A stretch of 64,000 nt of DNA from Mustelus asterias (taxonomy: Eukaryota). This document shows, piece after piece, positions 1 to 64,000 of the stretch. The stretch is taken from positions 1,550,001 through 1,614,000 of the forward strand of contig NW_027590120.1 in assembly GCF_964213995.1 (NCBI RefSeq). The letters run 5' to 3'. The notes under the pieces are model-generated. The model did no database searches. It saw only the letters and a list, made by a program, of their open reading frames with translations, and had not been told where the DNA came from. Within the stretch, counting starts at the first letter, position 1, and each line of letters opens with the position of its first letter. A program made the position numbers and the translations under genes.

Positions 1-395
1 AATCAAGGCATTTCTGACCCTGATACAATTGGATCTCATGACCCACACACAACCCAACTGTCTGCATAAAGGTTAAAACAGGCTCTCGAGAGCAGAGGTT
101 TTGAAGTGGCTTCAGCCCAACACCCACACTCTGGCTCACATCAGTTAGCCGTTCAGAGAAGTCTGCCACCACCAGCTACAGAGACTAGCACTCTGCATCA
201 TCCGTCCATTTGTCTTCTGGGACCGGTAAACCATTCTCACCTATCATGGGAGTGTTCTTCCTGTTAATTTAACTTCCATGTCAAGGGAATAGTTATGATG
301 ATGGATTTAGATGTGGACAGATGGGAGGAGACTCTCATGGAGCAGAAACACCAGCAGGAACTGGATGGGCTGAATGGCCTGTTTCTGTGTTGTGT

Positions 396-780
396 TAGAA
401 ACTAGAAGCAGGAATAGGACATTTGGCCCTTTGAGCCTGCTCCGCCATTCATCTTGATCATCGAATTCAATATCCTGATTCCCCCCCTTCCTCCCATATT
501 CCTCGATCGCTTTAGCCCCAAGAGCTATATCTAATTTCATCTTGAAATCAGACAACATTTTGGCCTCAACTACTTTCTGTGGTAGTGAATTCCGCACATT
601 CACCACCCTCTGGGTGAAGAAATTGCTCCTCACCTCAGTTCTAAAAGGTTTACCCCCTTATCTTCAAACTATGACCCCTAGTTCTGGATGCCCTCACCAT
701 TGGGAACATTCTTTCTGAATCTACCCTGTCTCATCCTGTTAGAATTTTATAAGTGTCTATGAGATCCCCTCTCACTATAC
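396..780 (-). mobile_element. CR1-type LINE 3' end fragment
   Basis: ORF 307..633(-) contains NFFTQRVVNVRNSLPQKVVEA, the CR1 ORF2 C-terminal motif (FFTQRVVxxWNxLP). Confidence 0.8.
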
Positions 781-1548
781 TTAAACTCCTGAAGGGTCTG
801 GTTTGAACTGTTAGACTATACCACCTTTTCCAAAACTTCCTGACCAGAGAGAATAACTTCTGTTTACCCTCTGTTCCCCTTAATGTGCTTGAATCTGCTG
901 TTACTGTCACTGCTAGTCACACCTAAACTGAACCACGTTCATTCTGTTTCTCTGTCCTGAAATGGTCAAACTGTGGAGTCAAGTTGAACTTCAAGATCTT
1001 GTTTCTCATGAATAGAATTGGGCTGGGATATTTCGGGATGTTGTAGAGACATTGATCGAATAATGGAATTGTAAAATGACCACAGCTCATTAGAAAGCCA
1101 TTCGATCCATCGCTCCTGTGCCAGCTTTTATCAAAGATCAACACGGTTAGTAACAATATTCTTCTGTTTCTAAATAATCCCGAGTTTTCTCCCTTTCACG
1201 CCATTGTCCAATTCCATTTTGAAAAATGAGTTAAGAAAAAAAATATTGAAATAGGAACAGGAGTTTCTGCAGTTTCCACGCACAGTGCTTGAAAATTAAG
1301 TTTCCCTGACCCAATGATATGCAGAGTTGGATTTGACATTTCATATCTTTTCAAGTTAAATATACATATGTTATTTATTTCAAAGGAATATTTAAAAGAT
1401 GATTATCCTGATCTATAAAGTCCTCATTTTTTCCAGTTAATATATAATCTAACTCCCCTCACTGTACAACCTGGTACAGAGACGGGTCTCTACCACAGTC
1501 GCCACTTTATGTTCAATTATGGGCGACAGATTATTTGCAATAAATTGT

Positions 1549-1990
1549 AAATTAATTCAGATGAGGGGGTTGTCTAATGGAAAGGGGCTGAGTAAATGAG
1601 CCTGAAAGTCTCTGGAGTTCAGAAGAATGAGAGGCGATCTCATTGAAACCTAAACAATTCTCAGCGCGGTTGATAGGGGGGGACAGTGAGATTGTTTCTA
1701 TTGGTCAGGGAATCCAAACCACAGGGGCACAGTCCCTAGATAAGGGGCTGATCATTTAGGACTGTGATAAGGCAAAATTCCTTCACTCAAAGGTTGTGAA
1801 TCTTTGGAATTCTCTATACCAGACAGTTATGGATGTTCCATCATTGAACACATTTCAGGCGGGGATAGACAGGTTTCTCAGCTCTTGGGGAATTCAGGAT
1901 ATGAGGAGTTGGTGGGAAAATGGAGTTGAAGCTCAAGGGTCGCCATAATGGTATTGAATAGGGTAGCAGGCTCGATGGGGCAACAGTTTC
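1549..1990 (+). mobile_element. Degenerate CR1 LINE 3' fragment
   Basis: ctctggagttcagaagaatgagaggcgatctcattgaaac (SLEFRRMRGDLIE) and cttcactcaaaggttgtgaatctttggaattctcta match the CR1 ORF2 C-terminus; many lesions. Confidence 0.7.
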
Positions 1991-2734
1991 ACTCCTTTTT
2001 CTATTTATTGTGTTCATGTGTATGATGAAGTCAATAATTCATGTTACAATAAAAACAGTGTTGGAAGTTCTCAGCAGTTCTGGCAACAAATGTGATGCAT
2101 GAAACATAGTTAACTTTTCAACTCTAATATGATTCTTGTGGATTACAATATTTTGCACAACATCGAGTCGGGAAACTGAACCCAGGTGGAGAAAACACTG
2201 AACCCAAGCAACTGGCATATTTAATCTGTAACTTGTTCAATAAATTTACCTGCCAACTGAAAGGCTGGAGGTTCGAGATCACCTCGGGCCAAGTAGAGAC
2301 CCTCTATTCCTGCTTCTACTTATATTCCTGACATAGTTCTGTTTTGTATCCTTTTGCTATAATGAAATACTGTTCAAACTTTGCCAGCCCGGTTGTTATT
2401 CAGTAAGTTGCCACACAGAGATTTTGGATTGAACATGTTTTGCTGTGAATGCAGTGCATTCTTATTGATAAGTCATGGAATAAGTCAATGTCCCGTTTAT
2501 GCTGAGAAAATCCCTTGTTTACTCTATCTGTTGAAACTCCAGTAAGTTCACATCTAACTGTAGGTGTTTGTTCTGTGTTAATAACAGCTGGAACAGAATT
2601 ATGGTGGAGTTCCTCTGCACCTTCCTTTCTGTATCAATTCATTTAGCATATTTGTAAATAGGCTCCATGGCTCAGATTATAATAGGATCATGTATAATAA
2701 TATTGGATGGAACATGTTTTCCTGTGAATGTTTG

Positions 2735-3025
2735 GGGTGGCACAGTGGTTAGCACTGCTGCCTCACTGCGCCAGAGGCTCGGGTTCAATTCCGGCCTCGA
2801 GTCAGTGTCTGTGTGGCGTTTGCACATCCTCCCCGTTTCTGCGTGGGTGCTCCGGTTTCCTCCTACACTCCAAAGATGCGTGTGTTAGGTTCGACTGGCC
2901 ATGCTAAATTGACCCCAGTGTCAGGGGGACTAGCAGGGTAAATATGAGGGAATAGGATCTGGGTGGGATTATGGTCTGTGCAGATTCGATGGGCTGAATG
3001 GCCCCCTTCTGCACTGTAGGGTTTC
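2735..3025 (+). mobile_element. tRNA-derived shark SINE (HE1/V-SINE type)
   Basis: A-box-like ggtggcacagtggttagcactgctgcctcac, B-box-like gggttcaattcc, core tgcacatcctccccgtttctgcgtggg...ggccatgctaaattg, and CR1-like tail gatgggctgaatggcc. Confidence 0.85.
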
Positions 3026-3447
3026 GATGAATCTATGAGGCGCTTCCCCAGAATCTGCGAGAAAGAGAAGCTGCACGAAAAACTCTCATATGCGCAAAAG
3101 TGAGTTACCAATGGAGCATGCATGGTGTGTGCACTCCAGATACCACATGACAGTTATCCTGGCTTCAACATTGGAGAGAAACTGGATGGTAAAAGAGGCA
3201 ACGGAGTGGATAGAGAAGCTTCATGAACACCCAGTGGAGGGTCTGAAACTCTGATAAGCATCTACGATATAAAATCTAAACTCTGCTTTTCTCTCCACGG
3301 ACACTGTAAAATCTGCCAAGCAACTCCAACATTTCTGTTTTAATTTCACATAATGTGGAGATGCCGGCGTTGGACTGGGGTAAACACAGTAAGAAGTTTA
3401 ACAACACCAGGTTAAAGTCCAACAGGTTTATTTGGTAGCAAAAGCCA

Positions 3448-3484
3448 CACAAGCTTTCGAAGCTCTAAGCCCCTTCTTCAGGTG
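3448..3484 (-). ncRNA. Minimal type I hammerhead ribozyme motif (Penelope arm)
   Basis: Minus strand reads cac-CUGAAGA-aggggc uuaga gcuuc-GAAA-gcuu-gug: conserved core, stem II hairpin, palindromic AAGCUU stem III, stem I cac/gug. Confidence 0.75.
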
Positions 3485-4528
3485 AGTGGGAATTCTGTTC
3501 ACAAACAGAACTTATAAAGACACAGACTCAATTTACATGAATAATGGTTGGAATGCGAATACTTACAACTAATCCAGTCTTTAAGAAACAAAACAATGGG
3601 AGTGGAGAGAGCATCAAGACAGGCTAAAAAGATGTGTATTGTCTCCAGACAAGACAGCCAGTGAAACTCTGCAGGTCCACGCAACTGTGGGAGTTACAAA
3701 TAGTGTGACATGAACCCAATATCCCGGTTGAGGCCGTCCTTGTGTGTGCAGAACTTGGCTATCAGTTTCTGCTCAGCGACTCTGCGCTGTCGTGTGTCGC
3801 GAAGGCCGCCTTGGAGAACGCTTACCCGAATATCAGAGGCCGAATGCCCGTGACCGCTGAAGTGCTCCCCAACAGGAAGAGAACAGTCTTGCCTGGTGAT
3901 TGTCGAGCGGTGTTCATTCATCCGTTGTTGCAGCGTCTGCATAGTTTTCATCCGTTGTCGCAGCGTCCATCCACCAGGTACACGGTACATACTCTTGCAA
4001 CTCGGCCAACGTTGTCTACCTGATACGCTGCAAGAAAGGATGTCCCGAGGCATGGTACATTGGGGAACCTATGCAGACGCTGCAACAACGGATGAATGAA
4101 CACCGCTCGACAATCACCAGGCAAGACTGTTCTCTTCCTGTTGGGGAGCACTTCAGCGGTCACGGGCATTCGGCCTCTGATATTCGGGTAAGCGTTCTCC
4201 AAGGCGGCCTTCGCGACACACGACAGCGCAGAGTCGCTGAGCAGAAACTGATAGCCAAGTTCTGCACACACAAGGACGGCCTCAACCGGGATATTGGGTT
4301 CATGTCACACTATTTGTAACTCCCACAGTTGCGTGGACCTGCAGAGTTTCACTGGCTGTCTTGTCTGGAGACAATACACATCTTTTTAGCCTGTCTTGAT
4401 GCTCTCTCCACTCCCATTGTTTTGTTTCTTAAAGACTGGATTAGTTGTAAGTATTCGCATTCCAACCATTATTCATGTAAATTGAGTCTGTGTCTTTATA
4501 AGTTCTGTTTGTGAACAGAATTCCCACT

Positions 4529-4565
4529 CACCTGAAGAAGGGGCTTAGAGCTTCGAAAGCTTGTG
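4529..4565 (+). ncRNA. Minimal type I hammerhead ribozyme motif (Penelope arm)
   Basis: cacCTGAAGAaggggcttagagcttcGAAAgcttgtg, the mirror copy of 3448-3484. Confidence 0.75.
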
Positions 4566-5270
4566 TGGCTTTTGCTACCAAATAACCCTGTTGGACGTTA
4601 ACCTGCTGTTGTTAAACTTCTTACTTAATTTCACATATACAGCATCAACAGTATTTTGCTTTTATTTACCTGGAGAGAGTTGAGAATGTGGAACTGATTA
4701 CCAGGAGGGTCTGAGATTCCATGAGCAAGTCTCAGCTGAAAACACAATTCATTGCTGAAAGCGCAAAAGGATTCACTGGGTTACCCAAATCACTGACACA
4801 ACAGGCGAATCACACGAGAGAAAGACAATTCAGATACTCCACTTGTGCAAAGCCAGTTCCTCAGTTTCCCAGGATCTAAAACACAATTTACGAAAGGTTC
4901 AAGGGATTTGATTCACAATTAACTCATTCCAAATGGAAGATGTGGTTTAAATTTTTGGTATAGGGGGCATAATTTGTTCACTTACTCCTGCAACTGCAGT
5001 AAATTCACATCTAACTGTAAGTACAGAAACAGAAAATGCTGAATGACCTCAAAACGTTGGCTCTATTCGCTCTCCACAGATGCTGTGAGATGTGCAGAGA
5101 AGTTCCAGCATTTTCTGCTTTTGTTTCCGATTTCAGCATCTGCAATATTTTACCTTCATCTAACTGAAGGTGTTTGTTCAGCTCTTAATTACATCCAGGA
5201 TGTAACTGGTGGAGGGATTTTATGCATTCGTCCCATAGCTCAGATTATAAAAAGATCATATATCTGAATG

Positions 5271-7805
5271 GATTTGATTTATCATTGTCACATGTATTAA
5301 AATAGTGAAAAGTATTGGTTGTTGCGCGCTATACAGACAAAGCATACTGTTCATAGAGAAGGAAACGAGAGAGTGCAGAATGTAGTGTTACAGTCATAGC
5401 GAGGGTGTAGAGAAAGATCAACTTAATGCAAGTTAAGTCCATTCAAAAGGCTGACAGTAGCAGGGAAGAAGCTGTTCTCGAGTTGGTTGGTACGTGACCT
5501 CAGACTTTGGTATCTTTTTCCCGAAGAAAGAAGGTGCAAGAGAGAATGTCGGGAGTGTGTGGGTCCTTAATAATGCTGGCTGCTTTGCCGAGGCAATGGG
5601 AAGTTAGACAGAGTCAATGGATGGGAGGCTGGTTTGCGTGATGGATTGGGCTATGTTCATGACCTTTTGTAGTTTCTTGCGGTCTTGGTCAAAGCAGGAG
5701 CCATACCAAGCTGTGATGCAACCAGAAAGAATGCTTTCTATAGTGCATCTAAAAAGTTAGTGAGAGTCGTATCTGACATGCCAAATTTCTTTAATCTAAT
5801 GAGAAAGTAGAGGCGTTGGTGGGCTTTCTTATCTATAGTTTCGGCATAGGGGGACCAGGACGGTTGTTGGTGATCTGGATAACTAAAAACTTGAAGCTCT
5901 CGATCCTTTCTACTTCGCCCCTGTTGATGTAGACAGGGGCATGTTCTCCTTTATGCTTCCTGAAGTCGATGACAATCTCCTTTGTTTTGTTCACATTGAG
6001 GGAGAGATTTTTGTTGCCGCACCAGTTCACCAGATTCTCTACCTCATTCCTGTACTCTGTCTCCTCATTGTTTGAAATCCGAACCACGATAGTGGTGTCA
6101 TCAGCAAACTTGAAAATCGAATTGGAATGGAATTTGGCTGCACAGTCATAGGTGTTTAAGGAGTATAGTAGGGGGCTGAGAATACAATCTTGTGGGGCAC
6201 TGGTGTTGAGGATGACCATGGAGGAGATGTTGCTGCCTATCCTTACTGATTGTGGTCTGTGAGTTAGGAAGTGAGCCACGGAATTTGGAGATGAATTTCG
6301 TGGGAATAATAGTATTGAAGGTTAATCTGTAGTCAATAAATAGGAGTCTGACATAGGTGTCCTGGTTGTCGAGGTGTTCCAGGGTTGAGTGCAGGGCCAG
6401 AGAAATGGTGTCTGCTGTGGACCTGTTGTGGCGGTAGGTAAACTGTAGTGGATCCAGGCAGTCCGGGAGGCTGGAATTGATTCGTGCCGTGACTAACCTT
6501 TCGAAGGACTTCATAATGATGGATGTCAGAGCCACTGGCTGATAGTCATAAAGGCACGCTGCTTGGTTGTTCTTAGGTACCAGGATAATGGTTGCCTTCT
6601 TGAAGTAGATAGGGACCTCAGATTGTTGTAAAGAGAGGTTGAAGATGTCTGTGAATACCTCCGCCAGCTGATCCGTGCAGGATCTGAGTGCATGTCCGGG
6701 TACCCATCTGGACCAGTCGCTTTCTGTGGGTTGACCTTCTGGAAAGCTGCTCTGACATCTGCAACTGTGACCCCAGATACAGGTTCATCCAGGGCTTCCA
6801 GGGTGGAGGGCATGCTCTCGCTGACCTCTTGCTCAAAACAGGCATAGAATGCATTGAGCTCATCAGGGAAGGATGCGTTGGAGCTGGCGATTTCACATAC
6901 CTTCATCTTGTATCCTGTTATGTCTTGCAGACCTTGCCATAGACGGCAGAAGTCTGTGTGGCGAGCCTGGGACTCTAGCTTGGTCCGGAGAAGTGTGAGG
7001 TAATTCACTTTGGTAGGAATAACAGATGTGTTGAGTATAGGGCTAACGGGAGGACTTTGAATAGTGTGGAGGAGCAGAGGGATCTAGGTGTATGTGTGCA
7101 TAGATCCCTGAAAGTTGGGAATCAAGTAGATAAGGTTGTTAAGAAGGCATATGGTGTCTTGGCGTTTATTGGTAGGGGGATTGAATTTAGGAGTCGTAGC
7201 GTTATGTTGCAACTGTACACAACTCTGGTGCGGCCGCACTTGGAGTACTGTGTGCAGTTCTGGTCCCCACATTACAGGAAGGATGTGGAGGCTTTGGAGA
7301 GGGTGCAGAGGAGGTTTACCAGGATGTTGCCTGGTATGGAGGGGAGATCCTATGAGGAGAGGCTGAGGGATTTGGGATTGTTTTCGCTGGAAAGGCGGCG
7401 GCTAAGAGGGGATCTTATTGAAACATATAAGATGATTAGAGGTTTAGATAGGGTGGATAGTGATAGCCTTTTTCCTCTGATGGAGAAATCCAGCACGAGG
7501 GGGCATGGCTTTAAATTGAGGGGGGGTAGTTATAGAACCGATGTCAGGGGTAGGTTCTTTACCCAGAGGGTGGTGAGGGATTGGAATGCCCTGCCAGCAT
7601 CAGTAGTAAATGCGCCTAGTTTGGGGGCGTTTAAGAGATCCGTAGATAGGTTCATGGACGAAAAGAAATTGGTTTAGGTTGGAGGGTCACAGTTTTTTTT
7701 TTTAACTGGTCGGTGCAACATCGTGGGCCGAAGGGCCTGTTCTGCGCTGTAATGTTCTATGTTCTATGTTCTATCTTTTTGCATGTTTGATGGATCTCCT
7801 TAGAT
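5271..7805 (-). mobile_element. Rex1/Babar-type non-LTR retrotransposon, degenerate RT, interrupted by CR1 at ~6990-7774
   Basis: Frameshifted ORFs with ALTSIIMKSFERLV, LDPLQFTYRHNRST, DTYVRLLFIDY, PQDCILSPLLYSL and KFADD. The 3' tail (tgacaatgataaatcaaatc on -) is at ~5271. The minus frame resumes as LRRSIKHAK at 7775-7805. Confidence 0.75.
6990..7774 (+). mobile_element. Young CR1 LINE 3' end nested in Rex1 element
   Basis: Open ORF 7057..7677 (RPHLEYCVQFWSP, RGDLIE, FFTQRVV..WNALP) followed by a (gttctat)n tail. Confidence 0.9.
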
Positions 7806-7949
7806 ATTACACACATCATTGCGGCGATATAGTGGCACAGTGGTGAGTCCCTGTGGCTTCTCCCCATTGGCTAAACTCAAGAAACTGTTTGTCGACTGAA
7901 TCAGGCTTGAATGTTGAATGATTCTTCTGAGTTCATTCCCACCCACACA

Positions 7950-9010
7950 CTGGGTACATTACCACTTCATCCTTGGGAGTGGCCTGATAGGCCGTTGGGG
8001 GACCTTTCATGAATCACATGTGTTTGGTTGTTGTAGATGTGCATTCAAAATGGTTGGAAGCACAGATCATGAGTAATATTCCAGCTCCTGTGACAACAGA
8101 GAAGCTCTGTCAAATTTTCACAAGCCCTGGGTTACCAGATTGGTTTGTTTCCGATAACGACACTCTGTTTACAAGTGAGGTGTTTCAGGAATTCCTGTAA
8201 AGGAATGGTCTACGCCATGTGCGTACTGCACCGTTTCATCTGGCTACAAATGGTCTCACAGAAAGAGCTGTTCGAACTCTGAAGGAGGGATTGAAGAGAA
8301 TGGCAGGCGATACTTTAAGAACAAGCTCTCAAGATTTTTGTTCCAGTTTCGCATCACACCACAATCCACAACCGGACTCTCTCCTGTGGAATTTTTAGGT
8401 GGAAGGTTGAAATCTCATCTGGATCTGCTTCATCCAGATCTCAGAGCAAAAGTGAGCAGGAGACAAGAGAAGCAGAAGGAGGGACACGACTACCGCGCCA
8501 AAGAGAGGCAGTTCAAACTGGGTGATCAGGTTTACATCAGAAACTTTGGGAGTAACCAAGGGTGGTTACCGGGAATAATTTTAAACCAAAGTGGTCCAGT
8601 ATCTTGGGTGGTGAGACTGTAAAATGGAAGAGTTGTTCGCAGACACCAAGACCATATTCGCTTGCGGTGTGACCCCGAGTCAGGAACAGTTTCAGAGTCA
8701 GCAACCATTACTGAGAACATGGCAGAGGGTCATGCTGCTGTGGATGTTCACCAGGAAATGGTTCCAGCTTTGCCAGTTGACTCTGCTGTGGGAGTGGAAG
8801 AGGAATGTTCATGTACAGATTCTCAAACTACCTCTTCACCTCCCATTCCAGAAACACCATTACAAGATTTACCAGTGGTATTGTACAGGTCGCAATGCAA
8901 CCACAAAGCTCCTGACAGACTTCCGTATTGTTAAAGACATTACTTTGTTGTATTTCTGTCCTGATGGGGGATTGAAATTTAACGGGAGGAGAAGTGTTAC
9001 AGAGTGTTCT
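7950..9010 (+). mobile_element. Ty3/Gypsy-type LTR retrotransposon relic (integrase, PPT, start of 3' LTR)
   Basis: Fragmented frames read LHPWEWPD, GPFMNHMCLVVVDVHSKWLE, SDN..FTS..FQEFL, APFHLATNGLTERAV and VYIRNFG..W.PG.I...GPVS. Polypurine tract gggaggagaag (8984-8994) is immediately followed by TGT. Confidence 0.8.
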
Positions 9011-9289
9011 TCTCAACTTTTCTCCCTTTTGAGCACGTGCGGGGTTTCAGTCTGCAAGTCCAGGCTGGTTCCAATGCTCCTGTTTTTTTTTAACTTTCTT
9101 ATTTATTTATATAAAGAACACTATTACTCGGCTATTAATCTAAACACATTCCAAGCATCCCAGTTTAATAAGATAAACAAGAACAGGAGTCAATCTTAAT
9201 TAATGCACCAATTTCTTTCTTTATTTAACACTTCAGTTACCAACTCAAACTTCAACAGTTGCAATTCATTAATTATTTTACTGAACTAC

Positions 9290-9490
9290 AGCTTCTTCCC
9301 AGCTGCCACCAGACTTTTGAATGGACCTACCTTCTATTAAGTTGATCTTTCTCTACACCCGAGCTATGACTGTAACACTATATTCTGCATCCTCTCCTCT
9401 CTATGAATGGTATGCTCTGTCTGTATAGCGCGCAAGGAACAATACTTTTCACTGTATGCTAATACATGTGACAATAATAAATCAAATACG
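9290..9490 (+). mobile_element. Rex1/Babar-type 3' tail fragment
   Basis: cttcttcccagctgcc...ctatgactgtaacacta...tgacaataataaatcaaat, the same tail as at 5271-5480(-), 20050-20270 and 55417-55824. Confidence 0.7.
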
Positions 9491-10605
9491 ATAGCTCTTA
9501 ACTAAACATCAACTTTACTGAACTTTAACTCTTAACTAATCATTAACTTTAATTATTTAAATGAATATCCCTGATGCAGAATCTATCTTCTCTCTGAAGA
9601 TTCCTTCAGTGCGTACCTCTTACAATGTTAACCTCTATTGTCCCTGACAAACAAAGGACTGCAATGTTCTTTATCTACAAATGCTTCACTTGCTTCTTAA
9701 GATTCCCTGTCATCCAGCCAACTGTGTAAACAGAAACCAATCACATGGTTCAAATAGCCAATGAAATTACTCGTAAACAATGCCATTATGCTTACTTCAG
9801 ATGACATGTCTCTCACATAACGACAATAAAATTCGATGCCAACCATACTTCTCAAAAGTAAGCAACTTCTCTCATTTAGTCAACACAGGAAGCTCCGGCC
9901 ACAGTTTCCAGATCAGAATTCTGACTCCGAGTTACTGTATGACCTGCATTTGGTTTTAATTATAAATTGACCAAAAATCCCAGCGTGTTTACCTCTCAGC
10001 CAGAGAAGCCATTTGGAAGCCACTGTTGTCATTCCTATTGTTGGAATCATTGTAGAAGCCATTCTTTCTCCATCTACACTGGGAAAATCATCAGTTTACC
10101 CATTCCCAGTTGCAAACACAGGACACATCTGCTGTCCTTGTTCCTCTTATCTGTCCTTGCCGAGCAATCTTCACAGCCGCAGCTGTTTCATGCCGAGTAC
10201 ATCTTATCACACACTGCTTACTCAACAGCTGCTTCAGCAACTACAGCTGTTTTCACACTCACTGTGCTTGCGTAAGATTGGCTACTTTTCCCATCATGCC
10301 TTCTGGATGTTCAGCAGTTAGCCATCAGGCTACGTTCTGCATCTATTTTAAATCCAGCTGTATTGGTAAGAAAAGCACTATTTAATATCCAGGAAAAGAT
10401 TAATGTCCTTCATCAGCTTTTGTGCATCAATTTTCAATGGAAATGTGCTCTCCCAGGCTCAAAGAACACCAGCCCACTAGAAGCAAAGTTGTGAGAGCGG
10501 CCAGTCCAGCAGAAATGAACCCTCCGACCCTCCCACTTCACGAATTGTCAGAATGAACATGGTTCAGTCCTGGATGTGATTAACAGCAGAACTCAACCCC
10601 TGTCA

Positions 10606-11463
<858 letters not shown>

Positions 11464-11621
11464 CTGTAAAAAATTTGAGAAAAGTCATTGTCAGCACAGG
11501 ATAGAAATCCAGAACAGACAATTCTAGTTTCGATGGAACATTCTTTCCTCCCTCATTCCCCAAAAGCTGTGAATCTCCATCCCACACATTCTCCCTCCAT
11601 TCTCACTCTGCTGTATCTAAT

Positions 11622-14600
11622 TGGCACAGACAGGCGATTCTGTGGGTGCGAACGGGACTCCAGGATGGTAGTCTGCCTACCTGGTGCTGGGGTCATGGAT
11701 GTCTCCGAGCGGATAGGAGGCATATTAAAAGGGGAAGATAAAGAAACGGATGTCATTGTACAACATTGGTGCAAATGACGTAGATAGGAAGAGCAGGGGG
11801 ATCCGACGAGAGCAATTCAGGGAGTTGGGAAATAGGCTAAAAAGTACGGCCTCCAGGGTGGCCATCTCTGGGCTGCTCCCAATGCCTCGTGCCAGTGAGG
11901 CTAAGAATAGGGAGTTAGTACAATTGAACGCTTGGCTAAAGGACTGGTCCAGGAGGGAGGGCCTCATTTTCCTAGATCAATAGGAAGTTTTCAGGAGAGG
12001 ATGGCACCTGTACAAGTAGGACGGGTCACAACTAAGTTGGAAGGGCACGAATATCCTGGCTGGGAGTTTTGCTAGTGCAGTTCGGGGGCGTTTAAACTAG
12101 AATGGCAGGGGGGTGGGGATCAAAATATTAGGTCTACAAGTGTAGAGGCTGGGAACGAGCTTGGGGCTGGGACAAGGCTGGCAAAGAAGAAGAGCACTCT
12201 GGGGGAGGATGATCTCACTGGGCCTGGAGGTCTGGAGTGCTTATACTTCAATGCAGGGCGCGTAGCAGGTAAGACAGACGAACTTAAGGCCTTAATGCTC
12301 ACGAGGAATTTGGATGTGGTTGCGGTGACAGAGACTTGGTTGAAAGAGGGACAGGACTGGCAGCTGAATATTTCGGGGTACAAGTGTTTTAGGCGAGACA
12401 GAGGAGGGGCCAAAAGAGGTGGGGGAGTAGCAGTATTAGTTGGAGAGCATATTACAGCGGTGCAGAGGGAGAACAATTCAGAGGGGTCGTGTAACGAATC
12501 ACTCTGGGTGGAGCTTAGAAACAGGAAGGGCGCAGTCACTATGTTGGGGGTGTACTACAGGCCCCCCAACAGCCCAAGGGAAGTGGAAGTACGGATATGT
12601 CAGGAGATACTGGATAGGTGCAGGAAAAATAGGGTTGTTGTAGTGGGAGACTCCAATTTCCCTGGTGTAGACTGGAAATCGCTGAGAGCAGGGACTCTGA
12701 ATGGGGAGGAATTTGTAAAATGCGTACAGGAGGGTTCTTTGGAACAATATGTAGATAGCCCGACTAGAGAGGGGGCTATACTGGACCTCGTACTGGGGAA
12801 TGAGCCCGGTCAGGTCTTCAAAGTTTCGGTAGAGGAACATGTGGCAAATAGTGACCACAATTCTGTTAGCTTTAGGATAGTGATGGAAAAGGATGAGTGG
12901 TGTCCCAAGGCTAAGGTGTTGGATTGGGGGAAGGCTAACTTTAGTGGGATTAGGCAGAAATTGGCAGCTCTTGATTGGGAGAGGCTGTTTGAGGGTAAAT
13001 CCACATCTGGCATGTGGGAGTCTTTTAAGGAACAGTTGTTAGGGCTACAGGACAGGCATGTGCCTGTAAAAAAGAAGGATAGAAAGGGTAGGATTCGAGA
13101 ACCGTGGATAACCAGGGAAATTGAGGGACTGGTCAAAAAGAAAAGAGAGGCGTATGTTAGGTCCAGGCAGCTAAAAACGGAGGGAGCTCTGGAGGAGTAC
13201 AAAGAAAGTAGGAAAGAACTCAAACGGGGAATTAGAAGAGCAAAAAGGGGTCACGAAATGTTCTTGGCAGACAGGATTAAGGAGAATCCCAAGGCATTTT
13301 ATTCATACGTTAGGAACAAAAGGGTTGTCAGGGAAAAAATCGGACCTCTCAGGGACAAAAGTGGGGAATTATGCTTGGAGCCCAAAGAAGTAGGGGAGAT
13401 CCTAAATGAATACTTTGCGTCGGTATTCACAAAGGAGAGGGATGTGTTGACTGGGAGTGTCTCGGAGGGGAGTGTTGAACCGTTGGAGAAAATCTCCATT
13501 ACAAAGGAGGAAGTGTTAGGTTTGTTAGAGAATATAAAGACAGACAAATCCCAAGGGCCTGATGGAATCTATCCAAGGCTGCTCAGGGAGACGAGAGATG
13601 AAATCGCTGGGCCTCTGACACAAATCTTTGTCTCGTCACTCGACGCAGGTGAGGTCCCAGAAGATTGGAGGATAGCTAATGTGGTCCCGTTATTTAAGAA
13701 GGGTAGGAAGGATAGCCCAGGTAATTATAGGCCGGTGAGCTTGACGTCCGTGGTGGGGAGGTTGTTGGAGAAGATTCTTAGAGATAGGATGTATGCGCAT
13801 TTAGAAAGGAATAAACTCATTAACGATAGTCAGCATGGTTTTGTGAGAGGGAGGTCATGCCTCACTAACATGGTGGAGTTTTTTGAAGAAATGACCAGAA
13901 TGGTTGACGAGGGAAGGGCCGTGGATGTCGTCTATATGGACTTTAGTAAAGCGTTTGACAAAGTCCCTCATGGTAGGCTGGTGAAAAAGGTTAGATCTCA
14001 TGGGATAAAGGGGGAGGTGGCTAGATGGGTGGAGAACTGGCTTGGTCACAGAAGACAGAGGGTGGTAGTGGAAGGGTCTTTTTCCGGCTGGAGGCCCGTG
14101 ACTAGTGGTGTTCCGCAGGGCTCTGTATTGGGACCTCTGCTGTTTGTAATTTATATAAATGATCTGGAAGAAGGTGTAACTGGGGTGATCAGTAAGTTTG
14201 CGGACGACACAAAATTGGCAGGACTTGCAGATAGTGAGGAGCATTGTCAGAAGCTACAGAAGGATATAGATAGGCTGGAAATTTGGGCAAAGAATTGGCA
14301 GATGGAGTTCAATCCTGATAAATGCGAAGTGATGCATTTTGGTAGAAATAATGTTGGGAGGAGCTATACGATAAATGGCAGAACCCATAAAGGGTGTCGA
14401 TACGCAGAGGGACCTGGGTGTGCAAATCCACAGATCCTTGAAGGTGACGTCACAGGTGGAGAAGGTGGTGAAGAAGGCATATGGCATGCTTGCCTTTATA
14501 GGACGGGGCATAGAGTATAAAAGTTGGGGTCTGATGTTGCAGATGTATAGAACGTTGGTTCGGCCACATTTGGAACACTGCGTCCAGTTCTGGTCGCCAC

Positions 14601-15104
14601 ACTACCAGAAGGACGTGGAGGCTTTGGAGAGAGTACAGAGGAGGTTTACCAGGATGTTGCCTGGTATGGAGGGGCTTAGTTATGAGGAGAGATTGGGTAA
14701 ACTGGGGTTGTTCTCCCTGGAAAGACGGAGGATGAGGGGAGACTTAATAGAGGTATATAAAATTATGAAAGGCATAGATAGGGTGAACGGTGGGAAGCTT
14801 TTCCCCAGGTCGGTGGTGACGTTCACGAGGGGTCATAGGTTCAAGGTGAAGGGGGGGAGGTTTAACACAGATATCAGAAGGACATATTTTACACAGAGGG
14901 TGGTGGGGGCCTGGAATGCGCTGCCAGGCAAGGTGGTGGAGGCCGACACACTGGGAACGTTTAAGACTTATCTCGACAGCCATATGAACGGAGTGGGAAT
15001 GGAGGGATACAAAAGAATGGTCTCGTTTGGACCAGGGAGCGGCACGGGCTTGGAGGGCCGAAGGGCCTGTTCCTGTGCTGTATTGTTCTTTGTTATTTGT
15101 TCTT
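11622..15104 (+). mobile_element. Young CR1 LINE: ORF1 esterase C-half plus nearly intact ORF2 (APE endonuclease and RT)
   Basis: GTDRRFCG/VCLPGA/HIGAND-type ORF1 ends at ~12100. ORF 12295..14520 ([40 protein letters not shown]) joins ORF 14375..15178 through one frameshift near 14385. (tgttctt)n tail at ~15083-15104. Confidence 0.93.
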
Positions 15105-15840
15105 TAAGTGCATTCACCCTATCCATGCTTCTCATGACCTTACACACCTCTATAAGATCACGCCACGCTACAGAGTAAAAGGTCCTAGCCTGTCCAATCT
15201 CTCCCTGCAACTCAGTCTCTTGATTCCTGCCAACATCCTTGTGAATCTCTTCTGCACCCTTTCCAGTTTAATATCATATTTGCTACAGCAAGGCGACGAA
15301 AACTGAGCACCATACGCCAGGTGCGGCCTCAGTAACGTCCGTAAAACTGCAACATGACATTCCAACGTCTATACTCAGTGCCCTGACTGATGAAGGCCAG
15401 CATGGCAAATGCCTTCTTCACTGTCCCATGTACCTGTGACTCCACTTTTTGAGAACCGTGCACTTGAACTCCAAGCTCCCTCTATTTCACGATACTCCCT
15501 AAGTTACTACAATTCATCGTGAAAATCCAACCTTGATTTGACTTTGCAAAATGCTACACCTCACACTTATCATAGAAAGAAAGAAGAAATCACTTATCTG
15601 TATGAACTATTTGCCATTTCTCGGCCCACTTCCCCAGCTGATCAAGAACCTGTTGCAATGTTTGATAATCTTCCACGCTGTCTACAATACCACCGATTTT
15701 AGTGTCATCTGCAAACTTACTGCTCATGCCTTGTACAATCTCATCCAAATCGTTGATTTAGATAACAAACAGCAATGGGCCCAGCACTGACCCCTGAAGC
15801 ACACCACCAGTCACAGGCCTCCAGTTCGACAAGCTTCCGA
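15105..15840 (-). mobile_element. Older CR1 LINE RT/3' fragment
   Basis: Minus frames read RPHLAYGAQFSSP, LERVQKRFTRML and [14 protein letters not shown]. Confidence 0.75.
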
Positions 15841-16231
15841 CCACCATTCGCTTGCTCGTTTCCTCTCTCTCTCTCTTAGTCTCTCCATCCCCATCTTTCT
15901 GATGAGATCTCCACCTCAGCCTCTCTCTTTCTACTCCCTGTATCAATATTTGCGTCCACGGACCTGCATTTAATTCTCACTGCCTTTAGCTCCCTTTTGA
16001 TCTCTGTCATTCTCTCTCCTTCCATTTACTTCTACTTTTCTTCCTCCCTCCATATTGTGTTCAGAAGCTCATTCATTAGAAAATTGTCTTTCACGCGGGC
16101 TAATGCTTTCTTTCCAATTACAATTACACAGACGGAAACAGTCGTTATGTGATTCTGCTGCTGCCAGTGTAAAAGGTTCAGAGTTCACAAACTGATCTCT
16201 TATAACACGGGATATATTACAATCCAGTGAT

Positions 16232-16270
16232 AGTTTCTGTACGGGGCCTGTATCAGTTTGAATCACTGTG
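16232..16270 (-). other. 23-spacer recombination signal sequence
   Basis: CACAGTG, 23 bp, ACAGAAACT on the - strand, directly after the V exon. Confidence 0.9.
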
Positions 16271-16578
16271 AATGTTCAGCGCACTATAATGCATCCCACT
16301 GTCACTCAGCTGTACATCTGTCAGTGTTAAACTGAAGAAACGATCCAACATTCGGAGTGCTGAAGAGATACGTTCTCCCACACGCTCCGCTTTCTCTGCT
16401 TCTCCCTCCGAATTCCTTTTGATTAAAAATGCCGGCTTCTCCCCCGGATTTTGTCGTTACCAGACCAGATCATAGCGGCGGCCGCCTGTGGAGTATGAAC
16501 AGGGCAACACCATGCGTTCTCCGTCCAAACATGATACTGACGGTGCAGTTTGCTTAACAGTATTAGAATAACACAATC
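16271..16578 (-). pseudogene. TCR V alpha/delta-type segment pseudogene
   Basis: Manual translation: (G)LCYSNTVKQTAPSVSCLDGERMVLPCSYSTGGRRYDLVW*RQNPGEKPAFLIKRNSEGEAEKAERVGERISSALRMLDRFFSLTLTDVQLSDSGMHYSALNI. Stop in the WYRQ motif, second Cys lost, followed by a 23-RSS. Not in the ORF track. Confidence 0.88.
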
Positions 16579-17774
16579 CTTCAAATAATCAATAAACAGA
16601 GAATGAACGTATGCTTTGATATTGGGACCATCAGTAAACATTCATTCACCTCCCTCATCATAAGATCTTTGAATGATTCAGCAAAGACCGCATATCGGGC
16701 ATGTGTTGACAGATGACAGATTTATCATTTCATCGAATCCGCTGCTCTTTCTGCATAGCCCAGAATATGTTTTCCTTCAAATATTCATCCAGTTTCCTCT
16801 AAACAGTTACCAAGAAATCTGCTTGGACCAGCATTTCAAGCATGATTAACCCTTTGTAAGAACAACATGCTTCCTTTAATTCATTTTCTAATTACCTGAG
16901 AACAGCCCGAGCTGGTGACCGAACTTTCTATCGCTTGAACAAATGTAAATTACTCGATCAAAACACTTTCTGAATATCGGTATGATCACAGAAGTCATTC
17001 TAACAAAATCTCCCCTCCCCCTGCCCAGGGCCTTGCCATCATTCGGGACGTGGTACCCGCAAATCAACACAAAACTTCAACACAAATCTGATTATCAATA
17101 TTTAAATATTTGAGTTAGTTTCCTTGAACATGTCCATTATTTCTATTAAGAGAAGGACGAATGGGAAATATGTCTTCAAACTTTGCAAATTGCTCTGACA
17201 TTTTCATAGTTTTGAATACATACAGCCTAATGTTTCTTTCTCTTCAATGCCCCCTTTTGAACTACAATAATCTGTTCTAAACCGCTCTGATGAACGTGAA
17301 TGTTCAATCAAAACGTGCATCCGTCCACCCTCTATTATTCCCTTGAACGCCAACCTGTCTACTTCCTTTTTTAACGTCCAATCCTACATCAATATTATTT
17401 TGCAGATCTGCATTCCAATGCGAGCTAAACGACTCACGAGCTTCAGAAAAAGAATCAGAAAGCTCTGAAATCCTGTGACAGTTTTCTTCCGGGGGAGTTG
17501 GATTCCCAAGGGTTTTCAATTTTTCTAAAAGGCGATCTATAATCGAAGTAGGGAATTCACTGACGATTCGGCTGATTGAAGGGTAATATGTCTGTGCAGA
17601 GCTTGTCGATGTGATCCTATCCGCCGCTATTTTACTCTCGGTAATACGGAGTGCAGACTGAGTATGTTGCTCTGAATCAAACAGAAATAAAATGATCTGA
17701 ATGGCCCGCCCGTGCAGCTGCCCTTCCACTCGAGATAATGGAGGTGGTTCTGAAGTTGCGCACTGAGATTCCAA

Positions 17775-18225
17775 CTTAAAGGATGACCCTTCCAGGACAG
17801 AATAGCCCGTTTGATTGTGACCCATTGCAAAAACATGCATTTCTTCCACCACCGACGAACAGTGGCAGCAGTGTGGACGATATACAAAATGCACTGCAGG
17901 AACTCACAATGGCTCCTCAGCCAACACTTTCCAAACCCAACAATATTACCATCTCGAAGGGCACGGGGAGCAAACTTGTCGAAACACCACGACCTGGAGG
18001 TTTCCCTTCCAAGCCATACATTATTTCAAACATATCGCCATTCCTTCACTGTCGCTGGGTCAAAATCGTAGAACTTCCACTCTAACAGCACCGTGAGAAT
18101 ACCTATGCCACAGGGACTGCAACAATTCAAGAAAGCAACTCACCACCACATTCTCAACGGTGATTTAAGGATGGTTAATGACTGCTGGCCGAATCAGCGA
18201 AGCGTACGTCCCTTGAATTAATAAC
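17775..18225 (+). mobile_element. Degenerate LINE 3' end (L2/CR1 group; tail shared with SacSINE1-like SINEs)
   Basis: ccttcactgtcgctgggtcaaaatc...ctgcaacaattcaagaaagcaactcaccaccac...ggatggttaatgactgctggcc. The tail resembles the SINE ends at ~37500-37550 and ~48270-48320. Confidence 0.6.
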
Positions 18226-18359
18226 AAAATAATCAACCTGAGGCCAAATAAAGCAGGGGATCCAGACACTGTGTGTCGCTTAATGGCATTCTGTGGTCGG
18301 GGACTGCGAGGCAGCAGTAGCTGTCGTGATCTTCGATGAAACGTTCACATCTCAGTGTC

Positions 18360-18965
18360 GCCATTAAATTCTTGAGCATTGTTTTAAAAGATGGGCGTGG
18401 CCTAATTTACCGATGTTCGGGTCTGAAGTATTCAGTGCTGCTTTAAGATCCAGTGTCCAAGAGCAGTCCCGATCAGCAGCCTCCAGTTCCCCGTCATGTA
18501 AACCATCAGCTCCAGGCAGCAGAGAGATGGGAATCCTTGTTTTCACACTGTGTCTGTTTACACCGTGAGTACCGATAAAACTAACCCATACTGTGTGGAT
18601 TGAATATAAGGCTGGGTTTTGGCTGCGGGAGAGTTTCGACTGGAGCTTCACAGCTGAGTTTGCCCATTTAAATTCTTGAGTTTTATTTTTACGGTGGGCG
18701 TGGCCTATTATACAAATGAAAAGACCTAAAATATTTTAGGATAGCACCGAGATCCAGTCTCTCAGAGCAGTCCAGCTCTGCATTCTCCACCAACCACCCC
18801 TCCCCCCCCCCCCCCCCACCCCCCCACCCTCTCACTCCACCTGTCATATAATAAATAATCTCCAGACAGGAGCGATGGGAATCCTCCTTGTTTTCAGCCT
18901 GTGAGCCTGTTTACCACGTGAGTACCGATCACACTAACACACATTTTGTGGATTGAATATAAAGC
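18360..18965 (+). promoter_or_regulatory. Tandemly duplicated V promoter + leader unit (two copies ~300-350 bp apart)
   Basis: ccatt(t)aaattcttgag...gggcgtggccta...gatccagt...ATGGGAATCCT...gtgagtaccgat...tgtggattgaatataa occurs at ~18361-18610 and ~18664-18962. Leader exons are 18527-18564 (38 nt) and 18875-18917 (43 nt). Confidence 0.75.
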
Positions 18966-19341
18966 TACCCCAGTCCATCTCAATTACAGACACTGTCTGG
19001 TGTTTTACCCCGTTGAGTGATTCGGCTTTGATCGTCCATTAAACTTTGTGTTTAACTTCCAGGATCTTTCAGTCAGTCAGTGACACAGAGCCCGGCAGCG
19101 GTGACCAGGAAGGAGTGTCAGTCCCTCACCATCACCTTTGTTTTACATGGAGTTTATGATTCAGAAAATGGCCATTGTTTCAGACAAACCCAAACCGGGA
19201 CAGCTCACCAGCGGAGGGCGATTTGTTGTGTCGGTGAATAAAGCAAGAAGGACATTTTCGCTGGGAATTCATAATGTGAGAGTAGAAGACACCGCCACCT
19301 ATTACTGTAAAGCGCAGCGCTGGAGGGCACAGATGGGGCAC
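18875..19341 (+). pseudogene. NAR-TCR variable segment (VNAR-like), pseudogene; leader 18875-18917 + V exon 19063-19341
   Basis: Leader MGILLVFSL*ACLP|gtgagt (phase 1, TGA at 18902). V exon after ttccag: SFSQSVTQSPAAVTRKECQSLTITFVLHGVYDSENGHCFRQTQTG / frameshift ~19200 / QLTSGGRFVVSVNKARRTFSLGIHNVRVEDTATYYCKAQRWRAQMGH. VNAR hallmarks: short domain lacking the CDR2 region, GGR.V.SVNK, YYCKA; extra FR1 Cys (KEC). Confidence 0.85.
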
Positions 19342-19369
19342 CACAGTTCAAGAGAGAACGATAAATACC
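19342..19369 (+). other. 12-spacer RSS after NAR-TCR V
   Basis: CACAGTT, caagagagaacg (12 bp), ATAAATACC (7/9 match to ACAAAAACC). The 23-bp register gives only aggacaatc. Confidence 0.7.
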
Positions 19370-19689
19370 TCAGGACAATCAAAGCATCTATTCCTAGCAA
19401 TTCCCTGGTTCGGCAACTGGACTTGTCGGACAGATGTTATTACCACTACAATCTGGTTTAACATCGTTCTAATGTCCTCCTTTCTGTTATCATTCTTTAA
19501 TGTTTTTTCTCCATTTATAAGAATCTTCTATCTCTGCTCCTGTTCCTGGGAGCTCGGAGAGTCATATCGAACAGGTTGATCCAATGTTTTTTTTTAAACA
19601 ATCAAGATCCATTATTGATCTAAATCCCTGGATTAATTGAGAAAAGCCGACGGTCCAGTAATGGGTACTCGACAGTTTGAGGTGTCAGT

Positions 19690-19781
19690 CATTCTTGTGC
19701 TGTGCTGACTGAGAGCAGTGTCACGGTGGAGAGAATGGAGATTTGCAGATGGGTCCGGGACGGTGGTGACTGTCACAGCCG
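19690..19781 (+). other. NAR-type J segment (19729-19781) with 5' 23-spacer RSS (19690-19728)
   Basis: cattcttgt, 23 bp, cacggtg, then REWRFADGSGTVVTVTA-G|gtgagt. The DGxGT motif is IgNAR-J-like rather than FGxG; phase 1 splice donor. Confidence 0.88.
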
Positions 19782-20049
19782 GTGAGTGAGTCCAAATCCT
19801 CCCGTGTTACAGAATGTTTAGGTTAGTGTTCAACGTCAGATAAGATTCATTTTATCACTTCAATTCTCTGCTACAAAAACAGGGTGGTTTCGAGGGGAAG
19901 AATTTCAATTACAGATTTAGACTTGGGTGCACATTCAGAAACCAAAGTCGGTTCTGGATGTAAGACCGCGGTGAAGCAGTTTGAGACCCCGAAGGACAGG
20001 TAGCCTACGGGCAAGGAGTTTCAACTGACCCCATCTGCATCATCTGCGT

Positions 20050-20270
20050 CTTCCCTTCTGCTGTCAGACTTTTGAATGGACTTAACTTTGCATTAAGTTG
20101 ATCTTTCTCCACATCCTAGCTATGACTGTAACACTACATTCTGCACTCTCTCGTTTCTTTCTCTATGAACGGTATGTTTTTTTCTTGAAAGCGCGCAAGA
20201 AACAGTACTTTTCACTGTATGTTAATACATCCGACAATAATAAATCAAATCAAATCAAAAAATCAAAATC
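20050..20270 (+). mobile_element. Rex1/Babar-type 3' tail fragment
   Basis: Same tail as 9290-9490, ending acaataataaatcaaatcaaatc. Confidence 0.7.
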
Positions 20271-21174
20271 ATTGGTTTAAGGGAGATATCGGGTAATCCT
20301 CACAACATTCCACAGTCCCACTCTCCTAACTTGTTTCAATGAGTGCACATTGTGGACACTCCGAAACCTGCTTCTTGCTCTTCGCTGGAAGAGCGCAGAG
20401 TCGCCGAGCACAGGATGTTTCTCTGATCGAGGAAATATGAACGACATACCGGGAGAGGTAACCTTACATTGTATTGGCCGGTCCAGTACCTGCCGCGGCA
20501 TGAAAACTGGAACATGACACAAATATCTTCAAAGATCCTTTTACAGTTGTAATATTTCATTTTACCGTTGTAATATTTCATTCTTGGGCAAAAAATAACG
20601 AAAAGTAGTCATATTCTAACAGATTTTTATTGCCTCCCTGTAAATAATCATTCCTGTTTGAAAGAATTGTTAAGGTTTTGAATTACACTCTCTTCCACGT
20701 ATTGAACGCTAATAATTGAGAAATGGGTTTGCATTTTTTTTCGAATTCAAAACATTGCGCTCATTGAAAAATGAACAGTTCCTAAAAGACCAGATTGTGT
20801 CGAGGCTGTGGGCGCTCAGCCGTTCCACAGATGTTTTTTTGATTACTAATTGCATCAATGGATTTGAGAATAGGACGCAGAGTGATCGTTCAGGTAGATG
20901 GCGAGAACTAAACTTCCTATTTGTACATTGGTCCCCAAGGTAGATTTGTCTGAAGTGTTCCTATTTCTTATATCTTTTATTATCAGCTTTAATTTCTTAT
21001 ACTCCCGAGAAAATAAGTGATCAGCAATGTGTATTGATATAGAAAGCTTGGAAAATGTTTGCCGTTTGTCTCTCGAGCCCGGGTCGGACATGAAGAAACA
21101 ACAGAGAAATATGATATAATTTCAAGGAGGTACATGTGCAGAAACTGATTCTTCGGTGGGAGAGTTTTTTTTAT

Positions 21175-21480
21175 TCAGTCGCGTGACATGGACCTCGCTG
21201 GCTGGCCAGCATTTATTGTGCATCCCACGTCACCCTTGTAATTTGAGACGACAGTTGAGCGTCATCCACATTGCTGTGGATCTGGAATCACAAATAGGCC
21301 AGACCAGGTAAGGAAGACAGATTTCTTGCCTCAAGGACATTGGTGAACCAGATGGGTTTTTCCAACAATCTATAATGGTTTCATGGTCAGCAGTACATTC
21401 CTAATTCCAGATTCGTTTTATATTTGAACTCGAATTCCACCATCTGCCGAGGCAGTATTCGGACCTAGTCCCTAGAGCAA
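21175..21480 (-). mobile_element. SacSINE1-like (Deu-type) SINE
   Basis: Reverse complement of the elements at 37205-37550 and 47975-48330 (ccagaccaggtaagg...agatttc, ttccaccatctgccg). Confidence 0.65.
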
Positions 21481-21507
21481 GGAGACATTTACAGATGAAA
21501 TTGCTAT

Positions 21508-22130
21508 CATAGAGTCATCGAGGTTTACAGCATGGAAACAGGGCATTCAGCCCAACTTGTCCAAGCTGCCCTTATTTTTTTAAACCCCTAAGCTAATCCC
21601 AATTGCCCGCATTTGGCCCATATCCCTCTATACCCATCGTACCCATGTAACTATCTAAATGCTTTTTAAAAGATAAAATTGTACCCGCCTCTACTACTAC
21701 CTCTGGCAGCTTGTTCCAGATACTCACCACCTTCTGTGTGAAAAAATTGTCCCTCTGGACACTTTTGCATCTCTCCCCTCTCACCTTAAACCTATGCCCT
21801 CTAGTTTTAGACTCCGCTACCTTTGGGAAAAGATATTGACTATCTACCTTGTCTATGCCCTTCATTATTTTATAGACCTCTATAAGGTCACCCCTCAGCC
21901 TCCTACGCTCCAGAGAAAAAAGTCCCAGTCTATTCAGCCTCTCCTTATAACTCAATCCATCAAGTCCCGGTAGCATCCTAATAGATCTTTTCTGTACTCT
22001 TTCTAGTTTAATAATATCCTTTCTATAATAGGGTGACCAGAATTGCACACAGTATTCCAAATGTGGCCTTACCAATGTCTTGTACAATTTTCACAAGACG
22101 TCCCAACTCCTGTATGCAATGTTCTGACCG
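21508..22130 (-). mobile_element. CR1 LINE 3' end
   Basis: ORF 21593..22087(-): YKTLVRPHLEYCVQFWSP...FFTQKVVSIWNKLP. Confidence 0.9.
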
Positions 22131-23284
22131 ATGAATGGTTTGAACCATTCGGATATATTTGCACGGAGACACATCAGAATGTGAAGGTAGCTGATTTGAG
22201 AAACGGCGCAATAAATTTATCGCATAGCTTGAAAAGTATGGGCAGGAGAGACGATTAAATAGACACACGGCTCAGGATGTTATTGGTTATTTCGTGTTCG
22301 AGATGGGAAGTGCCGTACAATAACAACTTTCGACCAGCTAGGCTGAGTGGCCTATTCATGGTAAGTTGCAAATGTTTAATGAAAATCTCAGAAACTGTTC
22401 CGCTTGGAAAGCATAGGAAGCAATCAACCAATGGGCTGAAGGATTTAGTACTCAGACACTCTGACGAAGCACTTCCCAGTGAGTAACAGTAAAACCACTG
22501 CGGAAACTGAGCAGGCTGAACCCAACCGACAATTGAGAGTCCTGAGGATACGTTCTAATGACAGTTTGAAACCGCCAAGAATAGAAAACAACTCGGAAAC
22601 AGAAATAAAGCTAAATCAACTTGATTTTTTTCTGATAAAAGTAAAACGATAGAATTGATGGAGGAAAACAGACAAGTAGTCCAAAGGCAGGCAGGAGTTA
22701 TCTTGTCGGATTGAACTGCGGAAAATGTTGAATTTTGACCCACAGGTATCCATTGCAATTTGGCTTAACGGTTGCGGACGAATATCTGTAGCATGTGCTG
22801 AACTTTAAGATGTGCAGGGATATAAAACTGATGATTGTCCTTCAGGCAATCAAATCTGGACAGTAATTAATTGAGGAGGAAAATGAACATTTATGATTTT
22901 TAAAAAAGAATTCTGGTCCATACTTCACCAATATATTTAGAAGCAAATATTGAATAAAAGATGGAATCACATAGCTCAGAAGGGCATATTTCTGCCAATA
23001 ATGACAATTATTTGAAGGTGCTGTCAATGTTACATATTCACCCTATTGTATTTGACTTGGCACTGGAACCTTGTCCTGTTCCAGAGGATTATTCCTCTCA
23101 ATATCCGTTTGAAAGTTAATATTGTACCTGCTCCCAGTACCATCACTTCCACAGTGCTTTTCAATTCGTTGTGAAAAAAATGTTTGGAGATTTGTTCGGC
23201 TTGTTTATTTGCAATAGTCGCTAAATTTCGAATCAACTTTGATTAAGCAAATTACCGCAAAATACAAGCGCATTCACACGATTC

Positions 23285-23494
23285 ACTGCAACGTTATAAC
23301 AATGTTTGGGTCAATGCACCTAACCAGCACATCTCTCAGTCTGTGGGAGGAAACTGGAGCACTCGCAGGAAACCAAGGCAGACAGAGGGAGAGTGTGCAA
23401 ACTCCAGACACACTGTGACCCAAGCCGGAAATTGAACCCAGGTCCCAGGTGCTGTGAGGCAGCAGTGCTAACCACTGTGTCACCGTTAAGTGAA
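23285..23494 (-). repeat. HE1-type SINE segment; inverted duplicate of 27373-27582
   Basis: 210 bp reverse complement of 27373-27582 including non-SINE flanks; I saw only one mismatch. Confidence 0.9.
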
Positions 23495-23533
23495 GAGTGG
23501 CTAAGCAAATAATTATTTTATTCTATCCTGCAG

Positions 23534-23836
23534 ATTCCAGTTAATCTTTGTCACAGAGTTCTCTTCTCCACAACTCTGCTGCAGGTGACACGGTTACTTT
23601 AAGCTGTGAATATTCAGGGAACTGTCAGTCCAATGTACACTGGTACAGTCAGTCCTCAGGACAGGCTCCGAAATACCTGCTTCAGACACACACTTCAGGA
23701 GAGGAGAATGAAAATGCTGCCGAGGGCAGAATTTCGGCTTCCACCGATTCTTCCTTCGAAATCAGCCGCTTAAGGATCTCGAAACTAGAAATTAACGACT
23801 CAGCTGAGTATTACTGTGCGCTGAGTCGGCCCAGAG
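23534..23836 (+). pseudogene. Leaderless supporting TCR Vdelta of NAR-TCR (single early stop codon)
   Basis: Acceptor cctgcag, phase 1: (D)SS*SLSQSSLLHNSAAGDTVTLSCEYSGNCQSNVHWYSQSSGQAPKYLLQ...RISAS...LRISKLEINDSAEYYCALSRPR. Canonical Cys, Trp and YYC intact, extra Cys in CDR1, TAA at 23542-23544. No leader exon recognised between the J and this exon. Confidence 0.85.
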
Positions 23837-24403
23837 CACAGTGATACAGAACACGGAGAGAACTGTACATGAACCTGAACATGGCGAGTATTACAGACAC
23901 AGTGACACGGAACAGGGAGAGAGCTGTACGAAAACTAAACATGTTGAGGATTACAGACACAGTGATACATAACAAGGGGAGATCTGTACAAAAACCTGAA
24001 CATGATGAGGTTTACAGACAAACATGGAAACAGAACACGGAGAGAGCTGTACAGAAACCTGAACATAATGAAGGTTTAATGAACATAATGAACATAATAC
24101 AGACACAGTGATAAGGACTTTGGAGAGAGTTGTCCAAAAACATAAACGCCGTGTAGCTTACAAATACAGTGGCGCAGAACACGGAGAGAGCTGTACAAAA
24201 GCCTGAACATGGTGAGGATTACAGACACAGTGATACAGAATTCGCAGAGAGTTGTACAAAAAACTGAACATGGTGAGAATTACAGACACAATGATACAGA
24301 ACATGGAGAGAGCTGTTTAAAAACCTGAATATGGTGAGGATTACAGACACAGTAATACAGAACCCGGAAAGAGCTGCACAAAAACCCGGGTATGGTGAGG
24401 ATT
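23837..24403 (+). repeat. Tandem array of nine 23-spacer RSS units (~61-bp period)
   Basis: Heptamer/nonamer starts: 23837/23867, 23898/23928, 23958/23988, 24021(dead)/24051, 24104/24134, 24165/24195, 24226/24256, 24287/24317, 24348/24378. All spacers are 23 bp. Confidence 0.93.
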
Positions 24404-27069
24404 GTTGCTTTTAATCGTCAGCATATTAAAAATCTGATACTTTTGTTTGTTTAACACTTTTTTCCACTGGTAAACACCCCAAGTGGAAGATTTTTTGGCG
24501 TTCGCGGCATTTTTATGTATTTGTAACTTGCTATAACTTTACTCAATTTTAATGAAATATGAATCTGTGAGTCATGACGTGATACTTTATATAAGCAACA
24601 ATTTCTTACGACCTGGAATGCACCGTCAGAATGAGTGGTGTGTAATGGTCAACCGAAACGTTCAAACGGTTAATGGATAAGTGCTGGGAAAGGAAGCAAA
24701 CTGGTGCAGCGCTGCAGAGAAGTGCATGGGGAGTGGGGATAATTCGAATGCATTTCTAAAGGGACAAAACCTAATCAACATTTCATGTCTGCACTGTACG
24801 ATTCCACAATGCATGTTACAGATCCTGCAAGCCAGATTCTACAAGCCTTATTCTTTATTTATTTAATTGTTTATCTCGTAAGTTCAATTTTCTCCCTGCC
24901 TCTCAAAGTTGAAATATCTCCAATTAGCTTTGTTTGATTTCTACTTTGGCTTTTTGCTGTTTTCGTTTCATGCAATCATGGGAGCTTGTCCAAAAGTCAA
25001 ATGTCGGTTGGGTTCAATCTGTTCAGTTTCTGCAGTGGCTTTACATTATCTCACTGGGAACTGCCTCTTCCAGCTCTCTGACTATTTCAATTCGTTCTGC
25101 CCATTAGTTGATTCTCTCCCGGGTTCTCTCGGGGGGCGGGAGGGGGGGGCGGGGGCTCTTGTATAATTTTTTACATTGTACAGAATCTGCAGAGAGGAAT
25201 TGGCCATTCGGCCCAACTAATCCATGTCCGTGTATACTGCAGACGAGAGGAAAATGAATCGATTGGTCCATCATGCCTGTGCTGTCTTTGAAATAGCTAT
25301 TCGATTTTGTCCCTGTTTCCTCTTCTTTGCCTATAGTTCTTTAAATCCAATCCCAACCCGCACCCCCAGTCAGTTCATGCAATCGCCTTTTGAAGCTTCC
25401 CAATGTATCTACAGCAACATCTTCCATATTACAAAAATACAGAGGAAAAATGGTTCTATTTATCTCCCTTCAGGATAGTTTACCAATTATTGTAAACCTT
25501 CGTGCTCTTCATTGGCCCAGTGGAAACTGTTTCACCTTACTCTCTCAAAGCTCCAAGTTAACTTGAATTAAATTCCCGTTCACCATTATGGACAGAAGCA
25601 GAACAATTAAGAACTTCTCTAACCTCCCTTTTTAATTGAAATCTCTCATCCCCTGACACCATTCCAGTAAATCTCCTTTGTAATCTCTCCAGGACCCTCA
25701 CATCCCTTCAAATACGTACTGACCAGAAATAAACACAATTCCTCAGATGAGGAGTTTTATGCTGTGCCTCAATTTATAACAGACATCCTCTGTGCAGTAT
25801 TAGCAATCTTATCATCTGCTCATTCCGATGATAAAAGGATGTGTGCATGCATCCGTTCTGTTGCTGCACACATTTAAAATAATCCCATTAATTTACATTG
25901 CATCTTCTAATTCCGCCTACCAAATGTGCCCTTCACACATCCCTGCATTAAGTTCAAATTTGCGCGTGTCTCTCCATACCAAAGGATATAGGGGTAAAGG
26001 CGGGATTAGTGGATTGAATTTGATGATCAGCCATGAGCATAATGAATGGTGCAGCAGGCCCGAAGTGTGGAATGGCCTCTCCTGCTCCTCTCTTCTATAT
26101 TTCCATATTTCAAAAACCTGTGCATATCCTTCTGAAACTTACTACTATCCTCCTCAGTGTTTCACATTCTGAATTCCACATCTAAAGGTGTTGAAATGAT
26201 CTCAATTTTGTAGAAGCCAATGTTATTTATGTGCATCAGAGAGAGTAATGGTCCTAATATTGACCCCCAGTGAACATTACTGTGTACTCTCCAAAGACAG
26301 AATAACTATCGTGAACGACTTTTCTCTGCTTTCTATTTATTTTCCAATATAATATTCATAGTGTTGCCATCCCTTTATTACTCGTGCTGCTGCTTTTATA
26401 CAACTCCATTAAACGATACTTCATCAAACGCCATTCATATGCATAACATCAAGCCTTTCGGTAATCACAGACCTTCTTGCTACTTCGACAAGAAACTACT
26501 CGGAGTTTATCAGATATGTATTCCCACCATCAATTCATTCTTCTGCTCATTTGTAACAATATTTTACATCAAGAAGCAAATGTTTTTTGCCCGCCGTTAT
26601 GCTCTGTCGTGAGTTGTTCAAGGCTAACATTGTCCTGACACATTTTCATTTCCTGGTTTTATCCCTTTCTGCTTTTAACGCAACTTGGAGCGTTCCAACC
26701 ATCCAATGTTCTGACACCACCCCAATATCCATTGAGGATCGAAAAATTATTTGAATGTCCTCCATTATTACCATTATTCGTGCCGTCAGCAACCCTGCTG
26801 CATGTCATCCAGACAGCATACATATTCTACTTTATCGTGACTTAAAATGTTTTGGTCTGAAAGGAGTTAACATAGCTTGTTTGTTTAGTGAATGTAACTT
26901 ATATCCGTCTCAGTGGTTCCTAAATGTGGCACCATGGGGTTCCCAAATCCAATTAATAAGGGATGTCTTGCAACACAACAGTATAATCGGGCACGTCCAA
27001 CACTGAGCGAGATCAGCAGCTCCAGACGGAGGGACAGGAGATATCAGAATCTGAGAACAATAGATTGAA

Positions 27070-27215
27070 ATGGAATCGAATCTGAGAACAATGGGTCGCA
27101 ACGTTATAACAATGGAACAGAGTCGAAGAACAATGGATTGCAATGTTACAACAGGGGATCAGAATGTGACAGCAATGCGTTGCAATGTTACAACAATGGA
27201 TCGGAGTTTATCCAT
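27070..27215 (+). repeat. 21-bp (7-aa) coding tandem repeat at the GPCR N-terminus
   Basis: MESNLRT MGRNVIT MEQSRRT MDCNVTT GDQNVTA MRCNVTT MDRSLSM. Confidence 0.85.
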
Positions 27216-30172
27216 GGCACTTGCCTTACTCACTCAGCAATGGATACCATTACCATTAGCATGGCGGATCCGGTATACACTACACGTTATTCAAGCTGTT
27301 TACTATCCAATTTTGGCTGTTGTTGGTGTCCCTGGTAAGTCTCCGGAGCGGATTTTTAACTACTTTTGTTATTTCACTTAACGGTGACACAGTGGTTAGC
27401 ACTGCTGCCTCACAGCACCTGGGACCTGGGATCAATTTCCGGCTTGGGTCACAGTGTGTCTGGAGTTTGCACACTCTCCCTCTGTCTGCCTTGGTTTCCT
27501 GCGAGTGCTCCAGTTTCCTCCCACAGACTGAGAGATGTGCTGGTTAGGTGCATTGACCCAAACATTGTTATAACGTTGCAGTTCAGTTCACGGCTTCATT
27601 CATCTTCTCTGGATCCAGACATTTTCCAAGCAGCGCATAAGACACACCTATCCCCACCCAAAGGTTGCTCTCACATTTCTGTTAGAAACATGGAATCATA
27701 AATGCATAGAATCCCTATAAGGCAGGAGGAGGCCGTTCGGAAACAAAACAATGAAGTAATTGGCAAGGAAACAAGCCCCAGAAACTAAAGAATAGCTAGC
27801 AGTAGAAATTAGGCAGTGAAACGAAAAGTTTACATGAAGATGAAAGTGTAAAGTAAACCAGGGATTGGAATTTGAGCAGGGTACTGATAAAGATTGCTAC
27901 TCCACGGTGCACAGAGATCTGAGAGTAGATTGACAATACTGGTACTGAAAACTGGACACCAAAATCGCTAATGTGCGCATCAGGAAAATGTTCTTAATGA
28001 ACAAGCTCTCACAGCACGACAATGCTTCAGCCATCAGAGGTACGCTCACTAACTATTTACAGTTGAAAGTTTGGAATTCTCCTTTGCTGGTCACTTAGTG
28101 TTGCATTCAGGCACGTAAAAAGACGACATCAATGTCCTTTTAATGTGAACACAAGGCAAGGGTGACTAATAGAGTGTAGGTTTCCCAAGTGAAGAATTAA
28201 CCCAATTCGTGTGGTACGAGTTCGACATACAAGTCCAGCCCATCATCTGCCGATCCTTCCTTGCACCTGATTTAAAACTTGTCTCTTCAATTTATAATGT
28301 CTTTCGTGCCTTCAGAATTCATAGAAATTATCGCACATTTTGCTCCTCCAGTTACCCACTAGCTAACGCTTTACTTCTGGATTGCTCCATCACCCCTCCA
28401 TGCCACGTCACGTTTGCCTCCCCTCCCTCCACACAGTTAGCCTTTGTTATTCAGCAACAAAGGAATTAGGAGCAAATTCTACCCTTCCAGCCTGCTCTGC
28501 CATTTAATCAAATAATGGTTTATCTCTCCCCGGTCTCAAACCCACTTTCCCACCTGTTCCCCATATCGCTTGATCCCTTTATTATTAGCGATATATCTAT
28601 CTTCTTCTTGAAATTATTCAACGATTGAGATTGCACGCGCCATGGGGCAGATAGTTGCACAAATTCAACACCCTCTGTGAGACGTAATTCCTCCATGTCT
28701 CATTTCTAAATCCACCGCCTCTCAAACTATATCTGTGACCTCTTGTTCGAGATTGCCCCATTAGAGGAAGCATTTGGTCTAGTTTTACTGCATCAACCCG
28801 TTTTAAAAGTTTATGTACCTCGATCAGATCCCTTTCTCATCCTTCTAAACTCCAATGAGTATAAGCTCAAACTGCTTAATGCTTCCTCATAAGTCATCTC
28901 TGCTTCCTCCCACTATGCTGTGGAGATGCCGGTGTTGGACACCGGTGGGCACAGTAAGAAGTCTCACAACACCAGGTTAAATCCAACAGGTTGATTTGCA
29001 ATCACGAGTTTTAGGAGCACTACTCCTTGAAGGAGCAGCACTCCAACATCTGGTGGTTCGAAATCAACCTCTTGGAATTTAACCTGGTGTTGCAAGACCT
29101 CTTCTTGCGTTCTCCCACTATATAACATACCTTTCCCTTTCTCCTTTCTAGTCAATTTATTTCAATACATCACGGGATGCAGTAACACATCTCATTAACT
29201 CCTCAATCAAAATGGTAACTTTCCCCACAACGTGATGGATAATTTTAGTGCTAATTTTCCTTCCTTACAGGGAACTTAATCACGATTGTCATTCTCACGT
29301 ACAAACAATGTGGTCTCTCCAAATGTGTTGCTCGTTATCTGGTGGCGATGTCAGTGGCTGATCTACTCGTCATTATGCTGGACCTGATATTGAGACAAAT
29401 TCTGATACTTTACGCAGAATCGTTTTATTTCTTGCACTCCATCCCCATGTGTAATTTCCACGCTGCCCTACTTTATGCTGCCACTGACTGTTCAGTCTGG
29501 TTCACCGTCGCTTTCACCTTTGATCGATTTGTGGCTATTTGTTGCCAGAAGCTGAAAAGTAAATATTGCAGTGAGAAAACGGTGGCCGTGGTTCTCGGAA
29601 CAGTGACTGTGCTGAGCTGTTTAAAGAATATTTTCTGGTGCTTTTTGTTTTTAGGTGGGTATTCGCTGTTAAACGACCCCTGGTTTTGTGACTACACATT
29701 AGACGTTGTGTTCTCTCCGCTCTGGGGAGCATTTGAATTCATCCATAGCATTCGAACCCCATGTGTCCCGTTTGTCCTGATTCTGTTGCTTAATGTTTTC
29801 ACCATCAGACATATCTTGGTGATGAGCAATGCCCGCAGGAGACTTCGGGCTCACAGCTGTGGGGAGAATTACAAAGATCCAGAGATGGAGAGTCGAAGGA
29901 AATCAATCATTTTAGTACTGGTTATCTCGGCCAATTTCATCTTTTTATGGTCAACGTTAATGATATATTCGATATCGAGGCGGATGTATGGTTTAGGGTA
30001 TCAGTCTCTCAACTTAGATCTTTACATTCTGGAATTAGGTTTCATGTTGCAGCTCCTTAGTTGCTGCACAAACACTGGGATTTATGCCATCACCCAGCGT
30101 AAGTTCAGAGAACAGTTGAAGAATGCGCTGAAATATCCTTTCATTCCAATTCTCCAATTCATTCAAAAATGA
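27070..30172 (+). CDS. GPR139/GPR142-like class A GPCR, two exons (27070-27334, 29271-30172), 388 aa
   Basis: Exon 1 ends YYPILAVVGVP-G|gtaagt. Exon 2 after ccttacag continues in phase: GNLITIVIL..CGLSKCVARYLVAMSVADLL...SVWFTVAFTFDRFVAICC...DPEMESRRKS...LLSCCTNTGIY. 265+902 nt = 389 codons with no internal stop. Confidence 0.9.
27373..27582 (+). mobile_element. HE1-type SINE segment in GPCR intron
   Basis: tRNA-like head cggtgacacagtggttagcactgctgcctcacagc and V-SINE core; inverted twin of 23285-23494. Confidence 0.88.
28917..29111. mobile_element. Miniature palindromic Penelope-derived element
   Basis: Starts tgtggagatgccggtgttggac...cagtaagaagtctcacaacaccaggttaaatccaacagg like 3353 and folds back (ttaacctggtgttg). 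10-bp TSD ctcccactat at 28907-28916 and 29112-29121. Confidence 0.75.
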
Positions 30173-30689
30173 GAAGAACTGAAACACTGTGAGTTTTCAA
30201 AATGACCTCATTAACAAAATAAAAACCTGGTCTGAATTGGGGCATTGGCATGCAGTGAAAATTGAAATCGTTGAAATTCCTCCTCTTTCGTTGGCCAGTT
30301 TAACTGTCCCTTCACGCAAGTTCCAAAGAAAGCAATCCTCGAAAGCTCTATTCTACAATTCGCTGGTGAAAATGTCCATCACTTCACCATTGCAGACTTA
30401 TTGGTCAGTAATCATATCCCCTTCATCCTACGGGCCATGGAGAGTTCATGAGAGACATGTGACATGCATCAACTCCTATGGAATGTGAGATAAGGATGGC
30501 AGAGGGGGGATGGCCGTGTGGCTTTGGGTAAATGCACGCTGTCTCTGAACTCACACTGGACACCCCACATTCAATAATTCACATTGGCAATAGATTCACA
30601 CTGGTTCTGAACTCGCGCCTAATAATCAAAGACGGCCCAAATCAAAATTGAATATACCAATCAATGAAGGGTGATGAATGTTTTGGAAT

Positions 30690-31052
30690 TTGTGTCTGTG
30701 CACGTGTGTCTAGGTGCGTGTGTTGTGTGCATCATTGTGTGCCTGAGTGCACGTACATCTCTGTTTGTGTATGCATCTATGATTGTCTGTGTGTATGTGT
30801 GTGAGTGCAAGTGGTTCTGTCCGTGTGTGTGTGTTTGTTTTGTCTGTGTGCATGTGTGTGTTTATGTGTGTGTGCATGTGTGTCTGCCTCTTTCTCTGAG
30901 TGTCATGTGGCTCTATGAATGTGTTTGTGCGTGTGTGTGCATGTATGTGTTTGTGTGGGCGCATGTCTATTATGAGTGTTTCCGACTGTCTGTCTATGTG
31001 TCTGTAAGTGTGCATTCGTGTGTGTGTGTGCTTATATGTGTTTTTATGTGTA
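30690..31052. repeat. Degenerate (TG)n low-complexity tract
   Basis: About 360 bp of interrupted TG dinucleotides. Confidence 0.9.
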
Positions 31053-31629
31053 TTCGTCGCCATTCAACTGCATCAACAAGAAACATTGGTTAATCAGCAA
31101 GAAAATCTCCCTGTCCCCTGTTTAAGCAAACAATATCAGGATTGGCAGAGCATATATCTAATACAAAACAACTCTTCCCGGATACCGCTCAAACACTCTT
31201 TTTCGGAACACATGGTTTTACACAAAATAAAGTTCGTACTGCACCATGACACTAAAGAATTCGAGGGAAGTTGCAAAAGCAAAGAGCTACAGATTCAATC
31301 TCATTCTGCACTGCACCAGCAGCGATATCCAGAATAGCTAACGCACAATTGAATGCAGAATTATTCTGGACCAATCATGTGTCGAACTGTAAATGAAATG
31401 AGTTTTCAAATTGTAAGTAAATAGAAATAACATTGTATTGTCTGAAATTAAACAGCTGATTTGGAGTTATATAATCGTTTGGAATCATATCATATTTTGC
31501 CCAGGCTATTTTACCACCCTATTCCCGCAATCCTGTGCATTTAAGATGGCTAATCAACCTGACCTGCACACCTCTGGACTGTGGGGGGAAACGGGAACAC
31601 CCAGAGGAAACCCATGCAGACACGGGGAC

Positions 31630-31855
31630 AGCAAACATTGGAGAGACCAAACGTAGACAGGGTGACATGTTTTCAGAATCCCTTCCACCCATCTGCAATC
31701 AGGACTTGGACCTTCCTGTCGCTTGCCATTGCTCTCCTGTCCATAGATCCATCCTTGGCCCTTTGCCATGTTCCAGTGTCGCCCAACGTAAACTGGAGGA
31801 AGAAAACCTCATCTTCCAACTAGTTACTTGACAGCTTTCTGAATTGAGTATTCAT
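31630..31855 (+). mobile_element. Degenerate Penelope-like GIY-YIG fragment (second family)
   Basis: ORF 31535..31831 contains IGETKRRQGDMFSE...DLDLPVACH...QRKLEEENLIFQL. Confidence 0.7.
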
Positions 31856-31859
31856 CATC

Positions 31860-32186
31860 GAAACCCTACAGTGCAGAAGGAGGCCATTCAGCCCATCGAG
31901 TCTACACCGACTCTCTGACAGAGTACCTTACCTAGGCGCTTTCCACCACACATTTACAATGGCTAATCCATCTAAGTTACGCATTTGAGGACATTGGGGA
32001 AATTTAGCATGGCCAATCCACCTAAACTGCACAGGAGTGTGGGAGAAAACCGGAGCATCGGGAGGAAGCCCACGCAGACAGGGCGAGAATGTGCAAACTC
32101 CAAAGGACAGTCAGGCACAGCCAGAATTGAACCCGACTCCGTGGCGTTGTGAGGCAGCAGTGCTAACCACTGAACCACCGTGTCAC
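31860..32186 (-). mobile_element. HE1-type SINE
   Basis: Reverse-complement SINE head and core (gtgaggcagcagtgctaaccactg; aatttagcatggccaatcc). Confidence 0.85.
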
Positions 32187-33257
32187 CTAACTTTAAAACT
32201 CAGAACAACTTCAGAACATGAACGCCCTTTTCCGCATTCACCACATTTCCATTCAGTTTATTCCATCCATTTTTTATATTTTGCATTTTTATCTTTACAT
32301 TTTTATATTTGCACTTCAAAAATCTCGCCTTCCATCTTTCCCCATTGCTCACTCAACTAGGGCCCATTGCCGTATTCCTACACTCTTGCACCTTTGTTCT
32401 ACCATTTGCACACTCCGATCAGTAATGGACGCTCGTTTCATCATTATCGTCTTTATTGTCACTATTTACATTCCCTTTGTCTCTCATTCCTATCAATTCC
32501 AGCGCCCCACCCCACCCCCTCCCCACCACACACATACCTCATTATCACAATATAAATCTTGTCTAATTTTCCTTGTCTTCAACTCTGAAGTTGAAGACTT
32601 CGTTGGCACAATAATTCGTCTCAACAGATGTCAGGTCTGCTTAGATTTTCCTGTTTTTATCTCACGCATGCAATTGATGTGTAAGGAGCTGAAATCAATA
32701 ATAATGTTCCTACCGAACGTTATATAACATTCCTTTTCTATTGGAGCTGCGGTACTTCCACGTTCATTTAATGCTTGGAGGAAGGGGTGTCCAAACAGGT
32801 GTGTCAAACTTCGTGAAGTTTTCAATATTGAACGAAATCTGCATTAGCGATCTCGGATAAAATTGGGGCTGAAGCTACGGACAGCGAGAATGGAATTATT
32901 CAAAGAAGCTATGGCCTGAAATTTTTAAACTAAAGACTGGAGGAGGGAATACCGGACATTCTGGGTGACATGTGGAGACAGGGTGTGAGAAAGAACAAGT
33001 AGACAGGGGAAGACTTCAAAAAGAAAATAAAGGGTTAATGAAAACAACATAGATCAATTCGTAATGTTCATTGTTATTAGTTGGCACAGGAATATTACTG
33101 CCCAAGCGGTCGTTTTCTGTTGTCGTCGAGGGTTGTCTTTTGTGACTATTTCACGATGGTCCCTGACTGTGACTTTCACTATAGAGCCTGCATTTTTGCT
33201 TCTAAGAGTCGTTGTGATAGGACCCTCCGCTGAACACTAACTGGAACGTTCATTGTG

Positions 33258-33593
33258 GTGTTTTAAGAAAGAATGCGGTATATCTGTCGCACAGTGGGCT
33301 GCATCGCACAGAAATATACGCACTGTCAAGATCATTCTATGGCCGTTCATTAATTCCATAATCGTGGCTGTTTTATTTAAAGTAGCCAAAAAGCGATCAG
33401 TGATATCGGGGTCTCTGAATAGTTTTCCTCTCATAATATGAAGCAAGTACTTTGGAAGCTGCCCGGGGATTTGGGTGCACCAGTACGCATAGCAGCTGAG
33501 ATAGCTTGTATTCAAAAGCTGCGGATTTCAATCTGTTCTATTATATGGCTCAGTTTGGACCGGACACGTTGAGCTCCTATGTATAGTATCCCC
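33258..33593 (-). pseudogene. Highly decayed TCR V segment with degenerate 23-RSS
   Basis: Minus frames read YAYWCTQIPGQLPKYLLH...DITDRFLATLNKTA and, after a frameshift, DSA(V)YFCAMQ. Heptamer CACTGTG (33290-33296), 23 bp, then ttaaaacac. Confidence 0.7.
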
Positions 33594-34435
33594 CTGTTAA
33601 CTAGGGAGGGTGATCCGTGTTTGTACATGTTACTTCAGGTACAAATACCTCTGTCGAAGTAAAGAACTGCGAGCATTACACCCCCGCGATTCCCGCCACA
33701 CTCCCACCCCCACTCTTACCCTAACACCACCCTCCGCGCCCCCTCCCCAATCGAATATGTCTACTATTTGTGAATTGAAGAGTTGAGAAGAGATCAATTA
33801 ATGGGGTGGCTGGATTATGAGGCTGTAGTGACCATAACATGCCAGCCGTAAAATTCCATGGAGTTGCAGTTTCAAAGTCAGTTTGGGACTCGAAAGGTCT
33901 ATTGCAATGTCCGAGATTGCATTGAATAAAAACCCCGTGGCGGCATTCGAAATGGAACCTGGTTGCGTTCATTAATAACTCAGGCAAGTTTGGATTAAAT
34001 TCCAAGTTTCCCATGTCAGTGTTATAGGTCAGAGTGAGTTGTGCCAGAAATGTGGTGGAGTGTGAAATGTAAATTTAAATAAGCAGATACACTTTAAATA
34101 TACACGGAGCAAAATGTAAACAGGGTTGGGCTCGATTTGTACAGGGACTGCGAAATAAATGATAGATGAAAAATGGAAAACTCAGAGATAAAGAGATATG
34201 TGTTCAATTATAATGAGACAAAAATGAATACCAGGTGTGTGAAAAAATAGTCAACTGTTTAGATCAATAAAAGAGAATGTAATTAAATGATTCGCTGAAA
34301 CAGACACTCGTTTTAGCTAGAATAACACTGCAAGAGTTAAGTTTATAATCTTCGCAATTTGGAAGTTACTGACAGAGAGATAAACTCCTTTGTCTTACTC
34401 ATCATTTTCCCTCTGGAAAACAAGGAATTTAATTT

Positions 34436-36520
34436 ATAGAAAATAGAACATAGAACAGTACAACACAGAACAGGCCCTTCGGCCCACGATGTTGTGCCGG
34501 GCTTTATCTGAAACCAAGATCAAGTCATCCCACTCCCTATCATCCTGGTGTGCTCCATGTGCCCATCCAATAACCGCTTGAATGTTCCTAAAGTGTCTGA
34601 CTCCACTATCACTGCAGGCAGTCGATTCCACACCCGAACCACTCTCTGAGTAAAGAACCTATCTCGGACATCCTTCCTATATCTCCCACCATGAACCCTA
34701 TAGTTATGCCTCTTGTAATAGCTCCATCCACCCGAGGAAATAGTCTTTGAACGTTCACTCTATCTATCCCCTTCATCATTTTATAAACCTCTATTGAGTC
34801 TCCCCTCAACCTCCTCCGCTCCAGAGAGAACAGCCCTAGCTCCCTCAACCTTTCCTCATAAGACCTACCCTCCAAACCAGGCAGCATCCTGGTAAATCTC
34901 CTCTGCACTCTTCCCAGCGTTTCCACATCCTTCTTATGGTGAGGTGACCAGAACTGCACACAATATTCCAAATGTGGTCTCACCATGGTCCTGTACAGTT
35001 GCAGCATAACCCCACGGCTCTTAAACTCCAACCCCCTGTTAATAAAAGCTAACACACTATAGGCCTTCTTCACAGCTCTATCCACTTGAGTGGCAACATT
35101 CCGAGATCTGTGGATATGGACCCCAAGATCTCTCTGTTCCTCCACAGTCTTCAGAACCCTACCTTTGACCCTGTAATCCACATTTAAATTAGTCCTACCA
35201 AAATGAATCACCTCACATTTATCAGGGTTAAACTCCATCTGCCATTTTTCAGCCCAGCTTTGCATCATAGCTATGTCTCTTTGCAGTCTACAACAGCCCT
35301 CCACCTCATCAATTACTCCACCAATCTTGGTGTCATCAGCAAATTTATGATCGACCCTTCAGCCCCCTCCACTAAGTCATTCATAAAAATCACAAATAGC
35401 AGAGGACCAAGCACTGATCCCTGTGGCACTCCGCTAGCAACCTGCCTCCAGTCCGAAAATTTTCCATTCACCACCACCCTCTGTCTTCGATCAGACAGCC
35501 AATTACCTATCCAATCGGCCAACTTTCCCTCTATCCCACACCTCCTTACTTTCATCATAAGCCGACCATGGGGGACCTTATCAAACGCCTTTCTAAAATC
35601 CATGTATATGACATCAACTGCCCTACCTTCATAAACACACTGATTTACCTCCTCAAAAATTCTATCAAATTTGTGAGGCACGACTTGCTCTTCACGAATC
35701 CGTGCTGACTATCCCGGATTAATCTGCATCTTTCTCAATGGTCGTAAATCCCATCCCTAAGGACCTTTTCCATCAACTTACCAACACCAAAGTAAGAGTA
35801 ACTGGCCTATAATCACCAGGGTCATTTCTATTCCCTTTCTTAAACAGAGGAACAACATTTGCCATGCTCCAGTCCTCTGGCACTATCCCCGGAAACAGTG
35901 AGGACCCAAAGCTCAAAGCCAAAGTCTCTGCAATCTCATCCCTTGTCTCCCAAAGAATCCTAGGATATATTTCATCAGGCCCAGGAGACTTATCGACCTT
36001 CAGTTTATTCAAAACTGCTAGTACATCCTCCCTCCGAACATCTACTTCCTCCAGCCTATTAGCCTGTAACCCCTTCTCTTCCTCAAAAACATGGCCCCTC
36101 TCCTTGGTGAACACTGAAGAAAAGTATTCATTCATCACCTCTCCTATCTCTACTGACTCCATACACAAGTTCCCACTACTGTCCTTGACCGGCCCTAACC
36201 TCACCCTGGTCATTCTTTTATTCCTCACATAAGAGTAAAAGGCCTTGGGGTTTTTCTTGATCCGACCCACCAAGGACTTCTCATGCCCCCTCCTAGCTCT
36301 CCTAAGCCCTTCTTTCAGCTTATTCCTTGCAAACTTGTAACCCTCAATCGAGCCATCTGAACCTTGTTTCCCCATCCCGACATGAGCTTCCCTCTTCCTT
36401 TTTACAAGACATTCCACCTCTTTTGTGAACCGTGGTTCTCTCACTCGGCCATTACCTCCCTGCCTGACACGGACATACCTATCAAGGACACATAGTATTT
36501 GTTCCTTGAAAAAGTTCCAC
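34436..36520 (-). mobile_element. 5'-truncated CR1 LINE ORF2
   Basis: ORFs 35773..36444, 35313..35681 and 34609..35304 are consecutive ORF2 pieces; (atagaac)n tail at ~34440. Confidence 0.92.
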
Positions 36521-37204
36521 TTTTTATTTATCCTAAAAAGATCTCCTCAAACGTGTTTCACTATCTTTTGATTAAAGTGATCACATGTCACAATCTGGTG
36601 GCAACTCACAGCTACTGCAGGCGCTGGTCTTTGTGAGTCTCAAATAAGTTGAGTAGTAATTCGGGGGCGATTCTCCCAGCCCGCTGCGCTGCTCTAGCTG
36701 CACACCGGGCGAGGAGACATCAGTGGAGGCCGTTTACTGAGTTTCCCGCTGGGCGCGACGGCCTGTGCGCATCTCGGAATCCATCTGAAAATCTGTTGGT
36801 GACGTACGATTATTGGAAACATTTGTCAGACTTTGAAGTTTAGAGCAGGAGTTCAGTTGGTGTGTTTGCCCTTTAATCAGCGGAGACAGTGCAGGAACTC
36901 TGTTTCTGTTTCCCATGGAGATATTGGGCAGAATTGTTCGGTCACACAAGCTGAAAGCCGGAAATTCCCGCTTTGCCGTCAATGGGGGTTTCACATTGTC
37001 CGCAACCTGCACGATAAAATTCCAGTGGCGGGTGGGATGGGCAGATTGTGGACAGAATTATTTCAAACTGAAAATTATGCATTTGGTGCAGTTATCCCGA
37101 CACAAATCCAATTCTGAATGGGAGTGGCTGACATTTGCTGATTTTTAATCCTACACAATGTGTGTTTCCAAAGTCTTTGTATGTTTCCCAGAGAATTCCT
37201 TCAA

Positions 37205-37550
37205 GGGACGTGATGACCGAGTTGCTGAACTGTTAATCCAGAAACTCAGCGAATATTCTGCGGACCCGGTTTCGAATCCTGCCACGGCAGATGGAGGAAT
37301 TTAAATTCAAGAAAAAATATATCTGGAATTAAGAATCTGATGACCATGAAGCCACAGTCGATTGTCGAAACAAAGACTATCTGGTTCTTTCATGTCATTC
37401 AGGGAAGCAAATCTGCCGTCCTGACCTGGTCCAGACTACATGTGACTCCAGAGCGAAAGCAATGCCCTTGACACTCAACTGCGCTCAGGCGTCGAGGCGT
37501 GGGCAATAAATGCTGGCCAGCCAGCGACGCCCATGTCCCACGAATGAATT
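37205..37550 (+). mobile_element. SacSINE1-like (Deu-type) SINE
   Basis: ttaatccagaaactcagc...ggtttcgaatcctgccacggcagatgg...ctgacctggtccagactacatgtgactccag...gggcaataaatgctggcc. Confidence 0.65.
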
Positions 37551-37676
37551 GAAAGTACACGTCCTGGTTATTTGAGATTTGAAAACACAAACATTTTGTG
37601 CGAAAGATTTCATTTCTTTGCATCTTCACAGCCTTTATTAATATTGTGCCTGTGCTCGAATAGAAAATCAGTGTTA

Positions 37677-38140
37677 CATAGAACATAGAACAGTACTGCA
37701 CAGTACAGGCCCTTCGGCCATCGATGTTGTGCCGAGGTTTGTCCGAAACCAAGATCAAGCTGTCCCACTCCCTATCATTGTGGTGTGCTCCATGTGCCTA
37801 TCCAATAACCGCTTGAAAGTTCCTAAAGTGTCCGACTCAACTATCACAGCAGACAGTCCATTCCACACCCCAACCACTCTCTGAGTAAAGAACCTACCTT
37901 GGACATCCCTCCTATATCTCTCACCATGAACCTTATAGTTACGCCCCCTAGTAACAGCTACATCCACGCGAGGAAATAGTCTCTAAACGTCCACTCTATC
38001 TATCCCCTTCATCATCTTATAAACCTCTATTAAGTCGCCTCTCATCCTCCTCCGCTCGAAAGCGGAAAGCCCTAGCTCCCTCAACCTTTCCTCATAAGAC
38101 CTCATAAGACCTACTTTCCTCATAAGACCTCATAAGACCT
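37677..38140 (-). mobile_element. CR1 3' end with stuttered (ctcataagac) repeats at its truncation point
   Basis: ORF 37755..37967(-) FFTQRVVGVWNGL; ctcataagac occurs four times in 38091-38138. Confidence 0.85.
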
Positions 38141-41100
38141 ACTTCCAATTTGTGCCAACTACCAATTTTCCAGATAAAATTGAACATGTTACGGTGGAAG
38201 GGTGAAAGCTGAGTTGGAAGTCTAATCTTGTCCCTCCACTCTTGACCCTCGTCATGCAAGTGGGGATATTTTTCATCCAAACAGCAGCAAATCAAGAGGA
38301 AATACTTGTTCTTTATCAACACTTTTCATTTCAATTACAGAATTACTTGAATCGATTGAACAAATGTAAATTAATGATTGAATTGATGAACAGTCACTGA
38401 CTCCCGGGATATCCAAAATTCAGTCTTCAGTCTATTCCGAGATTCTTTCCTCCCTACAAGACACACGGCTTCTTTCAGGAAAAACAATCCCAGAATCTAC
38501 TTGGGTAACCCTGATGGAAAGTGACTGAGGCATCGAGAGGCTGCTTCCTCTCTATCTCTCAGCTATTAGGCTGATCACCTCGATTAACCGTTGCATCAAT
38601 CTGGCATGTGTAAATATACACTATATATTAATTGTCAAAACGGTGTAAATAACTCAGAATTAACTGGAGACACAATAATCTACACACACCACTTGCCAGG
38701 CTAGGATCTGTTGTTATTTATATCGCGTATGAAGCAGAAGATTTGAGGAGACTCCAGTCCCAGGATCCAACCATTTTGATCTTCCAGCGGTGCAGGCAGA
38801 GAGGGGAGCGATTTTGGAGAGGAGAGCTGGAAGGTAAGCTGAGTTTTTGATTTTAACTTGCTTTTTCGGAGCTTTTGTTTTCACAGCAGCAGAAAACCGG
38901 AAGTCGACCGTGGGGAGACCTGGGTAATTTTGTTTTACCCAATAAGTTTGAACGGTGAGGAAACCCGACACATTTCACGTCCAATGCCTCCCACCCTCCC
39001 TCCTCTTCTAACCTAAAAGAAAGACTCGGTGTGAGAACAGGTAAGCTTTTCTTTTTTTCTAACTCTTCTTATCTTGTTGGGAGTTTGGGTGGAGGGGATG
39101 GCAGTTAGGGCAGTTCATTGCTCCTCTTGCAGGAAATGGAAGGTAACGGACACCATTCGTGACCCTGCTGACTTCACCTGTGGGAGGTGCACCCAGCTCC
39201 TCACAGACCACCTTCGGTAATTGGAGCTTGAACTGGATGAATTTCGGATCATTTGGGAGGCAGAGGGGGTGATAGATAGTAGTTCTCGGGAAGTGGTAAC
39301 ATCTAAAAATGAAGCGAGCTGGGTGACAGTCAGGAGAGGGGAGGGGAGGAAGCAGTCAATGCAGGGATCCCCTGTGGTTGTTCCCCTCCAAAATAAGTAT
39401 ACCGTGTTGGATACTGTGGGGGTGGGGGGGGGGGGGGTGGCGGGTGGCGGGTGCGGGGTGGGGATGACCTTCCAGGGGTAAGCCATGGTGACCAGGTCTC
39501 AGGCATGGAGTTCGGGCTCTGTGGCTCAGAAGGAAAAGAGGGAGAATAGGAGATCAATAGTCGGGGGGACTCAATAGTTAGAGGCACAGACAGGCGGTTC
39601 TGTGGGCGCAAACGAGACTCCAGGACGGTAGACTGCCTCCCTGGTGCTAGGGTCCTGGATGTCTCTGAGCGGGTAGAAAGCATCCTAAAAGGGGAGGGTA
39701 AATCAGACAGACGTCATTGTCCACATTAGTAGAAATGACGCAGGCAGAAAGGGCAGGGAGGTCCTGCAAGAGCAATTTAGGGAGTTAGGTAGAAGGCTAA
39801 AAAACAGGACCTCGAGGGTAGCAATCTCTGGATTACTCCCCGTACCACGTGCTAGTGAGGCAAGGAAAAAGGAGACTGTGCAGCTGAACACGTGGCTAAA
39901 GAATTGGTGCAGGAGGGAGGGTTTCAGATTCATGGATCACTGGGAAGTCTTCCAGGGAGGATGGGACCTGTACAAGAAGGACGGGTTACACCTGAACTGG
40001 AGGGGCACCAATATCCTGGCTGGGAGGTTTGCTAGTGTGGTTCGGGTGGGTTTAAACTAATGTGGCAGGGGGGTGGGAATCAGAACAATAGGTCAGCAAG
40101 CATAGAGACTCGGGACGAACATGGGGCCAAGACAAGGCTACCTGAGAGGAAGAGCAATCTGGGGGAGGATGAACTCAGTGGGCCTGGAGGTCTGGAGTGC
40201 ATCTGCTTCAATGCAAAGAGCATAACAGGCAAGACAGATGAACTTAGTGCCGTAATGCATGCGCGGAACTTGAATATGGTTGCAGTGACAGAGACTTGGT
40301 TAATAGAAGGACAGGACTGGCAGCTGAATATTCCGGGGTATAAGCGTTTTAGGCGAGACAGAGGAGGGGCTAGAATTGGTGGGGGAGTAGCAATACTGGT
40401 TACAGAGCATATTACAGCGGGACAGAGGGTGGGCAATTTGGAAGGATCATGTAACGAGACACTGTGGGTAGAGCTCAGAAACAGGAGGGGTGCAGTCACT
40501 ATACTAGGGGTATACTACAGGTCTCGCAACAGCCCACGGGAAGTTGAAGAACGGATATGCAAGGAGATTCTGGACAGGTGTAGAAAAAATAGCGTTGTTG
40601 CAGTGGGAGACTTTAATTTCCCCCATATAGACTGGAAATCCCTTCGGGCTGGGGGGACGGACGGGGAGGAATTTGTAAAATGTGTCCAGGAAGGTTCTTT
40701 GCAACAAAATGTTGATAGTCCAACTAGAGAGGGGGCTATACTGGACCTGATACTGGGGAATGAGCCCGGTCAGGTCATCAAAGTCTCAGTGGGGGAACAT
40801 GTGGTGAACAGCGACCACAATTCTGTAAACTTTCTGATAGTCATGGAAAAGGATGAGTGTTGTCCTTTGGGTAAGATGCTGAATTGGGGGAAGGCTAACT
40901 ACAGCCGGATTGGGCAGGATTTGGTGGCTGTTGATTGGGAGAGGCTGTTTGAGGGTAAATCCACATCTGGCATGCGGGATTCTTTTAAGGAGCAGTTGAT
41001 AGGAGTGCAGGACAGACATGTGCCTGTACAATAGAAGGACAGGAAAGGTAGGATTCGAGAGCTGTGGATAACCAGAGAAATTGTGGGTCTAATCAAAAAG

Positions 41101-42135
41101 AACAAAGAGGCATACATAAGGTCCAGGCAGCTAAAAACTGATGAAGCACTGGAGGAATGCAGAGAAAGTAGAAAAGAACTCAAACAGGGAGTTAGAAGGG
41201 CAAAATGGGGTCACGAAATGTCCTTGGCAGGCAGGATTAAGGAGAATCCCAAGGCATTTTATACATACGTTAGGAACAAGAGGGTTGTCAGAGAAAGAGT
41301 GGGACCTCTCAAGAACAAAGGGGGGGGGGGAATTATGCTTAGAACCCTAGGAAGTAGGTGAGATCCTAAATGAATACTTTGCATCAGTATTCACAAAGGA
41401 GAGGGACACGTTGATTGGTAGTGTCTCAGAGGGATGTGTAGACCCGTTAGAACAAATTACAATTACAAGGGAGGAAGTGTTGGGTGTTTCAGGAAGCATT
41501 AAGGTAGACAAACTCCCAGGGCCAGATGGCATTTGTCCTAGATTACTGAGAGAGACAAGAGATGAAATTGCTGGGCCTCTCAGAGAAATCTTTGCTTCTT
41601 CATTGGAGACAAGTGAGGCCCCAGAGGATTGGAGGTTAGCAAATGTGGTCCCGTTATTTAACAAGGGTAGCAAGGATAACCCGGGTAATTATAGGCCAGT
41701 GAGCATGACGTCCGTGGTAGGGAAATTGTTGAAGAAAATTTTAGAGATAGGATCTATACGTGTTTAGAACTGAATAGTCTCATTAGCGATAGACAACATG
41801 GTTTTGTACGAGGGAGGTCATGCCTCACAAATTTGCTTGAGGTTTTTCAGGAGGTGACAAAAATGATTGACGAGGGAAGGGCCGTGCATGTCGTCTACAT
41901 GGATTTTAGTGAAGCATTTGACAAGGTCCCTCGTGGCAGGCTGGTGCAAAAGGTTAAATCTCGCGGGATCAAAGGTGAACTTGCTAGATGGGTACAGAAC
42001 TGGCTTGGCCACAGAAGACAGAGGTTGCAGTGGAGGGATATTTTTCTGATTGGAGGTCTGTGACTAGTGGTGTTCACAGTAAGAAGTTTTACAACACCAG
42101 GTTAAAGTCCAACAGGTTTATTTGGTAGAAAAAGC

Positions 42136-42170
42136 CACAAGCTTTCGGAGCGCTGCTCCTTCGTCAGGTG
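42136..42170 (-). ncRNA. Minimal hammerhead ribozyme motif
   Basis: Minus strand: cacCUGACGAaggagcagcgcuccGAAAgcuugug. Confidence 0.78.
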
Positions 42171-42695
42171 AGTGAGAATTCTGTTCACAAACAGGGCATA
42201 TAAAGACACAAACTCAATTTACAGAATAATTGTTGGAATGCGAATACTTACAGCTAATCAAGTCTTAAAGGTACAAACAATGTGAGTGGAGAGAGCACCA
42301 AGACAGGTCAAAGGACAGCCAGTGAAATTCTGCAAGTCCAGGCAAGCTGTGGGGATTACAGATAGCGGGACATGAACCCAATATCCCGATTGAGGCCGTC
42401 CTCATGTGTGCGGAACTTGGCTATCAGTTTCTGCTCAGCGACTCTGCGCCGTCGTGTGTCCTGAAAGCCGCCTTGGAGAACACTTACCCGAATATCAGAG
42501 GCCGAATGCCCGTGACCGCTGAAGTGCTCCCCAACAGGAAGAGAACAGTCTTGCCGGGTGATTGTCGAGCGGTGTTCATTCATCCGTTGTCACAGCGTCT
42601 GCATGCTATCAGGTAGACAACAACATTGGCTACCTTATACGCTGCAGGAACGGATGTCCCGAGGCATGGTACATTGGGGAAACCATGCAGATGCT

Positions 42696-42732
42696 GCACC
42701 TGACGAAGGAGCAGCGCTCCGAAAGCTTGTGC
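42696..42732 (+). ncRNA. Minimal hammerhead ribozyme motif
   Basis: gcacCTGACGAaggagcagcgctccGAAAgcttgtgc: stem I gcac/gtgc, stem II ggagc/gctcc, palindromic AAGCTT. Confidence 0.8.
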
Positions 42733-45084
42733 CTTTTGCTACCAAATAAACCTGTTGGACTTTAACCTGGTGTTGTTAAATTTCTTACTGTGTTTACCCC
42801 AGTCCAACGCCGGCATCTCCACATCATGACTAGTGGTGTTCCGCAGGGCTCTGTACTGGGACCTCTGCTGTTTGTGATATATACAAATGATTTGGAAGAA
42901 GATGTAGCTGGTCTGATTAGTAAATATGCGGACGACACAAAGATTGCTGGAGTTGCGGACAGTGATGAACATTGTCAGAGAATACAGCAGAATATAGATA
43001 GGCTGGAAAATTGGGCAGAGAAATGGCAGATGGAATTTAATCCTGATAAATGCGAAGTGATGCATTTTGGTAGATCTAATGCAGGGGGGAGCTATACAAT
43101 AAATGGCAGAACCATCAGGAGTATAGACACACAGAGGGATCTGAGTGTGCAAGTCCACAGATCATTAAAGGTGGCAGCACAGGGGGAAAATGTGGTGAAG
43201 AAGGCATATGGAATGCTTGCCTTTATTGGACGGGGCATAGAGTATAAAAGTTGGCATATGATGTTGCAGTTATATAGAACGTTGGTTCGGCCACATTTGG
43301 AATGTTGCGTCCAGTTCTGGTCGCCACACTACCAGGAGGACGTGGAGGCTTTGGAGAGAGTGCAGAAAAGGTTTACCAGGATGTTGCCTGGTATGGAGTG
43401 TATATGTAGTGTATTAGCTATGAGGAGAGATTGCGTAAACTAGGGTTCTTCTCCCTGGAAAGACGGAGGTTGAGGGGCGACCTAATAGAAGTTTATAAAA
43501 TTATGAAGGGCATAGATAGGGTGAACAGTTGAAAGCTTCTTCCCAGGTCAGAAATGACAAATACAAGGGGGGCAAGGTTCAATACAGATATGCAGGGGAC
43601 GTATTTTACACAGAGGGTGGTTCGGGCCTGGAATACACTACCAAGCAAGGTGTTTGAGGCAGACTCGCTAGGATCATTTAAGACTTATCTAGATAGCCAC
43701 ATGAACAGACTGAGAATAGAGGGATACAAACGTATGGTTTAGTTAGGAACACATGATCGGTGCAGGCTTGGAGGGCCGAATGGCCTGTTCCTGTGCTGTA
43801 TTGTTCTTTGTTCTTTGTCCAACGATGTTTGCAATCGACTTAACCTCAATTAGACAATACTGATTACAACTGCCACTTCTGTCACGTATGGGTGTAAGTT
43901 TACCTTACATACTCCTGAGGGTGAGGTCATTTTGCAATGCTGAATGCTTATTTACGCTGTCTGCTCTGTAAATGGAGAGCTGAGTGGTTGAAGACACCCG
44001 TCCTAATCACTGATCGTTTATATTGTGGGATTTGCTTCGTAACCCAGAATGCTTTGCAACTCTGAAGAATCAACATCCATTGCATCTGCAGAGGAATGAT
44101 CACATCTGCTGTGGTGACGATGCGATTCTTCAGCAGTAAATAGAGCCCATATAGTGAGTGAGCTACATTTCCTTCAGAAGGGGAGGTATAGCAATTCAGG
44201 TAGTGGCATCGCAGATTGCATGGGTTACTGCTGACTATTCTGACATTGTGCAATATTAACTACCACATAAATGTGGATAATCTCCTGGGATTTATATACC
44301 AAAGGAACACTTGGATCTTTTTGGAACATCGAAAATCCTCAATAAATCAGAGCAAGAGCTGATTGCTCATTCAGGAAAAGATTTGTTCTTCTTTTCAAAG
44401 CGGCCATTGAAGAAGTGTCAGGGATAGCTATAGATTGAGCTCCATGGAGAAAGCCTAAATGACATGAGCAGAACAGACTGATAGATAGAAGTAAAAGGCA
44501 GACAGAGAAACATCTATATATCTGTGGGAGAGAGGTGGAATGAGGGGCATAGAAATGACACAAAGACAGGTCGTGAAATCGACTCATATGTAGTGTGAAT
44601 GAAATACATCTAACAACAGGGAGACAAACAGATTCAGAAATGGAAGGAAAATGACAAGGTAGTGGGGGAATCGGGGGAGATGCAATGGGAGAAGCAAGTA
44701 GACGGCGGGAGATTCAATGAGTCAGATGGAACCAGGATTCAAGGAAGGTATAAAATCAACAATAGAAGCTGTAAGGTGCAATCTGATATGGGATGGGTTT
44801 TCCTGAAATATGCCTTAATTTGAACTGTGATCTTGAGTCGAAAGGGCACTGTTTCAAGTAACTTTAAAGTTGGGTGACAGATCAGGACACAGCTGGTTAT
44901 GGCCTTCACTTACAAGGTAACAGTGTCACAAACCAATTAGTGGTCTCCTAACAACCAGAGAAAATTGGGATGCTTGCGGATTTCCGAGTTCGTGACTTAA
45001 GATGAAATAAATGACTGTCCTTAATGCCCAGTGCCATGCGATTTATTGATTGATTTGCTGCAGTGGTCACGAATACATGATGAA

Positions 45085-45711
45085 TTAAGAAGGCGTATGG
45101 AATACTGGCCTTCATCAATAGAGGAATTGAGTTTAGAAATCAGGAGGTAATGCTGCAGCTGTATAGGACCCTGGTCAGACCCCACCTGGAGTACTGTGCC
45201 CAGTTCTGGTCGCCTCATTCCAGAAAGGATGTGGAAGCCATAGAACGGGTGCAGAAGAGATTTACGAGGATGTTGCCAGGATTAAGTGGTATGTCTTATG
45301 AGGATAGGTTGAGAGAGCTAGGTCTATTCTCCTTGGGGAGGCGAAGGATGAGAGGTGACCTGATAGAGGTGTATAAGATGTTGAGAGGTATTGATAGAGT
45401 GGATTCTCAGAGGCTTTTACCCAGGGCTGAAATGGTTGTCACGAGAGGCCACAGGTTTAAGGCATTGGGGAGTAGGTATAGAGGAGATGTTAGGGGTAAG
45501 TTTTTCACTCAGAGGGTGGTGGGTGTGTGGAATCGGCTGCCGCTAGTGGTGGTGGAAGCGGATTCGATTGAGTCTTTTAAGCGACTTTTGGATAGGGTCA
45601 TGGAAGTTAGTAAGATAGAGGGTTATAGATGAGCCTAGAAGGTAAGGAAATATTTCGCACCAACTTGTGGGCCGAAGGGCCTGTTTGTGCTGTCGCTTTT
45701 CTATGTTCTAT
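45085..45711 (+). mobile_element. CR1 LINE 3' end
   Basis: ORF 45150..45632 and ttctatgttctatg tail. Confidence 0.9.
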
Positions 45712-46045
45712 GAATGCACTCCCTCTGTTGGCGATGTGTGGTAAATGGTTTTCTTCCTGGAGATGCACTGCATTCGTTGTATTCTCGAAATATGTTTATG
45801 CCAAATGCTTCCTGATTTGTATTATGGTTACTGTGATGTAATTCGCAGTTTGTAGGATTTGTGTTCATTTGAATGTGAGTTGTTTTCTGCATAAAGGAGC
45901 ATTGAAATTTGCTGGTGAATGCAATGACGTTGAGTTCAATGCCTGCAATGTTTTGGGAACCATCCCTAATTAACAAACAAGGCTTTTATTCCCAACCCCG
46001 TCTTGAACAGTGGAAATATTTCCATTCTGAGGACATTGACTGAGG

Positions 46046-46345
46046 ACGGCGGTTAGCAGTGCTGCCTCACAGAGCCAGGGAAACGGATTCAATTCCAACT
46101 TTGGGTGACTGCCTGTACGGTGTTTGCACATTCTCCCCGTGTCTGTATGGGCTTCCTCCGGGTGCTCCCGTTTCCTCACACAGTCCAAAATGTGTCGCTT
46201 AGGTTGATTGGCCATGCTAAATTGCGTGTCAGCAGCGATTAGTAGAGTAAATATACAGGGTTATGGGGATAGTGCCTGGGTGCGATAGTTGTCAGTGCAC
46301 GTTAGATGGTCCGAATGGCCTCCTCTGCACTGCAGGAGTTCTTTG
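46046..46345 (+). mobile_element. HE1-type SINE
   Basis: ggttagcagtgctgcctcacag...tttgcacattctccccgtgtctg...ggccatgctaaattg...ccgaatggcctcct. Confidence 0.8.
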
Positions 46346-46699
46346 ATTCTATGACTCTATCGCAGCTCGAGGTATTTCCATTCATTCGCTTCCGGACATT
46401 CTACTGGTCGAACAATACAACGAGAATGGCATGATTATTGCCTTAGAGCAGAATGAGTAAACTAGTCCTTTGCTGGATCTATTTGCCAAATTGGATTCTG
46501 CACTTTGTTTTCTCCGCTGTTGGAAACAGGCGGTCACCAGTTTGATCTGAGGTTAACTTTGTTTCCTCTGTGTATCTGTGTGCATGTGCGTGTGTGAGTG
46601 AGAGAGAGAGACAGAGAGCGGCTGACAGCTCGCTTAAAATCTGGCTTTGAGCCTTCGGAATCCCGAACCGACATGAGTTCATACCTACAGTTTAAACAC

Positions 46700-47187
46700 A
46701 GTTTTTGTGCACGAGGGTGGTTCTTCTTTCTATCTCTGTGCGTCTTAACGCGAAGTAATAAACGGCAGCATCAGTCAAGCTCAGGTCCAGTATATTTAAG
46801 CTGATAAATTTGTTGGAGGCCTGGAGATCCACATAGAATCGACTTTTGAAAACATCTGCTTTATCTTCATAACCATCAGGATGATTCTTCACTTCGGGAT
46901 GTTGGCGGTACGAGTGCATCCTACAGTCGCTCGCTGTAGTATGATCGATACAAGTTAGAGTCACGATCTCACCTCTCTCAACATCAGATGAGAGCGGTTG
47001 AGTGACATAATCTCCATGACTCATCTGAAAAGATAACATATTGAAGCAGGAAGTGTTCAGATGGGCGGCTGAAAGAAGTGTGGTCTGGAACTATGCTTGT
47101 GAAAAGTGAGAAACGGTGAAATTTCTTTTGCACATGTTCACCGGTCGGGAATGTTTCCCACATCAACCACACACCGAGCAGCTGCAT
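46700..47187 (-). pseudogene. TCR V alpha/delta pseudogene (leader 47142-47187, V exon 46741-47024, RSS with 25-bp spacer)
   Basis: Leader MQLLGVWLMWETFPT-G|gtgaac. V: SHGDYVTQP...VTLTC...MHSYRQHP...KADVFKSRF...LSLTDAAVYYFALRR. Trp and second Cys lost, FR2 deletion, acceptor out of phase; CACAGAG-25-ACAAAAACT. Confidence 0.85.
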
Positions 47188-47974
47188 TGTCGCTGTCCGT
47201 ACTGTAAAGGGGGAGCTGAATGGTTGAAGACACCCGTCCTAATCCCCGCCCTTGATAATCAGCTCTCTGTCTCCGGAGGTTCTCACCTCCCTCCCTTCTG
47301 TGCCGAGAGATGCTGGGTGACCCCAGATGATAAGGTAACAGACAGTAAATAGAAGCACAATGGGCTGGATTGAAATCACTGTCCTTAAAGAGAGAGTTTC
47401 CAGATTTATTATAATAAATGAAACGCCTCCGAGATCGACGTTAGTGAGATAATTCCACATCAAAAATATCAAGAGCTTTAATGCTGTGTTCAAATTTTAG
47501 AACCGACACTTAGGGAGCCATGGTCATCATTGATACTAATGGTCCTGTTCCACAGGGAAGCTAAGTTTTGAAATTTTCGAATTATCTTTGAGGAACAAAT
47601 AGCGAAGATTCAGCGTGCCTGACTCGACCAGAACTCACTGTTTTGGAGGTACGGAGCGTAACACTGGAACGCAGTTACTTGACAACCTTGGCTCATTCGA
47701 TTTTCCGACTTACAATATTCCTTGGAAGTTCTAAGATGTTCACTGAGCAGGCAGACTCTGCAGCTTTGAACTGTGGAAATTGAGACTTTTCATTTCAATC
47801 TCGCCGGGGTGGGACAATTTGGACAATGAGCAATGATACAGAATGAGGGCCACACTGCTGTAGTGACAAGAGCACCCGGATAAAACCCATCATGGGATTT
47901 GCAGAGAGTGTCCACCAGACATATCGCAGAGATATCACAGAGATATCATACCGCTCAGTAACATTTATATTGCT

Positions 47975-48330
47975 GCGGGGGCGATGGCCTCGTGGTATTA
48001 TCGCGAGACTATCAATCCAGAAACTCAGCTCATGTCTTGGGGACCTGAGTTCCAATTCCTCCACCTCAGATGGTGTAATCTGAGTACAATTTTAAAAATC
48101 TGGAATTAAGAATCGACTGAAGAAACCATTGTTAATTGTCGGAAAGACTCATTTGGTTCACTAATGTTTTTTAGGGAAGAAAATTTACCGTCCTTACCCG
48201 GTCTGGCCTACGTGTGACTCCAGAGCCACAATTATGTGGCTGACTCTCAACTGCCCTCTGTCAACTCTGGATGGGCAATAAATGCTAGCCAGCCAGCGAC
48301 GCCCATATCTCACGCATGAATATATTTTAA
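47975..48330 (+). mobile_element. SacSINE1-like (Deu-type) SINE
   Basis: Same family as 37205-37550. Confidence 0.65.
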
Positions 48331-49168
48331 AAAATATCCAGCCTCCATAGTGAGAGGAAGTGAGCGCAAAGTACAGCAATGAGTCAGAAATGGAGGCGAG
48401 CACTTGTGGATTTAGATTGTTTGATTTTGACCTCTATTCAGAAACTTCATAAATACACTTGTGACATTGCAAATGACTCTTTGTCCTTTGATGTCCTTAC
48501 TTCGAATGCCTGCCATGTAATGCAATGTAATCTCATCTCCCCACACCGTTTTGTTTAGTCTGTCACTGCGGACAGTTGACAGTGTATATTTGATCAGAGA
48601 TTGTTCTTGTATCAGGCACTGTGCATACAGAATCAACATATCTCACAAGTTAGAGATTGTGGTCATCAAAACGGAATCTAGAATGGATTACCCTCAAAGT
48701 CCAATGTTTTTCAGGATGTCTACCAAATACTGGAATATTTTAAATTTACAATCGTTTTGTTTTATTCGTGGTAATAAAGAGGTCAGACTTTCATTCCCAC
48801 ACTTTAGCCGAACATCATCACTGCCGCTCCCCTGTAATTATATTGTAACTCAATTTGCAATGTTTAAATTAATGAAATCCGTCGGTTACCAACAGTTCTC
48901 ACACAACAGCAGATCATTGAGTTTGGCGATGAGAGCGGCCCTCTTCAAACACGGTACTGTGTTGCGTCTCGGCCTGATTGGAATCGATAGTTTTGCTTTC
49001 TCTCTCACTCCTGGAAACTGTTGACTGGCAGTTTGATCCGAGGTTAATTTGGTTTCCTGTAGTCGTTTGTTTGAGGGGCTGACATCACAAAGCACATTGT
49101 GACTGAATCTAACAGAGATTCCCCACATCCTCCAGCGGACCAGAGCTACCAACTGCAGCAGTTGTCGA

Positions 49169-49207
49169 AGTTTTTGTACAGGGTTGAGCCTGCTTTCTAT
49201 CACTGTG
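49169..49207 (-). other. Near-consensus 23-spacer RSS
   Basis: CACAGTG, 23 bp, ACAAAAACT on the - strand. Confidence 0.95.
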
Positions 49208-49670
49208 AGTCCCAGAAAGCGCAATAATACACGGCAGCGTCTGTCAACTGAAGACCCGAGATGATTAAATTGATGGATTTCTTCGAGGTCTGGAGATCTG
49301 CAGAGAAACGATTTTCTGCAAAATCTGCTTTAAATTCATCGCCATCGCTGTCCTTCCTCAGTGTATACGATAGCTGTGTATCTGAGTTTTGCCTATACCA
49401 GAATAATCTATAACTGTTCCTCGTAGTTTCATAGCTACAGGGTAATGACACCGCTTCTCCTTCTGTCTTTGTAACCGAGGAGAATATCTGATTGACAGAA
49501 TTGGCATGACATAGATCTGGAAAGAAAACATATTCAAACAGGAAAATATATGAACTGTGGTTATTTGATATTTAATTTACCCATGTTTGGGAAATGATAA
49601 AGATATGAAATGCATTACACTCAAAATTACCTGCGAGAAATGCACCCCACAAAACCCAGATGCAGATCAT
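49208..49670 (-). CDS. Intact TCR V alpha/delta gene segment (leader 49631-49670, V exon 49208-49516)
   Basis: MICIWVLWGAFLA|DLCHANSVNQIFSSVTKTEGEAVSLPCSYETTRNSYRLFWYRQNSDTQLSYTLRKDSDGDEFKADFAENRFSADLQTSKKSINLIISGLQLTDAAVYYCAFWD. GT-AG phase-1 intron, conserved Cys/Trp/YYC, no stops. Confidence 0.92.
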
Positions 49671-50499
49671 TGTCGCTGTCTGCTCTGTAAAATGAGAGTG
49701 GGGTATGCTTAAACTCCGGTTCCAAACCCCACCCTCAACAATCTACTGTCGTGTCTCAGGGTGCTCTTACCTCACTTCCTCTATCTCCATGGTGCAGTGC
49801 GACCGGTATGTGGTAGATTTCTCTCAGTGAATGGAAACATACCGAGCTCTGTCACAGTTACTATTTTCAAAGTAAAGATAGGACCGGATTGATCAATTAG
49901 TGCTGTGGATTAAACATTTCCTTGCTGTTTGGGACTCGGAAGGGCAGACATGTAATATTTTTTCCGCCCTCCATTTTTTTCTCCAGAAATGAATTAGTTT
50001 ATTATCTGGGCATTAATTTTATTTAATAACGCAAGCTGTTTCATAGCAGGTGGAAAGGTCGGACATTGTTGACCATTCGTAACTATTATTGAAATGGTGG
50101 CGTAATTATAATTGAAATGGTGACAGTTCACCTTCATGAACTATCACATTCCATGTGAGTTGCAGCTGTAGATCTTTTGGGAAAAATATCCAGGAATTCC
50201 GCTAAATATGTCGGCGACATATTTCCAAGTCAGGATGCGGTGTGACTTGCAGGGGAACTTGCAGCTGATACTTTTCTCATGCATCTGCTGCTCTTGTCCT
50301 TTTCGGAAGTGAGGTTTGTGGCTTTGGAAGGTGCTGCCGACGGAGCCACGGCGATTTGCTGCAATATATCCAATAGATAGTGTATCAAGTGTGTATCCAA
50401 CACACACTGCTGCCACTTTGTATCGCTTGTGGAGGGAATGAATGTTTAAGGTTGTGGGTTCTTTTCCATGGAAATGGCAGCTTGCCCTGGATGGTCCAA

Positions 50500-51150
50500 A
50501 CACATAGAGAGGTTGGTAGATAAGGTGTATGGCGTGCTTGCCTTTATTGGTCGGGACATTGTGTACAAGACTCAGGACGAAATGTTGCAGCTTGATTACA
50601 TTTTTGTTAGGCGACACTTAGAATATTCCATTCCATTCTGGTCGCCACATTACAGAAAGTATGTCGAGGCTTTGGAGAGTGTGCTGCCTGGAATAGAGCA
50701 TACAGCTATCAGGAAAGGCTGGACAGACTGGGGTTCTTTTCTTTGGAGCGGTGGAGGCTGTGAGGAGACCTGATATAAGTCTCGATAATTATGGGAGGCA
50801 TAGATAGGGTTGAGCGTCAGAATGTTGAAATGTTTAACACTAGGGGGCACACTCATAAGGTGAAAGGGGAAGAATTCAAAGCAGGTGTGAGGGGCATTTT
50901 TTAAAAACATAGATTGGTAGGAATCTGGAACGCGCTGCCAAGCGTGGTGGTGGTGGAGGCAGATACGATAGGGATGTTTAAGGCTCTTTTAGATAAGCAC
51001 GTGAATATGCAAGAAATAGAGGGATATGGGTCAAGGGCAGGCAGAAAAGATTAGTTTAATTTGGCATCATGTTTGGCACAACATCGTGGGCCGAAGGGCC
51101 TGTTCTGTGCTGTACTGTTCTCTGTTCTCTTTTCTATGTTCTATGTTCTA
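50500..51150 (+). mobile_element. Degenerate CR1 3' end
   Basis: KVYGVLAFIGR, HLEYSIPFWSPHYRK, and gttctatgttcta tail. Confidence 0.85.
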
Positions 51151-52187
51151 AATCTCTTTAGTGTTGTTGGAATTGCACTGAACCGGACAAGTTGAAAATA
51201 TTAAATCGCAAACCTGGTTTGTAACTCTTAGATAGTGGAGAGACTTTGGGGAGTCAGAAGGTGAGATAGTCACCGCAAGATTCTTCGTATTTTATTTGCT
51301 GTTGTAACAAATTATTTCGTTGTGAGGTCCAGTACTTTCTCTTCATTGCTAACCCAGACGCTTTATGGCGGGTGACTCGTTGTCAATGGGAGATTGTCAT
51401 ATTCGCTTTTGTTGGAAATTGTCATTTAATGGGGCGTTTGTACACGAACGTTGCCCAAACCTAAATGTCTTCAAAGACTAATTCTAACTGAGCTTGGAAA
51501 GCTTCAATATCTGTACAGTCTGAGGTGAGATTTACGGCAGTAAAGGGTACAATTAATTTCCAACAGATGGTTACAGATGAAGGCGAACTGAGTTTGTGAT
51601 GTAAAAAAAAATCAAGTAAAGGTGTTTATTATAATGTGACATAAAGCAAAAAGTTTGATAATTCACCAATTAGCTTTGCCACCGATGCGGTACCGTGCAG
51701 TCTGATAGGTGGATCGAGACAGTTCTGTGGAGGCACATGGACAATGGGAAGGTTGATTGAACAGAGATTAAACAATGTCGGGATTTTCACAGGGGACGTG
51801 AGAAGAGAGATAAACATTGACTGAAGGCGTGTGACACAGATACAGAAATCAGATTGTAGGGCGGCACAAATTAAATTGCAAAGTGTGAACTGAATGGGAG
51901 AGATGAAGCAAACAAAATGAATCATTTGGGTAAAATCAAGTGGAACAGCAGCTTAAAAGCAAACGGTAACAGACCATGGTTAAAAATAAATGGATTTGTT
52001 CTATTAAAAAAAATGTAAAATATTGAAAATACCGGAAATCTGAACAAAATCCATGTGCAGTCAAGTGCGGGTTCGTCCTTGGAGTAGTTCAGGGACTCTG
52101 TCTTCAATCATCACCATACAGCAGCTCTTAGAATCAGATTTCGGTGGTAAGGATGGCTCACACAGGACCGGCAAGCCACAAAGGGGC

Positions 52188-53410
52188 ATAGAGCCATAGT
52201 CATAGAAGATTACAGCATGGAAACAGGCCCTTCGGCCCGACTTGTCCATGCCGCTCATTTATTTTAAGCCCCTACGCTCATCCCAATGCTCGCTTTTGGC
52301 CCATATCCCTCTGAACCCAATTTACCCATGTAACTATCTAAATGTTTTTTCAAAAACAAAATTGTACCCGCCTCTACTACTACCTCTGGCAGCTTGTTCC
52401 AGACACTCACCACCTTCTATGTTAAGAAATTGCCCCTCTGGACACGTTTGTATATCTCCCCTCTCACTTTGAAACTATGCCCACTAGTTTCAGGCTCCCC
52501 TACCTTTGGGAAAAGATATTGACTGTCTAGCTAATCTGTGCCTCTCATTATTTTGTAGATCTCTGTAAGATCACCCCTCAGCCTTCTATGCTCCAGGAAA
52601 AAAAATCCCAGTCTATCCAGCCTCTCCTTATAACTCAAACCGTCAGTCCCGGAAGCATCCTAGTAAATGTTTTCGGCACTCTTTCAAGTTTAATGATATC
52701 CTTTCTATAATAGGGTGAAAAGAACTGCACACAGTATTCCATTGCGACCGTTCCAATGTCTTGTACAACTTCAACAAGACATTCCAACTCCTGTATTCAA
52801 TGTTCTGACAGATGAAACCAAGCATGACGAATGCCTTCTTCACCACTCTGTCCACCTGTGACTCCACTTTCAAGGAGCTGTGAACCTGTACCCCTAGATC
52901 TTTTTGTTCTGTAACTCTGCCCAACGCCCTACCATTAACTTAGTAAGTCCTGCTCTGATTCAGTCGACCAAAATGCATCGCCTCGCATTTGTCGAAATTA
53001 AACTCCATCTGCCATTCGTCGGCCGACTGGCCCAATTGATCAAGATCCCGTTGCAATTGGAGATACCGTTCTTCACCGTCCACTATGCCACCAATCGTGG
53101 TGTCACCTGCAAACTTACAAACCATGTTTCCGATATTCTCATCCAAATCTTTAATATAAATGACAAATAACAGTAGGTCCAGCACTGATCCCTGAGGCAC
53201 ACCGGTGGTCACAGGCCTCCAGTTTGAAAAACGACCCTCCACAACCACCCTCTGACTTCTGTCAATTTTGTATCCATTTACATACCTCACCCTGGATCCC
53301 GTGAGATTTAACCTCATGCAACAACCTATCATCCGGTACCTTGTCAAAGGCCTTGCTAAAGTCCATGCAGACAACATCAACTGCACTGTAGATAACATCA
53401 ACTGCACTGC
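52188..53410 (-). mobile_element. 5'-truncated CR1 LINE
   Basis: ORFs 52940..53452 and 52643..52924 ([20 protein letters not shown]). Confidence 0.88.
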
Positions 53411-53439
53411 CAAGTCAGGAGAATTCAGAGCAAGTAGTA

Positions 53440-53780
53440 ATCGTCCGGCCATTCATTGTCTCTGAATTTCACAGGTGTTTCATTAACGCGGTGTGGCATT
53501 AATGCCATTCAGCTGCTCTGTGTGGGAAATGATTCACTCACTCTTCTCGTCTGCGGGGACACCAGCGAGTTCACACTCACAAGGGACCTTACATCTGCTC
53601 CAAAGGTGGAAGGGATCGAGTCAAGCACCCATCCTGCTGAGACACCAGCGAATTCACACAACTGACAGACCATTTAAATGCCCAGACTGCGGGAAACGCG
53701 ATCAAAGCTCCTGCAATCTGTTGTCACATCAACATATGTGCACTGATGGGAAACCGTTCAGGTTCTCTCACTGTGGAATG
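53440..53780 (+). pseudogene. C2H2 zinc-finger relic
   Basis: LLRHQRIHTTDRPFKCPDCGK...LLSHQHMCTDGKPFRFSHCG and cacaccagcgagttcacact-like linkers; frameshifted. Confidence 0.75.
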
Positions 53781-54500
53781 GTGAACTATGATGAGGAAAA
53801 TTACCGTTCTCCTGCCCGAGTGCAATGTGATCCAGTGATCTCCATTCAACAGTAAACATGCCAAGCGTGAGTTGTTCCCTCGCTTGCGATGCATGGCAAA
53901 TGGTCTTCTGCCTGAGAATCCACAGAATTCTCAAATGGCTAACGGATGCTGATGAAATGTTCTTACTTTTTCTGGTTATTTTTATTATTGCAACTGACGA
54001 AATCCACAGTTTGCGGGCCACCGGGAAATTGAGTCCAAATTCTCATCTACACAGATGGCCTTCAGTATGTTTGGTTGAGTGCGATGATTGGTTTTAAATC
54101 TGTTTTATTAGCGACAGTGCCAATTTAAAAGAGGATGCTTACATTCCCCCTCCCGCTCTCCAACAGTGGGTGTATTTCCATGGTCAGGACATTGCCCTCT
54201 AACACAGCCTATTTCCATTCACTGATATCCAGCTCATGATTGATCAGTCTGACAAGACAGGAAATTATTGAAGGTAGGGGTGAGGGGTGTCATTGTGGCA
54301 CTGCGCGGTGTCTTTGTTCCATTGGCTTCTGCAGTTTGATTACTTAGCCCCTGCTGCTTACCGTTAGATTACAGTTTGATCCCAGGTTAATTTAGGTTCA
54401 TTTCGTTGAGTATTCTGGTACATGGAATCGCCGCTGAACACTGTGGTTGCAACCATCTCCGATTCTATATCACCTGCAGTACATAGCGACTCCCGCCGAC

Positions 54501-54846
54501 ATTTCTTGTACGGTGATCAGAATGAATGCTTAAACTGTGAGACTGATAGCACAGTAATGCAAGGCAGAGTCAGTCACCTCCAGCCCAGAGCTTGTTAATC
54601 TGGTAAATTTATTCTCAGTCTGGAGCTCAGCAGAGAAACGGATTTTGGCAAAATATGCTTTGACCGCAGAATCCCAGGAGTTTTTCAAGAACACAAACTC
54701 GGGCTGTGTATCTGGGTATTGTCGGTACCAGCATGATATATAGTTCTTCACTGTAGTATTATACGTACTGGTCAATATCACTGCATCTCATTCTTTCTTT
54801 ATATCTAATGAGGGCGGCTGGGTGACAGAATCTCCTTCACAAGGAC
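54501..54846 (-). pseudogene. TCR V alpha/delta pseudogene with 23-RSS; leader not found
   Basis: PCEGDSVTQPPSLDIKKE*DAVILTSTY...CWYRQYPDTQPEFVF...RFSAELQT...LEVTDSALHYCAISL. Stop in FR1, first Cys to Ser, acceptor cag changed to cat. RSS CACAGTT-23-ACAAGAAAT at 54501-54539. Confidence 0.87.
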
Positions 54847-54864
54847 ATGAAAAGATCATCACGT

Positions 54865-55200
54865 CCAGGTAAGGGCAGCAGAGCGACGGAACTGATTGGT
54901 TGTTGCAGGTAAGATTTGCATCAGCGCTGTCATTGCGACCAGAAGGTGGACGTCCGGAAGGCACCCTCCATCTTTGTGTGAAGCAAGTTTCCAGGTGAGG
55001 GCAGCAGAGCGGCGGAGCTGATTGGCTGTTGCAGGTGAGATTTGCATCGACGCAGTCACTGCGACCAGAAGGTGGACGTCCGGAAGGGACCCTCCATCTT
55101 CGTGTGAAGATAAGTGTCCAGGTGAGGGCAGCAGAGTGGCGGAGCTGATTGGCTGTTGCAGGTAAGATTTGTATTGTCGCAGTTACTGCAACCAGAAGGT
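54865..55200 (+). repeat. ~126-bp tandem monomers (about 2.6 copies) at the LINE 5' end
   Basis: ccaggtragggcagcagag...ctgattgg...gaccagaaggt units start at 54865, 54991 and 55118. Confidence 0.85.
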
Positions 55201-55416
55201 TGTCTGTGGAGGAGCTGTTGTAAAGGGACAGCTAAATGCCAAACGCTACTTCAGTGTTTCCGTGCCTACCTTTTCCTCGAACCACCAAAAAAGACTTTGG
55301 GAGGGCTACAAGCAAGGGAAAGGTGGGTTGAGATTATTTTATCCTTTCACCTGTTTAAAGGCAGTATGACAGTTGGGGCAGTGGTATGCTCCTCCTGCCA
55401 GATGTGGGAAATTAGG

Positions 55417-55824
55417 TGGTGAATGTAGGCCAATCCATCAGGCAAACCAGTCTCCCATCCAATAACTTTCTTTACATTTGCCGATGCCTCGGCAACGCAG
55501 CCAGCATAATTAAGGAGACCATGCACCTCGGACATTCTCTCTTCCACCTTCTTTCTTTGGGAGCAAGATACAAAAGTCTGAGGTCACGTACCAACAGACT
55601 CAAGAACAGATTCTTCCCTGCTGCTGTCACACTTTTGAAAGGACTTACCTTGCATTGAGTTGATCTTTCTCTGCACCCCAGCAATGACTGTGACACTACA
55701 TTCTGCACTCTCTCGTTTCCTTCTCTATGAATGGTATGTTTTGTCTGTATAGCGCACGAGAAACAATACTTTTCTCTATATGTTAATACATCTGACAATA
55801 ATAAATCAAATAAAATCAAATCAA
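55417..55824 (+). mobile_element. Rex1/Babar-type 3' fragment inserted in CR1 ORF1
   Basis: HSLFHLLSLGARYKSLRSRTNRLKNRFFPAAV and (aaatc)n tail. 8-bp TSD aaattagg at 55409-55416 and 55825-55832. Confidence 0.8.
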
Positions 55825-58800
55825 AAATTAGGGAGCAATCTACTCTCCCTGATAACTATATGTGCAGGAAGAATGTCTAGTTGCAGATCCTCAAAGATCA
55901 CATTGTTCGGTTGGAGCAGCAGGTGGATGCACTGCGAAGCATACGGGGGGCAGAGAGTGTGATGGGCACAGGTTACAAGAAGGTTTTCACATCACAGCTT
56001 CAGTCATGCAGATGGGTGACCGCCAGGAGAGGCAGACAGGTGGTGCAGGAGTCTCCAGTGGCTATTCCCCTTTCAAACAGGTATATCGTTTTGAAGGGGG
56101 TAGCCTTTAAGGGGAAGATACCAGCAGCAGCCTGCCCTGATGCACCAAACCTGGTTTTTCTGTAGCGCAGGGTCGGGCAAAGAGCAAGCGACCTGCAGTA
56201 ATAGGGGACTTGCTAGGTGGAGGCACAGACAGGCGTTTCTGTGGCCGCGATCGAGACTTCAGGATGGTGTGTTGCCTCCCGGGTGCCAGGGTCAAGGATG
56301 TCTCTGAGCAGTTGCAAGACATTCTTAAGGAGAAGGGTGACCAGCCAAAGGTCGTTGTACATATTGGTATCCACGACATAGATAGGAAAAGGGATGAGGT
56401 CCTGAAGTGTGAATATAGAGAGTTAGGCAGAAGGCTAAAGTGCAGGACCTCGAAGTTTGTAATTTCTGGACTACTATTGGTGCCACATGTTGGTGAGAAT
56501 AGGAAGATTAGGCAGCCGAATGCGTGGCTTAAGAGCTGGTGCAGGGGCAGGGATCTCTTCTGGGGAAAGGGTGACCTGTTCAAGAGGGATGGGTTACACC
56601 TAAACTGGAAGGGGACTAATACCCTAGTGGGGGGAGATTTGCATGAGCCGCTCGGGAGGGTTTAAACTCGCGCCAGAGCGGTGGGACCCAAAGCAGTAGG
56701 GAGACAGAAGAGAACGTTGAGGACAGAACAGCTGTTAAAGAGAGCACATTAAGTTGGAAAGGCATTGTCAGTCATCCTAGCACCAGACACATCAGGCAAA
56801 AGCAGAGCAGAGAGCGAGGGAAGTCCAGATTAAACTGCATTTATTTCAATGCAAGAGTTCTGACGGGCAAGGCAGAAGAACTGAAGGCACGGATGGGTCC
56901 GGGGACTGGGATATTATAGCAATTACTGAAACATGGCTAAGGGAGGGACAGGACTGGCAGCTCAATATTCAAGGGTACAGATGCTAGAGGAAAGATAGAA
57001 CAGGAGGTGAGAGAGGAGGGGGTGTGGCACTTTTGATTAGGGAGAACATCACAGCAGTACTGAGAGGGGATATATCCGAGGGTTCGGCCACTGAGTGTAT
57101 ATGGGTAGAATTGTCATAGGGTTATACTTTAGGCCCCCAAATAGACAGCGCAAAATTGAGGAGCATATACGTAAGGAGATTACAGATAGCTCCAAGAAAA
57201 ATAGGACGGCAATATTAATGGATTTTATCTTTCTCAACGTTGACCGGGACAGCCTTAGCATTAGCGGGTTGAATGGAGAGAAATTTGTTGAGTGTAGTCA
57301 CGAGGAATTTCTCATTCAGTATGTGGATGACCCGACTAGAGAGGGGGCAAAACTTGATGCCCTCTTGGAAAATAAAGAAGGGCAGGTGACAGAAGTGTTA
57401 GTGAGGGATCATTTGGGGACCAGTGATCATCATTCTATTAGTTTTAAGATGGCGATGGAGAATGATAGGTCTGGCCCAAAAGTTACAATTCTAAATTGCG
57501 GTAAGGCCAATTTTGATGGTAACAGGCAGCTACATTCAAACGTTAAGTGGGGGAATATGTGGGAAAGCAAAGAGACAGCTGGTAAGTGGGAGGCTTTCAA
57601 AAGTGTGTTAACCTGGGTTCAGACTAAGCACATTCCTCTGAAGAGTGACGGGCAAGACTGGTAGAAGTAGGGAACCGTGGATGACTCGGGATATTGAGGG
57701 CCTGGTCAAGAAGAAGAAAGAGGCACATGACATGCATAGGCAGCTGGGATCAAGTGAATCTCTTGAATAGTCTATTGGATGTAGGAGTAGAGTTAAGAGA
57801 GAAATCAGGAGGGCAAAAAGGGGACAAGGGATTGATTTGGCAGACAAGGCAAAGGACAATCCAAAGAACTTCTGCAAACTCATAAAGGCCACAAGAGTAA
57901 CTAGTGAGAGAGTACGGCCTCTTAAAGATCAACAAGGTCATCTATGTGCGGATTCACAAGAGATGGTTGAGATCCTAAATGAATATTTCTCATCAGTATT
58001 TACTGTTGAGAAAAGCATGGATGTTAGAGGACTAGAGGACATAAATGGTGATGACTTGAGGCGCGCACATATTACAGAGAAGGAGGTGCTGGAAGTCATA
58101 AAGTCCATCAAGGTAGGTAAATCCCCGGGACCTAATGAAGTGTATCCCAGGACATTGTGGAAGGCAGGGGAGGAAATTGCAGGTCCCCTAGCAGAGATAT
58201 TTGAATCATCGATAGTCACAGGTGAGGTGCCTGAAGATTGGAGGGTAGCAAATGTTGTACCTTGGTTCAAAATGGGCTGCAGGGAACAGCCTGGGAACTA
58301 CTGGCCGTTGAGCCTCACACCTGTGGTGGATGAGTTGTTGGAAGTTATTTTGAGAGACAGGATCTACAGGCATTTAGAGACGCAACAACTGATTCGGGAC
58401 AGTCAGCATGGCTTTGTGAGTGGAAAGTCATGTCTCACAAATTTGATTGTGTTTTTAGAAATGGTAACCAAGAAGGTAGATGAGGACCGTGCAGCTGGTG
58501 TTGTCTACATGGACTTTAGCAAGGCCTTTGGCAAGGTACCGCATGGTAGATTGTTGCATAAGGTTAAAATTTCACGGTATCCAGGGTGGGGTACCTGAAT
58601 GGATACAAAATTGGCTTGATGACAGAAGCCAGACGGTGGTTGTAGAGGGTTGTTTTTCAAACTGGAGGCCTGTGACCTGAGGTGTGGCTCAGGGATCGGT
58701 GCTGTGTCCTCTGATATTGATATTAATGATTTGAATGAAAATATAGGAGGCAAGGTTAGTAAGTTTCCAGATGTCACCAAGGTCGGTGGCATATTGGACA

Positions 58801-59460
58801 GTGGGGAAGGTTATCTCGGATTGCAAGGGGATCTTGATCAATTGGGCCAGTGGGCTGACGAATGGCAGATGGAGTTTAATTTGGATAAATGCCAGGCGAT
58901 GCATTTTTGCAGATTGAACAAGGGCAGGACTTACTCAGTTAATCGTAGGGCGTTGGAGGGAGTTACAGAACAAAGAGAACGAGGAGTACAGGTTCATAGC
59001 TGCTTGAAAGTGCAGTCACATGTGGACAGAGTGATGAGGAAGGCATTCGGCATACTTGGTTTCATTGGTCAGAACATTGAATACAGGAGTTGTGACGTCT
59101 TGTTGAAGTTGTACAAGACATTGGTCAGGCCACACTTGGAATACTGTACAAGTTCTGGTCACCCTATTATAGAAAGGATATTATTAAAATAGAAAGAGTG
59201 CTGAAGAGATTAACTAGGATGTTACCAGGACTTGATGGTTTGAGTTATATGGAGAGACTGGATAGACTGGGACCTTTTTCTCTGGACCTTAGAAAAGTGA
59301 TGCGTGATCTTATGGAGGTCTATAAAGTAATGAGGGACATTGATCAGCTTGATAGTCAATATCATTTCCCAAATATGGGGGAGTCTAAAACTAGAGGGCA
59401 TAGGTTTAAGGTGAAAGGAGAGACATGCAAAAGGGTCCAGAGGGGCAATTGTTTCACACA

Positions 59461-61228
59461 GAACATAGAACATCGAACATAGAACTTTACAGCGCAGTAC
59501 AGGCCGTTCGGCCCTCGATGTTGCACCGACTAGTGAAACCTATCTAAAGCCCATCTAACCTACAATATTCCAATATCATCCATATGTTTATCCAATAACC
59601 ATTTGAATGCTCTTAATGTTAACGAGTCCACTACTGCTGCAGGCAGGGCATTCCACGCCCTTACTACTCTCTGAGTAAAGAACCTACCTCGAACATCTGT
59701 CCTATATCTCTCACCCCTCAATTTAAAGCTATGTCCCCTCGTGTTAGCCATCACCATCCAAGGAAAAAGGCTCTCACTATCCACCCTATCTAATCCTCTG
59801 ATCATCATGTAAGCCTCTATTAAGTCACCTGTTAACCTCCTTCTCTCTAACGAAAACAACCTCAAGCCCCTCAGCCTTTCCTCATACGATTTTCCCACCA
59901 TACCAGGCAACATCCTGGTAAATCTCCTCTGCACCCTTTCCAACACTTCCACATCCTTCCTATAATGCGGCGACCAGAACTGTACGCAATACTCCAAGTG
60001 CGGCCGCACCAGAGTTTTGTACAGTTGCAACATGACCTCCTGCCTGCGAAACTCAATCCCTCTCCCAATAAAAGCTAACACACCAAACGCCTTCTTAACA
60101 ACCCTATCAACCTGGGTGCCAACTTTCAGGGATCTATGCACATGGACACCCAGATCCCTCTGTTCATCCTTACTACCAAGTATCTTACCATTAGCCCAGT
60201 ACTCTGTATTCTTGTTACTCCTTCCAAACTGAATCACTTCGCAGGTTTCCGCATTAAACTCCATTTGCCACCTCTCAGCCCAGCTCTGCAGCTTATCTAT
60301 GTCCCTCTGTAACCTGCCACTTCCCTCCGCACTGTCTACAACTCCACTTAGTGTCATCCGCAAATTTACTAACTCGTCCTTCTATGCCCTCATCCAGGTC
60401 ATTAATAATAATGACAACAGCAGTGGCCCTAAAACAGATCCTTGCCGTACACCACTCGTAACGTAACTCCAGGATGAATATTTCCCATCAACCACCACCC
60501 TCTGTTTTCTTACAGCTAGCCAATTCCTGATCTAAACCACTAAATCACCCTCAATCCCATGTGTCCGTATTTTCTGCAACAGCTTACCATGGGGAATCTT
60601 ATCAAACTCTTTGCTGAAATCCATATACACCACATCAACCGCTTTCCCCTCATCCACCTCTTTGGTCACCTTCTCAAAGAACTCAATAAGGTTTGTGAGG
60701 CACGACTTACCCTTCACAAAACCGTGCTGACTATCCCTAATCAAATTATTCCTTTCCAGGTGATTATGAATCCTATCTCTTATAATCGTTTCCAATACTT
60801 TGCCCACAACAGAAGTAAGGCTCACCGGTCTATAATTACCAGGGTTGTCTCTACTCCCCTTCTTGAACAAGGGGACAACATTTGCTATCCTCCAGTCTTC
60901 TGGCACTGTTCCAGTAGACAATGACGACCCAAAGATCAAAGCCAAAGGCTCTGCAATCTCCTCTCTAGCCTCCCAGAGAATCCTAGGATAAATCCCATCC
61001 GGCCCAGGGGACTTATCTATTTTTACCCTTTCCAGAATTGCTAACACCTCCTCCCTATGAACCTCAATCCCATCCAGTCCAACAGCCTGCATCTCAGTAC
61101 TCCCCTCGACACTGTCCCTCTCCAGTGTGAATACCGACGAAAAATATTCATTTGGTGTCTCTTCTATCTCTTCAGACTCCACGCACAACTTCCCACTCCT
61201 GTCCTTGACTGGCCCTAAGCTTACTCTA
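59461..61228 (-). mobile_element. Younger CR1 LINE (5'-truncated) abutting the + strand CR1
   Basis: ORFs 60532..61248 and 59560..60363; (atagaac)n tail at 59461-59485. Confidence 0.92.
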
Positions 61229-61229
61229 A

Positions 61230-61735
61230 GATTGTGCAAACTCCGCACAAATAGTCACCTAAGACAGGAATCGAACCCGGGTCCCTGGCGCCTAGGGGTA
61301 GCAGTGGTAACCATTGTGCTACCATGCCGCCCCAATGACAATATGGCTGTAACATCGAGATTCGGATAATCGCGCACACTACCTCTCGCTATGAAGGCCA
61401 ACATGCCAAGTTGGTAAGAAACACAGCACAGTGGCACAGTGTTTAGCACTGTGGCCGCACAGTGCCAGGGGCCCGGGGTTCGATTCCCCGCTTGAGTGAC
61501 TGTGTGTGTGCAGTTTGTACATTATCCCTGTGTCTGCGTTGGTTTCTTCTGGGTTCTCTGGTTTCCTCCCACAGTCCGAAGTTATGAAGTTAGGTGGATT
61601 GGCCATGCTACATTGCCCCTTAGTGTCAAGGGGAATAGCTCGGGTAAATGCGTGGTTTTACGGGGATAGGGCCTGGATGGTATTGTGGTCGGTACAAACT
61701 CGATGGGCCGAATGGGCTCCTTCTGCACTGTAGGA
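61230..61735. mobile_element. Two HE1-type SINEs, head to head (61230-61332 -, 61425-61735 +)
   Basis: tRNA-like heads ggaatcgaacccgggtccctggcg (-) and gtggcacagtgtttagcactg...gggttcgattccc (+). Confidence 0.8.
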
Positions 61736-61769
61736 TTATATTATTCCATGAAACGAAATTAAATCATTA

Positions 61770-64000
61770 GCAAGAGGGGATATTGGGTCGGACGGCATAG
61801 AATCTGTGTGGTGGAGTTGAGGAATTGCAATTGGGAAAATGATCCGGATGGGAGTTATGAACAGGACCCCCAGCTGTCGTCAGTATGTCGGACAGAAAAT
61901 AAGTCAGGAGATAAAAAAGGCATGGAAGAAAGGCAATATTACAGTGAGCATGGGGGATTTCAATATGCAGGTGGACTGGGAAAGTGAAGTTGGTAGCGGA
62001 TCCGAAGATAAAAAAAATTGTGGAATGTTGATGCGATGTTTTTTTTTGGAGCAGGTTGTGCCAGAACAGGCACTTCTGTGTCTGGTAATGTGTAATGAGG
62101 CAATCTTGATCAGGGAACTTAAGTTGAAGGAACTCCTAAGGGGCATTGACAGCAATATGATTGAATTCACCTTTCAGTTTAAGGGGGAAACTTTGAAATC
62201 GGATAAAACGGTGCTACAATTGAGTAAAGGCAACTACAAGGCCGTAAGGGAGGAGCTGGCCAGATTTGCTTGGACAGGATGCCTAGCAGGAAAGACTGTG
62301 GAACAATCGTGGCAGAGATTTGGGGGGACAATTCAGAAGGCACATCATAAATGTATTGCAAGAAAGAGGAAGCATGTTAAGGGGACGACGAGGCCAGCAT
62401 GGCTGACAAGGGAAGACAGCAATAGCATAAAAGCAAAGGAAAGAGAATACCGTGAGGCGAGAAATAGTGGGAAGCCAGAGGATTGGGAATCCTTTAAAGG
62501 CAAGCAGAGGACTACTAGAAAAAAAACCAAAAAGGGTGAAAAGATGAAATATGATGATAAGCTCGCTAGTAATATCAAAGAAAATTGCATGAGTTTTTTC
62601 TTAGATATATAAAAGGTAAGAGAGAGTCAGGGATAGACTTTGGACAGCTGGAGAAGTAGTAATCGGGGACAAAAAATGACAAAGGAACAGAATGGATACT
62701 TTGTTTCAGTCTTCACGTTGGAAGACACCAGTAACATGCCGAAACTTCAAGAAGGTCAGGGGGCAGAAGTAAATGTAATGGCCATCACTAAAGAGAAGGG
62801 AAAGCAAGGGAAGCTGAAAGGTCTGAAGGTGTATGAATCACCAGGATTGAATTGACTACACCCCAGGATCTGAAGTGGATAGCTGAGGAGATTGTGGAGG
62901 CATTGGTGATGATCATTCAGGGATAACTGGAGCCAGGGAAAGTCCAAGAGGACTGGGATAATTCTAATGTAACACCCCTTTTTGAGAAGGAAGAGAGGCA
63001 GAAGATGGGAAATTATAGGCCGGTTAGCCTAATCTCGGTGGTGGGTAAGATCTTGGAGTCCATTATTAAGGAGGAAATTGCGGACTACTTGGAAATGCAT
63101 GGTAAAATAGGGCTGATTCAGCTTGGCTTCGTGAAGTGGAGGTCATGTCTGACAAATGTTTTTGAGTATTTTGAGGCGGGAATGAAGAAATTAGACAAAG
63201 GAGAGCCATTGGACGTGATTTATTTGGAGTTCCAGAAAGCCTTTGACAAGGTACCTTACATGAGGCTGCTAAATGAGCAAAAGCCAAATTTTATTGGAGG
63301 TAATGTACTGACATGGATAGAAGAGTGGCTGACAGTCATAAGGCAGAGAGTGGGGATAATGGGGTCCTAGGGTGACTGGTGGTGTTCCACAGAGGTCAGT
63401 GCTGTGACTCCAACTTTTCACGATATATATTAATGATCTGGAAGATGGAACTGAGGGCATGGTTGCTAAATTTGTGGATCACACAAAGATATGTAGAGGG
63501 ACAGGGAGTGTTCAGGACATGGGGAGGCTGCAGAATGACTTGGATAGGATAGGAGAATGGGCAAAGAAGTAGAAGATGGAATACAACGTTGGAAAGTGTG
63601 AGATTAATCACATTAGCAGGAAGAAGAGAAGCATAGAAAATCTTCTCGATTGGGAAAGGCTTCCGAAATCTGTGCACAAGTGGACTTAGGAGTCCGAGCT
63701 CAGGACTCTCTGATTGTTAACATGCAGGTTCAGTTGGCAGTTGAGAAGGCAAATTCAACATTTGCATTCATTTCTACAGGGCTAGAATATAAGATGAGGG
63801 ATGTGCTATTGAGGGTATATAGGGCTCTGGTCAGACTCTATTTGAAATCGTGTGAGCAGTTGTTGGCCCTATACCTTAGGAAGGATGCGCTGGCCTTGGA
63901 GGGGCACCAGGAGGTTCACAAGAATGATCGCAGGAATGAAGGGTTTTTCATATGAGGAGCGGTTGAAGAGTCTGCGCCTATACTCGATGGAGTTTAGAAG
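61770..64000 (+). mobile_element. Old CR1-group LINE ORF2 relic, runs off the window
   Basis: MGDFNMQVDW, GNYRPVSLISVVGKILES, YLEFQKAFDKVP and ALVRLYL fragments with many stops. Confidence 0.85.

What the first reader, a model, noticed from the sequence alone, without database searches (positions are those of the whole stretch)
18875..23875. Complete NAR-TCR double-variable-domain cassette (VNAR-like V, J, leaderless supporting Vdelta)
Seen: leader, VNAR-like V with an extra FR1 Cys (KEC), J with DGSGT and a phase-1 donor at 19781, then 3.75 kb downstream a phase-1 acceptor into a TCR V with an extra CDR1 Cys (SGNCQ) and no recognisable leader. The J donor and V acceptor join in frame (G+AT = Asp). 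Established: shark NAR-TCR is a TCR delta chain with a VNAR-like domain on a leaderless supporting Vdelta, with paired non-canonical cysteines proposed to link the domains. The ORF track misses most of this structure.
Basis: partly seen in the sequence, partly recalled or inferred. Interest (0 to 1): 0.7.

Follow-up and report, generated by a model that had tools for sequence, protein, structure and literature searches.

The report
Broken, V-D-fused shark NAR-TCR gene
This is a broken copy of the known shark two-domain T-cell receptor gene (NAR-TCR), from a subfamily inherited with its V and D pieces already fused, likely by the immune recombinase acting in a germ cell, so intact sister copies would need one cut-and-join step fewer.

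Summary
The anatomy is real: leader, VNAR-like V with FR1 Cys, J, and a leaderless TCR V with CDR1 Cys. Both V domains group with NAR-TCR-type relatives. It is not 'complete', though: the leader and the supporting V each carry an in-frame stop, and the V has lost its first canonical Cys and has an 11-nt frameshift. (1) There is no D: the V ends in a 12-RSS facing J's 23-RSS, and the DNA between them is homologous to the D-to-J interval of D-bearing sisters. V and D are fused in the germline in 40 of 65 V places, intact sisters show purifying selection, and three other species labels carry the junction. (2) Nine tandem 61-bp copies of the 23-RSS follow the supporting V; such arrays are typical of supporting Vs, absent behind 31 control Vs, and show no sign of selection. 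This scan noted both features before, on other DNA. I found neither in the papers I could search; the three key NAR-TCR papers were not held.

The parts
18195..18614 (+). Partial tandem duplicate of the promoter/leader region; its leader (ATG 18527, donor 18565) is 38 nt, phase 2, so out of frame with the V
18875..18917 (+). NAR-TCR leader exon, 43 nt, phase 1, with in-frame TGA at 18902-18904 (Cys TGT in sisters)
19063..19341 (+). NAR-type V exon with fused D remnant at its 3' end; FR1 Cys 19116 kept; canonical Cys lost (TTT 19137); 11-nt deletion after 19200; YYC 19300
19342..19369 (+). 12-RSS (CACAGTT-12-ATAAATACC), homologous to the 3' RSS of the NAR-TCR D of unjoined sisters
19370..19689 (+). 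Former D-to-J interval; with the flanking RSSs 65-66% identical end to end to the D-J interval of five D-bearing cassettes, no match to their V-D interval
19690..19728 (-). 23-RSS of J (CACCGTG-23-ACAAGAATG)
19729..19781 (+). NAR-TCR J segment, open frame, donor GT at 19782
23285..23494 (+). Interspersed repeat (SINE-like; family label not tested) 40 nt upstream of the supporting V acceptor; near-identical inverted copy at 27373-27582
23534..23836 (+). Leaderless supporting V-delta exon; TAA at 23542-23544; Cys 23605, CDR1 Cys 23623, Trp 23641, YYC 23809
23837..24403 (+). Tandem array of nine ~61-bp units, each a 23-RSS plus a 22-nt linker; 7 of 9 are RSS-like (heptamer at most 1, nonamer at most 2 mismatches)

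Best explanation
This is a pseudogene copy of a shark NAR-TCR cassette whose V and D are fused in the inherited DNA, likely through one old RAG cut-and-join in a germ cell; intact sister copies would build the antigen-binding domain by a single V(D)-to-J rearrangement. Shown: the lesions, the missing V-D interval, the D-derived 12-RSS, intact sisters, the junction in other species. Inferred from the 12/23 rule and NAR-TCR biology: in an intact sister RAG would join the 12-RSS to J's 23-RSS, deleting about 390 nt; the supporting V would join through its first 23-RSS to a D-delta (12-D-23) and J-delta; splicing leader > VDJ > supporting V-D-J > C-delta would give the three-domain chain, with one diversified junction in the tip instead of two. 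The spare RSS copies behind the supporting V are most likely a passenger minisatellite that RAG can occasionally cut; a join at a spare copy would carry the TGA of the first heptamer and be sterile.
For: Lesions; the same in twin contig C108 (99.89% over 9.9 kb); contig of run X1 spans 19094-20078 with 0 differences, X3 19297-19534 and X4 19204-19465 likewise. Family: tree; intact sister L003 V matches VNAR structures in its top 30 of 32 PDB hits. Fusion: the 12-RSS-to-J interval of 5 fused cassettes aligns to the D-J interval of 5 unjoined ones in 25 of 25 pairs (scores 132-193, shuffle maxima at most 47), and to the V-D interval at about chance level in 25 of 25 (scores 21-31, shuffle maxima 27-39). 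40 of 65 V places are of this class, with the heptamer 42-43 nt after the YYC motif in the 37 that keep it; one origin is not rejected (AU p 0.50). Contigs from organisms B, C and D bridge the junction (3 of 4 runs laid, 2 studies). At least 12 of 40 pass leader, V, heptamer and J checks; the two intact subgroups differ at dN/dS 0.25-0.42 (9 non-independent pairs; Fisher p 0.002 for one pair). An independent recent V-D join (L053) keeps the same last 8-9 nt of D. Germline RAG joining, including VD-J, is known in shark Ig (PMC2193156 Discussion; PMC5192425 passages). Array: RSS positions of later units are no better kept than spacer and linker (0.095 vs 0.073 divergence, permutation p 0.83); 4 of 4 independent supporting-V junctions in the assembly used the first RSS.
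Against: The fused class is not one clade in the free tree (3 changes; one side of a branch in 30% of bootstrap trees). The 12-nt tail also aligns with the start of the V's own old RSS (CAC..ATGGG), which fits a non-RAG deletion; Lee et al. report no RSS remnants in RAG-type germline joints. No expression data were obtained for any fused cassette. The two stop codons were not bridged by a listed short-read piece (table cut), and X1 may be the assembly's own source. The array persists in distant sharks, which pure drift explains poorly. No D-delta of the type searched was found on the window's contig C88 (17 candidates scored).
Confidence: 0.78

Rival explanations
1. Same fused cassette, but V and D were fused by an ordinary deletion using the shared TGGG between the start of the V's RSS spacer and the D, not by RAG.
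For: Tail CAC-ATGGG aligns to heptamer start plus spacer start of unjoined Vs such as L041 with a 4-nt gap.
Against: Needs a second 4-nt deletion inside the heptamer; the recent join L053 keeps the same D end with no RSS remnant; the locus shows many other RAG-type joints, including two perfect signal joints (L043, L051).
Confidence: 0.3
2. One reading: a complete, working NAR-TCR cassette; the breaks are assembly errors.
For: All parts are present in order with correct splice phases.
Against: Four disabling changes, two of them base substitutions to stops, are shared by a second contig; short-read contigs carry the deletion and the lost Cys.
Confidence: 0.02
3. The RSS array is functional: spare 23-RSSs attract RAG to the leaderless V, or take a first sterile cut that leaves the first RSS for a second try.
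For: 43 of 59 unrearranged supporting Vs have 2 or more RSS-like units against 0 of 31 conventional Vs; 45 exact tandem-RSS matches genome-wide, 0 for the control pattern, 42 next to a listed supporting V and the other 3 the displaced array of L043; the repeat is seen in Hemiscyllium and Rhincodon gene models; tail-to-tail cassette pairs meet within about 2 nt of a spare heptamer boundary (one shared old event).
Against: No selection signal on later units; second heptamer looks decayed in the orectolobiform read-throughs (Gln where His is expected); 4 of 4 captured junctions used the first RSS and no array ended in a D-delta.
Confidence: 0.3
4. The V-D junction is a somatic T-cell rearrangement captured in the assembly.
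For: The assembly does hold single-copy RAG-type junctions that are 99.2-99.9% identical to unjoined twins.
Against: The junction is shared by 26 distinct V exons diverged to about 80%, and by other species.
Confidence: 0.01
5. The D-less V-12/23-J layout is ancestral and never had a D.
For: A V-J cassette obeys the 12/23 rule by itself.
Against: The RSS and all DNA behind it are homologous to the D's 3' flank, and the tail ends in a D-like TGGGACAC; with the IgNAR V as outgroup the class is nested among D-bearing Vs (long outgroup branch).
Confidence: 0.04

Closest known systems
NAR-TCR, the doubly rearranging TCR-delta of cartilaginous fishes (Criscitiello 2006, not held; features read in passages of PMC1845163, PMC3457774, PMC5931798, PMC12227049)
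   Same: Leader, IgNAR-like V with a-b loop Cys and no Trp of WYRK, own J, leaderless supporting V-delta with CDR1 Cys.
   Different: This copy is dead; V and D are germline-fused, so the first domain would need one join, where the passages describe separate VDJ rearrangements; a tandem RSS array follows the supporting V.
Germline-joined shark Ig genes (VD-J, VD-DJ, VDJ IgM clusters; NS4 light chains; PMC5192425 passages, PMC2193156 abstract and Discussion part 1)
   Same: Partial V-D joining fixed in the germline beside unjoined sisters, then duplicated.
   Different: Here it is a T-cell receptor cassette, and the RAG origin is inferred, not shown by P nucleotides.
Marsupial TCR-mu with germline-joined supporting V (PMC3457774 passages)
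   Same: Three-domain TCR with a pre-assembled part.
   Different: In TCR-mu the supporting domain is fully joined; here the N-terminal antigen-binding V is half joined. The two receptors are described as convergent.

Membership tests
NAR-TCR cassette | N-terminal V related to IgNAR V, not to TCR V | tested here: met
   Tree 100/99 with NAR-type and IgNAR V (IgNAR label); sister V top 30 of 32 PDB hits are VNARs. No IgL V was in the tree; no nurse shark NAR-TCR sequence was available.
NAR-TCR cassette | Extra Cys in the a-b loop and no Trp of WYRK in the NAR V | tested here: met
   KEC Cys at 19116; HCF at the Trp position; Cys present in 10 of 10 other-species models used.
NAR-TCR cassette | Leader on the NAR V | tested here: met
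   43-nt phase-1 exon present, but with a stop in this copy.
NAR-TCR cassette | Supporting V-delta without leader, with CDR1 Cys | tested here: met
   No leader candidate in the whole intron, controls positive; Cys 23623; groups with supporting Vs 98/96.
NAR-TCR cassette | Own rearranging segments with RSS (V, D, J) | tested here: inconclusive
   V and J with a legal 12/23 pair are present; a free D is not, its remnant is fused to V. Filed as a variant.
NAR-TCR cassette | Expression as a three-domain delta chain; inter-domain disulfide (described as putative) | not testable with these tools
   No usable RNA run; no structure job was run.
Functional NAR-TCR gene | Open frames in leader, V and supporting V; both canonical Cys | tested here: not met
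   TGA 18902, TTT 19137, frameshift after 19200, TAA 23542.
Germline-joined antigen-receptor gene | Junction inherited (shared by diverged copies and other species) | tested here: met
Germline-joined antigen-receptor gene | RAG signature at the joint (RSS cleanly removed, P or N bases) | tested here: inconclusive
   Tail fits V end + 4 extra bases + D end, but also an RSS remnant.

The most novel reading that the evidence does not exclude
RAG has edited the shark NAR-TCR locus in the germline several times (V-D fusion, a supporting-V-to-D-delta fusion shared by three copies, inverted duplications centred on a spare RSS), and selection has kept a V-D-fused subfamily as a one-step, low-diversity, innate-like T-cell receptor, the T-cell counterpart of germline-joined shark antibodies.
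Probability: 0.35. Interest if true: 0.72.

Novelty: new variant of a known kind. Interest (0 to 1): 0.45.

Why it matters
The copy itself is dead and ordinary. Its subfamily matters: germline joining is well described for shark antibody genes, and for TCRs the papers read name only marsupial TCR-mu. A fused, selected NAR-TCR class would extend germline RAG activity to a T-cell locus and predicts a short, semi-fixed CDR3 (..KAQ[HY]WYY..) that can be looked for in neonatal thymus. The RSS array offers a natural test of how RAG chooses among adjacent signals.

Tried and rejected
No RNA holder was listed for an intact sister cassette; this is no evidence on expression. Papers not held: Criscitiello 2006, Ott 2021 (16), Deiss 2019 (21), Matz 2021 (62), Flajnik 2024 (65); the one supplement of PMC3964593 held no hit for NAR-TCR or RSS. 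Paper searches listed nothing on germline-joined NAR-TCR or tandem RSS arrays (listings only; one search was swamped by other meanings of RSS). PDB searches with fragments of the window's own domains were uninformative: N-terminal 45 aa gave no hit, C-terminal 40 aa and the supporting V gave generic antibody hits. The first leader scan missed its controls and was replaced. Homolog searches returned no protein named NAR-TCR. Selection on spare RSS units was tested and not found. Use of a distal RSS in a join to D-delta was looked for by eye in 59 array ends and not seen. Rescue by the upstream duplicate leader was rejected (phase 2). The linkers as D-like segments were rejected: no good reverse 12-RSS in the array. 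Run X16 was not counted as bridging the fused junction (under 31 letters on one side). Bioinformatic counts are places in an assembly with many 99% duplicates, not gene numbers.
Full report
Observation. A leader scan found no candidate in the whole 3.75-kb intron; the same scan found one within 380 nt of 17 of 22 conventional Vs, 34 of 54 NAR-type Vs and 2 of 56 supporting Vs.

The copy is a pseudogene. The leader has TGA at 18902 where sisters have TGT. The V has TTT for its first canonical Cys (19137) and an 11-nt deletion after 19200 that leads to a stop at 19239. The supporting V reads D-S-S-stop after the splice: TAA at 23542 occurs in 2 of 65 supporting-V rows, the window and its twin. 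The twin on contig C108 is 99.89% identical over 9.9 kb and shares all four lesions. A contig of run X1 covers 19094-20078 without a difference; X3 and X4 cover 19297-19534 and 19204-19465 likewise. X1 may be the assembly's source, and the two stops were not bridged by a listed piece. A duplicate leader at 18527 is 38 nt long, in the wrong phase.

Family. An intact sister V (L003) matches VNAR structures in its top 30 of 32 PDB hits, and 52 longer elasmobranch gene models with the same V, most followed by J and a second V; none is named NAR-TCR. In a protein tree of 52 rows the window's V, read with X at the break, lies in a 100/99 group with 8 NAR-type Vs of G000, 10 from other genera and one IgNAR V (label); the second V lies in a 98/96 group of supporting Vs; 16 conventional TCR Vs (every second of those extracted) fall outside both (long-branch warnings apply to the deep joins). 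Proteins with the closest species label were left out of the other-species set as possibly not independent. The defining features (leader, a-b loop Cys, no Trp of WYRK; leaderless supporting V with CDR1 Cys) were read in passages of PMC1845163.

No D: a germline V-D fusion. The V ends in a 12-RSS that faces J's 23-RSS across 387 nt. I fetched 65 of the 66 places that match a NAR-type V in G000. Forty are of the window's kind (3 of them lack the YYC motif and were classed by the tail), 22 have a V with a 22-bp-spacer RSS, mostly followed by 12-D-12 and a 22/23-RSS J, one is a separate recent V-D join, one a hybrid joint, one an IgNAR V. These are places, not genes: 26 of 48 distinct V exons are of the fused kind. 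The 12-RSS-to-J interval of five fused cassettes aligns over most or all of its length with the D-to-J interval of five unjoined ones (65-70% identity, 25 of 25 pairs far above shuffles) and not with their V-to-D interval. The tail between V end and heptamer is about 12 nt and ends in a D-like TGGGACAC. In the V-exon tree the class needs 3 changes, but one origin is not rejected (AU p 0.50). Laid on intact sister L007, contigs of organisms D (11 differences in 388 nt), B (15 in 435) and C (48 differences, 12 gaps) bridge the junction: 3 of 4 runs, 2 studies. So the fusion is inherited and older than those species splits.

Do sisters work? At least 12 of 40 pass checks of leader, V frame with both Cys, CAC heptamer and J; four more fail only my J pattern, and L004's J reads open. 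Between the two intact subgroups dN/dS is 0.25-0.42 (9 pairs that share one branch), against 0.34-2.1 for pairs with a damaged member (p 0.002 for one pair). That points to purifying selection after the fusion, if the origin is single. Expression was not tested.

How it arose. Best reading: a RAG coding joint in a germ cell (V end, four extra bases, last eight bases of D). The independent join L053 keeps the same D end, and VD-J germline joins are known in shark IgM (PMC5192425 passages; PMC2193156 abstract and first part of Discussion). Against it, the tail also aligns to the start of the V's old RSS, which a microhomology deletion would explain. I put RAG at about two to one.

The RSS array. 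Nine 61-bp units follow the supporting V, 7 of them RSS-like. Of 69 supporting-V places, 4 were truncated and dropped and 6 are already joined; 52 of the remaining 59 have two or more units and 43 have two or more RSS-like ones, against 0 of 31 conventional Vs with enough flank (one row dropped; unit counts are lower bounds). A genome-wide exact tandem-RSS pattern gave 45 matches and 0 for its control; 42 lie just behind a listed supporting V and 3 are the displaced array of L043. Read-through tails of 7 of 19 gene models match the array (Hemiscyllium 5, Rhincodon 1, Chiloscyllium 1; 0 of 380 shuffles), five over 28-33 residues that cross into a second unit whose heptamer looks decayed; a contig of organism C runs into unit 2. 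RSS positions in 44 later units are not better kept than the rest (p 0.83). The V frame stops within the first heptamer in 49 of 59 rows, so a join at a later unit would be sterile. The four independent supporting-V junctions in the assembly (L043, with a perfect signal joint and all four units retained; L040; L070; one shared by L014-L016) all used the first RSS. Following a lead from note e1-8591136, I found that tail-to-tail cassette pairs meet linker end to linker end, within about 2 nt of a heptamer boundary in the best-preserved copies (33 of 59 rows carry the motif, chosen after viewing; one old event). This fits a single germline cut at a spare RSS. Passenger repeat that RAG can cut is my best reading; a function is not excluded.

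Prior knowledge. NAR-TCR is known (passages of PMC1845163, PMC12227049, PMC3457774, PMC6795676, PMC5931798). Paper searches (listings and abstracts' starts) showed nothing on a germline-joined NAR-TCR or on RSS arrays, but Criscitiello 2006, Deiss 2019 and Ott 2021, with their supplements, were not held and may describe either. The RSS consensus and the 12/23 rule are from my own knowledge. This scan's earlier notes report both features on other DNA; I had reached both readings before looking, and they are not independent support.

Verdict. Real NAR-TCR cassette, dead in this copy, of a V-D-fused subfamily: a new variant of a known kind. Interest 0.45.

Noticed in passing
window 23285-23494 and 27373-27582: Two inverted copies of a SINE-like repeat, 99.5% identical over 210 nt (next-best copies among fetched loci about 85%), flank the supporting V and its array 3.9 kb apart; also in the C108 twin. 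Suggests conversion between inverted arms or a recent inversion/duplication.
   Followed up: partly
window 16270-16550 (-) and 49207-49500 (-): Two conventional TCR-type V segments on the minus strand, each with a single 23-RSS; the first is a pseudogene (stops), the second has an open exon and a leader candidate.
   Followed up: partly
L043 (G000:C122:392453-399200): Inversion inside a cassette: NAR D coding end joined to the supporting V, with a perfect signal joint between the D's 3' 12-RSS and the first unit of the array; 98-99.5% identical to unrearranged twin L042. Somatic or recent germline is open.
   Followed up: partly
L051 (G000:C110:114770 -): NAR V coding end fused to the inverted J RSS (hybrid joint), plus a perfect signal joint between the V's RSS and a D-delta 5' 12-RSS.
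   Followed up: partly
L053, L010, L019, L055: Single-copy V-D (L053) and D-J (L010, L019, L055) joins; L019 has GC-rich extra bases next to the D's 5' RSS. The assembly may hold lymphocyte DNA or recent germline events.
   Followed up: partly
L014, L015, L016: Three cassettes 96-97% identical share one supporting-V-to-D-delta junction and have no array: likely a second inherited join.
   Followed up: partly
L007, L008, L011, L027, L030, L061-L063: Tail-to-tail cassette pairs whose arrays meet linker end to linker end near a heptamer boundary; often one member is intact and the other dead.
   Followed up: partly
G000: A D-delta 3' flank matches about 17 places on many contigs, some about 20 kb behind a supporting V, which hints at several small TCR-delta clusters.
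   Followed up: no
window 3388-3947 and 4066-4625: 560-nt inverted repeat, 99% complementary, with 118 nt between the arms.
   Followed up: no
run X16 on L007:1074-1515: A contig at high depth skips from the V end to J with 31 other letters between: possibly a fully germline-joined V-D-J cassette in another species.
   Followed up: no
P0001, P0003: Gene models from Carcharodon and Heterodontus with two NAR V-J units before one supporting V; may be tandem duplicates or prediction artefacts.
   Followed up: no

What the first reader, a model, noticed from the sequence alone, without database searches (positions are those of the whole stretch)
23825..23996. Only the first, weak-nonamer RSS of the array can give a productive joint
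Seen: in the V frame the first heptamer reads GCA CAG TGA (stop at 23842-23844), so any joint at units 2-9 retains an in-frame stop. Unit 1 has a poor nonamer (ACATGAACC), whereas unit 3 is a perfect consensus RSS and unit 9 has a perfect nonamer. Inference: the array cannot be a CDR3-lengthening device as written. It would divert rearrangements to non-productive joints that still leave upstream RSSs for secondary rearrangement, acting as an attenuator or retry mechanism, or it may have contributed to inactivation of this cassette.
Basis: partly seen in the sequence, partly recalled or inferred. Interest (0 to 1): 0.7.

Follow-up and report, generated by a model that had tools for sequence, protein, structure and literature searches.

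The report
Stacked RSS behind dead shark V
Behind a broken shark T-cell-receptor gene piece, the recombinase's cut signal is repeated nine times and an in-frame stop blocks read-through, but the same stack and stop sit behind every intact relative examined in this genome, so they are likely a passenger repeat and a by-product of the signal's own letters rather than a brake on rearrangement.

Summary
The sequence facts hold: TGA at 23842-44 in the V frame, a weak unit-1 nonamer, a perfect unit 3, nine 61-bp units. The title does not: this V has its own stop (TAA 23542-44) and its upstream NAR-TCR V is broken three times, so no unit likely gives a productive joint. The gene is a NAR-TCR supporting TCR-delta V. 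All 31 intact paralogues examined carry 2-6 stacked signals and the same TGA, so the array did not kill this copy. The TGA is heptamer TG plus the spacer's first A (95 of 105 distinct units) and also occurs in single-RSS V genes. This nonamer occurs in no intact copy. Unit 1 keeps its critical bases (0 of 13 representatives hit), downstream units do not (12 of 33) and decay at linker rate. All five independent joints seen use unit 1. Carpet-shark gene models read through unit 1 without a stop, but unit 2's heptamer looks dead. Verdict: an ancient, likely neutral RSS minisatellite; somatic decoy or retry use is untested. The scan noted the stacked signals before on other DNA of this genome (e1-9524918).

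The parts
18875..18917 (+). Leader exon of the NAR-TCR V, with an in-frame TGA at 18902-18904 (TGT in an intact paralogue)
19063..19341 (+). NAR-TCR V exon, pseudogene: a-b loop Cys present, no Trp of WYRK, first canonical Cys changed to Phe, 11-base deletion that shifts the frame
19342..19369 (+). 12-spacer RSS-like signal behind the NAR V (CACAGTT / ATAAATACC)
19729..19781 (+). NAR-TCR J segment (FADGSGTVVTVTA) ending at a GT donor
23534..23836 (+). Supporting TCR-delta V exon: Cys 23605, CDR1 Cys 23623, Trp 23641, Cys 23815; in-frame TAA 23542-23544; Pfam V-set E 1.6e-14
23583..23584 (+). Cryptic phase-1 splice acceptor AG downstream of the TAA; use not shown
23837..23875 (+). Unit 1 23-RSS: consensus heptamer, nonamer ACATGAACC (positions 4 and 5 changed); heptamer TG plus spacer A form the TGA at 23842-23844
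23837..24403 (+). Nine-unit 61-bp tandem array (heptamer, 23 spacer, nonamer, 22-base linker); longest of the 54 unjoined family copies examined
23958..23996 (+). Unit 3, perfect consensus 23-RSS
24348..24386 (+). Unit 9, heptamer CACAGTA with perfect nonamer

Best explanation
The locus is a broken NAR-TCR cassette whose supporting TCR-delta V carries a family-wide 61-bp tandem repeat of its 23-RSS, and the repeat is likely a passenger that grows and shrinks by unequal exchange, with only the V-proximal signal likely kept by selection. Shown: the four lesions, the array behind all 31 intact paralogues, the TGA as heptamer TG plus spacer A when the V ends 22 bases after the Cys codon start, conserved critical bases in unit 1 only, and unit-1 use in every joint found. 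Inferred: unequal exchange as the cause of the 1-9 unit range, that the weak nonamer here is decay after the gene died, and that rare cuts at downstream units would give stop-bearing, wasted joints that are tolerated rather than selected.
For: Lesions: leader TGA, Cys to Phe, 11-base deletion, TAA; none of 19 delta-type C exons and none of 19 D copies lies on C88 or C108. Family: 31 of 54 unjoined copies are intact, all 31 have 2-6 units and the TGA. By-product: TGA at heptamer 6-7 plus spacer 1 in 95 of 105 distinct units; 4 of 25 distinct single-RSS V genes, the window's own V at 49207 among them, have the same stop, and 0 of 25 have an array; 14 of 14 copies of another V inside the clusters have one RSS. 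Selection: unit 1 of intact V has 0 of 112 mismatches at CAC plus nonamer positions 2, 5, 6, 7, downstream units 22 of 294, against 0.078 in spacers and 0.091 in linkers; 9 distinct alleles at those 7 sites downstream against 9.2 expected; 0 of 13 versus 12 of 33 in hand-picked clade representatives. Length varies from 3 to 6 units among close paralogues and from 2 to 6 in another clade. Joints: four events in the assembly and one in run X1, all at unit 1; the C122 inversion keeps all four units behind a precise signal joint.
Against: The array is old: array-like read-through occurs in gene models of Hemiscyllium, Rhincodon, Stegostoma, Pristiophorus and Pristis, and no intact copy here has shrunk to one unit (0 of 31, against 5 of 23 broken copies, which are only 2 lineages); pure drift should sometimes lose it. 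Many downstream units are still good signals (28 of 42 distinct in intact arrays). Whole-unit conservation tests had little power: unit 1's heptamer plus nonamer was not significantly more conserved than spacer plus linker (p 0.51); only the seven critical sites separate it (Poisson p 0.038), and copies are related. About 4 of 9 distinct array ends, judged by eye, lie within 2 bases of a downstream heptamer border (p about 0.004, post hoc), which may record old cuts at downstream units. No somatic junctions were available.
Confidence: 0.65

Rival explanations
1. Decoy or retry device: RAG often cuts a downstream unit, the joint keeps the TGA and is non-productive, and upstream units then join a remaining D or J. 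This would throttle or prolong rearrangement of the supporting V.
For: Geometry allows it in intact clusters: one D and four or five J segments, most with 12-RSS, follow the array. 28 of 42 downstream units remain plausible signals. The TGA is conserved in Mustelus, Scyliorhinus, Carcharodon, Cetorhinus and Heterodontus models. Alternative RSS use that retains an RSS in the joint is documented in mouse TRB (PMC6857471, passages). Array ends cluster near heptamer borders.
Against: No selection on downstream signals; 0 of 6 V-D joints among 19 D copies retain a unit; the C122 inversion cut first at unit 1 with two more perfect signals on offer; unit 1 is not systematically the weakest; carpet sharks lack the stop. 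It cannot operate for the window's own dead copy.
Confidence: 0.13
2. RAG-loading platform: extra nonamers and heptamers raise local RAG occupancy so that the leaderless supporting V is cut efficiently at unit 1; downstream units bind but are seldom joined.
For: Arrays are specific to the supporting V (0 of 25 conventional V and 0 of 14 in-cluster V have one), are ancient and never fall to one unit in intact copies. Nonamers mainly serve RAG binding (PMC7337519, passages).
Against: Downstream nonamers are the least conserved part of the unit (0.153 mismatches per site against 0.091 in linkers), and usage data per cassette are lacking.
Confidence: 0.12
3. CDR3-extension device in some lineages: where unit 1 reads open, a joint at unit 2 adds about 20 residues between the supporting V and D.
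For: Gene models from carpet sharks put the heptamer in another phase and read through unit 1 without a stop; Pristiophorus P0032 and Pristis P0045 read through in the phase seen here.
Against: Impossible in this genome's intact copies (31 of 31 with TGA). In all 6 carpet-shark models that reach unit 2 the residue expected from CAC (His) is Gln, which implies a dead heptamer. None of 61 proteins retrieved shows an array peptide followed by J and C, but nearly all are genome-based models, not cDNAs.
Confidence: 0.06
4. The expanded nine-unit array diverted rearrangement and so inactivated this cassette.
For: It is the longest array seen and sits on a dead copy.
Against: Intact copies carry up to 6 units; broken copies range from 1 to 9. 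The cassette has four unrelated lesions and no D or C on its contig. The order of events is not known.
Confidence: 0.04

Closest known systems
NAR-TCR, the doubly rearranging TCR-delta of cartilaginous fish (Criscitiello 2006, not held; features from passages of PMC1845163, and PMC5931798)
   Same: Leader, NAR-type V, J, then a leaderless delta V with a CDR1 cysteine; contigs from two runs splice the NAR J onto a paralogous supporting V.
   Different: This copy is a pseudogene. Stacked 23-RSS behind the supporting V, many separate D-J-C clusters (19 C exons) and inherited V-D joints were not described in the passages read.
Alternative RSS use with germline DNA retention in mouse TRBJ1-2 and TRBJ1-7 and human TRGVB (PMC6857471, abstract and passages)
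   Same: A second signal lies a few dozen bases beyond the first, and its use leaves the first RSS inside the coding joint.
   Different: There the extra signals are single, dissimilar and cryptic, with use shown by sequencing; here they are tandem near-consensus copies on the V side and no retained-unit joint was found.
Secondary rearrangement and receptor editing at TCR-alpha and Ig kappa, and VH replacement (recalled; search listing only)
   Same: Unused signals left on the chromosome allow a second round.
   Different: Those use other gene segments or a heptamer inside the rearranged V; here the same V would be reused through retained signals, which is untested.
Germline-joined antigen-receptor genes of cartilaginous fish and marsupial TCR-mu (recalled; search listing; one passage in PMC5931798)
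   Same: V-D joints with RAG-type trimming are present in the assembly and in independent runs.
   Different: Here they are supporting V to D-delta joints that delete the array; a side finding.

Membership tests
NAR-TCR cassette | NAR V with a leader, an a-b loop cysteine and no Trp of WYRK | tested here: met
   Window 18875-19341: leader present but with a stop, RKECQ cysteine, no Trp; features from PMC1845163
NAR-TCR cassette | Supporting delta V with a CDR1 cysteine | tested here: met
   CEYSGNC, Cys at 23623
NAR-TCR cassette | Supporting V has no leader and is spliced to the NAR J | tested here: met
   Shown for paralogues: contigs of X1 and X6 join the J to the V at its acceptor; for the window copy only the J donor and V acceptor are seen
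NAR-TCR cassette | Downstream D, J and C-delta for the second rearrangement | tested here: inconclusive
   Present 19-38 kb behind many paralogues; none of 19 D or 19 C copies on C88 or C108; use of a cluster on another contig cannot be excluded
Functional NAR-TCR gene | Open reading frames in leader, NAR V and supporting V | tested here: not met
   Four lesions; 13 of 21 distinct NAR V sequences in the fetched loci passed the same check
Alternative-RSS or retry system | Joints at a distal signal that retain the proximal RSS | tested here: not met
   0 of 5 independent joints; all germline or contig-level, so rare somatic use is not excluded
Alternative-RSS or retry system | Distal signals kept functional by selection | tested here: not met
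   Critical sites of downstream units vary at spacer and linker rate
Alternative-RSS or retry system | Somatic junction frequency per unit in thymocytes | not testable with these tools
   Only contig-level runs were listed
Tandem repeat (minisatellite) | Head-to-tail units with copy-number variation among close copies | tested here: met
   Period 61; 1-9 units, 3-6 within one clade

The most novel reading that the evidence does not exclude
The stacked signals are a shark-wide, RAG-reactive element of NAR-TCR: downstream units are cut in thymocytes and in the germ line, giving retry joints where the heptamer spells a stop, 20-residue CDR3 spacers in lineages where unit 1 reads open, and the head-to-head fusions that built the convergent cassette pairs.
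Probability: 0.15. Interest if true: 0.78.

Novelty: new variant of a known kind. Interest (0 to 1): 0.4.

Why it matters
The highlighted stop and weak first signal are ordinary once the family is seen. The family trait is unusual: a V segment with up to nine stacked 23-RSS was not found in the held literature (searches; the key shark papers were not held). Natural arrays of 1-9 near-identical signals at a fixed 61-bp step would let one measure how RAG chooses among adjacent equivalent signals. The assembly also holds recent inherited RAG-type joints, which bear on recombinase activity in the shark germ line.

Tried and rejected
Expression: no RNA holder was listed on record; X1 is a guessed RNA run and X6 has no kind on record, and all runs are contigs, so nothing is claimed on level or on somatic junction frequency. 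X2 gave five short array-only contigs, not used. A segment I first took for an upstream D proved to be the end of another V with one RSS and was reused as a control. A pattern search for signal joints at any unit found only the C122 unit-1 joint; it allowed no mismatches and would miss divergent units. The PDB sequence search gave only generic antibody V domains. Whole heptamer plus nonamer versus spacer plus linker did not separate unit 1 from background. Criscitiello 2006, Ott 2021 and Deiss 2019 were not held, so their text and supplements, which may show germline supporting-V flanks, were not seen. Eight family hits were not analysed (C153:383283, two on C444, two on C2349, C108:1058002, C270, C128). 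Considered and rejected: assembly error for the TAA (identical on two contigs) and signal-joint origin of the array (units are head to tail).

Full report
Observation. The V reading frame runs TAT TAC TGT (Cys 23815-17) to GCA CAG TGA, with the stop at 23842-44. Nine 61-bp units follow, each a heptamer, 23-base spacer, nonamer and 22-base linker. Unit 1 has nonamer ACATGAACC (positions 4 and 5 changed), unit 3 is perfect and unit 9 has a perfect nonamer. An A-to-T change at nonamer position 4 is reported to lower paired-complex formation (PMC7337519, passages), so 'weak' is fair. Seven signals pass a fixed threshold in 600 bases; 1000 shuffles gave at most one.

What the gene is. The exon is an Ig V-set domain with a CDR1 cysteine. 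About 4 kb upstream lie a leader, a V with an a-b loop cysteine and no Trp of WYRK, and a J. These match the features of NAR-TCR V and its supporting TCR-delta V given in PMC1845163 (passages). The closest named proteins to a paralogue are shark and ray gene models, led by Mustelus asterias records at up to 100% identity. The cassette is dead four times over: leader TGA, Cys to Phe, an 11-base deletion, and the TAA. A cryptic acceptor at 23583-84 could skip the TAA only by losing about 17 residues. None of 19 D copies and none of 19 C exons lies on the window's contig C88 or on C108, which holds its twin.

The family. A protein search of the genome gave 68 strong family hits; 60 places were analysed and C401. 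Of 54 unjoined copies, 31 have an intact V, and all 31 carry 2-6 units and the TGA; the 23 broken copies carry 1-9 units, and all 12 copies without the stop are broken. Many copies are near-identical, so the independent number is smaller (43 distinct V sequences in the tree). Intact clusters run NAR V, D, J, supporting V, array, another V, D, four or five J, C. Arrays are specific to the supporting V: 0 of 25 distinct conventional V genes and 0 of 14 copies of the in-cluster V have one.

The stop is a by-product. The V ends 22 bases after the start of the Cys codon, which puts heptamer TG and the first spacer base in one codon; that triplet is TGA in 95 of 105 distinct units. Four of 25 single-RSS V genes with the same phase have the same stop, including the window's V at 49207. 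Gene models from Scyliorhinus, Carcharodon, Cetorhinus and Heterodontus mostly end at the same residue, while those of carpet sharks (Hemiscyllium, Rhincodon, Stegostoma, Chiloscyllium) have another phase and read through unit 1. In the 6 carpet-shark models that reach unit 2, His is replaced by Gln, which implies loss of CAC. These are predicted proteins; their DNA was not seen.

The weak first signal is not a design. Unit-1 nonamers of intact copies are ACAAAAACC (14), ACAGAAACT (8), ACAGAAACC (6) and TCAAAAACC (3); ACATGAACC occurs only in the window copy and its twin. Unit 1 is weaker than the best downstream unit in 8 of 22 distinct intact arrays, tied in 7 and better in 7.

Selection test. 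At CAC and nonamer positions 2, 5, 6 and 7 (the nonamer positions were chosen from recall; CAC per PMC7337519), unit 1 of intact V genes has 0 of 112 mismatches, downstream units 22 of 294, equal to spacer (0.078) and linker (0.091) rates. Counting distinct alleles, downstream units have 9 where 9.2 are expected, unit 1 has 0 where 3.3 are expected (p 0.038). In 13 hand-picked clade representatives, 0 of 13 first units and 12 of 33 downstream units are hit. Whole heptamer plus nonamer did not separate unit 1 from background (p 0.51), so the signal rests on seven sites in related sequences.

Natural joints. The assembly holds rearranged supporting V genes. C122 is an inversion against a germline copy that is over 99% identical: the untrimmed V end is joined to the cassette's own D and a precise heptamer-to-heptamer joint is followed by all four units. 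Of 19 D copies, 12 are germline, one is D-D joined, one is joined to another V and five to supporting V genes (C119, C436 and C96 share one junction; C850; C401, whose V is a pseudogene); none keeps an array unit. Run X1 shows a fifth junction, also at the V end; whether that organism's V has an array is unknown. X3 holds the C119-type junction, X6 the C850 junction, and X4 has contigs that stop at both sides of it, so these joints are likely inherited. By hand, four unit-1 joints by chance among competent signals would have odds of about 1 in 24 to 1 in 60, and 1 in 6 to 1 in 15 for the two that cannot have been selected for productivity. Deletional joints could hide an earlier downstream joint; only C122 shows the first cut.

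Mechanism. Most likely a duplication of the RSS and 22 flanking bases arose behind the ancestral supporting V, probably before sharks and rays split (array-like peptides in Pristis and Pristiophorus), and has since changed length by unequal exchange (inferred). Selection keeps unit 1. In this copy the gene died and the whole array decayed. Against pure neutrality: no intact copy has one unit, and about 4 of 9 distinct array ends lie at a heptamer border (post hoc), including the junction of the convergent cassette pairs; a seventh-type end that keeps a heptamer remnant at its centre suggests ordinary inversion at the near-palindromic heptamer as an alternative.

Comparison and novelty. The gene is a NAR-TCR pseudogene, a known kind. 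Use of an alternative RSS that leaves an RSS in the joint is known from mouse TRB (PMC6857471, abstract and passages). Searches found no description of stacked V-side RSS in sharks, but three key papers were not held. PMC12227049 and PMC5931798 were read as passages and PMC2118463 as abstract and outline (not relied on).

Verdict. Observation partly confirmed; interpretation partly supported; new variant of a known kind; interest 0.4.

Noticed in passing
L037 2648-8437 (G000:C122:393147-398936): RAG-type inversion: supporting V joined to its own cassette's D with no added bases, with a precise signal joint; the V is identical to an unjoined copy at C71:12229703, so the event is recent.
   Followed up: yes
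L101-L103, L115, L116 (C119, C436, C96, C850, C401): Supporting V to D-delta joints that look inherited. The C850 V is identical to the unjoined C154 V but is joined to a D of another cluster type; C401 has one added base that fits a P nucleotide.
   Followed up: partly
G000, 19 places: Nineteen TCR-delta-type C exons, most at the end of a NAR-TCR cluster with its own D and J segments: a multi-cluster layout (some copies may be haplotype duplicates).
   Followed up: partly
L006, L018, L020-L023, L027, L051 and others: Supporting V genes in convergent pairs whose arrays meet linker to linker close to a heptamer border; most share one junction, and the two arms belong to different clades.
   Followed up: partly
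L106 (G000:C71:11023774) and L118 (G000:C138:217580): A non-supporting V joined to D, and a D-D joint, in the assembly.
   Followed up: no
P0027, P0029, P0034, P0035, P0040, P0046: Carpet-shark supporting V models read through unit 1 in frame, and unit 2's heptamer appears to have lost CAC in all six.
   Followed up: partly
P0007 (unnamed ENA contig, 1007 bases): A supporting V with a five-unit array whose translated end matches the end of the window's array, so the last units here may be older than the rest.
   Followed up: no
window 19342-19369 and 19729-19781: The NAR V is followed directly by a 12-spacer signal with no free D before the J, unlike cassettes such as L038 that have a V 23-RSS and a D flanked by two 12-RSS.
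   Followed up: no
window 18527-18565: A second, duplicated leader-like exon about 350 bases upstream of the NAR V leader.
   Followed up: no
window 49207 (-) and 16270 (-): Two conventional V genes with single 23-RSS: the first looks intact and also has the heptamer TGA in frame; the second has a stop and lacks the second Cys.
   Followed up: partly
L136 (G000:C173:111060-111260) and 13 copies: A further V segment with a single RSS lies between the array and the D in the clusters.
   Followed up: partly
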